Source: Sminthopsis crassicaudata (taxonomy: Eukaryota). From it: 64,000 nucleotides of DNA. How positions within the stretch are numbered: position 1 is the first letter of the stretch; each line of letters begins with the position of its first letter. The stretch spans positions 665,674,958 through 665,738,957 of the forward strand of contig NC_133617.1 of the NCBI RefSeq assembly GCF_048593235.1. The letters run 5' to 3'. The position numbers were made by a program, and so were the translations under genes. Positions 1 through 64,000 of this stretch are shown piece by piece. The notes under the pieces are model-generated. The model did not search any database. It was not told the origin of the DNA and saw nothing but the letters and a program-made list of their open reading frames with translations.

Positions 1-949
1 CAAGTTAAGAGGATCTTACAGCACTATTAAGGTTCTCTATCTTAGAGTCATGGCAACAGGAATGGAGAGTGCAAAAGCAAATGCTTACTACATTGTAGAA
101 GTAAAGGCAACAGGAGACTAATGAGTTGAAGTGGGAAACTGGACTCAGAAACCGTAGAGTCAAATCCCACCTCAAACACATAGTACACACAATCCTGGCC
201 ATGTCACTTCATGTCTCTGGGCCTCAGTTTCCTCATCTGTAAAAATGGGAAGACAGAACTGGATGGTTTCTAAAGATCATTCCAGGTCTAAATCTGTTAT
301 CTTTAGATCCTTTGACTGGTTGGATGCTGTGGAAAAGAAGACTGAAAAGTCACAGACGACTGACTTTTCGAATCCATGTGATGGAGCCTTAACAAAAGCA
401 GAGAAGTCTAGAGAAAGTATTTGTTTCTGATTAGGATGTGTTAAGTTTGAGGTGAGGTGGGCCATCCGGGTGAAGACTTTACTGATTTGGACAGAGGAGT
501 TGCCAACTAATCATCCACATGAGGATCAGGACAGTTTTAAGTTCTGTATAAGAGATTAATTTAGACATCAGAAGGAACTTATTGACAGAAAGGATGGATG
601 AATGAGGAAGTAAGGTTAGAGTCTGCATGGTCTTGTCCTCTAGAGCCCTTATGGAAATTAACCTGATTACAAATCTAAATGAAATCATCTATTTTCTCTC
701 TTATCTGTTCACTCCATTCTCTGAATGTGGGCTCTGCCTTTGTGGTTTTGAAAGATTGAATACATTTTACCTTTTAAAAGCACCTTCTCCCTATAGTTAG
801 GATCAGTGTCCCACAACAAGCTTAAGAAGCCCAAAGATCCTGTGTGGGAGAAGGAGCTCTCCTTCAAATTGGGACAGGGTTACATAGTCCAAAGGAGAGG
901 ATTGGGTAAGAATCTCAGCATTGATGAGTCCAAATTACTCCCAAATCAG

Positions 950-1500
950 GGACTTCCTATATTATAGTCCTGACAGGTAGACTTCCAGCCTTCATTTGAA
1001 GACCTCCAGTAAAAGGGGAATGCATTACCCCCATTCCATTCTGAGACAACTCTAATTGTTAGGAAATTCTTCCTTACATTAGTCAAAGTCTGAATTTCTG
1101 CAACTTCCCCTCCATTCCTTCTCATTCTGCCCTCTGGGCCAAGCAGAATAATCTAATCTTTCTTCCACATGACAGCCCTTCAGATACTTGAAGACAGAAA
1201 TCCTGTCCCTGCCTAAGGGGCTCCCCTGGCCCAGGTGAAAAGCAGTGAAAAGCTGTGATCTGTCTGGGTTCCCAGAAACCTAGTTATTGGGGGCCTGGAG
1301 ATCTCACATAGAGTCCTGGATGGACTTTGCTCAGGTCTGGGGAGAGGAACCAATTGGGGACTTTTGTGTGGTGAGAAATCACACTCTACCCTCTCTTGTA
1401 CCTTTGTAAGACTGTTTTCAAGGTTCCCCTTAAGGTTGCAGCATCTGCTTAGAAATATGGAAAGATGTTTAAAATCTGTCGTCTGATTCTTTAGGGTATA
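950..1500 (-). mobile_element. CR1/L3 LINE 3' fragment (degenerate)
   Basis: Segments such as 'gacagcccttcagatacttgaagacag' and 'ctgagacaactctaattgttaggaaattcttcct' resemble the reverse complement of the CR1/L3 3' region; boundaries approximate. Confidence 0.55.
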
Positions 1501-1613
1501 GATCCATGGGTGTACCCTAGCTGACCCCCACACCTCTCACAAACACCCCCGTTCTCCCCCCTCATCTCTGAATCTGGCTCCAACCTCCCTTGTCTTTCTC
1601 TGCCCCTCTACAG

Positions 1614-1879
1614 CCACCAGGGAGTCAGCTTTTGTCCACGCCATTGCCTCAGCTGGTGTGTCCTTCGCCGTGACCCGCTCCTGTGCAGAGGGCTCAGCTG
1701 CCCTCTGTGGCTGCGACACCCGCCACAAGGGCTCCCCAGGTGAAGGCTGGAAGTGGGGGGGCTGCAGCGAGGACGTGGAATTTGGCGGCATGGTATCCCG
1801 TGAGTTCGCTGATGCCCGAGAGAACCGACCTGATGCCCGCTCGGCCATGAACCGTCACAACAACGAGGCAGGGCGGCTG
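1614..1879 (+). CDS. WNT3A: WNT3A coding exon 3 (penultimate exon; phase 1 start, phase 0 end)
   Basis: Pyrimidine tract plus cag at 1611-1613; donor CTG|gtaggt at 1879/1880; 266 nt. Reads (A)TRESAFVHAIASAGVSFAVTRSCAEGSAALCGCDTRHKGSPGEGWKWGGCSEDVEFGGMVSREFADARENRPDARSAMNRHNNEAGRL. EFGGMVSRE and AMNRHNN match WNT3A rather than WNT3. Length matches the vertebrate WNT3A exon 3 as I recall it. Confidence 0.96.
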
Positions 1880-4800
1880 GTAGGTGGAGGCCTTAGGTTG
1901 GCCCCTGTGTTAGCCTCCTCCTCTCAGTCCCCTTTATTTCCTCTCTCACCTTAACCTTTTCCTCCTTTCCCTTAGTCACCCTTTTGTCCTCCTGAATCTC
2001 CTACACTTGGCTTCCCACTTCTTCCCTCACACCTTCTCATTAGTTCCCAATTCCAACACCATCCCTTCATTTACCCTCATCCTACTTCTCTCAATCCCTT
2101 CAATGTTCTCATATCCATTCCCTCTTTTCTCAGTTCACCACTTCCCATTTGCTTTCAGTCTTCCTTATCTGCTTCTCTCTCCCTAAGTACTTCACCTCTG
2201 TCTTCTTCTCCTGTCTCTACTTAATCTGACCCCTTCAGTCTCACCAGAGTTAGAGACCTGTCTTAAGGTACCTTTCTTAAGACCCTTAGGAACAGTAGAA
2301 TCCACCCTTTCCCCTTTCTTCTTGGGCCTTATTTAATTCCCTGAACTTCCATGGCTCAGTGGGAAAGAACATGGAGAGGTAGTCAGTCTCTTAGGCTAGG
2401 TTTCCATTTCCACTGTTTAGATTAAGGGCCTTTCTCTGAGGCTATACTCCAAGTCCCTACCTGGATGCTACGCTGACCTCCTTCCACACAAACTCCATAT
2501 GTCCTAATCTGAAACTAACAAATCCCCTAAATTTGACCCATGACCCTTGAGCCAAGAGTTGGGAAATGGAGGCAGGATAGTGGAGTAAAAGAGAAGGATG
2601 ACTCCTGGGTCAATCATAGCTAAAGGAGACTTGTGATGGAAAGATTTCAGAAAATGTGGTCCCACCCTCCACTCCCCAGTTATCTTTAGGAAATTCTCCT
2701 TTGAATTTAACTAGCTTTGGGATTGCTCCCAAGCCCAGACTTCTGGAGGAACCTGCCTCTGGGCTCTCCCTGCATTAGTTACCACTCCCTCATTGACAAA
2801 CTGAGTCTCAGAGGTTATTTGACTTTCCTGAGTCAAACAGCTAGAAGAATCTCTGGGCAGGCTCTTAAAGGATTAATAAATAAAATAATTGTCTTTATTG
2901 AACATCTGCCCTTTGTTCAGCCACATGGGATGGGGGGAGGGGAAGCAAAATCTAGTTGGCAAGCCATGATCCCCCATGCACAAAACAGAAACCGAGTATT
3001 TCATCAAGGGTGGAAGCCCTATAGGCTAAAGTGGTCAGGAATAACCAACAGTTATTAAAGTGCCTGTTTGTGTATGAGTTACTGTGCCAGACCCTGGGGA
3101 ACACAGAAAAGTGAAATAAAGCTCCAGCTCACTGTCCAGGAGCTATAATCCAGTAAGGGAGTGTCAAGATGCACCCTGTAAGGCAACAATCCTACATCCA
3201 AGTGTGGGTTCATGAGGTCATTGAATTAAAGCTGAAAGACATCATCGAAGTCTTGGAGTGGTCTTGAGAGTCTAACCATACCCACTCTCTTCTTTATAAA
3301 TGAGTCACTGAAATAGATAATGAATGGCAGAGCTGGGATTGAGGCCCTACCACCCCCACTCTAGTCCTCTGATTTCCCAGCATGAACCCATTCTGCTGAG
3401 TCTAATTTCATAGAAGAGGAAAATAAGGGCCAAGTAGGTAATCTTAGGATTTATAATTTAACAGGACCTCAGGAATAAATCTGCCTCTCTTCCACTCTAC
3501 CTCACATTTTATACAGATGAAATGCTTTTCCTACCATAGGACAAACCAGCAAGTGGCTGAGCCTACAGTGGAACTCAGGTCTTTTGACTCCAAATATGAT
3601 CTTCATTATATTTTATCATGCTACCATGGTCATACCTCAGCAAGTGAAGGGTGTGTAGGGCAATGTAGGCATTAGAAGCTATATGGGCAGTTACGGAGAC
3701 AGGAAAGTTTGAAATGTGTTTTTGAACTATGGTATCAGCATGAACTCACTGTAGAGGTGAGTACAGAAGAACCAAGAATGATGGATGTGGAGCCAGGGAG
3801 CTTTTCCACTTACTCTCTGTATAACTTCTGACAGTCCTCTGGGTGTTTGCTCATCTGTAAAATGGGGGACGTAGCAGAGGAGAGGGGATTAGACTAGATA
3901 GCATTTTGAGGTACTTTCTAACTTTTAAATCTGTGATCCCTATGAGTTATCCAGTTTGACTGGATCGGAGAGTATATGAAGGAAAGATATTAATCAAGAC
4001 CAAATTGGGACCTTGAATGAAAGTTTATAATCAGAAAGGTAGGACAAGAATTGTGCTTTACAAAGATTTACCTGGCAGCTCTGTACAGGATTGACCAAAT
4101 GGAGAGATACCGAAGGAGAAAAGGGAGGCTGCAGGGAGACTGTTGCAAAACTCCGGGGGCTGAGGGAGTGCGGGGAAGAGAGCAATCTAGATAGAAGATG
4201 CCGCAGGGCTAAGAGCAACAGTATATGGTGATGAGAGCTAGGCTACTGCTCGGTGAGAGAAGGAAGAGTCAAAGGTGATTCTGAGGTGTCTCCGGGAGGG
4301 GAACAGGGGAACAAATTGCAAGGGGCTGAAAGGTGAGTGGGTGTCAGAAACGGAGAGGCAGCAAGTATCAACAGCACTTTCTAAGAGTTTAGTAGCGACA
4401 GGAGGATACAGCGATAGCTTCAGGGAATATCAGGGTCAAGGAAAAGAAAGGGAAAACCTGAGTATGTCTGTAGCCAGAGCTGAATGAGTCAATCAATAGA
4501 AGGGAAGAGAAGATCCAAGTCCCTGCAGGCCCCAAGAAGAGGAAAAAAGCTTAAAATAAACAGCAAGGATTGTGGTCAGCCATGAGAAACATTGTTTACA
4601 CGTCAGCAAGCTCTACCCCTAGATACAGTATCGGGCAGAGTGTGGAGCACATGAACACAGTCAAGGGAGGAGAGTCAAAGAGTAAGGAGGGAAAGACAGA
4701 ATAACAGCTGGAGGGACTCAGCAGAGCATCCTCGCTGACAGCCCTTTATTTGACAAAGGAGAAAACTGAGAGCCAGGGTTGGGAAATCGCCTTGCTTCTG

Positions 4801-4952
4801 GAAATAGAGCCAGTGTGGCAGAGCCCGAGTTCAAGACAGCTCTTCTAGGCCCAGGACTGTTCCATTGGACAACTTTCCCTGTACATTCGGGACCCACTCC
4901 AAGGGTGTGTGAGAGGGAGGATAGGGAAGGCACTGGGTTCAAATCCTCGCTC

Positions 4953-5084
4953 TTTTTTTTTTTTTTTTAATTATTTTACTTTGCTGAGGCACTGGGGCTA
5001 AGTTTCTCCCCCAGGGTCCAAGTGTCTGCGGGCGGATTTGAACTCGGGTCCTCCTGACTTCAGGGCTGGTGCTCTATCCACTGC
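4953..5084 (-). mobile_element. Short tRNA-derived marsupial SINE (WSINE1-like)
   Basis: T-run (poly-A on -), then 'gaggcactggggctaag...gatttgaactcgggtcctcctgacttcagggctggtgctctatccactg', the reverse complement of a tRNA-like A/B-box head. Confidence 0.8.
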
Positions 5085-5293
5085 TCTTTATTTATTACTG
5101 CTAGGTCACACATCACTAATCTGGAAGATGGGGCGTTGGCTTCTTGGGCCAGCTCGAAACCTGTCATCCCGTCTCGCGGTCCCAACATCCGGGTCTTTCC
5201 GGCCTCCCCCGCCCCCACTAACGCGTAGGCCCAGCCCCTCCCCCTCAGAGCCAGGCTGCCGCTGACGTCCTCCCTCCCTCCCTCCCCTCGCAG

Positions 5294-5773
5294 GCCATCA
5301 TCGACCACATGCACTTGAAGTGCAAATGCCACGGGCTGTCGGGGAGCTGCGAGGTGAAGACCTGCTGGTGGTCGCAGCCCGACTTCCGCGCCGTGGGCGA
5401 CTACCTGAAGGACAAGTACGACAGCGCCTCGGAGATGGTGGTGGAGAAGCACCGCGAGTCCCGGGGCTGGGTGGAGACGCTGCGGCCCCGCTACAACTAC
5501 TTCAAGGCGCCCACGGACCGGGACCTGGTCTACTACGAGAGCTCGCCCAACTTCTGCGAGCCCAACCCGGAGACGGGCTCCTTCGGCACCCGGGACCGCG
5601 CGTGTAACGTCACCTCGCACGGCATCGACGGCTGCGACCTCCTGTGCTGCGGCCGCGGCCACAACACCCGGACGGAGAAGCGCCGCGAGAAGTGCCACTG
5701 CGTCTTCCACTGGTGTTGCTACGTCAGCTGTCAGGAGTGTACGCGGGTCTACGACGTGCACACGTGCAAGTAG
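5294..5773 (+). CDS. WNT3A: WNT3A coding exon 4 (terminal coding exon)
   Basis: Branch-like ctgac at 5262-5266, C-rich tract and cag at 5291-5293; 480 nt in frame with exon 3. Reads [31 protein letters not shown]...[14 protein letters not shown], with the Wnt [10 protein letters not shown] acylation motif, the Cys-rich C-terminus and WNT3A-type WWSQPDF, LRPRY and TRVYDV. Confidence 0.97.
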
Positions 5774-5884
5774 AGCTGGCCTGGCGCGGGAGCGGGGGAG
5801 GGGCGGGGCCTTCCCTCGCCCCCCCTCCCACATGATGGACTCCCCCGCCCCTCCCCCCCAGGGCCCCACCCGAAAGAGCTCGTA

Positions 5885-6030
5885 GCTTTAGAGCTGGACG
5901 GGACCTCTGACGTCATTCAGTCCAACAGCCTCATTTTACCGAAGAGGAGACTTGAGGCCCGAAGAGGGGCGGCTCACACCGGTAGCAAGGACCGAGCTGG
6001 GATTCGAACCCGGGGCTTCAGACTCTGTCC
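5885..6030 (+). mobile_element. MIR/CORE-SINE fragment in 3' UTR
   Basis: 'tttagagctggacgggacctctgacgtcattcagtccaacagcctcattttaccgaagaggagacttgaggccc...gagctgggattcgaacccggg' matches the MIR-type layout seen many times in this window. Confidence 0.7.
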
Positions 6031-6314
6031 AACAGCTGCTTTGTGGGGCTGCGCTCTCTGTATTATCAAATCGGGCGCGAGGGCGCTCCGGAACGTGGTT
6101 TGTTGTTGGGGGTGGGGATGGGTGGGGGTGGGGTGTCCCGACTGGGTCCCGGTGTGGAACCGCCCCTCCACCGGTGCCGATCCGCAACTCACCGACAGCT
6201 TATTGTCTAAGGAGCTGCCTGGAAGCACTGAGAGGTGATGTCACACTGAAGAGTATAAAGTTACACAAACGGAAGGTCCTGGTATTATAGGGTCCTTCAT
6301 AGGAAAAAGTAGGG

Positions 6315-6500
6315 TCATAGGATTTAGAACTGGAAGGAGCCTGAGAGACGATCCAGACCGACCCCCTCATTTTGCAGAGGAGGGAACCGAGGCCAGAAAA
6401 AGGGAGGGACTTGCTTCGAGTCGCACAGCTGATGAGGAGTGGGAGTCAGGCCCCGAGCCGGGCCCCTGGTTCCGAATCCAGCCTCTTTCATCACCACTGC
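6315..6500 (+). mobile_element. MIR/CORE-SINE fragment in 3' UTR
   Basis: 'ggtcataggatttagaactggaaggagcctgagagacgatccag...ctcattttgcagaggagggaaccgaggccag' matches the MIR-type layout. Confidence 0.7.
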
Positions 6501-7116
6501 CTCCCTTCTTTGGGAGCCCGGGAAAGAAAGAAGCAGAGCTCTTGGCGGACTAGTCCGCTATAGGGGCAAACGATCTCCATGATCAGGCAAGAGGGTTGGC
6601 CTGGGATGAAGATATCAACCTGTGGAATGCCGGATGTTCTGAAACCCCCCCCAGGGGATCACTGGTCGGGGGAAAAGTCACCGCTGGCCCAGATAGCCTC
6701 CGATGCTATCTCTGAGAATTGTGCACCGGCTGGGATCCCAATCATCCCCAGGAAGAAAGAAACCACAAGCTTCCAGTCACACTCGGACTAACTCACAGCA
6801 TCATTACCATGAGTCTAGAGACTGATGTTCACCCTCAGCTGCTCATAGAACTGCATCTCCATCCGTTCTCACCAGAGCACACAGTGTGTACAAATTCACA
6901 TGCACAGGTGTGCCCACTCGATGCCTTCCGTGGTCTGTTTGCCATTTGGGGAGGTAGAAGGAAGTCTCCTCTGTATTCACTGGGGCAGGAACAGGGCAGG
7001 ATTGAGTTCCAAGGTTGGAACATGCTCAGCAGAGCGAGATTTCTGTTAGGTCTTTCTGGGATGTGGAATTCTGATCACCCCAAGAGCCAAGAGATAACTC
7101 TATGTCCCTCTCATTC

Positions 7117-7280
7117 TTTTTTTTATTTTACTTTATTTTATTTTTGCCGAGGCAGTTGGGGTTAAGTGACTTGCCAGAGTCACACAGCTAGGAAGTATTA
7201 AGTGTCTGCGGTGGGATTTGAACTCAGGTCCTCCTGACTTCAGGACCTGTGCTATATCCACTGTACCATGTAGTTGCCCC
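7117..7280 (-). mobile_element. Short tRNA-derived marsupial SINE (WSINE1-like) with TSD
   Basis: A-rich tail, CORE-like segment and tRNA head ending 'tagttgcccc'; imperfect 15-bp TSD tgtccct(c/g)tcat(t/c)ct at 7103-7117 and 7281-7295. Confidence 0.85.
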
Positions 7281-10200
7281 TGTCCCTGTCATCCTAAAAA
7301 CAAAAGAAATTGAACCCCTAGAATTGGCACAGGCTCTCCTTAATCATTCCTAGTTTCCCCAAAAAAGAAATATGACCCACAAGTGGCTCCCAGAGTTGAT
7401 AGGGCTGAGGGAATTGTTTCTCTTATTCTAACTTTCTCTGTACCCCAGCCCTGAGGAACCTATACCCACTTGTTCCATGGCTACCTAGAACTCTTCCCTT
7501 GTCCTTCTTCAAAGTCTTTCCACTTTCCCTGCCCCAGGTACTTCTCACCAATTTCTAAGAGAGAAGAGAGAGGGAAACTTGGTCAATTGAGTATCTGCTC
7601 CATAGCCATTGCTTTGTGGCCATGCAATCCCCTTCCAACTCAGTAATTCAGTCATTCTCATTAAAGGTAGATTTGAGGTGAGCGAAGGTCTCCCTCCCTT
7701 TCCCATCCCCTAAAACAACATGGTGGACTGCCCTCAGCATGGAGAACCACGAAGCTAGGACCTCTGAGATGGAGTTATTATTCTCCTCTCCCATCCCTTC
7801 AGTATTTCCTATATGCTTCCTTTAATCCCTCACCACTTCCACTTTCTTTCTCAGAGAGGTCAGTGGGATAGTCTGAAAGTCAAACCCATTACAAATCCTG
7901 GGGGAAGGGGAGGAAGCATTTGTGTGTGTATCTGTGTATATGTCCAAACGTTCTAGCTCTTTCATTTCTTCTCTCCTTTCTCTACTTTGCTGGATTGAAA
8001 CAAATTTCCAGAAACCTCTTCCTGACCAGGCAGAGGTTGGAGGCAAAGTCATCTGGTGTGTGAGTGTTTTTGAGGTTTGATCCTTTGAGTGACATCTCCC
8101 TCCTTTGTTCTTCATCTGGAAAAAATGGAGCTAATGCCAAATTAGGTCTTTTCTTCAAGGCCTCAGTTTCCCCTGGTTTTCCCTTTTGCCCTCGAACTCC
8201 CATCACCGATAAATGTGAAACTGGTCCTTCTGACTTCCATTTCTTTAGCTGGGATCCTGGTCTTCCATGGTCAGGGATGGGGGCCAGGGTGGGACTGGTA
8301 GGAGACAAGCAGTTTGCAAAGAGAATACTTTGCAGGTGATTGAGGGAGGGAGACGAATTCCTCTTCCTTTTTTTATTTTAAACTTTTATTTTAAATGCTG
8401 CTATATCAACGATACACTGGAACTAGACAAACAGACAAAATTTATTTTTTTTTTCTTTTCTTTCTATGAAAGAAATTGTTTTAGACTTAGCTTTAGGAAA
8501 TTTTTAAAAGAAAAAAAAAAAAAAAGAAATGTGAAGTTGTATGTTCAATTCCCAAGTTTCCAGGATCTCCCTGCAATGTGACAACCAGTGTTCAAGGACT
8601 CTCTGGATGTCACCTGACAAAACTTCTGGGAGAGAGTAGGGCCTTGGTGATGCTTGTGATTGTTGGCTCGCTGCTGTGTGTGATTGGACACAGCAAAGAG
8701 GGAGAAAAGGACATGGGCAGTCTTCTAAGCTCCCAACCTCTGTGGTCCTTAGCTGTTTCCCCATCCCTAAGAGGGGAAAGGAAGATCAAGGTAGATCATT
8801 CTCTCCCCCCATGCCTGAACCTTTGAAATCTGGCATAATAGAAGAGGAGGGGGCCCCCGTCACTGAGAAGAGCATGGCCCTTAGAACAAATATAGAAAGG
8901 GGGGTTGGATGAGGTAGACTGGGTTCCCACATTTGAAATCCAAATAAAAATCTTCTGTAAGCCTTTCTCCAAGTCCAAGGACTCTGGATTTTAGGCATTT
9001 GCCTACCTAATTCAACTCCTGGACTTAATTACCTCTGGGGCTCTTAAGATCATGGGAAGCCCTCAGAGCCCTGTGAATTAGCCCAATACCTCCTGCCTTA
9101 CTATGTGACTTGTTCCTTTATGATACAGGAGCTTCATCCTTGTCCCTCTGGGTTTCTTGGGACTAGTGGTGAGATACAAGATGAGATTTAGAGATGAAAA
9201 TATCTTTAGTAATTCAAGATATGTTTCTCTTCTGCTGGCTCACACCAAATCAATATTGGAATGTCCCCAAGTGCAATGGAATACTTAAGGGAAGTAGTGA
9301 GCTTCCTAATCTTGAAAATTTGCAAGCAGAGGTAGAATGATGACTAGGCAGGAATGTTATAGAGGGGAGACCAGTTAGACAATATTGCCTCTGAGGTCCT
9401 TTTCAATTCTGAGATTCAATAAGACAATTTATTTAAATGCTAAATGATTTCGGTAAGATAGTGGAGCTGGTCAAGATTCCTGATGAGAAATGAGATATCT
9501 GCTAAGTTCCTTTTTCTAGTGATTGCTCCTTCACAAAAAGGGCACCTCTTCCAGAAGAAGGACTTTTTAGACACTCTCTGCATCCCTGCTCTCTTATCTC
9601 AGTTTGGCTGTGTTTCTCCCTTTCCTGGGAGCTTTGTACCACAAGCCCTCCTATTCCATTGGCCTAGATTTTCAAGGGAGAGAAGTCTGATACCTTGTCT
9701 CACTCATGCTCCTCATTGTCCCTTCCCTAAAATTCCACAAAGGGACTCAAACCTGGTTGGCTATTTCCCTTGAATCCAGCCAGGACTTTGTTAGAGTTTC
9801 TTCTGGGTGACAGGAAGTCATAGACATGGCCAACACAGGAGTCTCTAGTATTTCTTCTAGGGCCTTCTTCCAGCTTTCCAATCTCAATTGCCCAAGGCCC
9901 ACCTCCAGAGAATCTTCTGAGTCCTTCCTTTCCCTACATTGCAGATTATAATAATTCCTATTTCTATAGCACTTTAAGGTTTGCCAAGGACTTTTTCTCA
10001 CAATGACCAACCCCATAAAGGGGTGGGGCAAAGATTATCATCCCCAATTTATATATGAGAAAACTAAAGATCAGAGAGGGAATTGACTTGCTCATCCTAT
10101 TATTACTAAGTGGTCAAACTGGGCTTCAAACCCAGTCTCCTGATTCCAAGTTTATTGTTTTTTTCATGACACCACATTTAACAAATATCAGAGCTGAGAA

Positions 10201-10749
10201 GTAACCTCAGAGGACGTCTGGTCCAAACCCCACCACCACCACAGAAGAAGAAACTGAATCTCAGAAAGGGGAAGAGTATCACCTAGGTCACATAGCCAGT
10301 CAGTAATAGAGTTGGGTCTTGGACCTATATCTCTTTTGACTCCCAGCACAGAATTCCTTATGCCAAAGTCTCTCCCCAAACAGACAGTCCCTTTATTGTG
10401 AATTGGGTTCCATCCACTGCTCTTTCCCTATGTCTAAAAGTATTACACTCTCATTTTTCCCTATTCACTATGCCTCATCCAGCCTGGTATCCCCTGGTTT
10501 CTGTACCCATTGATCACTTCTGTTTGTGGCTTTTTGTTTTTACAATTATTTATTTGACAGACAAGTGTCTTCTGTATTAGGGAGAGTTAATATTTTGCAG
10601 AAGGTGGTGGGGAATCATAGGAAGGGGAAAGGCTTCTTCATCCCCCAAGAAGTTTTCCCATTACCACAGCTCACCCACCAGGACATCGGTGATGGACTGG
10701 GTCTCTTGAGGCCACAGCAAGTTGTTAGATGTGTTAACTTTATATGGAT

Positions 10750-10755
10750 AATAAA
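10750..10755 (+). terminator. Candidate distal WNT3A polyadenylation signal (AATAAA)
   Basis: AATAAA preceded by U/AU-rich non-repeat sequence (10525-10600, including attatttattt) and followed ~25-50 nt later by a U/GU-rich tract (tctgtctttgtctctgctcctttttcc). Alternatives are ATTAAA at 7660 and AATAAA at 8943. Confidence 0.35.
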
Positions 10756-13700
10756 AAAATCATGTGTTAATATTCAATACATCTGTCTTTGTCTCTGCTC
10801 CTTTTTCCAGGTTTGAAGGTCAACTTTAGAAATCCATACAAATGTATTCTAATTCGTAGCAGATTTAAAGCTGGTGAGGTCTTTAGGAATCCACTAGTAA
10901 AATCCTCTTTTTTTTTTCTTTACAGAAGAAAAGATTGACACTGAAAGAGGGAAACTATTTCCCTAAGATCCTAGAGCTAATAAGTAGCAAAGATAGAATT
11001 TGGATCCTACAAATTAGAACAAGAGCAGGCAGATGTGCGACAAGCATTTATTATAAGTTTCCTACAGGCCAAGCACTGTGACCAGTTCTGGGGATCCAAT
11101 TATAAGAAAAAGTGTCTGTCCTCAAGAAGCTTATATTTAAATTGGAGAAGCCAGGGTAGGGCAGGTGAAAGGATCAGAGGGAGCCATAGAATTGCAGTCT
11201 GCACAGTCAGAAGCATAATTGAGAGGAGAATAAATTGATTGACCTGTTCCACCCACCCCTCCCTACCCACACAAAACAGAGGAATTCACTCAGGGGAGAA
11301 GACCTGGATGGCAGAAGGAGAAGGCCCCAGGTCCTGAACATTGGTAGATGAAGCATGGCAGAATGAGACTGGCAGATGAGGCATGGTGCTAAAGTATAGT
11401 GAGGAGGATGGAAGAGGTAAATTCTTAAGAGCTTCAGCTTAGTAGAGTCTTACATGCCTGGGCTATATATTGACTTCCAAAACCTCAAATTAACATTATC
11501 CATGTTTTATTTTAAAATTTTAAAATTGTATTTAACATTTTCTCATCTCTGATCTATCTGATTCACCCAAGATGAGAGACAGACAGACAGACAAAAGCAG
11601 AGGGAGAAAGAGTGAAAGATAGAGAGAGAAAAGGAGAGAGTGTGAGAAGGAGGGAGAGATAAAAAGAAAGTAAATGTCAAGCAAGGATTCAAATCTAGGT
11701 CCTCTAATTTCAACACCTTGTGTGTGTAAATTGTGTATGTAAATAAGATTTAAAGATGGGAAGGATTTTGGAGAGAATTTAATTCTGATCTCTTCATTTA
11801 CTCCCTTTTCCCCACCCACCATTATTCTATAGAAAAGATGAAATGATTTGTCCAGAAGTCCCACAGCAAGAGAAGGTGCAATGTCTGGCTCTGGGAAGCT
11901 CCCAGTTTTGTTCAACTCAACAAGCATTTTTTAATTTCCAGTTTCTTTTATTAGGCATTGGGATATAAAGACAAAAAAATCGATCTCCCTCAGGGAGCTT
12001 ACACTCTAGGAGGAAAAAGCTTCAGGTAAATAGATAAGTAAATACAAAATGGATACAAAGTAAACACAAATTAATTGAGAATGGGGTGGGCCAAAGATTG
12101 GGAAATATTTTCATAGCAGGGGCATCTGAGCTGAACCTTGAAAAAAGTCAAGAAGTCCAGGAGGTAGAGGTGAGGAGGAAGAGAATTCTAGGCATGGGGG
12201 TGAGTCTAGAAGGTGGAGAAAGGAAATTAGCAGAAAGGTGAGGAAAAAGACTGGTTGTGAATAAATAGCTGAATGAGTAGACACGGCTTGGAGAGTCACT
12301 GGAATTGAAAGAATAAAGTTCATGTGAAGTCATTCTCACTCAAGGTTGCCCCCAGAGATTTGGTGGCAGAAGGGAAGTGACAAATAAATTATGGAGTCTC
12401 ATCATTTCGAGCTAGCAGACTCAGAGAAAGCCCTATCAGAGGACACAGCAACCAGCTGGAGCTTGAGAATTAGGTGGGATTTCAACAAGAGGAAAAGGCA
12501 TTATCAGGAGGGTATATAGGAATGTCACAAACAAAGTCTCAGAATTATGGAAGCTACAAGCAGTAGCTGAATTTGGCTCAAGCATATATTCTCAGAGGAG
12601 GAGGAGAAGGAAGGCATGTCAGAAACAGATGGTCAAGGGCCTTGAATGCCTTGTTAACAAATACCAAGAAGTACCTCTTGAACAAGCACATTAAATGGCC
12701 CAGTTGGTTCAGAATGGTGGATTAGCAGGGTGGTTCACAGTGCCAGTACTCTAGGGTTCAGAGAAGGCCTGACAGAAACGGCCTCCTAGGTGAACCAAAA
12801 GGGAGGTGATAGGATTAAGAAGGTTTAGGACCGGGCTAAGTACCAATAAGTCATGGCTAAGAGAGAATCAAATTTCTGCTATACATGAGGCCCAAATCTT
12901 GGAATCCAATCTTGATTTCCTCTTGGAAAGAAAATCACTGGAGATTTTTTTTCCTGTCCCACTCAGCTATTTGCTCCTTTTAGAATTAGAGACCAGCAAT
13001 TTATAAAACAGAATATAGGAGCTGAAAGTGCTATATCATAGCATGAGAAATGAGATTTGTTGAATGAATGAATGTTGTCCTGATCAATGCTCTTTCCACT
13101 GGAAAAATATAACAAGAAAAATAAATTGCAACCATCCCAAGAGACACCGGTAACTGTGTCTACCACTCTCTTGAGCTTCCCCTTTCTTTCCATTCTCTGG
13201 TTGTTCCTTAGGTTCTACTCCCCGTTTAGAAAGCAGCAGACTAACAGTCTGAATTTCCAGCCTCCTGTCTTGAAGCCAGCTGGCAAGGTCTTGGAAGAGG
13301 GCTTGGAAGTGTGGAGGGGGTAGAGGGAGAAAAGGAGTGGGGGAACAGATGAATGAAATGGCTATCTCCCAGTAGCCCCTGCACAGCCCAGGGTGGGATA
13401 AAGGACAGACAGAAGAGCTTGTGGGGGATCTCTCCCAATCTTCTTAGGCTCCCCATGTCTATAAGAAGAAAATTCTAGTCTATTCATAAACCTGACCTAA
13501 TTCTAGATCTCTCCTTAGGGCCCAAGAGGGACAAAGCAGGGAGAGATGGTTGGAGCCAACTGCATTCCCTTACCCTGCCTCTTGTTCCCCAGATGGAGGT
13601 GGGGATGGGGGGAGAGAAGTCAATGGAGGCACTTTTGGCATGGAGCCTGCTACCCTTTCCCCAGTGCTCACCCTAGTACCTAAGATCAGACCCTTCTAGA

Positions 13701-13979
13701 CTCCCTCCTTCCTATTTGATCTGGACCCCCTCTGCCTTCAAGAGTCATGAAAAGAGTCACAGATGAGCTCACTGAGGCACAGAAAAGTGATTTGACCAAG
13801 GTCTCACAGGTAGGGAATAGGAAAGTCAGGGTTCAAACAGATCCTGTGGCTGCAGTGTCCTTTCTGGGGGCACCACAGCCTGGCCCAGACAGAAGGTATC
13901 TGGTCAAGAGGGGAGGCTCAGGCTGGCCCCATCTAGGCCCGGAGTAAGTAGCAAGCAGGAGTCAGGGCAGACTCCAGTT

Positions 13980-14850
13980 GTCCATTTGCAAGCCAGTTGG
14001 CCTCATAGGGGCTAGGCCTTGGGGGAGGGGAAGCCGAGGAGAAAAAAAAAAAGAAGAAGAAATAATCTCTACCCCTCCTCAGTGGAGGGGCCTGATTTAA
14101 CAGTGTGTTTTCTCTAATGATTAACAAGGAGCCCTTTAATTTGAGAGCTCCCCACGGCGGGGGGACGGGGGTGGGGGGAGACTGCAGGGAGGGGGACAGG
14201 GGGGAGATAAATCGCCTGCAGAAGGGCAGAGGAGGAGAGCCCTGGGAGGGAGCGAACCAGCCAGCCAGGCCGAGAGAAGGGCCCTGGCGGGGATTAGGGC
14301 CGAGAAAGGGAGGGAGTATTTGTGCCGCTGCTAAATATGGTTTGGGGCTCTATTGAAAGGGTTAAGGGGACAAAGCCCCAGGGAAGGCCGGACAGGCTGG
14401 CCCCCGGCCCCTGGCGGGTGCGGGCACAATGCCATCATTATTGCCTACGCCCATTCTCTGGGCGGATTGGCCACCGGCGCGGGGATCATCAGATTCCTTT
14501 AAGGCCCCAGCGGGCAGCCCCGGCGCTTAAGAAAAGGGGAACAAAACCCCCGAGGCCCTGGCGAGCTGGGAGAAGGGCCCGGCCGGTCCCTCCAGGGCCA
14601 GGGCACTGGCCCCCTCTGGCCCCATTCACCGACAGCACAATGTGCCCTCCTCCCCCCAGCCGAGAGGGCCCCCAACACTCTCAATCTCAATCACACTATT
14701 ATCCCAGCTGGGGGCTCTGCCCCACCGGGCAAGAGGAGACTACCGGGAGGGGGGCACCGGGAAAAGGGGCAGACAATGGGATTCGGGGCAACCTCCCCTA
14801 CTCTTTCTGGTTGGAAGCATCCAATTCAGGCCCAGGGGCTGCCTCCTCCT
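13980..14850. promoter_or_regulatory. Orphan GC/CpG-rich non-repeat element (candidate enhancer or promoter)
   Basis: Local CpG enrichment; TAAT/ATTA cluster at 14094-14145; AGATAA; three ACAAT motifs (14426, 14637, 14773); GGGCGG directly followed by ATTGG (14460-14470). Confidence 0.55.
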
Positions 14851-16099
14851 AATCTCAGCTCCCAGCCAGGCACACATCCCACACACATATGCACACACAA
14901 CCATAAAACATGCATATGGGAACGTGTAGACAGAAACACAGGTAGGTACAAATATACCTCAACATGCATACCCGCCACTTATCTGGACACAAAAACACGT
15001 GGCACACACAAATACGGCATGCATTCCCGTACTTGAAATTATATAGACACACAAACACATACATGCACACGTCCAGGAAGCTGCACTGGGCACACGTATC
15101 CAGGAACATGTGCATGCACAGGGACCATGTTATTTGCCTTTCTTTGTATTGGTAGCAATGCACAATGAATGCTTCTGTGTTTGCTGACTGACTGACTGAC
15201 CTACATTTATGCCCATTCTTTCTCATTTACAAACAAGTCACCCCTCACATAGCCTTTGGGATACTGTCCCCAAGCTGGTAAGAGATAGAGGCCCAATTGA
15301 CAACTAAGATGGGATATTGGAGGGAGGGTTTGTGGGAAGTTAAGGGTATAATTGGGAAGTGCTTTCCTTCTGTGACTCTGGGTGACTGCCCAGAAGACTC
15401 AGTGGGCAGGCAAACAAACCTTGGAGAAATTTGAACAGCTTCCTTCCTAAGCCCTCTCACACTCCAGATTTCTGGAAGATGAAGGATTGCCAGAGAAGAC
15501 AGAGATGGGCTGTGTGAACATGTCATCTTCTCCTATGATTGCCCATATACAAATGCAGGCATGGGCATGAGTACACATACATATATAGGCACAAATATGG
15601 GCCCACTCTGTGGAATCACAGAATCTGAGAACTGAGAGCAGCCTTACTTCAACCTATATCTTATTAAAAACTTCTTCCATAGCATCCCAGAGGAGTGCTC
15701 ATCCAACCTCTATTTGAATACTTCCAATATGGGGAGACAATATATTCCATTTTAGGACAGTTTTTTTTGGGGGGGTTAATACTTTCTTTTTTCAATTAAA
15801 AAAAATCTGCTTCTCTAAAATTTCCTCCATAGTACTTTCCATTAACAGAATCTCCACATTTCAGAGTTAGAAAGCATATCAATGACTACCTAGTCCAGAC
15901 ACACACACAAAAGATTAAGATCTTGCTCTAGAACAAACCATACTAGAGTAAAAACCGGCACTTTATCTCCCATCCTAACCTTCTCTGTGCCCAGGCAACA
16001 TGCTAACAAGTGGTTCTCCAGCCCTGGGTTAAAGACTTTTGAGGGGAATAGCTCCCCTTCAGCCCATTAAATTTCTGGGCAGCTCTCACTGGCAGGAAG

Positions 16100-16365
16100 C
16101 CCTTCTTTCCTTCCTTCCATCCTTTCTTCCATTCCATTCAATTTCCTTCCTTCTGTCCTTTCTTTCTCTCTTCCTATCCCCTTCCTTTCTTTCATCATGC
16201 CTCTCCTTTTCTTCTTTCTTTCCATCCTTTTTTTTTCTCTCTCTCCCTACTTCCTAATTCTTTTCTCCTCTCCCTCCCTTCTTTCCTTCCTTCTTTGCTT
16301 CCTCCTTCCCTCCCTTCCTTTTTTTTCCTTCTTCCTTCCCTCCCTTCCTTCTTTCCTTCCCTCAA
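16100..16365. repeat. Polypyrimidine (CT/CCTT-rich) low-complexity tract
   Basis: Direct inspection: near-pure C/T sequence. Confidence 0.9.
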
Positions 16366-16763
16366 GTATAAAAATGACTTTGCAACTTTCACCATTACTT
16401 TCCATAGTCCTCTGGGACCATGGAGGACAAATCCAGCCCCTCAAGTACATGAAAAGAACCATCATGTCACCCCTTCAGCTTCTCTTCTCCAGGGTAAACT
16501 GAGCTTATTCTCATGTGACACAAAGTTTACAGTGTAGCTCTTATACTATGCCTGCTTTCCCTCCTTTGGATATTCTTCAACACAAACTCCAAACAGAACT
16601 CTAATTCTACAAATATGATATAGTATAACATATTATATATACTTACATATTATGTGTGTAATGTAGCAATATAATATAATAAACATAACAATATAATATG
16701 ACATAGTTTCAATGTAATATAATCATGTGGTTACAATAGCAAGCTTGTTTCTGCCGCTAACCT

Positions 16764-16765
<2 letters not shown>

Positions 16766-16805
<40 letters not shown>
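16766..16805. repeat. (AC)n microsatellite, ~20 units
   Basis: Direct inspection. Confidence 0.97.
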
Positions 16806-16808
<3 letters not shown>

Positions 16809-16849
16809 TACCCCTTGAATTTTGACTAAGGCATCCCACTGCAGAGCAC

Positions 16850-17630
16850 TATTTTGGTTAGCCAACTTTCAGTCTTGTGACCTCAGACTTGCCTCCAGTT
16901 CATTTTACTCTTGGCCATACTTTATAGAGACCATTTGTTTCATTGCTGGCCCCTTTGCTATATTGATCTCTTGTGTATTTCTAAGCATTTCAAAAGCTGC
17001 TTAAGTTCTTCCTAGCATTATTGCTATGCCCTGTGGTATTTAGCTTGATGGATATACTGAGATAGTTTTCTCTGTTCCTCTTCCTTATTATTTTAAAGCC
17101 CTTTTGATTAAACAAGCAAGCTGCAAGTAAATAACATTGTTAACAACTCTCATTAGGTGTACTCCATCTCCAGGCAAGAAATCCATCATTCCTACATTTT
17201 AAGCATGGGATAGAAATCATAGTCCCACCCACCATTTTCTTGAGCAGACCCAGTTCTCAGTTGTCATTTTTCCCTTCTGTAAAATGAAAACATAGGACCA
17301 CATACTTGAAACTCTCATATTCTCTTCCCCCAAATTGTCTTTTCTTCAGCTTGAACACAGTTCACCTAATTCTCATGAGGGATGGTCTTCAGAGCTTTCT
17401 CTAAACTCTTTTAGCCCTCCAGGTTGACAGTGGCCAGTCTAGAATGTGATATCCACAACTGAAGCCCAATACCTTGGATGTGATCTCGCTAAACCAGAGA
17501 ACAGGGGGAATATGTGTCACCTCCTGTGTACAAACTGCCTCTGTTAATGAAGTCTATAATTACATCAGCTCTTCTGACTGCCATATTGATGTTGAGTGTC
17601 AGCTCATGCATATGGAAAAAGTACTAACAG
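16850..17630 (-). mobile_element. CR1/L3 LINE fragment (degenerate)
   Basis: Segments such as 'ctgcctctgttaatgaagtctataattacatcagctcttctgactgccatattgatgttgagtgtcagctcat' resemble reverse-complement CR1/L3 RT-3' sequence. Confidence 0.55.
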
Positions 17631-18189
17631 TTAGGGATACACACATACATCACACATACACACACATGTGTACATATAGGTATATGCATGCATTCATGCA
17701 TATGCATAGATACAACATACAGCTATACATATATCTGCATGTGTACATTAGCTATATCTTTGTGTTCATGCATATGTATACAAAAATACACATGTAGGTA
17801 TACATGTACAAATAAGTACGTTTTCTTATCTAAACACAAATTTGCATTCATGTCTTCATGACAATAAGTATGTACAATGTTTGGAAGCACTTCACACACA
17901 GCATGGAATCTTTACCATGGATTAAAAGACTTTTGCATGTTGCTGGAGACCTTGAGTGACTTAGTGGAGTGGACAGAAGACACAGTGTTATCGAACAGAT
18001 CAGGGTAAGGCAGGCCTAAAAGAGAGTAACTTCCACAGAGCTGAGCTCTCTTCTGGACTTTCCCTAAAAGCCCCAAATTTACACCTCACCAGCTCCAAGC
18101 TTCCACGTTTTTGTCCCACAGATTTTTCAAACTCAGTGTGTCCAAAAGCAAAGTCAAGTCATAGAGAGGTCTTTAGAATGTAGGTTGTT

Positions 18190-18533
18190 CATAAAGAAAA
18201 ACCAACTCACTTCCAGTTGATCAATGATGGACAGAGGTAGCTACACCCAGAGAAGAAACACTGGGAAGTGAATGTAAATTGTTAGCACTAATATCTGTCT
18301 GCCCAGGTTGCACGTACCTTCGGATTCTAATGTTTATTGTGCAACAAGAAAATGATATTCACACACATGTATTGTACCTAGACTATATTGTAACACATGT
18401 AAAATGTATGGGATTGCCTGTCATCGGGGGGAGGGAATAGAGGAGGGGGGGATAATTTGGAAAAATGAATACAAGGGATAATATTATAAAAAATATATAT
18501 ATAATAAAAAATTATTAAGTAAAAAAAAAAAAA
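18190..18533 (+). mobile_element. 5'-truncated L1 3' end with poly-A and 15-bp TSD
   Basis: G-rich 3' UTR tract and poly-A; TSD agaatgtaggttgtt at 18175-18189 and 18534-18548; TTT/AGAA endonuclease-like site. Confidence 0.88.
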
Positions 18534-19856
18534 AGAATGTAGGTTGTTGGAGCTGGCAGAGGCCCTAGAGATTGTCTCCAATCAGACTCACAATCTTATA
18601 ACTCTGCTTTCATGTCATCTGCTTTTTCCTTGACTAATAATAATAAACATAATAGCTAATAAGCAATAATTATTAACTAATAATAGTTATTAGTGGTTAA
18701 AATAGGGTTTGTGTAGCACTTTAAGGTTTGCAAAGTTGACAAATGTTATTTCATTTATCTTCACAACAACCCTTGAAGGTAAATGCTATTATTATCCCCA
18801 TTATTTGGTGCTGTTATTCAGTTGTTTCAACATTTTGTGACCAAATTTGGGGTTTTCTTGGCAAAGGCACTGAAGTTGTTTGCCATTTCCTTCTCCAGCT
18901 TATTTTATAGATGAAGAAACAAAGGCAAATAGGGATAAGTGACTTGTTCAGAGTCATACAGCCAATAAATTTCTGAAGGCAGATTTTAATTCAGATCTTT
19001 CCGCCTCCAGTTCCAGGATAAAGTCTAAACTCTTTCATCTTGACCTTTAATGTCTTCACATTCTAGTCTACTTCTCATATTAAGCCTCATATTTCATCCC
19101 TATGTGTAATGGTAACAGCAATTCTCTAGCATGAGAAAGATTATAAAGTACTTTCCTCCCAACAATCCTGTGATGTAAGAAGGATATGGATTATTTTCCA
19201 AATGAAGAAACTGAGACTCGAACCAGGGAAATGCTTTGTCTAGAACCACACTGTTAGAAAACACCAAAGCTGGGGGAGGATTTTGGGAAGATGGAGGAAT
19301 AAGTTGGTAAATTTCAAGCTCTTCCAATTTCCCTTACAAACAGAAAAAAAAAAAAAATGCACCTTAGGGCAAACATAGACTGTTGAAAAATCAAGAAGAC
19401 TTGGGAGCAGAACAGGAGTACTCCCGATACAATCCTGGAAGATCCAAAGAAAGACCCAGGACCTCGGATTAACTCAGATACCTCCAGGCTAGAAACAACA
19501 AGTTGGGAGCCCCAGGATGAGCTGGAGCCTCACAGAACCACAGAAACGTTTACCTCCTGGATTGTTTGTGGAGACCAAGTCTGAGTCCTGGAAGACTGAA
19601 GGAACCTTGGCAGATTAGGAATGTCAGACCCAGATGTGCTGCAGGGATGCCGCTCTGATGAGTAAAAAATCAGCACATCGGCAGTGCAGAGTGGTGGGGC
19701 AGAGATGCTGCTGTTTCCAGCACTTGCTGGAGGGTGAAGCTCTTGGTTTGAGGTTCCTGGTCAGAAGGAAGAGCTGAAGGGAAGGCAGGGGCACCTTCCC
19801 CTACCCCACCCCAAGGTTAGAGGTACTTAAACTAAAACCTCGTATTTAAAAAAAAA

Positions 19857-21410
19857 ATGAACCAGAAAAGAAGAAAGAAACCCCTCATAGAAAGCAACTA
19901 TGGGAACAGGGAAGATGGGGTTCACCTTCAGAGGAGGACACTGAAGTTAAAAAAAAAGGTTTTACCCCAAAGAATACTATGAAATGACACCTTGCACAGA
20001 GAGAATTTCTAGAAAAACTCAAAAAAGAATTTAAAATTCAAATAAGACATTGAGGAAAATATTTTTTATTATTAGTTTTATAATTATAATTTTTTTGACA
20101 GTACATATGCATGGGTAATTTTTTTTACAACATTATCCCTTGTATTCACTTTTCCAAAATTTCCCCTCCCTCCCTCTACTCCCTCCCCTAGACGCCAGGC
20201 AATCCCATACATATTAAATGTGTTACAGTATGTCCTAGATATAATATATGTGTATAAAACCAAATTTCTTGTTGCACAATAAGAATTGGATTCCGAAGGT
20301 ATAAGTAACCTGGGTAGAAAGACAATAGTGCAAACATTTTACACTCAATTCCCAGTGTTCCTTCTCTGGGTGTAGCTGTTTCTGTCCATCATTGATCAAC
20401 TGGAACTGAATTAGATCTTCTTTATGTTAAAGATATCCACTTCAATCAGAATACATCCTCATACAGTATTGTTGTTGAAGTGTATAATGATCTCCTGGTC
20501 CTGCTCATTTCACTCAGTATCAGTTGAATGTAAGTCTCTCCAAGCCTCTTTGTATTCATCCTGCTGGTCATTTCTTACAGAGCAATAATATTCCATAACA
20601 TTCATATACCATAATTTACCCAACCATTCTCCAATTGAGGGGCATCCATTCATTTGAGGAAAATATTTTTAAATAAAAATAAAAACCTCCAAGAAAAATA
20701 AGATTATGAAAAAAAATTAACCAACTAGAAAAAGGAGATACAGAATCTCAAAGATGAAAATAATCTTTGAAAATTAGAATCGGGCAAGGGGAAGCTAGGG
20801 ATGCTATGAAAGACCAAGAAATAATAAAATATATTTTAAAGAATGAAAAAATAGAATATGAAACATCTTATAAGAAAAATGACAGATGTAGAGAACCAAT
20901 CAAGAAAAAAATATATATATAAGAATAATTGGAGTACTTGAAAGTTGTGGCCAAAAAAAGGACATTGATACAATAATGCAAGAAGTAATCCAAGAAAATT
21001 GTCCTGGAGTGATAAAATATGAGGAAAAAAGTAGAAATAGAAAAAATCCACTGATCACCACCTCAAAAAGATCCTTTGTGGAAAACAGATAGGAACATTA
21101 TTGCCAAATTTCAAAACTCCCAGATAAAAAAGAAAAAACTTTGCAAAAAAAAAACCCAATTCAAATATTCTGGAGCTTCGATTAGAATTGTACAGGATTT
21201 ATCAGCAGCCACAATAAAAGATGGCAGGTCCTAGAATCATATCTACCAATTATTAAAAGAACTAGGCCTAGGACCAAAAATATCATATCCAGCAAAATTA
21301 TCTACAATATTCAATGAGAAAAATGGATATTCAGTAAATTTTCAGATTTTCAGAACTTTCTATCAACCAAACCCAACTTAATAGAAAAGTTAACATATAA
21401 GAGCCAATAT
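19857..21410 (+). pseudogene. Disrupted L1-type ORF1p (coiled coil, RRM, CTD), interrupted by a nested L1
   Basis: Manual translation gives MNQKRRKKPLIE..., QREFLEKLKKEFK, DVENQSRK..IRIIGVLES, RNIIAKFQNSQIK and IRIVQDLSAATIK...LGPKISYPAKLS, with stops and frameshifts. Confidence 0.8.
20067..20653 (-). mobile_element. Nested 5'-truncated L1 3' end inside the HAL1-like ORF1
   Basis: Reverse-oriented L1 3' UTR/ORF2 end, homologous to 18190-18533; TSD ttgaggaaaatattttt at 20050-20066 and 20654-20670. Confidence 0.88.
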
Positions 21411-22744
21411 CAAAGATAAATTTCAAGTTACTCAATATGGCCAAAATTTTTATGTTTTTTTTGACATGGTAAATATATGTTTAAATTGACATCAAAAATA
21501 GTGCAGCTCAAAAGAAAGATTGGTGCAGAGTTAAGGTAAAGATAATTATGTTAAACAAATGAGGTGCAGAGGAAGAATAGACATGGAGGCATTGAGGGGA
21601 GGAGGGCTTATAGTTCTGAAAACCTCACATAAGGGAATGGGTTAAATAAGCAATAACACATATATAATATGAAGGGTATAGCACCCTTCAAAATCTATAA
21701 AGAAATAAGAGGGGAGGAATGAGTGGACAGGAAACAAAAGTGAGGGAAGAAGTGGGGGGATCCATGTGTGGAGGAGGTTAAATAATAGCAAAGTAAATTA
21801 GGAGCAAAATTTAAGTAAAGGGTCAGCAGGAATAGGAAAAATGTGTGTGTATCTACATATGTGTATAAAAATATATCCTTTCTTAACTATGATTTGCTTA
21901 GGGAGATGAAAGGGAGAAAAAAAGAATAAAGTAAAAAAGATGCACAGCAGAGAATGAAAGAACAATTTACAAGGAAGTAGAGAAAAGATGGACACTCATG
22001 AATATCATTTCTTCTACTGGTATATATACTTTCTTGATCTGGTAATTTGTTGTTACATATTTTGAATCCTCCCTGATGTTCTGTTGGGTACATTATAATG
22101 TTTTCTTTTGTTTTGTTTCATTTTGTTTTATATTCCTTTTTATGTTTTTTTTCTTATTCTGTTACTTTAAATTAAAAAAATAATATTGACAAAAAAGAAA
22201 ACACCAAAGCTGAAATTCAAATTAAGATCTCTAGAATCCAAATCCAAATTTACTTTTTTCTAAAATAAAATAAAATAAAAAGTTTTCTTTATTTATGCTC
22301 TTTTTCATTATTTTTCCAATGGCTCCCCCATCTCTTCCCCTGCCACCACTGATAGAACTGTTCCTAGTAACAAAGAAGCAGTCAGACAAATTTCTAAGTC
22401 TAATAAATGTGTGCCTTCATAAATTACTAAATTCCAGCCAACCGGTAGAACTGACAAGAGTATTAGCCTTGGAATAAGGAGGCCCTGAATTCAAATCCTG
22501 TCTCAAATACTTCCAAAGTCACTTGACCTCAATTTCCTCATCTTTCAAACAATAGGTATAACGTATGTGTGTGTGTTCTATCCTCACAATAGCCCTGTTA
22601 TGAAAGTATTAAATGTGCCATCTATATTCAGAAGAAGGAGGCAAGCTTCACACCCTAGTTCACTTTTGCCATCCTCTGAATTCAGAAGTGGTCACAGCAC
22701 TTGCTGATTAGTCTTTCAACATCTAATGTCTTTTAAGATTGGTT

Positions 22745-22775
<31 letters not shown>

Positions 22776-24209
22776 AAATATATATATTGTTGTGGTCATC
22801 ATGTAAATAGTTCTCCTGGTTTTGCTCAGCTAATTCATCATCCATTCATATAAGGCTTCCCTGGTTTCCCAAAACTCTTCATATGTGTATTTTTTCATGA
22901 CATAATAAAAGTCCATCATGTTCATACACTATAGTTGGCTCAGCCTGTCCTTTATCAGTGGGCTTCCTCTTTGTTTCTATTTTCTTCTTTCCACAGAGAA
23001 GTTCTGCTGTCATTATTTTTCAGCCTGCTTCTTTGCCTACTTCCATACTCCTCCCAAAAAATAAAGAACCAAAGTTAAAACCTTTAATTCCAGATTTATA
23101 AACATTAATATTTATAATTTAAATAAATAGATCTATAAACCTCCTGGATGGAGGGTTGTTCCAAAGGAAGAATTTGGTGTCAAAGGAAGAGATAGAAAAG
23201 GTCAAATAAAAGGAACCTCCAAACAATCTCTTCCTACCAATCAAGAAAAATGGATTTGGAGTCCAAATCTGTCACTGTTAGTTACTTCTCCCTCTGGGCC
23301 TGGATATACCTCTCTGTTCTTAGCCTGGGGTCTATGAGCTTTCAAAATGAAAAGATTTCAGGAGGTCTGTTATTTTGAATAAGAAAAATAATTGCATCTT
23401 TCTTTTCATTTCTTAAAATTTAATTAACTTAATTTTTTACATTACTTTATGAATCACATTGGGAGAGAAAAATCAGAAAAAGAGGGAAAAACCATAGGAG
23501 AGGGAAAAAAAAGAAAAAAGAAGTAAAAATAGCTTGTGCTAATTTACATTCAGTTCCCATATTTCTCTTTCTGAATGCAGGTGGTGTTTTCTTTCCAAAG
23601 TTTATTGGGATTACCTTGGATCACTGAACCACTGAGAAGAACCAAGTCTTTTATAGTTGTACATCTTTATTTTCGCAAAATTCTAGGTGGTACAATAAAT
23701 GAATAGCATTGGATTTGCTGTCAGGATGATCGGAGTTCATATCTATCCTCAAAAATTCTTATTAGCTATGTGATCTTAGACAAGTCACTTAACCTCATTC
23801 TGCCTCAGTCTCCTCATTTGTAAAATGTGGATAATAATGGTACCCATTTCTTGGGACTGTCAGGAAGATAAAATGCTACAAATGCATGACAGATTGAGTG
23901 AAGAGAATGGCCAACAATCTGGAAGATGGAGTGCAATTAGGAAGACACAGAGTAAGGTGAAGCAAGACTGGAAAATATTCAGTGTGTGTCAGGATATGGA
24001 GGACTTAAAACAACGAACTCAAAGAGTTTGTATTTTATTCTAGAGGCAAAGGGAAGTAAGTTCTTGATGTTGTTGTCATTATTGATATTTTTATGGGAGA
24101 GTGAAGTTTGAAGCCCTGTGCTTTAGAGATCCTTGTGTGGGCAGGAACTAGATTGGGAGATACACAAAGCAAGGAAACTAGGAGATTATTGAAATCGTCC
24201 AAGTGAAAA

Positions 24210-24320
24210 GAGCCAGGATTCTTTAACTTTTTGCATGTGTCAAGGACCTCTCAGGAAGTCTGGTGAAACCTAAGGATCTCTTCTCAGAATGATTTTTTAA
24301 TAAAATTTTGTTTTTAAATT
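24210..24320. mobile_element. hAT-Charlie-like DNA transposon fragment
   Basis: 'caggattctttaactttttgcatgtgtcaaggacctctcaggaagtctggtgaaacctaaggatctcttctcagaatg' resembles Charlie-type terminal sequence; only one end seen. Confidence 0.45.
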
Positions 24321-25284
24321 TTTCAAACATTTATTTTTTTTTCTCTTTTCTCCCTTCCTCCTCCTCAAGCGTGTGGAGTAGGGCAGGAAAGGTGAACAGA
24401 AATCCCTTGTAATAAATAACCACAATCAAGCACAACAAATTCCCATACTGGCTATATTAAAAAATTGTGTATCTCATTCTATATATTAGTCCATCTCTTC
24501 CCTATAAATGGAGAGAAGAAATAAGTATTTATTAAGCAAATATTCTATGCTTGGAATTATGCTAAGTACTTTAAACATGCTATCTCTATAGAAGAATATA
24601 TTTTTTAAACAAAACCCATAACTGAAGGAAGTGCTAAATTTCAATTAGAGGCTAGTAAAAATAAAGATCCAATTTATTTTTCCCATCCAAGTTTGCAGAC
24701 CCCCTGCATTCTACCATAGATTAAGAATTCCTGGATAAGGAGAACCTGAACTCTGATGCTTACTGTCTTAAGTGGAGAGCAGAAACAGATTCTAGAGGTC
24801 TTATGAAAGAAGAATCCACAAGAAGACTCTAGGCTGGGGAGGGTAAGGAAGAGGGAAGCTCCAAAGGTAATACTGAAGTTACTAGCCTTAGTGACTAAGG
24901 AGGATGGATGTTTGGTCAATAAAAAACAGAAACAAGAAGAGAGGATCAGTTTTAGGCAGGTAAGACATTGATCTCTGTTTGGGACAGATTGAGTTTGAGG
25001 TGCCAGTGAGACATCTAGGCAAAAATATCCCCAGGCAATTGGCAAGGGAGACCTGGAATTCAGGGAAGAGATTAAAGATGAAAATTATTCTAGATGTGAA
25101 TGTCATCAGTTTCCTCAATCTATAATAAGGGAGTAGGACTTAATGATTTCTGGGTTCTATCCACTCTAACAATCTAGGAATCTAGGGGGTGGGCATGAAT
25201 GTGGCCTGTCTGTCTGTGGAGCACTGGAAAAACCAGCAGGGATGGACTGAGAACTTCCCAGCTGGCTCAGCCTCCAATTCCTCC

Positions 25285-25513
25285 TCCCTGTTTCTGTCCC
25301 TGTCCCTGTCTCTGTCCCTCCGTGTCCCTTTCCTCTCCCTCTCCCTTTTCCTCCCCGTCTCCCTCACTTTCTCTCTTCTTCTCTTTCTCCTTCTCTCTCC
25401 CTTTCCCCTCTCCATCCCCCTCTCCTTCTTCTACCTCCCCTTTATTTCCCCCTCCTCTTTCTCCTCCCCTTTTCCCTTTCCCTCTCCCTTGATCTCCCTC
25501 TCTCTCTCTTTCC
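25285..25513. repeat. Polypyrimidine low-complexity tract running into assembly gap
   Basis: Direct inspection. Confidence 0.9.
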
Positions 25514-25673
25514 NNNNNNNNNNNNNNNNNNNNNNNNNNNNNNNNNNNNNNNNNNNNNNNNNNNNNNNNNNNNNNNNNNNNNNNNNNNNNNNNNNNNNNN
25601 NNNNNNNNNNNNNNNNNNNNNNNNNNNNNNNNNNNNNNNNNNNNNNNNNNNNNNNNNNNNNNNNNNNNNNNNN
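25514..25673. other. Assembly gap (160 N)
   Basis: Run of N. Confidence 1.
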
Positions 25674-25739
25674 TAGTAGCACCTGGCACATTGTAAGTTA
25701 TTAATAGAAGCCTTGTTGACCAGAATATGATATCCCTTA

Positions 25740-25965
25740 TGATATAGAATGGGGCAGTTCAGTGCTTGTAATCAAGAAGACTCATCTTCCTAAATTCAAA
25801 TCCAGTTTCAAATATTAGCTATACATTTAATCCTGTTTGCTTCAGTTACTCATCTGTACAATGAGCTGGAGAAGGAAATGGCAAACCATTCCAGTGATTT
25901 TGCCAAGAAGGTCCTAAATGGGGTCACAGAGAGTCAGACATGATTTAAATGACTGAACAACAACT
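25740..25965 (+). mobile_element. CORE-SINE with RTE/BovB-like tail (Mar1-like)
   Basis: tRNA-like head, CORE and tail 'gagctggagaaggaaatggcaaaccattccagtg...gactgaacaacaac'. Confidence 0.75.
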
Positions 25966-27619
25966 ACAGAACTTAGAATTTATGTCAGGACTGGATGAGT
26001 CTTTAAAGAATAAAATGACAGAGCTGGAAGGAATTTAGAAACAACATCAAAGCTAGAAAAGACTTTAGGAATATAACTTGTTAAAGCTTGAAGGGGCCTT
26101 AATACCTAAAACACAGAATGTCAGAGTTTAATGGTTTTCTAGTCCAATTTTAGCATTTTCCTTGGAAACTGTGTCCTTTATAAGTGAGAAGGAAAAAATC
26201 TCTTACCCATCTCTGGATGTACCCATTGACTTTGGGCTATCCGGTTAGTTACAAATCTTTACCTTTGCCTACTTCACAAATGGCAGCTTGGATATTGATC
26301 TCTGACTCAGAACACCTTGAAGGAGACAGCCTAATTAACACCTGCCAGGTCGGGCACTAGGAGATCCTGAGATGAAAGCTTCCTATGAGATGCCACACTG
26401 ACTTAGATACCAGCTAGTAGAGGAGGAGTAGAGATAATGGCACATAAAAAATTATTGTTATTAGCCCCAAATCAAATATCAAAGCAATAAATAATAATTT
26501 GTTTCCACTAGAGCAAGACAAAGCAGGCAAATGTTTCCAACAGAAAAGGTTTGGGGAGGAGGAAGGCCAACAGAGAGAGAACAAGACAAATGGTAGAAAC
26601 TGGAGACAGGGTTGGGCCATATTCCCTAAAGGGAAGATTGTGGAAGAATTGAACAATAGTCAGAGCTGCCCATGTAATGATATTCATGTCAACCTCTACT
26701 TCTACTTCTTGACCCTTGACTCACATGATCAGCGTACTCCACTGGGTGATGTGAAAAGGTTAAAGAAAAAAAGACAAGTGATCTTTCCTGAACTTCTTCA
26801 TCAGAGCAGAAATGAAGCACCAAGACTGTATGGGACTTGTAATTGCTGGATGCTACTAGCTGTTGGCTGAGGACCAGGGTGCTATGACCTTTATTAGAAA
26901 GAAAAGAAAATAGCACAGAGGCTGTAATTACCTCTTCCCAGACATGAAGGAAGCCGATGAACCATTGTGTAGCTACTCCATATAGGAATGAAGCTCAGTG
27001 GGGGGAGAGAAGGGGGGAAGAAAGTCTCTTATGGTGATAGGAGGAATTTCATGGATGCTGAGAATATCAAAGCTAGAAAACTTAGAATATTAAAGCTGGA
27101 AAAGACTTGAGATGATTGAATGTGAGAATGGGAAAACCCTGAGAACATAGAATGCTATCAAACTGGGGAAGACCTAAAGACCTAGAATATTGGTGCTGGA
27201 GGAAACTTTAGAGATCTAATCTGATTCCTTCATTTATTTTACAGAGAAGCATACCCAGACCCTTAAAGGGGTGCTGACTTCTATGATTCAGGGAAAATCT
27301 GAAACTAAGATGGTCTCAACCCCCAATTTAGCATCCAAATATTTATTTTATTATCTTAGCCAGATGACAGCAATTGATCTCCATTGAAGCACATTGTCAA
27401 GTGAATAATGAACCTACTTTTCAAGGTGCTATGAAGACAAAAGAAATTATCTTCTAACTAGGGACTGGCTCTTTTTCAGAGGCAAGTCCCTTTTGATGAG
27501 AGTTCAAATGCTGTGATCTCTATTTATGTGTGTATGTTTATGTGTGTATACACACCTGTGTGTACATGGGTACACACATACTATGGGTAGAAAGAAAATA
27601 GGATATTTGCTTGCATTTT

Positions 27620-27850
27620 GTTTTTTCTCATTTTTTTCCTTTTGTGATCTGATTGTTTTCTTGCACAGTATGCTATTTGTGGAAATATGTATAGAGGAAT
27701 TGCACATGTTTAAAATATATTGGATCACTTGCTGACTGAGGAGGGGGTGGGAGGAAGGGAGGGAAAAAAATTAGAAGGTTTCCATGATGATCCATGTATG
27801 TATTTTGAAAATAAAAAGTTTTAATTAAAAAATGAAATAAAATATGGGAA
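27620..27850 (+). mobile_element. L1 3' end fragment
   Basis: 'tgatctgattgttttcttgcacagtatgctatttgtggaaatatgt...gggaggaagggagggaaaaaaattagaag' followed by an A-rich tail. Confidence 0.7.
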
Positions 27851-28379
27851 AAAAGAGAACAGGAGATGGCCCGATATCCTAAGGACATTTCTAGGACAAT
27901 TCTAATCTAAAATTGAGTTTTAATCTAGAAGTCATTCTATGTGCAATGAAAGGAACTGAGGAAATCTAGCCTGCAGAAGGATTATTGAACCAGGGATTTA
28001 GAGAAAGGCAGAGTCATTCAATAAATATTTATTAAAGTATTTATTTTTAAAAATAAATTTTGAAAGCACCTACTGTGTGCCAGATACTATATTAGTGATA
28101 GGAATTCAAAGAAAAGTAAAAAACAGCTCCTGCCCTCCAAAAGTTCATGGTATAATGGGGTGGGGGGGTAGAGAGACAATAAATTGGCTAGATTGGGACT
28201 AATAAAAATAGGAAAGGTACTACCAGTAAGAATTAGGAAAGACTTCCTGTAAAAGGTCAGATTTGAGCTGAGAATTAAAGGAAGCCAGGGGGTGGAGATG
28301 AGGAAGAGAACATTCCAGTATGGAGGACAGCCAATGAATATGTCTAGTGGAGATCAAGATGGGGATGGAAGTGGCCAAT

Positions 28380-28700
28380 GCAGGGGAACACTATGGTAGC
28401 TGACTCCCACTATTTGAAAGGCTGATGGAGAGAAGAGAAGAGAAGAGATTTGTTCTGTTTGATTCCAGAGGTCAGAACTAGGAGGAATTGATGGAAGTGG
28501 AAGGAAGCCAGATCTTAGAAGCACATACTGAAAAACTTCCCAACAGCTGCAGCCCTACCAAAAATGGAATGGGTTATTTTATCTGGTAGTGAGTTTCCTG
28601 TCCTTGAATGTGTTCAGCCGGTCAGGGAAGAAGTGGCCTAAATCTGCAATGCTCCTTCAAGTTATGAGAACAATTCTGAGATTCTGAGATGCTAGTTCTG
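28380..28700 (+). mobile_element. CR1/L3 3' end fragment
   Basis: 'tatttgaaaggctgatgggagagaagag...gatttgttctgtttgattccagagg...gtagtgagtttcctgtccttgaatgtgttcag...attctgagattctgagat' resembles the CR1/L3 tail. Confidence 0.6.
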
Positions 28701-29499
28701 CATTTCCTGCTTCCTTTTCTCGATTTGAAAATCCTCCAATGATGGTTTAGTGATGGGAACACTGGATTTGAAGTCAGACGGCCTGGTTCATAACCTTAAA
28801 GGTCTTGAGCTAGAAGAATGCTTAGAGGTCATCTTGTTCAGCTTCCTTATATTTTAGAAATGAGGAAACTGAGGTCCAGTAAATTGCCCAGAAAGCAGCT
28901 TTCCTGAGGTCACACAAGGACAGTGATAGAGACCCTGGTCCCTAATTCCAAATCCAGCATTTTCCCCTCTGTGCCACTCTACATCTGCAAGGGTGATTCA
29001 TACCCACCAGGCACATAGGAAACCAAAAGAACACCATTTTGGTTTCTTTTGCTGGAGTGAATTAGGAGTGAAAAGAGACATGACTCCTTAGACTCAGGCC
29101 CAGAGTCCTGGCCTTCCCAATTTTGGGGGTGGGGTAGGGGAAAAGGAGACAAGGTGGGGAATGAGGAGGAAGAAACCCATTTCACAACCCCTTTCCAAAA
29201 GTCTGGAAATCAAATGCTTCCCTCCCCACCTCCAGCCCCACCCCCAATTGCAGACAGAAGTCCTAGAACAGGTCACCAGAATGATCTTGTATGGTGGAAA
29301 GAGTTCTGGATTTGGGGTCTTAGTTATGATTTTTATATCTATGTGACCTTGGATAAGTCACTCACCTACCCTCTTGGGGCCTCAGTTTCCCTCTCAGTAA
29401 AATTTGGAGATTGGATTAGATGATTTCTAATATCCTTACTAACTCTAAATCTTAAAATCCCCCCTGAGGAAAGTTTACAGCCGATGACCCCCCAAAGGG

Positions 29500-29730
29500 A
29501 GGAAATGGGGCGGGATTGGGGCCAGTTCACAGGTAGTTGAGACAGGAGGGGAATAACCATATAAAAGAGGCAACAATGGGCCATGGGGGGGGGGGGGACA
29601 TGGGCTGGGGCTCTGCAATGCCTTCCTGGACTTTCTGCTCCTCCTATCCAAACCCCACCCCTGAAAAACCTCACACCCATAGTGCCCAGGAGGTGGGGGA
29701 GATGTGGAGCTGGAATCAGCTTTGATGTGG
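29500..29730 (+). promoter_or_regulatory. Candidate TATA-type core promoter
   Basis: GGGGCGGG at 29507-29514, inverted CCAAT (ATTGG) at 29515-29519, TATAAAAG at 29560-29567, AACAATGG at 29572-29579 and CTTTGAT at 29720-29726, in non-repeat sequence. Confidence 0.35.
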
Positions 29731-32154
29731 CCGCTTAGGGCAAGCACCCAGGGTCTGGGGTCTGAGACCTGGGGTCTGGGAGGAAGGAGGCCAGTTCTCC
29801 ATGACAGGCTTGCTAAGTAACCCTGAGACAATGTTCTTATTCTCCTTCTCTTCTATCTTCCCTCCCTTTTTTTCTCTTCTTTCTTTCCCACCACTCCCTC
29901 TTTCTCCATTCCTTTCTTTTGTTTCTTTCTTTTTACTAAACTCTTCTCCAGGCCTTTGGGTCCTCTCAAGGATAGGGAGCAGATTCCTAATCATCACCAC
30001 CACTTCTCTCCTCTTGCTTTGGGCAGAATATATGCCCAATTGGGGAGGGGCATATTTTTCTGGGGCCAGATTAGAGAGACAGGACCCACTTCTCTCAAAA
30101 AGCATCTTTACCACCACTCAGAAAGGTGAACATGCCCTCCCTTGATCCCCATCACTACCATCTTTGTTGACAAAGGATACTTTTTCAGATGTAGGTTGGA
30201 GTATATGACTATTGAGGTCCCTTTTAACCCTGACATTCTCTGAAAGTCATGATCCCAGTCCTAGAAAGTCCCTGGGAGACAGAACCCATCACAAAGACAG
30301 ATGTTTTCATAAATACTCAATCAGTAAGGCAAAAAACAGTTCAAATCTGAGAAAATGAATTCATAATTACCCAGGGAGCTATGACAAAATAGGACAATTA
30401 GAGAGTGGAATTCATTAGGGAAGGTTCCTAAAAGAAGCTCAAATGTTAGTAGTTAGCTGGAAGAGCCTACAGGACGCAGATTGTCAGAGCTGGGAGAAAT
30501 CTTAACAACCACTAAAGATATGCAAAGGGAATCTGGGGAGTCTTTCTAAATGTTCCTCCCTTACTACAGAAGGATCTAGGCTGTCTTGTGCCTTTGTTTC
30601 TCTTCCTACAAGGAAAGATGGGGGTGATATACAGAAAAGCCCTAGAAATGAAAGGAATTTGTATTAGGTGAAGTGGGGGAAATTGAGTACTTGAATACTT
30701 GAAAAATTGAATGGGACTAATCCAGTCCTATGTTATGGGCCCAAACCCCAACCCAGCCAGTGACTTGAAAGGGAAAGAACTTGGGTTCAAATCAAAACTA
30801 AATTATGGATAGATGTGTGACCTGGATCAAATTAGTTGTTCTTTGGGGTCCTCGGTTTCCTTCTCTGTTAAGTGGGAGAATTTCTAAGGGCCTTCCAGTT
30901 ATCAATCTCTGATTCAAAAAAAAAAAAAAAAAAAGGTGCTTCTCTCACCTCCAGAACTTCTATCTCTGCCCTGATGGGTAACTCATTCCATTAGCCCACT
31001 ATTTCAAGCAGCTCTTTGCCATGTTATTCTTCACTCTCTATTCCCCTCCATCTCTTTGTCACCCTTACCATCCCAACCATCTCCAATTCTGGAACCATGG
31101 TCAGATAAACCCTGTCATTTTTATTGTTTGCTTGCATTTTGTTTTCTTTCTCATTTTTTCCTTTTGAATCTGACTTTTCTTGTGCAACATGATAATTGTG
31201 GAAATTTGCATAGAAGAGTTGAACATGTTTACCTTATATTGGATAATTTGCTGTGTAGGGGAAAGGGGAGGGGAAAGGGAAGGAAAAAATTTGGATTGAC
31301 TCACCCCTTTCAAAAGCAGTGACAGGGTTTATTTATTCACTCCCCCATACCTCCACTTACCATCCCTACACCATTCTGGACAAACATGCCCTCCCTGGCT
31401 TGCATTTTTCAATGTTTGTTGATTTCCACATTAGAATGTATGCTCCTTGAGAGCAGGCACTTTCGTGATTTGTTTTGAAGCCCCAGCACTTAGTTTTTGA
31501 CATTTACTTTTATAAGATTTTGATTTCCAATTTTTTCTATCTCTTTTCCCTCCTCTTTTCTCAAGAAAGTAATCAATCTGATGTAGGTTATACATATATC
31601 ATATTAAACATATTTCCATATTAGTCATGTCATGAAAGAAGAATCAGAACAAAAGGGGAAAATCATGAAAAAAGAAAAAAAAAAGTGAAAACAGTATGCT
31701 ACAATCTACAGTAGTTGGTACCAACGGTGCTTGATAAATGTCTTTTCATTCATTCATTCATTTTCAGCCATGTGAAAGTTATTTTACCAATCAGAGTAAA
31801 AGCTTCCCAAGATCAGGAACTATGTCACCCGAGGCTTTGCATGTTCTCCAATGACTAGCACTGGATCCAGTACACTACAGGGCCTTAATAAATATTTATT
31901 GGGAACTGAGAATGGATCATAACATAGTATTATTGCTTGCTTGTGTTTTGTTTTCTTTCTCATTTTTTCCCTTTCTGATATGATTTTTCTTGTGCAGCAA
32001 GATAATTGTATAAATATGTATACATATATTTGATTTAACACATTTTTAACATGTTTGATATATAATGGATTACTTGCTCTAGGGAAGGGATGGGAGAAGG
32101 GAGGGAAAAATTTGGAACCCCAGATGAATGCATATGTTTTTGTTATTAAAAAAA

Positions 32155-32415
32155 ACTAAAAAACATGCACAGCAGAGAACAAAAGAATAATCTACAAAGA
32201 AGCAAAGAAAAGATGAACACTCATGAATATATTTCTTCTATTATCATATAATTAAAAGAGAAAGTTATTGTTATATATTTTAAATCCTTCCTGATGTTTT
32301 GCTGGGCACATGACGTGTTTTGTCATTTTGTTTTTTAATTTATTTTTTCTTTTTTTTCTATTCTTTTTTTTCTTATTTTGTATTTAGTTCAACAATTAAA
32401 AAGGAAAATAAATAC
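32155..32415 (+). mobile_element. 3' end of the same HAL1-like family as 19273-22195
   Basis: Aligns by eye to 21930-22190 ('atgcacagcagagaa...gaaaagatg.acactcatgaatat...aatcct.cctgatgtt'). Confidence 0.75.
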
Positions 32416-32679
32416 ATAAATGTTTATTGATTAATTCTTGTACCTCTTATGATAGTTGCTTATCAGTGTTGCTAATGAGGGCATAATTTGCCAGCTCTTT
32501 ATAGCCCATATAAAAACTTGGTGTAACTTAGACTTGATTGTCTCCATACAACAAGAACATGTTATCCCAAAAGAAATCCCAAATCTAATTAAGTCAAAGT
32601 AGAATCTCTTATTTATCTTCCACCAGTCCTTTTAAACTCTGTCCTAGATAAGATATCCCACCAATATCTTCACTATCAC

Positions 32680-32825
32680 CATCATTACTATAATTAATAG
32701 ACATTAATAGACCTATTATCATTATCTTCAACATCACCATCATCATCACAACCATCATCATTTTCACTATTATTACATCAATCACCATCATCTTCATCAC
32801 CTTCACCAATAGCGTCATCACCACC
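32680..32825. repeat. Degenerate (CAT/CAC)n trinucleotide tract
   Basis: Direct inspection. Confidence 0.8.
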
Positions 32826-35800
32826 CACAACGTAAGGGGAAGAATGCTATACTTAAGAGTCAGAATGTATCTGGCATGAACTAATTTTGAGTGAAGTGAG
32901 CAGAACCAAGAAAAGAACATTATACATAGTAACCACAACATTGTGCAGATGATCAATGTTAAAAGATTTTGGTCTCCTCAGCAATACAATCATCTAAGAT
33001 GGTGCAAAATGCTACCCACATCCAGAAAAAGAACTATGAAGTCCTGATTGGAGAGACCTTTTAAGGCTACCTTTTTAACCCTACTAAATTAAATTGTGTT
33101 TTTTTTAAATAATCAACAAATTCAATGGAAATTTAAAGTCTATAAACCTTTTCAGTCATTTACTAAAATATACAATGTCGTAGAAAATAATTTGTAAAAT
33201 CTGCCTGTTCCTTTTTCATATTTACTTCAAGGATAATCCTCTTTGTTGTATGTGCATCTTTATTCTCATAAAGATTTTAAAAAGACAAGAAAGTAGGCAT
33301 ATGTTTAAATAGTTGTTGTCTGTTAACTTTTAGAGTAATAATATTACCTGAGATTTTTCCAATCTTTTTGCATCTCCCTATGATAAAAAAAATTCTTTCA
33401 GGCTTTTAAAATTATATATTTCCAGCATAGATTTCCTGTATATTCTAGACCTTTTCCACCTGATCTTCTCAGATTCACCTTATCTATTTATCATGTTAAC
33501 TTCTTTATATAGCACTTTAGGGGCCAGGATACAAGAGCCTAAATGTTATGATTCCATTGTTATTAAGAATGAAAATAGAGATTTATTGCTGAAATGTTTC
33601 AGACTCTTCACGACCCAACTCCCTTTGAGTTTTTTTTTGTTTGTTTTGTTTTTGTTTTTTTGGCAAAGATACTAAAGGAGTTTGCCATTTATTTCTCCAA
33701 CTCATTTTACAGTTGAAGAAATTGGGGCAAACAGGTGAAGTGATTTGCCCAGAATCATACAGCTAGTAAGCATCTAAGGTCAGATTTGAACTCATGATGA
33801 TAAGTCTTCCTGATTCTAAACCCAATACTTCACTGTGCCATTTAGCTGCCACAAATAAAACACTAGAGAAACATTAAAAGATCTATTCCATTTTCTGCCT
33901 ATTCATTGTCTTTCTTCCAGCATTATCAAAGAATGTTTTTGGGTCACACACCAAGACATCTGTAGACTTTTTTTTTTTTTTTTTTGCCTCCACTAATTCC
34001 CCCTTTGGAATTTATTATAGATAATACAGGCTAAAATTGCATTTGAGAGGTATACACAAAATGCCACATAAAGTCCCAGAAAAAGGCAAATGACCTCAAG
34101 AACCTGGGAAAGCTTCCTGGAGGAGGTGGCATTTCACTTGAGCTTTAAAGGAATCCCACAAATAAAGATGGAGGACATGGGGGCACTCTAGGTCTCAGGA
34201 GCAGTATTAACAGAGGTATGGATACATAAAATTTAGGTAAGTAATCTGTGATAAGGTTGGTAAGATAAAGACAGGTTTTGGAAAGCCACAAAGGCTAGGA
34301 ATAGAAGTTGGAACTTTACTCAATGGACAGTAAGAAATCATGAAAAGGTTTAGATCAGAAGAATGATCTGACCGGCTCTTTGCTCATTTTGACAGTGTGA
34401 GGATGTCCCTCAGTCACAACTGCCTGTTGCTCCCAGGAGCAGCCATCAGAGACTGACAGTTACACCTTTCCTATCTCCCTTTTGGAGATCTGCAGGAAGT
34501 AGTTTAGGGTAATTTGCATATCTAGACAAGTTGCCACAAAAGAAGATGGAAGAAGGAAAATTCAAAGGAAAAGGTTCAAGAATTTCTCTCCAAATCCCAA
34601 AAGACTTAGCAGAAGACTAAATGGAAGGTACCACACCGGTGATGAGAGAAGGAAAATGATAGAGGATCTATCTGGAGTGGAAAACAGAAATCCTTTTGAA
34701 TGGTTCAAGAAAGAGACATTCCCATAGACCCCTGAAAAAGCCATTTATGTGGAGGGAGCTGCTTTTCCATTTTGTTATTTTGTTTTGTTTTGTTTCAGTC
34801 CTGCTGACTCTTTTGACCTCATCTGGGGCTTTCTTGGCTAAGATACTAGAATGGTTTACCATTTCTTTCTTCAGCTCATTTTGCAGATGAGGAAATTGAG
34901 TGAAGTGACTTGCCCAGGGTCACACAGTAAGTGTCTGAGATTGGATTTGAACACAGAAAGATGAGTTTTTCCCTGACTCCAAGCCAAGCACTCTATCCAC
35001 ACCAAAAAAGAGGAGTAACTACTCTGAACCTACAAGATAAAGAGAAGCCATAACACTGTCCACTGAGGCTCCAAACTAATCCTTCCATGAGCCAGCTGTT
35101 AGAGAACTGGTCTATAAAGGAACTGGTTAGCACTATCTTCAGGAAGAGAATTGAACATTGAAAAAAGAATGCCTAAATAGGACCCAAAATACAGGAGTAT
35201 AACATATATACCTCCCCTTTGATGGGAAGGAAGGAAACAAGTAATTACTTAGTATCTGCAAATATCTCTTTCAATCCTCACAACAATCCTGAGTGAAACA
35301 TGCTATTATTATCTCCACTTACAGTTGAGGAAACTGAGGCAGATAAAAGTCAAATATCTTGCCCAAGATTACATAGTTAGGAAATTGTGAGGCTCTTTGG
35401 AACTAGAATCTTCTTGAATCTAGGTATAGCATTCTACCCATTGAGTGATCCAGCTACCTCATGATGGTGTGGAAGAGGGGCATCTATGGCAATTACTCTT
35501 CGACATCCAGACAGTACAGGTCCCTAGGGGTTAGGTGAGAGAGAGAGGGTATCTTGTCATTCTACTGGCATGGATTTCCCCATCTTTTACTGTTTAGATA
35601 AGGATCGTTCTATATTTTAAAGTTCTAGCCATTTGAGTGTTCCATAAGGGAGCTTGGCAGTACCAAGTACTAAGGTTCCCCCATTCTGCCGGGATGAGGA
35701 TAAGAAGTCACAGAGAGAGGAGCCCCCCAAAGTGTTCCTGAGACTTTCATCCCTTTACTCTTTGAGAGCAGGAAATGTTTCTCTTGTCACTGAATCCTTG

Positions 35801-36679
35801 GCACCCAGTAGAGTACCTTGTACATAGTGGGCTCCTAACAAATGTTTATGATTGATTACAGGTAGATTGAAAGGGGAAGATGCTAAAGACAGACTGTCCA
35901 GAGAAGAAGCCATAGTGACCATTCAGGCAGGAAGTGAAAGGGGTCTGAAATCGGGGTTAGCAGTAAACAATGAGAATAGAAATGGGGAGGAGGGAACAGA
36001 GTTGAGAACTATTAGAAAGGAATTGGTGTCTGATTAGATGGGGGGACAGGAAAGAGTCAAAAATAACACTTAGGTGACGAACCTAGGTGAGCAGTATTAT
36101 TGTCTACCTCACATAGGTGTGGAGAGGGAGATGCCCTGTAATCAATAAAATGTTATATAGGGTTACCATTTACAGAAATAGACACCATTGGTTTCAGAAC
36201 AGCAAAATGAAATCGAAACCCCTAATTTTACAGAGGAGGGCAGTGATTTGTCCAGCTATGTGACTGTCAGGAATAAAATGCAAGTTACCTGACTTGGAGC
36301 TCAATGCTGCTTCCACTATAGAACACTAGCTCCAGTTAGTATCCTTGCTCCCAAATGTGGCTTTTATCACCATTCTGTGACTATTCCTCCTGGGCTGTTG
36401 ATCCTGATTATCCCTTTGGTTTGACTCTTGCATCCATATTCCATCTCTCTCCTTTCTCCATCCAGTATCCTGGTAGGGTCTTTGCCCGACTCACCTTGCT
36501 AGGGGCAAAGGGAAGGCAAAATCTGGGAGAAGTAGGAGTGGGAAAATACAACTAGACACTAGGGTTATGAGACAGAAGACGCCTTCACTGGCAAGAAAGA
36601 TGGGTCGAGATACGAGCCCTGGAGGAAAAGTGGTCTGGTCTGTCAGGGGGCTGGGCGCCAGGCATTCCTGGCTCCTCTG

Positions 36680-36765
36680 GATGACTCAGTGGGTGGCCAG
36701 CAAGATGCTGAGTGGATTAGCTAATTAACCATTGTAAAGGGCTTTGTAAACACCACATGTGCTGT
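36680..36765. promoter_or_regulatory. Dense TF-motif cluster (candidate enhancer)
   Basis: TGACTCA at 36682, GGATTA at 36714, TAATTA at 36722, CATTGT at 36730, GTAAACA at 36746 and CACATGTG at 36754, all within 80 bp of non-repeat sequence. Confidence 0.4.
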
Positions 36766-37245
36766 GGGCTAGAAGTGGTATTATCTGCCAGTAATAATAA
36801 GACCTGACATTTCCCTTTCATCTAGAGGTGGTAGGAGCACCAGATGGGTACTTCCTACCCCTAGTTCCATATACATTGCCTTCTCAGCTGCCAGATCATT
36901 GAAGATAGATTACTGAGCCTGGACCCCATTCTCCAGAAGCAAAAAACTGAGGCCCACTCATTTGTTGGAAGTTTAAATCAAATATCTCTGTCTGGGATTC
37001 TGAGAGAAAAAAGCAAAGAAGATCTAATTCCAAAATAAGGGAAAGGAGGGAGTTACTCCATCTCTCATTACACAATATGGCTTTGAGAAAATGGAAGCTT
37101 AAGACTGTTGAGCTAGGGAAAACCTCAGATCTCAATAATCTTGTCTATCCCTCTGCCTTTATGTCTCCTTTGTCCAGGATTAGAGAAAGGGTTCCAAGTC
37201 ATTTGAAATCTGTGACAGACTATCTTAGGAATGTTTTATTATCTA

Positions 37246-37440
37246 AGCGAAGCTATCTTAAACTGTGGGTCATGACCCCATATGGGGTCACATAACTGAA
37301 TGTGGGGGTCATGAAATTATAATTTATTATGAGTAAATGTTTGATTTGTACACCTATTTTATATACCTATATACCTGGGGTCGTATAAAGATTTCTCAAG
37401 CAAAAAGGGGACATGAGTGGAAAAAGTTTAAGAAACCCTC
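37246..37440. mobile_element. hAT-type MITE (degenerate TIRs)
   Basis: Left '...tcttaaact' and right 'agtttaagaaaccct' are inverted termini; internal 'gggtcatgacccc' palindrome; ~190 bp. Confidence 0.55.
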
Positions 37441-37444
37441 ATCT

Positions 37445-37751
37445 AAAAGAGAGAAACAGAGACAGACAGAAAGAAAGAGAAAGGGAGAAAACAGGGACAG
37501 ACAGATAGACAAGGAGAGGTAGAAAGAGAAAGGGAGACATTAACAGAGAGAAAAAGGGAGAGAGAGACAGAAACAGAGACAGAGACAAAGAGAGAGAGAG
37601 ACAAGATAGAAAGAGAGAGGAGAGAGACACAAAGAGACACAGATACAGAGAGAAAAAGAAAGAGACAGAGAGAGAGAGAGACAAAGAGACACAGATACAG
37701 AAAGAGAGAGGGAATACAGAGACAGACAGACAGACAGACAGACAGAGAGAC

Positions 37752-37782
<31 letters not shown>

Positions 37783-37810
37783 CAGAGACAGACAGACAGA
37801 CAGAGACACA
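37445..37810. repeat. Polypurine (GA/GACA)n compound microsatellite
   Basis: Direct inspection. Confidence 0.92.
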
Positions 37811-37989
37811 TAGATGGTATCTGGACTAGTCCACAGAAGGAGGTACTTTTCAGAACTCATAGAATCATAGATTTAGTACTGAAAAGGAATTTCAGTTCAT
37901 CTAGGCTAATCATCCCATTTTATGGATGAGGATGAGGCTACCCACATGGTAATTGACAGGACTTCTAGGTCCCCTAGAATCTATCCTGT

Positions 37990-38236
37990 GGGCAACCAGG
38001 TGGCACCATAGTGCACAAAGTACTAGATACAAAGTCAGGAAGACTTATCTTGAGTTCAAATTCAGTCTCAGACACTAGCTGCATGACCCTGAGCAAGTCA
38101 CTTAATCCTATTTGCCTCAGTTTCTCTGTCTGTAAAATGAACTGGAGAAGGAAATGGCAAACCACTCCAATATCTTTACCAAGAAACCCCAAGTGTGATC
38201 ACAGAGTCAGACATGATTGAAATGACTTGAACAGCA
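37990..38236 (+). mobile_element. Full-length CORE-SINE with RTE/BovB-like tail (Mar1-like)
   Basis: Head 'gggcaaccaggtggcaccatagtg', CORE 'gaccctgagcaagtcacttaa...cctcagtttc' and tail 'ctggagaaggaaatggcaaaccactcca'. Similar copies lie at ~18806-19010(-), 33620-33850(-), 34785-35000(-), 52862-53118(+), 54270-54505(-) and 62655-62905(-). Confidence 0.8.
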
Positions 38237-38399
38237 ATCCCAGTATCAAACCTGGTGTTCCTTCCTACTGTGCTATGGTGTCTTTCAGTAAATGAGGAGA
38301 ACTCAAGGGGAAAGAGTTCAAATTTCCTGAAAGCAATTGAACCTTCTCTCTTTTAATTTTGGACCTAATTTGTCCATTTATATTATTTGTCATATATGT

Positions 38400-39513
38400 A
38401 TATATTTTTAAAATTTTGATGTATTCTGTTTCTTACATTACTAGTTTCCCATGTATCCCTTCCCCTCTCCCGCAAAGCCATCCCATATAACAAATAGTAT
38501 TTTTTTAAGAAGAAGGAAAAAGTCAGCACAATTATTCAGTGCATTGAGAAAGTTTAACAATATATTCATTATTCAATACCCATGGACCTCCCACTTTCAT
38601 AATGGTGTAGAATGGGGGAATCCTCTCATATTTTTTCATTTGGATTCCACTTGATCTTTATAATTTTGTTATATTTATTTTTTATTTCTTGATATGTAGT
38701 TCTTTCCATTTATATTTCTGTAGTAACTTTTTTTCTTGGTTCTGCTTACTTTTCATCAAACACATAGTTCTTTCCATGTTTCTCTGTATTCTTCACACAT
38801 CATTTCAATAGTATGCCATTATATGCATGAACCACAATTTGTTTAGCTATTTCCCATTTAATTCCAATTCTTAGATATTACAAAAGTGCTATTATAAATA
38901 TTTGTGAAATTTTTTTCTTTTTTAAAAAAGCTTTTTAATTTTCAAATTATAGGCATAGTTTTTAATATTTACTCTTGCAAAACCTTGTGTTTCAAATTTT
39001 TTCTGCTTCTTGTGCCCCTACTTCCTCCCTTAGACAGCAAGTAATCCAATATATATTAAACATGTGCAATTCTTCTATACATATTTCCACAATTATGCTG
39101 CATAAGAAAAATCAAATCAAAAAAAGGAAAAAAATTAGAAAAAAAAAAAGCAAGCAAATAAAAACAACAACAAAAAACCCCAAAGTCCTCTCTCTGGGTG
39201 CAGATGGCTCTTTTCATCACAAATCCATTGGAAATGACCTGAATCAGCTCACTGTTGAAAAGAGTCATTACTATCAGAACAGATCATCATATAATTTTGT
39301 TGTTGCTGTATTTTCTTGGTTCTACTGGTTTTACTTAGCATCAATTCATGTAAGTCTCTCCAGGCCTCTCTGAAATAATCCCACTGATCATTTCTTGTAG
39401 AACAAACATATCCCATAACATTCATACACCACAACTTATTCAGCCATTCTCCAACTGATGGGCATCCACTCAATTTCCAGTTCCTTGCCACTACAAAAAG
39501 GGCTGCTACAAAC
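38400..39513 (-). mobile_element. Two adjacent reverse-oriented L1 3' fragments
   Basis: 38400-38900 and 38915-39513 each show reverse-complement L1 3' UTR/ORF2-end sequence (for example 'cagccattctccaactgatgggcatccactcaatttccagttccttgccactacaaaaagggctgctacaaac'). Confidence 0.75.
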
Positions 39514-39516
39514 AGG

Positions 39517-39650
39517 ATTTTTTTTTCCCTGAGGCAACTGGGGTTAAGTAACTTACTCAGGGTCACAATTAAGTGTCTGAAATAAGATTTGAACTCAGGT
39601 CCTGCTGACTTCAGGGCTGGCCCTCTATCCACTGCACCACCTCGCTGCTC
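39517..39650 (-). mobile_element. Short tRNA-derived marsupial SINE (WSINE1-like)
   Basis: Same family as 4953-5084 and 7117-7280. Confidence 0.8.
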
Positions 39651-40697
39651 TGAGAAATTTTTTCTTATTGATGATTGCTCTGGTACAAAAAGTATGGATA
39701 TCTTTCATTATTCCAAATTGCTTTCCAAAATGATCGCACCGTGTCACAACTACTTTTCCTTTAATTATTAGTTAACTTTGAGATTAAACCTCTTGCACTG
39801 GAATAAATCACCTAGAGGCCTTTTCCTGAAGATGGGGAATAAAGTAAGGAGGAAGGACTTTTTATTTCTCTGTATTTCATTATGTTGAAGTCTTGCCACA
39901 GCTTTTATTTTTGTTGGGACTTAAGTCTTTCATTTTTTACTATGAATTTTGTTCTTTTGGGGATTTCTTTGGAATTGAGGCTTTCCACATTGTAACGTGG
40001 GTTTTTTTTTCCTTAGCCTGGGACTTTTTCACTTTTACCTTTCAGAGTATTTCCCTCCCTCCAGCTCTCCCACCCCTGTGTTAAAGTTTTGTTGGTTTTT
40101 TTCTTGTAGTGAGGCCTTTTTTTTCTTGGAAGCTTTTCTCTTTCACTTCTGTCCTTCAGGAGATTTGGATCATATTTACAGCTTGGTGATATCTTTGATA
40201 AAAACAGGCAAGTATGAAAGAGGGGTGGGTTTGAGGGAAAGATGATGAATTTTGTTTTGGATTTGTTGAATAAGAAAACTCTCTGGGACATTGAGCTTGA
40301 AATACCCAAAAGGCAGTTGGTGATACAGAACTGAAAGTCAGGGGAAATACTGGGATTGAACTTACAGATATGTGATTTTTTTTTTGGCATAAATGTAACA
40401 AGAGCTAATGAGACCTCTTTGAGAGTATAAAAGAAATAAGAAGATCCCAGAGCAAGCTTTTGGTTAACATTCATATTTGGGGTATGGAGCATATATAAGG
40501 AGCTACTATAAATGACTGAGAAGGCTCCATTACATAGCTGGGAAAAGAACCAATCATTTAGTCAATAAACATTTATTAAATGTCTACTATATGTTAGTCA
40601 CTGTGCTAAATACTAAGGGGTCAAAAAAAGGAAGCAAAAGTCAGTTCATTGCCTAAAGAAACTCACTTTAATGGGGGGGGAGAGATAATAAGCAAAC

Positions 40698-40747
<50 letters not shown>
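40698..40747. repeat. (AGAT)n tetranucleotide microsatellite, ~12 units
   Basis: Direct inspection. Confidence 0.97.
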
Positions 40748-43147
40748 TCAGATAGATGATATTTGATTAGATAGGAAGAAAGGAAGGTAAGAAGGAAGAA
40801 CTTTATATATATAAAAGTATGCAATGAATAAATGCATGCATGCATAAAAGTCTTAACCTTGCCAACTTCCCTCTATTGATAATTCAATTCAGCTCAACAA
40901 ATATGTCCAAAGCACCTACTATGTGTGAAGCACTGTGCAGACTGCCTTCTGGACTTTCTAATTTGCTACAAATCTTCTCTTCTTCAAACCCTATAATATA
41001 ATAGACAATTTATGGAAGCTGTGGCCTTTCCGGGGTCTGCATCCCAGAGGTTTTCTCTGACCCTAAAAATCTCTTCTAGAGATTCCATAGCCTCTCCTGG
41101 GCAGGAGTTTTCTCCTTCCCCACTCCCCTTTATATTGTAGACATTCTTCTAAACCTAGTCTAAATATTTCCTGCAGTCATTCAAACCCAGTTCTCTCTTG
41201 CCTTGTCCTCAACCCTTTCCTCCCAGGATCCTAAATGCCTTTATAGATATTATCATCCCTAGAATAACAGTCATTAATAACATTGACTATATTTTACCTT
41301 GGCTCCGGAGAGCTCAAAGCACAGGTATTATTATCCCTGGGGACAGAGTCCCTGAGACGATGACTGATTTGCCCAAGGTCATTCAGTGTGTCAGGGCTGG
41401 GCGGGGCTAGAGTCTCAGTCCATGGGTCAGTTTAGCTCATGTTTCCCAGATCTACATTGTCTCATCAAAGATGAATACCTTATAACTAACATATGTAACA
41501 CAGGACTATACAGTATCCAAACTATGAAGAAAATATAGGATGAGTGGAGAAGGGGCAGGAGTAGAATATAACACATGGAATTTATACATCACAATGGGAA
41601 GGGACTCTTAAAGTCAAATCCCACAAAGGGAAATGGCTTGTCACAGACCACATGGCAAGTTACAGGCACATTAATAAGCTCATTAAGAAAGTGTTTACAG
41701 AGCACCTATTATAAATATTAACTCTCTAGATTTATGTAGTCCACTTTGCAGAAGTGCTCCTTAAAATATCATGTGGAGAAAGGAATAGAAGTATTATCTC
41801 CATTTCACAAAGGAGGAAATTGAGACTCGGAGACAGAAATGGTTTGGCCAGATTCATACTGCTAGTAAATGTTTGAGCTGGGAAAAGAAGAGTCTTTATG
41901 ATTAAAGGGGACTCAACTCCCTTTTCCATTGCATAAGGTCTCAACTGGCTCTATAGGGACTGAAAAAAGCAGGGAAGCCTCTGCCCTGAAGGAGGCTAGA
42001 GTTTGATTGTCAAAGTCAAGATGCACACACAGGCTACTAGCAGTTAATGTGGGGTTCTTGCCCTCTCTTCTCATCGTTGTTTTTGTTGTTGTTTTTCATT
42101 CTTGAAAAGGACCAGGGCATCAGGGAGAGGGATGCCATGGCAGGCAAGTGAATCTGATGAAGTAAGGGAGGACTGTACAAGGGCACCTAGCTCACTGTCC
42201 CCTCCAGAGACATCCAATCAAGCAATCAAACACAGTAATTTATTAAGTGCCTAATATGGGCCAACCATCATGGTGGGTTTGTTGGGACAAAAAACCAAAA
42301 GTCTCTGCCCTCAATGAGCAGATGATCAGGACCGCCATGGCAGTGCCATGCTGTGGTTCAAAGAGATAAGTCCTATAGGAAGATTGAGTAGGGAGAGGTT
42401 ACTGTGGGCTGGGATGTTGAGTGAGGGTTTCTTGAAAGAAGTGCTATTTGAACTAAGAAATTAGGAGAGAAAACATGCAATATATATGTGGAGATCAAGG
42501 GTAGGGATGGAATCTGGAGTGGGGTGGCTAATCTAGTTAGTAAAGATAATTAGATAAGAATTAGGTTCAGGGAGGAAGGGAAGTGAAAATTCTCCCAGTC
42601 ACCACTGATTTTGTTACTTGTCACTCAAAAACTGCTTACTCCTTTACCACATCCCATCTCCAATTTCTGTTTCTTTGTATTGATCCCTATATCTAAAACA
42701 TTGACCTCCCTCTCCATCCTATCTGCCAACCTTCATTTCTTGAAACTTCTGCCTTCTTTCAAGGCCTGGACCAGCTTCCACTTCTTTCAAGATGTTCTCT
42801 GGCTGAGTCACTCCATCTAGCAGTGATCCTTCCCTGCTCAATCACTCAAAACTTTTGGTTGGTCCTTTAATGTACTTACACAGTCTCTGACTTGCTATTT
42901 AAGTGGACATGGCTTATGAACATGATTTTTCCTCTCTTTTAGAGCATAAGGTCCCAGTAAGGCAGGCAGGGTCATTTTTCATTGTCTTTTATTGTATTTC
43001 TAGTACAGTTCTTTGCATCTGGTTGGGGTCTTGATAAATGTTTGTCAAATTCAATTGAATCTATGAGATCAGACTAATTGAAATTTTGGGGAACCACTGT
43101 GAGGGTGGAAAAGGGAGAAGAATCAAATGGGAGAATTGGTACACAGC

Positions 43148-43483
43148 TATGATGACCGTGTTAGCACCCTGGACACCTCAGAATCAGCTGGAATCAGGAT
43201 AAGCAAAAGTCTTTATTCTTGGTCTTTAGTGGTAGAAGTGAAGGGAATGGCCGCATAGGATCTCCGCCACCTCACCTCCTTATCTCCCGCTCAGAGTAAG
43301 TCTAGCTAGTCTCACTCCACCTCCTAGTCCCTCTCACAATTCTCTGTATACACCAAATAATTGGGCCAGCACAGGATAGTGGGAAGGGCCATTTCTTATA
43401 GAGTATTGTCCAATCAGTAATTAGCCTCAAGTGTTCCATTGTCTGACCTCAGTACATTGACTCAAGAGTTTCAGCCCTTTACA
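43148..43483 (-). repeat. ERV 3' LTR (336 bp)
   Basis: On - it starts tgtaaagggctgaaactcttgag and ends ...ggtcatcata (terminal CA mutated to TA); AATAAA on - (plus-strand tttatt near 43213); homologous to the solo LTR at 49997-50363. Confidence 0.9.
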
Positions 43484-43612
43484 TCATCCACTTTCTTTTG
43501 TTTTAGAATGGTGGCCACTCCATCCCTGACTTCTCAGGGAGGTGAAAACCCTAAAAAGGAGGTGATCATGCCCTCCCTGACTTTTCAGGAAAGGAGGTGA
43601 AAAGCACCAAAG

Positions 43613-44471
43613 GGCAGGGACACTGATACATTGTTAGTGGAATTGTGAATACATCCAGCCATTCTGGAGAGTAATTTGGAACTATGCTCAAAAAGTTATC
43701 AAACTGTGCATATCCTTTGACCCAGCAGTGTTACTACTGGGCTTGTATCTCAAAGAGATCTTAAAGAAGGGAAAGAGACCTGTATGTGCAAGAATGCTTG
43801 TGGCAGACCTCTTTGTGGTGGCCAGAAACTGGAAACTACATGGATGCCCATCAATTGGAGATTGGCTGAATAAATTGGGGTATATGAATATTATGGAATA
43901 TTATTGTTCTGTAAGAAATGACCAACAGGAGGATTTCAGAAAGTCCTGGAGAGACTGACACGAACTGATGCTGAGTGAAATGAGCAGGACCAGGAGATCA
44001 TTATATACTTCAACAATACTATATGATGATCAATTCTGATGGACATGGCCCTCTTCAACAATGAGATGAACCAAATCAGTTCCAATAGAACAGTAATGAA
44101 CTGAACCAGCTATACCCAATGAAAGAATTCTAGGAGATGACTATGAACCACTACATAGAATTCCCAATCCCTCTATTTTTGTCCACCTGCATTTTGGATT
44201 TCCTTCACAGGCTAATTGTACACTTTTTCAAATCCCGATTCTTTTTGTACAGCAAAACAATTGTTTGGACATGTATACATATATTGTATTTAATTTATAC
44301 TTTAACATATTTTACATGTATTGGTCAACCTGCCATCTGTGTGGGGGGAAAGGAGGGGAAAAATTAGAACAAAAGGTTTGGCAATTGTCAATGTTGTAAA
44401 ATTACCCATGCATATATCTGGTAAATAAAAACTATTAAAATAATTTTTAAAAAAAGAAGAAGAAGAAGAAA
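43613..44471 (+). mobile_element. 5'-truncated L1 (ORF2 C-terminus, 3' UTR, A-rich tail) inserted in the provirus
   Basis: ORF 43728-43958 is L1 ORF2 C-terminal-like (LFVVARNWKL.GCPSIGDWLNKL); 14-bp TSD gaaaagcaccaaag at 43599-43612 and 44472-44485. Confidence 0.92.
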
Positions 44472-44734
44472 GAAAAGCACCAAAGTGAAGTAGGGATTGC
44501 TAGCGGGTTTCTGAGCTGAAGTGTCTTATTAGAAACAGGAAAGCACAAACCCATCAGCATGGGAGGTATTACACAAGCACATAGCAATAACACACAGGCT
44601 ATTAGTGATGATTCTCCTCACAGTCAGTGCAGGCTCAATGTTGTGTAACAAACATGAATTGCACGTGCAAGTAGTGATATAACAAACAATATGAATCAAC
44701 ATGGTCTTGTAAAATATTTCCAAAAGTCTTAGAA

Positions 44735-44830
44735 GGAGGGTATATAAACAACAGTCACACATACGCCTTCTTCAGCAGCCAAGAGATAGTGCAAAACCAA
44801 TCTATTGTTCATTGTTTCATGTGTCAGGGA
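44735..44830 (-). pseudogene. env: Env TM immunosuppressive-domain remnant (gamma-type)
   Basis: Manual translation GSLDSLTHETMNNRLVLHYLLAAEEGVC fits the gamma-type ISD pattern (DSL....xNRxxLDxLLAxEGGxC); a frameshifted C-D-C-C-L-Y remnant of CX6CC follows. Confidence 0.7.
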
Positions 44831-45180
44831 ATCCAATGATCCCCACAAGTTTTTGAAGTCTTGCAACAGTTTAATCATTTCTCAGAAAATTCAATGATTT
44901 CTGAGAGTTTAAAAATCCTACACAGTCTTATCATGTCTCAGAGAATCCAAAGATTCCTGAGGGTTTTGAAGTCCTACAATAGTCTTGTCATGTCTCAGAG
45001 AATCCAATGATTCCTGCAGATTTTGAAATCCTGCAACAGTTTAATCATTTCTCAGAGAATCTGATGATTTCTGAGAGTTTAGAAGTCCTACAACAGTCTT
45101 ATCATGTCTCAGAGAATCCAAAGATTCCTGAGGGTTTTGAAGTCCAACAACAATTTTATCCTATCTCAGGGATTCCAAGG
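44824..45180 (-). repeat. Tandem array, 57-bp unit x6 plus partial, ABC-ABC higher-order structure
   Basis: Units start at 44824, 44882, 44938, 44995, 45052, 45109 and 45166 (58, 56, 57, 57, 57, 57 bp); units 1 and 4, 2 and 5, and 3 and 6 share diagnostic bases. Confidence 0.93.
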
Positions 45181-45345
45181 ACTTAGAGAAGGTGGTAAAT
45201 GTTCTTGGTCAAGTTGCTCCTGTACTATATCTAATAAGGCCTGAATTTTATCGCTAGCTAAGGGCCACTGTTTTATCCACACAGTTTTCCATTAGATAGG
45301 AATAGGTGAAAGTATTGGCAGGCCTTCAACAGCAGCCCTGCCTAA
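45172..45345 (-). pseudogene. pol: Reverse transcriptase N-terminal fragment
   Basis: Manual translation ...[45 protein letters not shown] matches the betaretroviral RT start (WxxQWPL..EKL..L..LV.EQL..GH....SPWNSP); truncated at the tandem array. Confidence 0.88.
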
Positions 45346-46210
45346 AAAACTGAAGTACTCCTTTTTAATCCTAATTGTTGTAAAATGTCTATTCCCCACA
45401 GATTGATAGGGATTGTTTCAACTATAAAATGAGTAAAAACTCCTGTTTCACCTTCAAATATCCATCTCAAAGGAGTAGCACTAGCTTCAGCTGCTATTGA
45501 TCTTCCTACAGCAGACATGTAGGTGTCTGCCTTAATCTTTGGCCAGTGACTGGGCCAGTTGGCACCTCTAATGACTGTATGATCTGCACCAGTGTCTACC
45601 AATCCTTCTAATGGTATGCCATTTATATAGATAGCGAGCATAGGTCAGTCAGCTGTCACAGCTGCTGTCCAGTATAATCCTGGATTTTGTTGCTTGGAGT
45701 CAGAATCTGAGCAACTATCGCCAGATTGCTTGTTAGGAGTCTATATCAATAAACCTGATACTACTACTCCTCCTGGTTGATAGGTCACACATTGTCTACC
45801 TGTATTAGTGACTGGGATATTATCTACACATTCCCCAGTTTCCCACATCAGTGTATGGATGGACACAGTTTTGTTAGTACACTCAGGAGTTGAAATGGTC
45901 AAGTCTACTGTGCCTGGAGGCAAGAGATCCACAGGCTACAGAGGAACAGATTTCACCTCTCCAGGGGTATCTCAGTTGTCCCAGTTGCATACAACTCTAT
46001 TCTCCCTAATTGTAGTCCCTTTCTCCCATCAGGTTGCTTCCTGGCTGATTGATTGTGTAATTTCTTTCTCCCATCAGATGGCTTCCTGGCTGATTGGTCA
46101 TGTCTGGGTTCTGAACTTCTAGGCACTCTCTGGGTGTAGCATCGTCTGCCATCATGCCCCAAGTATTTTTTGTCTTGGGCCCTGGGGCTGGGCCCCTCAA
46201 TCCATTTCCC
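45342..46210 (-). pseudogene. pro: pro: degenerate dUTPase-like domain plus aspartic protease
   Basis: Protease GLVDTGAD...NLWGIDIL (45342-45641); in-frame upstream region with three stops (TAG, TAG, TGA) and one frameshift near 45965; begins at slippery site GGGAAAT (46204-46210 on -). Confidence 0.88.
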
Positions 46211-47088
46211 TGAATCAGTCTACATCCTGATGCCCAATGGAAGCCTCTGTTGCATTTTGGACATGGGGTATTGGATCTTGTTTTCCCACCCTGTTTTCTT
46301 ACTCTGTCTCTATGGCAACATTGAGCTTTCAGATGCCCTACTTTACCACATTGAAAGCATTGACAAGTCTCTCTGGAAGTCCCTTGCCAAAAGGGACCCT
46401 GTATTCCCATGTTGGGATCTTGGAAAGTCTGCATCATAGCCTGGCTATAAAAGGTAATTGTGCCCATTGTGGCACAGCATCTTATGATCTCCTCTAAAGG
46501 AGCATTCTTACATAATCCTAGCATAATCCTTCTGCAAACCTCATTAGCATTTTCTTTAGCAAGTTGCCTTATCATAATGTTTGTTATTGCATTTTCACCA
46601 TTAGTTCGTATGACACCTGTCTGCACACATGCCATAAAATCAGCAAATGGTTCATTTGGCCCTTGTGCTATTTTTGTTTTGGCCTCACCCTTGTCATTTT
46701 TACCTGGGAGAAAAGCCCATGCTTTGATAGCAGCAGCAGCAATTTGCTCATATGTTGCTAATTGGTAATTAATCTGTACTGAAATGTCTGCATAAAAACC
46801 CACACTTGTTAGTCGGTCACAGGTGATTGGAGGATTAACTCCACTATGACTATTTTATTGGACTTGTATCCTACAGAGCTCACTATATTCAGAAAGCCAC
46901 AACAAATTTTGTCCAGGTTCTAAGCATCTCCTTGGTATAGATTTCCAGTCCCTAGGGGTTAAGACTTCATAAGCCAAATTCTGTAATAACATCTTAATAT
47001 AAGCTGATGTAGCCCCATAAAGAGAGCAAGCCTTTTTCAGATCTTTGAGGATGTCTATATCAAAAGGAGTGTATCTTCTACTTTCTGG
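46006..47088 (-). pseudogene. gag: gag (capsid and nucleocapsid; MA region deleted)
   Basis: PFDIDILKDLKKACSLYGATSAYIKMLL...LTPRDWKSI (CA N-terminus), one in-frame TAA at 46855-46857, MHR IAQGPNEPFADF, and two CCHC knuckles (CFQCGKVGHLKAQC, CPKCNRGFHWASGC). Confidence 0.93.
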
Positions 47089-48414
47089 CTCCTCCTCCTA
47101 GTCCCTCCCATACTTCTCTATATACACCAAACGATTGGGCCAGCACAGAATAGTGAGAAGGGCCATTTTCCAAGCATATTCTAATAGAGTATTGTCCAAT
47201 CAGTAATTAGCCTCAAGTGCTCAATTGTCCCACCTCAGTGCATAGACTCAAGAGTTTCAGCCCTTTACACACAGCTTCTCTAGATTGGACCTGAGCCTAG
47301 GTCATGGTGGAAGCTCCTGTTTACTCAACTGTCAACTCCAGAAGAAAAGAGAGATGTTACTGTAAGACAAGAGGAAACTAAAATTCATTGGGCAAGTTTT
47401 TCACATAGACAGTTAATCCCTCTTCCTGAGGAGCTAGGGAATTCATCCCTGGCTATTCTGCTCGCATCCTGGCTGAGTTGGCCCTCTCAGGGTCCTTGGG
47501 AGATACTAGCATAGATTTAGGATTGGAAAGGCCCTCATAGATGATCTCATCTGGCCTCTCATTTTATAGATCAGAAAACTGAGGCTCACCAAAGGTCACC
47601 CAGGATCTAAGTGGAAGAGTTGGATTCAAACTCAAGTCTCTTGACTCCAGATCCCTCTTTCTTTCTACTATATCAAGAGGGCAAGGCTGCCAGAGTGCTG
47701 GTCCTCCCTTTCCAGGAGATCCACCTTCCACCTTGCTGGCTCTGACTTTGGTAGAGGAGTGATTAGGGTGCCCATCCAAGAGCCAAGTAGCTATATGTAG
47801 GAAATCATCCATTAAAGAGTCACCTGGCCCCATGCCCACAGCCCTGCTTCAGGTAAGGAGCACCTGGCCCCACCCTTCTCTCCTCTCCCTCCGCCCACAG
47901 CCCTAGGAAGAGTGAATCTGGGCTGCTTTTGCCAAATAGAGGGGAAAGTTGGCTTCCCTGGGCAGCCCTGGTCTCCCTCTCCTCTGTGTCCTCTATTTCC
48001 TCCTCCCCAGCCTTTCAGCCTTGCCCTAAACTCATACCACTGCCATCTCCTGACCATCAACTCTGAGGAAAAAATGGATCACTCCTATCTCCTTCTATAG
48101 AGCTCTTTCTCCATCCAGCCATTATCCTATTTCAGAATTAGGAATCTCCGTATGACTCTTTTTTTTATAATCCTCCATACCCTCTCAAGTCCTAATCCCT
48201 TCTGTTTCCCTATCCCATCTTTTGAAAGGGCAGCACATTAGCCAAAAATAAACAAACAAACAAATGGGTAAGTAAATAAATAAATAAATAAATGAATTAA
48301 TAAATAAAAAGGAGTACTGTACTAGCAGTCTGCAAATAAGTTATGGATGTTATCTCTGATATGTATGTGAATTAAATTAATTCAACATTTATCTGGTTCT
48401 TCCCACATAAAAGT

Positions 48415-48790
48415 ATGGAGAAGAAAAAGAAAAATACAGGATGGAAGAAAGGGGAAGAAGGAGGAGGGATGGAGAAAAAGAGACCAAAAGAGATAGAGAT
48501 AGGCATAGAGACAGAAAAGTAGAGAGACCCAGAGAGACAGAGAAAGAGACAGAAAAAAAGGAGAAAGGGAGAAAAAAGAATGGGAGAGAAGAGAGAGGAG
48601 AAAGAGAGAGAAAAACAGAAGAGAGAGTAGCAAAAGTACAGAGACAAAATTGGAGAATGAGGGAAAAAAGGTAGGAGACAGAGAAGGAGGGGAGATACAA
48701 AGGGTGGGAAAGAAATTCAGGAGATGAAGTCAGACAAAGAGACAGAAAGGAGGTAAGAAAGAGTGACAAACACCGAGACAGAGAGTCGGG
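48415..48790. repeat. Polypurine (GA-rich) low-complexity tract
   Basis: Direct inspection. Confidence 0.85.
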
Positions 48791-51610
48791 AAGAGCTGCA
48801 CTAATGCTAGGAAGATGAGGAAAGACTTCTGGTAAAAGGTGGCACCTGCACTGAACCCTGAAGGAAGCTGAGGGATCCTCAGGGATGGGTGGAGGTAAGT
48901 AGGGAACACATTCCAAAGACAGGAGATAGAATGCCAAGTTCAGGGGAAAGTTAGTGGCTAGTTCAGCTGGAATGTAGCATACCAGGAGGGGAATGCTGGG
49001 AAATCCATGGAGAAGGCAGGCTGTAAAGGGTCTGAGGAGTTTGAATTTTCTCTTGGAGACCAGAGGAAACTGCTGAAGGTCCTTCAGCAGGACAGTGACA
49101 TGGTCAGGTTTGTGCTTTTAAGGAGTTATTTTGCCAACCTGGTGAAGAAAAACTGGATTAGGAAGGAGAAAGGGGAATTAGGAGACTCCTAAAATAGTCC
49201 AAATAAGAGGGAACAAAGGTCCAGTCTAAAGTGTCATTCACATGATTGGAGAGTAGGGGATGAATGCCAGAAATGCTGTGAAGGTCAAATAGACAAGAGT
49301 TAGCCACCATTTTGCTTTGTGGGAAAAGGTCAGGAGAGGTATAGAGGAGAGGCAAGAGGCAAGGATGACTATTGGATTGAGAATCCATGTAACTGGGAGA
49401 TGATAACTAGAGAAGCTTAGAAAAGAGAGCTAAGAAAAGGCCATTGAATTAACAGTTAAGAAATAGTTGGTAATCTTAGAGTCAGGATGTATAGTTGGAA
49501 GCCAGAATATAAGAGGTGACTAGAAGGAAAAAACATGGAGTCAATAAGCATAAACAACTTTTTCTAAAAGTTTAGCTGTGGAAAGAAGGGAAGATCTAGA
49601 ATTATAGGGTAAAATTAAGGTTTTTAAAAGAATGAAGAGATCTAAGCAGATTTGTAAGCAACAATTAAGGAGCACATTGCTATGTCCACTTCTTTTTTCT
49701 ATTTGTTTAATCTTTCCCATGTTTTTTCCCTTTTGTTCTGATTTTTCTCTCCCAATATAATTCATAAAGCAATGGGTATTAAAAATAAAATTGCTACAAA
49801 ACAAAAACAATTAAGAAGCCACTAGATATGGAAAGACTGAAGATGAAAACTATCCAAGTTCCGAAAGGGTCATAAGCTTCTAGATTTAGAACTAAAAGAC
49901 ACCTTAGAACTCATCAATGCAGCCCTCCCATTTCACAGACAAAGAAAGTAAGTGATTTTTTCTGATCTTAGATGGATCCAACCCAGGTTCTCTGACTGTG
50001 ATGACCATGTTAGCACCCTGGACACCCCAGAATCAGCTGGAGTCAGGATAAGCAAAAGTCTTTACTCTTGGTCTTCAGAGGTAGAAGTCAAGGGGATGAA
50101 AGCAGAATCTCTGCCACCTCACCTCTTCATCTCCCACCCAGAGTTGAGTCTGGCTAGTCTCAACTGCACCTCCTAGTCCCTCCCACAATTCTCTGTATAC
50201 ACCAAATGATTGGGCCAGCACAGGATAGTGGGAAGGGCCATTTCCCAAGCTTATTCTTATAGAGTATTATCCAATTAGTAATTAGCCTCAAGTGTTCAAT
50301 TGTCCAGCCTCAAGTGCTCAATTGTCTGACCTCAGTGCATCAACTCAGTTTCAGCCCTTTACATCTGACTCTACAATTTTTCCCACTTATTAAGTGTTAC
50401 CTCACAGGAGATGAAATGGAAAAGAATGAAGGGCACAAGTGGAGAGGTTGGTTTTGACATGGACAAAGCTCACCTCTTTGTTAAGAGACTGGAGTAAAAT
50501 GTGAGAGAATAGCATATGATGTAGACAGGTTCTGAGGTTTAGAGTAGGGAAAAAGAAGGAATTCCTAATAGCCTCAGTTTGCTCAACAGAAGAAAATAAG
50601 ACAAAAGCCCATGCTTAGAAAAAGGGAGAGGAGATAGTGTTGGGAACTTGATGGAAAAAGAAAGCTTAAAATGTTACTGGAGGAAACCTGACAAAGAGCC
50701 AATTAGGAGAAAATGAAAGCATCTGGTTAGTAATAAAGATGCAGTTGATATTAGTTAACATAAATTCATAGTGGATCCAATACATACACTTAAGTGGCTT
50801 CCTTCAATGGCATTTGGCAGCTCAGGACTTGAATCAGAAGGCAGATGGTAGGAATAACCAGACACGAGTGGAACAACTGTATAAAAAACAGAGAATATGG
50901 TATAATTGAACTGGTTAACTAACCATTAGATCAAGAAAGTGAGACCAGTGGGAAAACTATAGATTGTGACAAAAATGAAGAAGAGGCTTTAAGTGAAAAA
51001 GATAGAGAAAGAAATGAAAGACCAAGAAACTATGATCAGAAAAAGTTCAGGATTCTGAATCACAGGATTTATGAGTGACTTATGAGTTGATCATGTTATG
51101 ATGTGAGCGACAGAAATAAAGTGAAGGTGAAGATCATGAGATATTTAGAAAGTGGATATACGGGGAATTCAGGGCTTTTGAATGGACATGAATATGGATA
51201 TTTAGGTAGAGATGAACACTGAGTTGAGTACTGAATTCCCTGAGATAGAAAGAATAAACTAGGGACCAGTAGACATCATTAGGATCTGGATTGGTTGGCA
51301 GAGACAAATGGAGAGGAAATATCAAAGAACTAAGTTACTCATGATGCAATGATAAAACAGATACAGTATTTTTTGGAGAAAGCTAGCTTTGATGAATGCA
51401 AGGTGGAAACAATGTGATAAAAAGTCTAATGGAGAGAAGTCTTTCAACTTTAGAGGTGTGGTTTCACAGGGCACAAAGCAAAGGGAGGTCAGGGCTGGAA
51501 AGACAATCAGAAGGAGTAAGGCTAAGGTGAATGGCGATGAGAGAGTAGGGAGTGGTAGCGGAAAAGGGGTTTTCACCTTGGCAGACATGACTGTGAATCA
51601 CAGGAATTAG
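48790..51610 (-). mobile_element. Fragmented ancient L2 LINE (3' part to endonuclease region), interrupted by younger insertions
   Basis: Purine-rich plus strand typical of reverse L2; the minus strand at 51050-51300 resembles a decayed AP-endonuclease region; interrupted by an L1 tail (~49680-49810), a MIR and the solo LTR. Confidence 0.5.
49997..50363 (-). mobile_element. Solo LTR, same family as the 43148-47269 provirus
   Basis: TG...CA termini; 6-bp TSD TCTGAC at 49991-49996 and 50364-50369; AGTAAA poly-A variant on -; small internal duplication of 'ctcaagtg.tcaattgtc'. Confidence 0.95.
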
Positions 51611-53269
51611 GGTAGAGGAAGGTTGGAGTTTGTTGGCCATAGGATGAGAAGATAATCCTGGGGTTCCTAAAATTGGTGTCTAAAAGTATAAGGGACTTCC
51701 TTGAAAGGTGGTAGACTACCCCTCCTTGCAAGTCAAGTAAAGACTGAATATCCTCTTCTTGGGTATGAAATATTTGTGATTCCTTTTCTGTATGGGTTGG
51801 ATTAGATGGCTACTGGGGTCTCTTTCAGCTCACAGATTCTGGGATTCTGAGATTCCCACATGAAGAAGATAAAGGACTAGTGTGTTCTCTCCCAAACATC
51901 AGGGAAGAAAGGAGAGAAGATTGGTTGCAAGAGGGACTGGGTAATCAGATCCCTCCAAACCCAACTGAATTCACACTCAAAATTAGCTTCTTTTCCTTAT
52001 TCCAAATTGGCAGAGGTAGGAAATGATAAATAGCCAAGAAACATCCTTCCTGTGAATCATATACTTAGTTCCTGACAGGCTTAATGTCTTTCTCTGAAAA
52101 AATGTGGGTATTCAACCCCAGGATTGCCTTTTCTCTAAGTTACTAATGACCATCCTAGCAAATCAGTCAAAATCATTCAGGGGCATATGGACTCTTTATT
52201 CATTAGATTTGGTCCATCATTTTCCAAAATAGCAATAAACAAAAAGAATTAAACTCCCAGTTTGTTCCATTGCTGTATTTTGCCCTGCTTCCCCCTCCCT
52301 ACCACTTATTCTGTACTGTTTATTTGCTTATTGTTTCTATGCTTAGAAAGAGTAATTGGATGCTATATCCAAACATGTTTGCCTGCTACATGATAAAGCA
52401 ACTACTTTCTGCCAGTGGCACAAGGCTAGGGCTCAATGAAATAAAACAAGTTCAAGTAGATGGAGGTTCATAATTAAGTTCTAATTAGGTAAATCCCACA
52501 ATCTCACACATCTCTTGTCAATGTATCTTCACTTTATATGAAATACTGCAGTAGCACAATATTTTGGAGAATCTTAAATGTCACATTAAGAAACTCAAAC
52601 TGACCTGTTGAGATCTTTTAAGATCCCCATCTTGCTGTCCAATAAGTGATCTCCATCTTCCATTTTTATGTCATATGAAAAATTTTGTTCCATTTATATT
52701 GATATTTTAATTGTTTTTTGTTGATGTTTTCCATCATAATCACTTTTCACTAGCTCCACTCTAGCCTCAGCCTTCCATTGGAGTCTACCTTGTAACATGG
52801 AAGAACAGTTAAATGAAACCAATTTTAAAAGCAACCAAATGTATCAGTTTATGAAACAATTCCTGGACAGCTTAGGTAGGATAGTAGATAGAGTGCTGGG
52901 GCTGAAATCAGGAAGACTCATCTTACTGAGTTAAAATCTGGCCCTAGACACTATTTGTGTGATCCTGAGCAAGTCACTTCACGCTGTTTGTCTCAGATTC
53001 CTCATCCATAACATGAGTTGGAGAATGAAATGACAAACCATTCTAGGATCTTTGTCAAGAAAGCCCCAAATGGGGTCACAAAAAGTCAGATGTGGCTATA
53101 AAATAACAAAACAACAAAAACATTAGTGTTGTTCCCCTTCTTCTCTCATAGTTCCCCTCTTCTCTACTGAGAGAAGGAATGTGTTCTTCCTCCAGAACCA
53201 AAACTGTGATTTGAAATTAATTGTCATCTGTAAACTTGATACAAATGTTTATCTTTGACTTCATCCAAA

Positions 53270-53560
53270 TAATTGATTTTTTAAAAAATGTTGGACAGGA
53301 AAGAACTCTGGGAAACTCCTTCAGAGATCTTCTCCTGGTTGATATAACTTTATTAATCAGTCTTCTTTGGAACCCATTTACTTAAATTCTCCTAAATAAA
53401 ACTAACTATTCTCATTTGGTTCACATCTTTTTATCTTGTGCACAAGAATGGCATGAATGATTTTTGTCAAAAGATTTGCTGAAATCCAAATATAATATGT
53501 CTCTAATATGTCCCAAACCACCTGGCTTACTTATCCAATAAGAAGAGAAAAGATGAGCAA
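53270..53560 (-). mobile_element. CR1/L3 RT fragment
   Basis: 'tttgtcaaaagatttgctgaaatccaaatata' resembles the reverse complement of the CR1 RT 'YLDFSKAFDK' region. Confidence 0.5.
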
Positions 53561-53818
53561 AAGTATGAATACATACACTAGAAACAAAGCTCCAGCAAAC
53601 ATTTATTAGGTGCCTACTGTGTTTCTGATCCTGTGCTTACTTTCAGCACCAAATGTCGATACTTGAAAGTTTATGGAATTGATTGTAGTACACCCAGACA
53701 TATATATCACAAGTCTGACCACATCTTCTCTAACATTCAAAGCCCTTTCAACTGACCCCAATCTATCTTTTTCCATTTTATATATATTCTTCCCTTTCTT
53801 GCACTCTATGGTCTAGCC

Positions 53819-54009
53819 CAGTGGTCCTCAAACTTTTTAAATAGGGGGCCAGTTCACTGTCCCTCAGACTGTTTGAGGACCGGACTATAGTAAAAACAAA
53901 ACCTAACACTCTGTCTCCACCCCTCACCTATTTACCATAACCAGGCCAGCGGCATAAATGTCCTCAGTAGGCCGCATCTGGCCAGTGGGCCGTAGTTTGA
54001 GAACCCCTC
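53819..54009. mobile_element. hAT MITE, OposCharlie1 (OC1)-like
   Basis: TIRs cagtggtcctcaaact and agtttgagaacccct(c); flanks gtctagcc (53811-53818) and (c)tctagcc (54009-54016) form a near-perfect 8-bp TSD with central TA; ~190 bp. Confidence 0.75.
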
Positions 54010-55089
54010 TCTAGCCAAATTGACCTTGGCATTCCTTATATGTGATCCTCCAACTCCAATCTCCAGTCTCTAAGTGTTTGCATTGGCTGTCCCTCTGTGC
54101 AGGTAATATACTCCTTCCAGGTGTCTTTTAAGACTCAGCTCAAGTCACATGCTCTGTATAAGACCTTTCCTGTTCTTCCTCCCCTTCAAACAGTGGTGTG
54201 CTGGCAAATATACCACAATATATACAGGCCATATTGTATTTTTAAGTTTAATCTCTAACACTAGTTTTTTGCTGTTGTTATTCAATCATTGTGTGAATGA
54301 TTCCATTTCTTGGCAAAGATACTCAAGTGATTAGCCATTTCCTTCTCCAGCTCATTTTACAGATGAGGAAACTGAGGCAAACAGGGTGAAGTGACTTGCC
54401 TAGGTTTATACAATTAATAAGTGTCTGAGAGTGACTTTAAATTCATAAAAATGAATCTTCCTAGTTCCAAGCCCAGTGTTCTATCTACTGCACTACCTAG
54501 CTTCCTACTTACGTCCAGGCCACCAAAAACTCCAATTGCTGATTTTCTAGATTAAAATACTTATGTTCTCACCAGCACACACCCTCCTGAGGACTGCAAG
54601 ATGACTTTCTGTTTTGTATGTGTTTGGACTGTATCTACACATGTACATGTTATCTCCCCTATTAGAATGATACTCTTTTAGCACAGGGGTTACTTTGCTT
54701 TCGTCTTTGTATCTCCAGCATCTAAGAGATGCCATCAACACAGAAGAGAACTAATAGCTGTTCATTAACTAACTGATGTTACTCCCCTGCTCAATAAATT
54801 TTGGTGGCTCCCTATTACTTCTAAGATACAAACTTCTATTTGGCATTTGAAACTTCTCCTCATGTGGCTACAGCATACCTTTCCCAGCTTATTTGTTGCC
54901 ACTTTTCTTACATTCTATTGGCCAGTCAAACCACCTCTTGCTGTTTTTCACTCAGGACCTCACACCTCCAGTCTTCTTGTGTCTGTTTGTTTGTTCCTTA
55001 GGAGGCCTCTTAAGCCTGTGATGCCTTCTCAAAGGTACTGTGTAAATGTTTAATGACTGACTCTCCTGAAGTACTTTTAAGTTTAATCT

Positions 55090-55410
55090 GCATCACTTTC
55101 TTTTTTTTTATTACAGCTTTTTATTTACAAAACATATGCATGGGTAATTTTTTTCATCACTGACCCTTGAAAAACCTTCTGCTCCAAATTTTCCCCTCCT
55201 TCCCCTCACCCCTTCCCCTAGATGGCAGGTAGTCCCATACATGTTAAGTATGTTAAAATTTATGTCAAATACAATATATGTATACACATTCATACAGTTA
55301 ACTTGCTGCACAGAAAGATTGGATTTAGAAAGAAGGCAAAAATAATCTGAGAAGAAAAAACAAAAATGCAAGCAAACAATAAGAAAGAGTGGAAATGTTA
55401 TGTTGTTTCA
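55090..55410 (-). mobile_element. L1 3' end fragment
   Basis: T-run, then 'acatatgcatgggtaatt...cccttcccctagatggcaggtagtccc', the reverse complement of the L1 tail at 44300-44460. Confidence 0.8.
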
Positions 55411-58212
55411 CTGAAATTTTAAGGATCTTCTAGCATAGGTCTGTGGTGCATTCCTTCTTAGACTACTTAGTTTCCTTCAAAAGTCAGTTTGAACATCATC
55501 TCCTACCAGAGGAGGTATTTCCCCACCTATTAAAGCCTACTCTTCCAAATTAACTTTTTTTTTTCATCTCTTGTGACATCTCTCCACACAGAATGTAAGT
55601 TTCTGAAGGACAGAGTCTATTTAATTTTTTTTTTATTCCCAAGATCCAGCATAGCTCCTGGTACACAGTGGATGCCTACTAATAACTTGCTTATTTTTTA
55701 ACTTCACATAGTGACACCTTCACATTCCCACAGGAGGTAAAGGTTGAAGGGCCCAGATGTGTTTAATAAGTCCTAGGGGATAGGTTTGGGATGTGGAGAT
55801 AGAGGTATTGAAGTGATTGCTTCAGCTAAGAGGACTGAAGAAATCATTTGAGAAAAATCTCTCCCAAGGATAGAACCTTCTTAGTCTTATTAGGGATGAA
55901 ACCTTGGGCTTTATCAGAAGGACACTAGGTCCAAGGGTGACAATGAACACCAGAAGGCAAGAGGGTGTGAGGGAGGGATGGAAAAGAAGGGAATGAGGGG
56001 GAGAAGTCACATCAGGAGAATAACATCAAAGCAGACCAAAGGGCTCAGATGGGCAGTAATTGCCAGATCAGTAGCCTAATCATAGGCTAGGGCCACCTCC
56101 CCAGGCACGTATACCTGATCTGAAGTGGGATATCTAGGAATTCAGCTTCCTGCCTTCCCCTACCCCAAGCTCCATGCATAATCTGGATGGACAACTAGAC
56201 AGGTCCTCCCAGAATATGGAAGGTTAAAGGGAGCCTCCCATATAATGACAGATACGAGGTTTCCCACCTACCTCCAGGAATCCTACCCTCCAAAGAAAAA
56301 ACAGCATTTCTCCAAGGGAATGACTTCAAACCACAGTAGTATTAAAAACAAGCACAAGTAATAGATTATTATTGCCATTAACCATAAAAATAATGCAAAG
56401 ACCCTTGATTTCTTCATTTGTAATAATAATAGCCCCTATTTCTCTAGCACTTTAAAGTTTAGCACTCTCCTTCCAACAGCCCTGTGAGGTAGGGAAAGCA
56501 AGGATTCAGTTAAGTCAAGAGATTTGTCACCAAGTCTTCTTTATGTGGGCCTATGCTCCTTCCCTTGTCCCGTGTTACAAACTGTGTCATTAAGCATCCA
56601 TGCTTATTTGGAGAGTGCTCAGACACTGGTGGGGAGGACATCTTGGAGGACGTAGTTATGAAAGGCTATGCCTTGAAGCAGGGAAGACTGCATGGCAATG
56701 GGCAAGGTTTGGAATCAGAGTTTGGGGCTTGGATGCCTCAGATGAGCCTCAGAGCCTCTCCCACCCACAACACACCTTGGCTGAAGGCCCCAGGGGCTGC
56801 AGACAAGACACCTCCCTTTCAAGTCCCTGCTATGTCAGCTGTGCATCGAGACTCCAGCTGTGTTTGTTGTGGTTACGGATCTCTTGCGATAAACAGGGCC
56901 AGCCTGCTGTGGGCCAATGGTGGGGAAGTTGGCTCCCCACAGGACTTGGGGACTGACTCCACAGGAGACCAATCCCTCCCCCCCTGAGGTCCAAGTAGGG
57001 GTCAGTTTGACAGCACCCAAATTTAGGGCTTAACATTTCAATGGTGAAATGGAACTGACCATCTCTTACGTCTCCCGTGGACACAGGCTACTCTTTCCCC
57101 CATTTCCTCGTAGACACAAATTGTTCTTTTTAATCTTCCAAAGGACATAGAACATTCCTCATGCCTCATTTCTCCAGTAGAAACAATCTCCTTTCCTAAT
57201 TCTTATCATGGACACAGACCATTTCCCCCTCCCGCTCCTTCAGTTCTCCAGTGGACACTTTCCTCTTTTTCACACTAAAGTGACATCCAAGAAAACCTAG
57301 TTTCTGTTTTTTCTCACTTCAAATATTCTGCTTATACCTGCTAAAGGAAGTTCATCCATGAAACTGCCCAAACTGGAAATGCTTCTGATCCAGAGCCACT
57401 TCCTCCCTACTCTTTACCCCTGTCAGATGATGACCCAGCCCCTTAAACTCTGCTTGTAGAAAGCAGATTATACTGAACTGAGCCATATACCCTCTCTCAT
57501 CCCATACTTCTGGTGACCCACTGCATACTTCTGAGATAGCTGATTAAGTCAGGGCTGAGCCTATTGACCAAAGTCAGGCTCGAATTTGACCAAGATTATA
57601 GTCCAGTCTTTAATCAGAGAGAAAACTCAGTCTGTGTCCAAGGTTAGGGTTTAATTCAAATCTTGTATTAGGGCTCTGTCTACAAAATCCTTCCGAAACC
57701 TAATCAGGAATCACACTCATGACCTTGGCTTCAGGAGCCCCTCTTTTCAGCCATTTACTAATTGGTGGCCCTGAATTATCAATGACATCATCACCTTCAC
57801 TATCATTCTGATCATTGCTCAATAAATACTTGTTGAATGATTAAATAAATGAATCACCACTGATTGTCATCAATCACCAGCCTCAATCAATCCGTTGCAG
57901 GCTGTGTATCACATGGTACCTTCCCTTGAGGAGCTGCCCATTCAAGACAGGCATGGACAGACTGATGACTCACAAACCCCAGATGGAGGAGCTTCAGGAG
58001 TTCTATGTTTGGGCAGGGTGAAGATGGGAGTAATTGTCCAAGAATCTCAATCTGGGTAAGTCCCTGGAGTAGTGAAAAATCCTTTTCCAAGACAAACTGA
58101 CACAACCTTTTCATAGATTTAGAAAATCAGAGCTAGTCTCATTTTTCCCATTTCCTCTTTCATCTTTTCATGAATATAACCATAATCCATCATAGTAACT
58201 TATAAGGAAGAA

Positions 58213-58343
58213 NNNNNNNNNNNNNNNNNNNNNNNNNNNNNNNNNNNNNNNNNNNNNNNNNNNNNNNNNNNNNNNNNNNNNNNNNNNNNNNNNNNNNNNN
58301 NNNNNNNNNNNNNNNNNNNNNNNNNNNNNNNNNNNNNNNNNNN
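58213..58343. other. Assembly gap (131 N)
   Basis: Run of N. Confidence 1.
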
Positions 58344-59049
58344 TACATACATAAAAGATACATAATACACATAATAGGTACTTAATAAATGTTTATTGAA
58401 GGAATAAACTGAGGAACAGGGTAGAGAAGCAACTTGACTAGTATGATTTTAAATTGGTTCTTACATCCAGATTTCCTGGACTCCTAGCCCATTGCTCTTC
58501 CCACCCCACTACTGTTTATTCTTTTTTGCATTTATTCAGTGTCAGGACCTGATTACAGAGATGAGCAATGATACCCACCAAAAGGGGAAAAGTGAATGAA
58601 GGGATATAAGTCAATAGCTCTCTGAGAGCTTGGAATTTGACCCAGGTGCCCTATGGTGTTGAGTGGAGCCCATAGGAAACCAGGTGAGGGTAAGATTGTC
58701 AGTGCCTAATTCTGGTCAACAGAACAGTATCAGGTAAGTGGTCAACAGCTCCCCTGGTGGTTTTATTGATTATTTCACATCAAGCAAGTCCATTCCAGCT
58801 CACAGTTTTTTCATCTGAAAAATGAAGAGGTTAGACCAGATGGCCTATAAGGTTTCTTCTAACACAAAATCTATGATTGATCCCATAACAGAGACCTGCT
58901 CTCAAAGAGATTACAATGCAATAGGAAAGGGAGAACAAAAACACAAATAATTATATATAAGGAAGACTAAAATTCACATAAAGAATAGTTCTAGGCAAAA
59001 TGTTATGAGAAATTTAAGGAGAAAAGAAGTGTTTATAAAATCAGACAAA

Positions 59050-59460
59050 GGTTTCCTCATCTCCCATACATACAACTCCTTTGTGAGTCAGCTCCTGTTC
59101 CAAATGTCCCTTTTCCTGATGTAGACACCACTTTCATTTCAATCATGTTGGCTCTAAATCTTAGAGCCATTTTTTAATCTTCTTTTTCCCTCAGTTTCCA
59201 AATATTGGATCAGTTGCCAAGTTCTCTGATTCCAACTCTGCAATCTCTCTCACATCTGTCTCCTCCTCTCCACTCCCATAGCCACCACCCTATGCCAAGC
59301 CCTCATCACCTTTCACTTGAACTATTTCAATAACCTCCCCCAATGGTCTATCTTCCCCTAACTTCTCTTCTGTCCTACATACTCAATAAGAATCATTTTC
59401 TAAAAAGATAGTCATGATTATGTCTCTCTTCTGCCCAAGACTCTTAAATAATTCCCTTTG
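59050..59460 (+). mobile_element. L2 LINE 3' fragment
   Basis: 'atcagttgccaagttctctgattcc...gccaccaccctatgccaagccctcatcacctttcacttgaactatttcaataacctcc' is typical L2 3' sequence. Confidence 0.65.
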
Positions 59461-62400
59461 CCCACAAAATCATATCTAAACTCTAGATTTGTGTCTCTGA
59501 ACAAATTACTTTCTTCTCTCAGTTTCTTCCTCTATAAAGTGAAAGGGTTAGAGAGTTTGGATGGGAGAGGGAATTAAGAGCTGGCCTCTTGGTTGGAAAG
59601 GCATGAATTTGAATCCTTCCTCAAATATGGTCCTAACTTCCCAGCACTCTAGGAAAGTCTTTAAGGTACAAGTTGCCAGACAGGAGCTGATCTTCTTTGG
59701 AAGACTGAATTATACACCATGAAATCACAGGTCTGCTGGAAAAACAAAATTTAAATTAAATGAAAGACTGACTAAATGATCCCCAAGGTCCTTCCCAATT
59801 ATGAGATTCTAAAGGTATTTAGCCTGGAATTACAATCTGACTTGTCCTACTTTTCCAGTCTTCTCTACCCCTTTAGGAATTCTACACTCCCATTTTCCCT
59901 CTTCTCGGGTTCATTATGGTTCCCACACTTTTGCTTATACAATGCTCTACCTAACTAATTCTGCTCAAGGTTCAGCTGAGGCTCTCCTTCCTTCAGGAAG
60001 CCTTCCATGATCATTTTATCTAGTTATTTCCCACTCTCTGAATTTATGAATGCTTACTGATTAATTGCTTGAGAAGAAGTATAGTACAAAGAATGATGAA
60101 CTCCAATGGATAATTGGTCCCATCCATCATCATCACTCTCCCCTCTGCATCTTCTACATCAGCCAGTAATTCCAGAACATGGTAAAACTGATCAACCTGC
60201 ACTTGCCTCATTGAGCTTGAGACAAGACTACAAGGCCCCAGCCATTACTTCTGCTTTGAGTCTCTTCCCTAGGCAATAAACAGCACTTCAAAGATGGATG
60301 CTTCCACGTTAGCCCATACAAAGCTCTGCCCACTTTAAGAGATGAGCCAGGAATAGTACATGTCCTCCTCAAGTAAGTACATCCCAGAGTACAAGCCCTC
60401 AAGGCTCTAGGAATAGCCCTGAGGAACCTAGAGGGGAAAAGGGGGAGTCACAATCTCATCATTGATACCTATCATTGGGAAGAGTAAAAAGACAAAGCAT
60501 TTGCTACAAACATTCACCCCACAAAATTCTAAATGTTGTAGAGTCAGTAGAGAAATCTGCTCCCTTAATTATAGGTACAGTATATTAGATACAGATCATT
60601 TCTCTTCAAAGATGGGCCCAAGTCAGAAATAAAGCAGACTAAAGCTCAAAAGTTTGACAGAATGGAACAGGAAGTAAGTGATTCCTGTGATACTGGTCTG
60701 AGTTGGAAAGGAGGGAGAAAAGAAGAAAAAAAGGAAGGAGGAAAGGAAGGAAGGAAATACAATTCAATAAACATTTATTAAGCACCCACTATGTGCCAGG
60801 CACTACTATGTGCAAAGCACTAGGGATACAAAAGAACCAAAAGACAGTCCTTGTCCTCAAGAAGCTTATAATCTAATGGACTTTTATGAAATAACGCAAA
60901 ACTGAAGGCATGCTACCCAGAACTAAAAGAATCAAATTAACAATAAGGTATACTAAAGAAAAAGTGAATGAGAATGAATGGATAAAATATAAGTCTTTTT
61001 ATTTAAAAAAAAATGATATTGTTTGTGTTTACATCATCCACATTTCCCAATAAGCCCTTCTCCCTCCTAAAGAACTGTCATCCTTAATAACAAAGAATGT
61101 TTAAAGAAGGGGGGGAGGAAAGGGATTCATCAAACTCCACCAAATATCCACCAAGTCCAACATTTTATGTTATTTTCCACATCTATCATGCTCTACTTCT
61201 GCAAAGTGAGGGGTAAGGGGGTCACATCTCTTCTTTAGGGACTAATTTTCATCATGGCAGTTTCCCCGCATTTTGTGTTTATTTTGCTGTTGTCTTTCCA
61301 AACAAAGAATTCTAATGAGGATTTAGAGGGAGTGACTAAAAGATTATTATAATATTTTATATGTTGAAATTAATTTAAATGTAAATAGTTACTAAGCAAG
61401 TTTGGTTGGTTGTACTGATGTTCAATGTTAAACTTTTTTCTTTTCTTTTTTGATTCATGGAACAAAATAAGCATTTCTATAACATAGTACAATAAAAAGA
61501 TGATTGCACATGAAACTACGAATCTAGTAGTACAATACAACTTACAGGAATGTTATAGCCAAGTTTTAAACCTCTCTGGTTAAGAAGAAATAATGCTGAA
61601 CTTTTAATAGGAGTTGTTTATTTATTTTAAGAGTATTGACTTAGGATTCAGGGAATCTGGATTCCAGTGCTGGCTCTGCCCAATATTAGCTATGTGATCT
61701 TGGGTAACTCAATGAACTTCTCTGATGTTTTTTCCCTTCATCTGCACATAATAACATTGGTCTTATCTATCTCACCCAGTGACTGTAGGGATGCCATGAG
61801 GAAGTAGATGGAAAACAATGGGTTTCCTGCAATACTTACTGTCCTGGCCAGTGTTTTGCAACTAACAGTGAAAAAAGTTATTACCATCCACAAAACTCTA
61901 ATGACTAAAGGCTTGAGTCACCTTGGACAAGTCCCTACCCCAATTTGGGCCACAACTTCCTCCTCTGTAAAAGGAAAAGCAGAGACCAGATGATTTTCTA
62001 AGGTCCCCTCTTGTTACAATCTTGTTCATTTAAATCAATGAATATTTGTTAAGTGTTTACTGTGTATAAAGCTCTGTTACAGTGCCATATGAAGAAGAAC
62101 TTGCTCCCTAATAGTGGAGATGTTAAGGTCTATTAATAACTCTTATGAAAAGAAATTAAGTAAAATAAGCAAGAGTCAAAATTCAGGTGGGAATTTTGAG
62201 AAGGAATGGATCTTGGCAAGGAGAGGGTAGGAGAAATTAGGTAAGCACATGGCAGTGGAAAAGGTGTTGCCTGAATTGGTCTTGGAAGGAATGAAGTTAT
62301 TGCAATAGATAGAGATGGAATGGGTTCATAGAACATAAATATAAACTGGAAATGACCTTAGAAATCATCTAGCCTAGCTCCCTCATAAATGACGAAATTA

Positions 62401-63789
62401 AGACTCATAGCAGTAAAGTGACTTGCCTAACTGCAAATGGAAAAGCTAGGATTTGAAACCAGGAGAACAATGAGAATTACTTGGATAAATATCCAGGAAT
62501 ATAGCCTCTAACTCCAAAGGAATCTTTCTAGTCTCTGTGTTTAATCTTATCTGATTTACTCATGATTGGTCTATTTAGAGGTACATGAGAGCTACTTATT
62601 TCAGTGTAGAAGTATATGGCCCCTAAGACCTCTGGGCCTGCTGATGTTTCTTTGTTCAGTCATTTTTCAGTTGTATTCCAATCTTAGTGATTCTACTTGG
62701 GGTTTTCTTGACTGGATGGTAGAATAATTTGCCATTTCCTTCTCCAGCTCATTTTCCAGATGAGGAAACTGAGGCAAACAATGCTAAATTACTTTCCTAG
62801 GGTCACACAGCTACTAAATGTCCAAGGCCAGATTTGAACTCAGGAAGATGAGTCTCCCTGACTCCACGCTCAACACTCTATCCACTGAGCCACCTAGCTG
62901 CCATGGGCCAACTGATAGGTGGACTTTAAATAGAATTAACTTCCTGGTAGCAATATGTATATATACACATACATGTATGTATATACCTCTTCATTATCCC
63001 AAATTACATAAAGATGGAGACTGAGGATTTAGCAATTAAGTGGAATAAATATGTCTACTTGTATTCTTCCTGTGTGAGTGTATCCATGAAGGTTGCATAT
63101 TAATCAATAAACCCTGTAGTTAGAAAACAAAGCTTTTATTTTCCTCCTTCTCTCTGAATTCAGAACTCACCATTCCTGATTCTCTCCTTCTCCTAGACTC
63201 CCAGTTCCTGCCCTTTGACCCATGGACAGCCCAGTATTCTGATGCTGAAGAAAACAGAGCATTCATTGCCTAGCAAAGAAAAATAACAATAACCCATTTC
63301 TATAGAAATTATAATACTATAATAATGTAATAATATAGTATTATAATACTCTAAAGCTTGAAAAGTATTTGCTTCACAACAACCTTGTAAGATAGATAAT
63401 ACAAATATTATCACCATTTTATAAATAAAGAAACTGAGGCATATAAAAGTTAAGTGACTTGACCAAATTTTCATATAGCTAATTGGAAATTTTAAACTAT
63501 TTTATTGGCTCAAACCTTTAATGCTCTCTACTCATTTACTACTTAGCATTTATTTTCTGACTTTATTTGTCTGTCCATCGATATCCTTTTCCAGTGCCTC
63601 ATCTTGGTATCAAGGTGATTCTGACTCTCAAAGACTTTATCAGAGAAGTAAAAGTTCTAATCAATATGAAAAAGCTTTGAGAAGGAATATATTGTGTGTA
63701 GAACAAGGAGGCCAGTATTGTTAGATCAAGGAGGTCCCCTGTTTTTCCTTCCTTTCCTCCCTTCCTTCTTCTCTAACTCATAGCATCAT

Positions 63790-64000
63790 TCATATGTTTG
63801 TGTATACATATGTATATGTGTATTTGCAAATATATGTATATACATGTATAACACATAGTGTGTATATATCTATGTGTGACTATGTGTATACATATATTAT
63901 ACATATATGTAATAAGTCTTCCTTCCTAGATATAAATATAGATATATATAGCATGATGATGTGGATATATATATATATATAAATATACACACACATATAT
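63790..64000. repeat. Degenerate (TA/TG)n low-complexity tract
   Basis: Direct inspection. Confidence 0.9.

Follow-up and report, generated by a model that had tools for sequence, protein, structure and literature searches.

The tandem array described here, six units of about 57 bp leading into the immunosuppressive domain (ISD) remnant of a retroviral Env, is a family-wide, non-coding and apparently undescribed repeat in a known family of endogenous retroviruses (ERVs). It was identified in a 64,000-nucleotide stretch of the Sminthopsis crassicaudata genome (the window, to which unprefixed positions refer), within an element that sequence comparison assigns to MEBrv 3, a dasyurid family lacking env (Harding 2024). 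Whilst its units are likely to descend from env coding sequence, replicating lineages of the family do not maintain a reading frame through them, and the persistence and predicted RNA structure of the array bear on whether it is a passenger or a functional element.

The array and its provirus

TRF reports two solutions at 44817-45178, one of 57 bp in 6.4 copies (77% matches) and one of 171 bp in 2.1 copies (86%), and together with translation of the minus strand this confirms the six-unit array that the initial annotation had described as leading into the ISD. On the minus strand the units start at 45175, 45118, 45061, 45004, 44947 and 44891 and measure, in that order, 57, 57, 57, 57, 56 and 58 bp (342 bp in total), the -1 and +1 indels lying, as first noted, in the two units nearest the ISD. 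In-frame stops occur within units 1 and 3, and the ISD text, DSLTHETMNNRLVLHYLLAAEEGVC in minus-strand translation, follows directly from 44833. Because it is found throughout the family, the array is far beyond chance. The units had also been read as a duplicated trimer, and two of the three pairings stand, units 2/5 (4 differences) and 3/6 (8 differences) each being mutual best matches, whereas units 1 and 4, with 9 differences, are no closer than units 2 and 4, with 8. A single duplication of a three-unit block may have generated this arrangement in the window copy; the resulting ABC-ABC order is local to that copy and is not borne out as a trait of the family.

The array is carried by a provirus of 4.1 kb bounded by a 6-bp target-site duplication (Table 1). 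Its two U3 copies are 84.5% identical and the insertion is therefore old. Two deletions have shortened this copy, one running from U3 to mid-gag and the other from the first RT motif to the array; the latter joint was seen in one of 30 loci, the window locus itself, and is private to that locus, where a separate deletion would have fused RT to the first array junction. Side-by-side examination of three RT-bearing and four array-bearing loci places this joint at a short shared stretch. Downstream of the ISD lies a later insertion of about 850 bp that is missing from relatives.

Table 1. Features of the provirus, listed in the direction of its minus-strand reading
Feature	Position	Strand	Basis
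Target-site duplication, 6 bp, 5' side	47270..47275	.	Same hexamer at both LTR ends
5' LTR, U3 only, fused to mid-gag; without R-U5, primer site and 5' gag	47089..47269	-	84.5% against 3' LTR over 181 columns
gag 3' part (CA-NC), degraded, end approximate	46190..47086	-	Motifs at 47076 and 46359; match to MEBrv 3 Gag by eye
pro, degraded, start approximate	45342..46170	-	Protease motif at 45602; frame end STSVF*
pol 5' stub, last motif RT SPWN	45176..45341	-	Translation, landmarks
Deletion joint between RT and first array junction	45170..45181	-	Shared stretch of 7 identical bases plus near matches
Six-unit array, probably derived from Env TM pre-ISD helix	44834..45175	-	TRF, translation, folding, register test
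ISD remnant without CX6CC, ending at a stop common to most of the family	44729..44833	-	Translation, sequence comparison
Family-wide 3' internal sequence	44472..44728	-	Alignment of relatives reaches about 44472
Later insertion, likely LINE/SINE fragment	43618..44471	.	Gap against relatives; dispersed matches in window
Second small repeat, unit about 50 bp, present twice	43510..43617	-	Sequence; fold of a young copy
Polypurine tract	43484..43499	-	Sequence
3' LTR	43148..43483	-	Sequence; 84.5% against 5' U3
Target-site duplication, 6 bp, 3' side	43142..43147	.	Same hexamer at both LTR ends

The second small repeat is present in three copies in one young provirus (L124), just before the polypurine tract, where it is likewise predicted to form hairpins; the 250-nt region holding it folds at -89 kcal/mol, a value without a shuffle control. 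A separate LTR of the same family, with 81% identity to the 3' LTR and an internal 22-bp duplication, lies 3 kb upstream of the provirus (49996-50365) and looks like a solo LTR. The gag/pro overlap contains an in-frame 45-bp direct repeat (46011-46100) that also occurs in the published MEBrv 3 representative.

Family membership and env ancestry

Assignment to MEBrv 3 follows from a comparison, made by eye, in which the Gag, Pro and Pol text (including the pol C-terminus), the leader, the ISD remnant and the 3' region match the published representative, and the window family shows the MEBrv 3 trait of an ISD remnant beyond the pol end with no env open reading frame. The family is described as env-less, recently active and of very high copy number; beyond pol it has a gamma-like ISD, and most of the ERVs in dasyurid genomes are reported to belong to it (PMC11334065). 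It has thousands of copies in the present genome: searches returned 3,960 candidates with the array as query (40 scored), 5,732 with the ISD peptide (150 scored) and 3,519 with the leader (40 scored), and an integrase-similarity search returned 18,410 (150 scored), many of which have pol open over 907 aa, so that the lineage is not the non-autonomous one originally suggested. In relatives the usual order is pol end, short leader, array; SU is absent both from them and from the published representative, in keeping with the earlier proposal of an element lacking it. Compared with that representative, the window copy is old and doubly deleted.

Uniqueness to this locus, which would have spoken against the initial annotation, is not what was found, the array being present family-wide. 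The published representative, from a quoll, itself carries an array, which by our own count of the printed sequence comprises eight units of 43 bp plus 57 and 49 bp (PMC11334065). The main text of that paper, figures aside, reports the ISD and makes no mention of a tandem, array, heptad or minisatellite, and the annotation of its sequence record is limited to LTRs and gag/pro/pol, with no array (PMC11334065); the literature searched, with Dfam, Repbase and subscription papers outside its scope, yielded no prior description. Five near-identical array-bearing copies (L009-L012 and L014) lie within 0.4 Mb of one another (C1:737.9-738.3 Mb), and are likely to reflect segmental amplification.

Derivation of the array from the Env TM helix before the ISD, as first proposed, is likely on sequence grounds. 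The best ungapped register of the units was the expected one, the 19 residues before the ISD, in all six full-length Env TM stretches tested (11 distinct), although scores were modest, with medians of 13-20 against a shuffled 95th percentile of 18-20, and about the 95th percentile was reached in three of the six. PDB matches (syncytin-2, MLV p15E and others) were in register and, at E values of 0.5-1.2, not significant. No close full-length parent env was found in the genome by a TLV_coat search, which led to gamma-type envs, ten of the 11 compared sharing only 25-27% identity in the ISD; neither the window peptide nor a natural in-frame copy found a match in protein searches, and no Env family was matched in Pfam. 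What speaks for an env origin is therefore the motif, the position and the modest register scores. Hits to Colicin Ia and OspC (E 0.04-1.2) were taken as chance. Relative to gamma-type Env TM (HR1-ISD-CX6CC, as in syncytin-2 and MLV p15E), the array unit and ISD align in register, weakly, both with PDB entries and with Env copies of the genome itself; unlike it, the array is without SU, fusion peptide and CX6CC, its frame is broken, and 19 is not a heptad multiple. The genome also contains many gamma-type envs of other families whose frames are open over about 690-710 aa (L031-L060).

Reading frame in older and young copies

Whether a progenitor once made an extended coiled-coil/ISD peptide lacking SU, as the initial annotation suggested, can be judged from two sets of copies. 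The older set comprised 88 loci, of which seven were dropped (the window locus itself, two duplicates and four near-identical copies from a cluster); of the 81 left, 76 were parsed, and 73 of these held at least one unit. The young set consisted of 80 of 150 loci picked by integrase similarity, not by the array, 60 of them with a pol frame of 907-909 aa and 20 with a shorter one; 78 were analysed, the two left out being those in whose stretch no ISD was located.

Some features of the older copies would suit a coding progenitor: 178 of 214 inner units are 57 bp long, an ATG lies upstream of the array in the same frame, and four of the 73 arrays end in a 57-bp unit. Against this, the last unit is 58 bp in 58 of the 73, and total array length is divisible by 3 in nine. 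The +1 before the ISD is thus inherited family-wide while the -1 is private to the window locus; their cancellation, which had been read as restoring the frame, is therefore chance. In young copies the lengths are non-triplet for the most part, an outcome that the initial annotation had itself named as telling against coding: 40 of 486 intervals are 57 bp, most being 55, 56 or 58 bp, array lengths fall about equally into the three frames (27/24/27 modulo 3, n = 78), and the distance from junction to ISD is off frame in 76 of 78. The same holds for most of the published representative.

Nor does the sequence within the frame favour coding. A stop follows 27 codons after the Met of the ISD frame in 57 of 76 older copies, and CX6CC was found after the ISD in none of these 76. 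Over 3,000 cross-locus pairs of older copies the env-frame dN/dS is 0.93, a value that carries little weight by itself, much of the change having arisen after insertion; among six unit types identical in at least two loci it is 0.68, from very few data. Values for the other two frames (0.54 and 0.57) are not taken as coding because those frames contain stops in most units. Env-frame stops occur in 21 of 178 older units, and 119 of 157 stop-free units contain proline. Replicating lineages do not keep the reading frame, and for the lineages sampled the coding question is settled, the proposal of a coding progenitor being largely refuted there; the extended ISD peptide, which was the source of the original excitement, is absent.

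A different frame, of 73 codons (L161:968-1186, minus strand), is absent from the window copy. It begins immediately downstream of a site resembling a splice acceptor, overlaps the end of pol, terminates within the first hairpin and holds an Arg-rich stretch. The frame is open in 30 of 40 young copies, with the first 70 codons open in 17 of 66 older ones, and its product presumably resembles a beta-type Env signal peptide or Rec/Rem. It gave no Pfam match at E <= 10 and no Atlas hit, and could be a by-product of the pol overlap. At the start of this frame the published MEBrv 3 representative has GTG (PMC11334065). An uncharacterised 152-aa gene model of the Tasmanian devil (P0001) ends in sequence matching the frame and is probably an ERV fragment caught as an exon. 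Four RNA runs, their kind guessed, gave short contigs only; three of the pieces listed terminate very close, by a few bases, to the predicted splice acceptor, but contig breaks could account for this equally well and the pieces are not taken as evidence.

Unit turnover, the junction hairpin and their interpretation

Unit number varies from copy to copy. Older copies hold 0-8 units as counted by the parser, those picked by the leader averaging 3.2, and young copies average 6.2, with at least four units in 74 of 78 and fewer than two in none; very long arrays of 13, 15 and at least 17 units also occur. Unit types and their order are common to independent loci, and the last two units are diverged from the remainder. 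Turnover in young copies, whose flanks are 0.5% apart, is fast: 67 distinct arrays were counted among 77 copies, and ten distinct arrays, of 3-7 units, occur among 12 copies whose 400-nt flanks are identical.

We interpret the array as a non-coding repeat that is turned over by RT template switching and is probably a passenger, a reading in which we place about even confidence. Both the fast turnover and the failure of older and young arrays alike to keep a frame fit this interpretation, as do the size and variation of the units, since retroviral repeats of 50-75 bp vary in copy number (PMC3187697). The env codons for Q-E-S-L-D-S-L would happen to form an inverted repeat, at which RT may stall or switch and then re-anneal one unit out of register, so losing or gaining units; hairpins are reported to be recombination hot spots. 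The 57-bp size of the older units would be a legacy of the former gene, which decayed to 55/56/58 or 43 bp where lineages kept replicating. Template switching is proposed here from sequence patterns, and unequal exchange after insertion could contribute.

The persistence of the array is harder to reconcile with a passenger. Template switching by RT mostly removes repeats, a 110-bp direct repeat being lost in 41% of single cycles and deletion falling below 1% at less than 82% identity (PMC3187697), yet the arrays of young copies are large. In a crude random walk with assumed parameters, two or more units survived in 12-35% of lineages when losses were not favoured and in 0-14% when they were. 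Since the last two units are diverged, a floor of two to three units could be explained by the identity threshold of about 82%. Persistence is suggestive of selection and is not decisive. Unstable retroviral direct repeats and LTR enhancers resemble the array in unit size and copy-number variation, but these are mostly lost or are U3 enhancers (PMC3187697), whereas the MEBrv 3 array is internal, probably env-derived and has persisted in two dasyurid lineages.

Each unit junction is an inverted repeat of ten pairs, with one bulge and a four-base loop, that is predicted to form an RNA hairpin. All six window junctions, from 45118 to 44833, are predicted to fold in this way (z -1.4 to -3.1), and in the predicted structure 93% of stem cells are paired across 214 older inner junctions and 97.6% across 408 young ones. 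The junction, with its predicted hairpin, is common to all lineages. The exact 25-nt hairpin sequence is found in 310 of the 408 young inner junctions and in 3,716 copies genome-wide (reversed control, 0), and is unchanged in most 43-bp units of the published quoll element (PMC11334065).

These predictions bear on a second explanation, akin to an RNA-element idea in the initial annotation, which we consider a real possibility at somewhat less than even probability: that a repeat born by slippage is now a selected cis RNA element, its row of hairpins acting in export of unspliced RNA, in stability or packaging, or in damping the upstream splice acceptor. Selection of this kind would account for persistence against a deletion bias, for the larger arrays of young copies, and for the retention of one hairpin between spacers that have been remodelled differently in this genome and in the quoll element. 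Inner junctions have ten pairs and the last, nearest the original env sequence, eight, so that the stem is longer in amplified units, although palindrome-templated mutation is another possible source of the longer stem. Pairing survives in five of the seven common stem variants, and of 265 stem changes 106 leave a pair intact where 44 would be expected, these counts not being independent. Recurrent indels are placed in the spacer in 16 of 22 cases, subject to the caveat that the spacer holds homopolymer runs, and five of the other six fall at boundary columns. Six single-unit older copies are scattered in the tree, a weak indication given its star-like form.

Other measures show little sign of structural selection and are more readily accommodated by a passenger. 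Compensatory covariation was not found in the stem, where two-sided pair changes are nearly absent, affecting at most two of 214 older junctions at any pair, and one-sided G-U changes are common. The difference in diversity between hairpin (0.115) and spacer (0.16) is not significant (p = 0.09), single-locus indels fall in the hairpin in 10 of 36 cases against about 16 expected, and folds equally good were obtained from 7% of shuffled units. In 30 of 214 older junctions a common variant disrupts one pair, in 53 of 408 young junctions a variant disrupts another, and three loci gave no Rfam match at E <= 1. An export signal could equally well reside in the 3' region that is not repeated or in the second small repeat.

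The case for an RNA element rests on persistence and position. The MusD MTE, the MPMV CTE and the IAP RTE, all of them transport elements of beta-like retroelements, lie upstream of the 3' LTR. By analogy, the array could be a structured RNA between pol and the 3' LTR, as in CTE/RTE/MTE elements: it shares the position of the SERV-K/MER11 CTE, like which it is a predicted multi-stem-loop RNA upstream of the 3' LTR, and the MusD MTE, MPMV CTE and MLV PTE are also of multi-stem-loop form (PMC11379458). Unlike the CTE, MTE and RTE, the array is multiplied env coding sequence of variable copy number, and no sequence match linking it to them was found in Rfam.

It is improbable that the array is an ordinary host minisatellite that changed mainly after insertion, by chromosomal slippage or unequal exchange: one of the five near-identical C1 copies does differ in unit make-up, and a few arrays are very long, but young copies vary as widely as old ones that have spent far longer in the chromosome, and independent loci share unit types and order. 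A progenitor encoding the extended peptide is, on the frame evidence above, extremely improbable.

A wider model can be offered tentatively, as a doubtful but possible extension: after env was lost, 57 bases of dead env may have become a self-amplifying row of hairpins that now acts in multimeric form as a signal for export or packaging; RT slippage and selection would together set its copy number, and the small Arg-rich upstream peptide would possibly read it. At the least, the array changes fast enough to serve as a marker by which thousands of insertions can be typed and dated, and it preserves a natural record of template switching by RT. Should it be an RNA signal, an env-less superspreader would have put env coding sequence to new use in cis; and if the row acts in export or packaging, the loss of env would, beyond removing a cost, have supplied a part for genomic superspreading.
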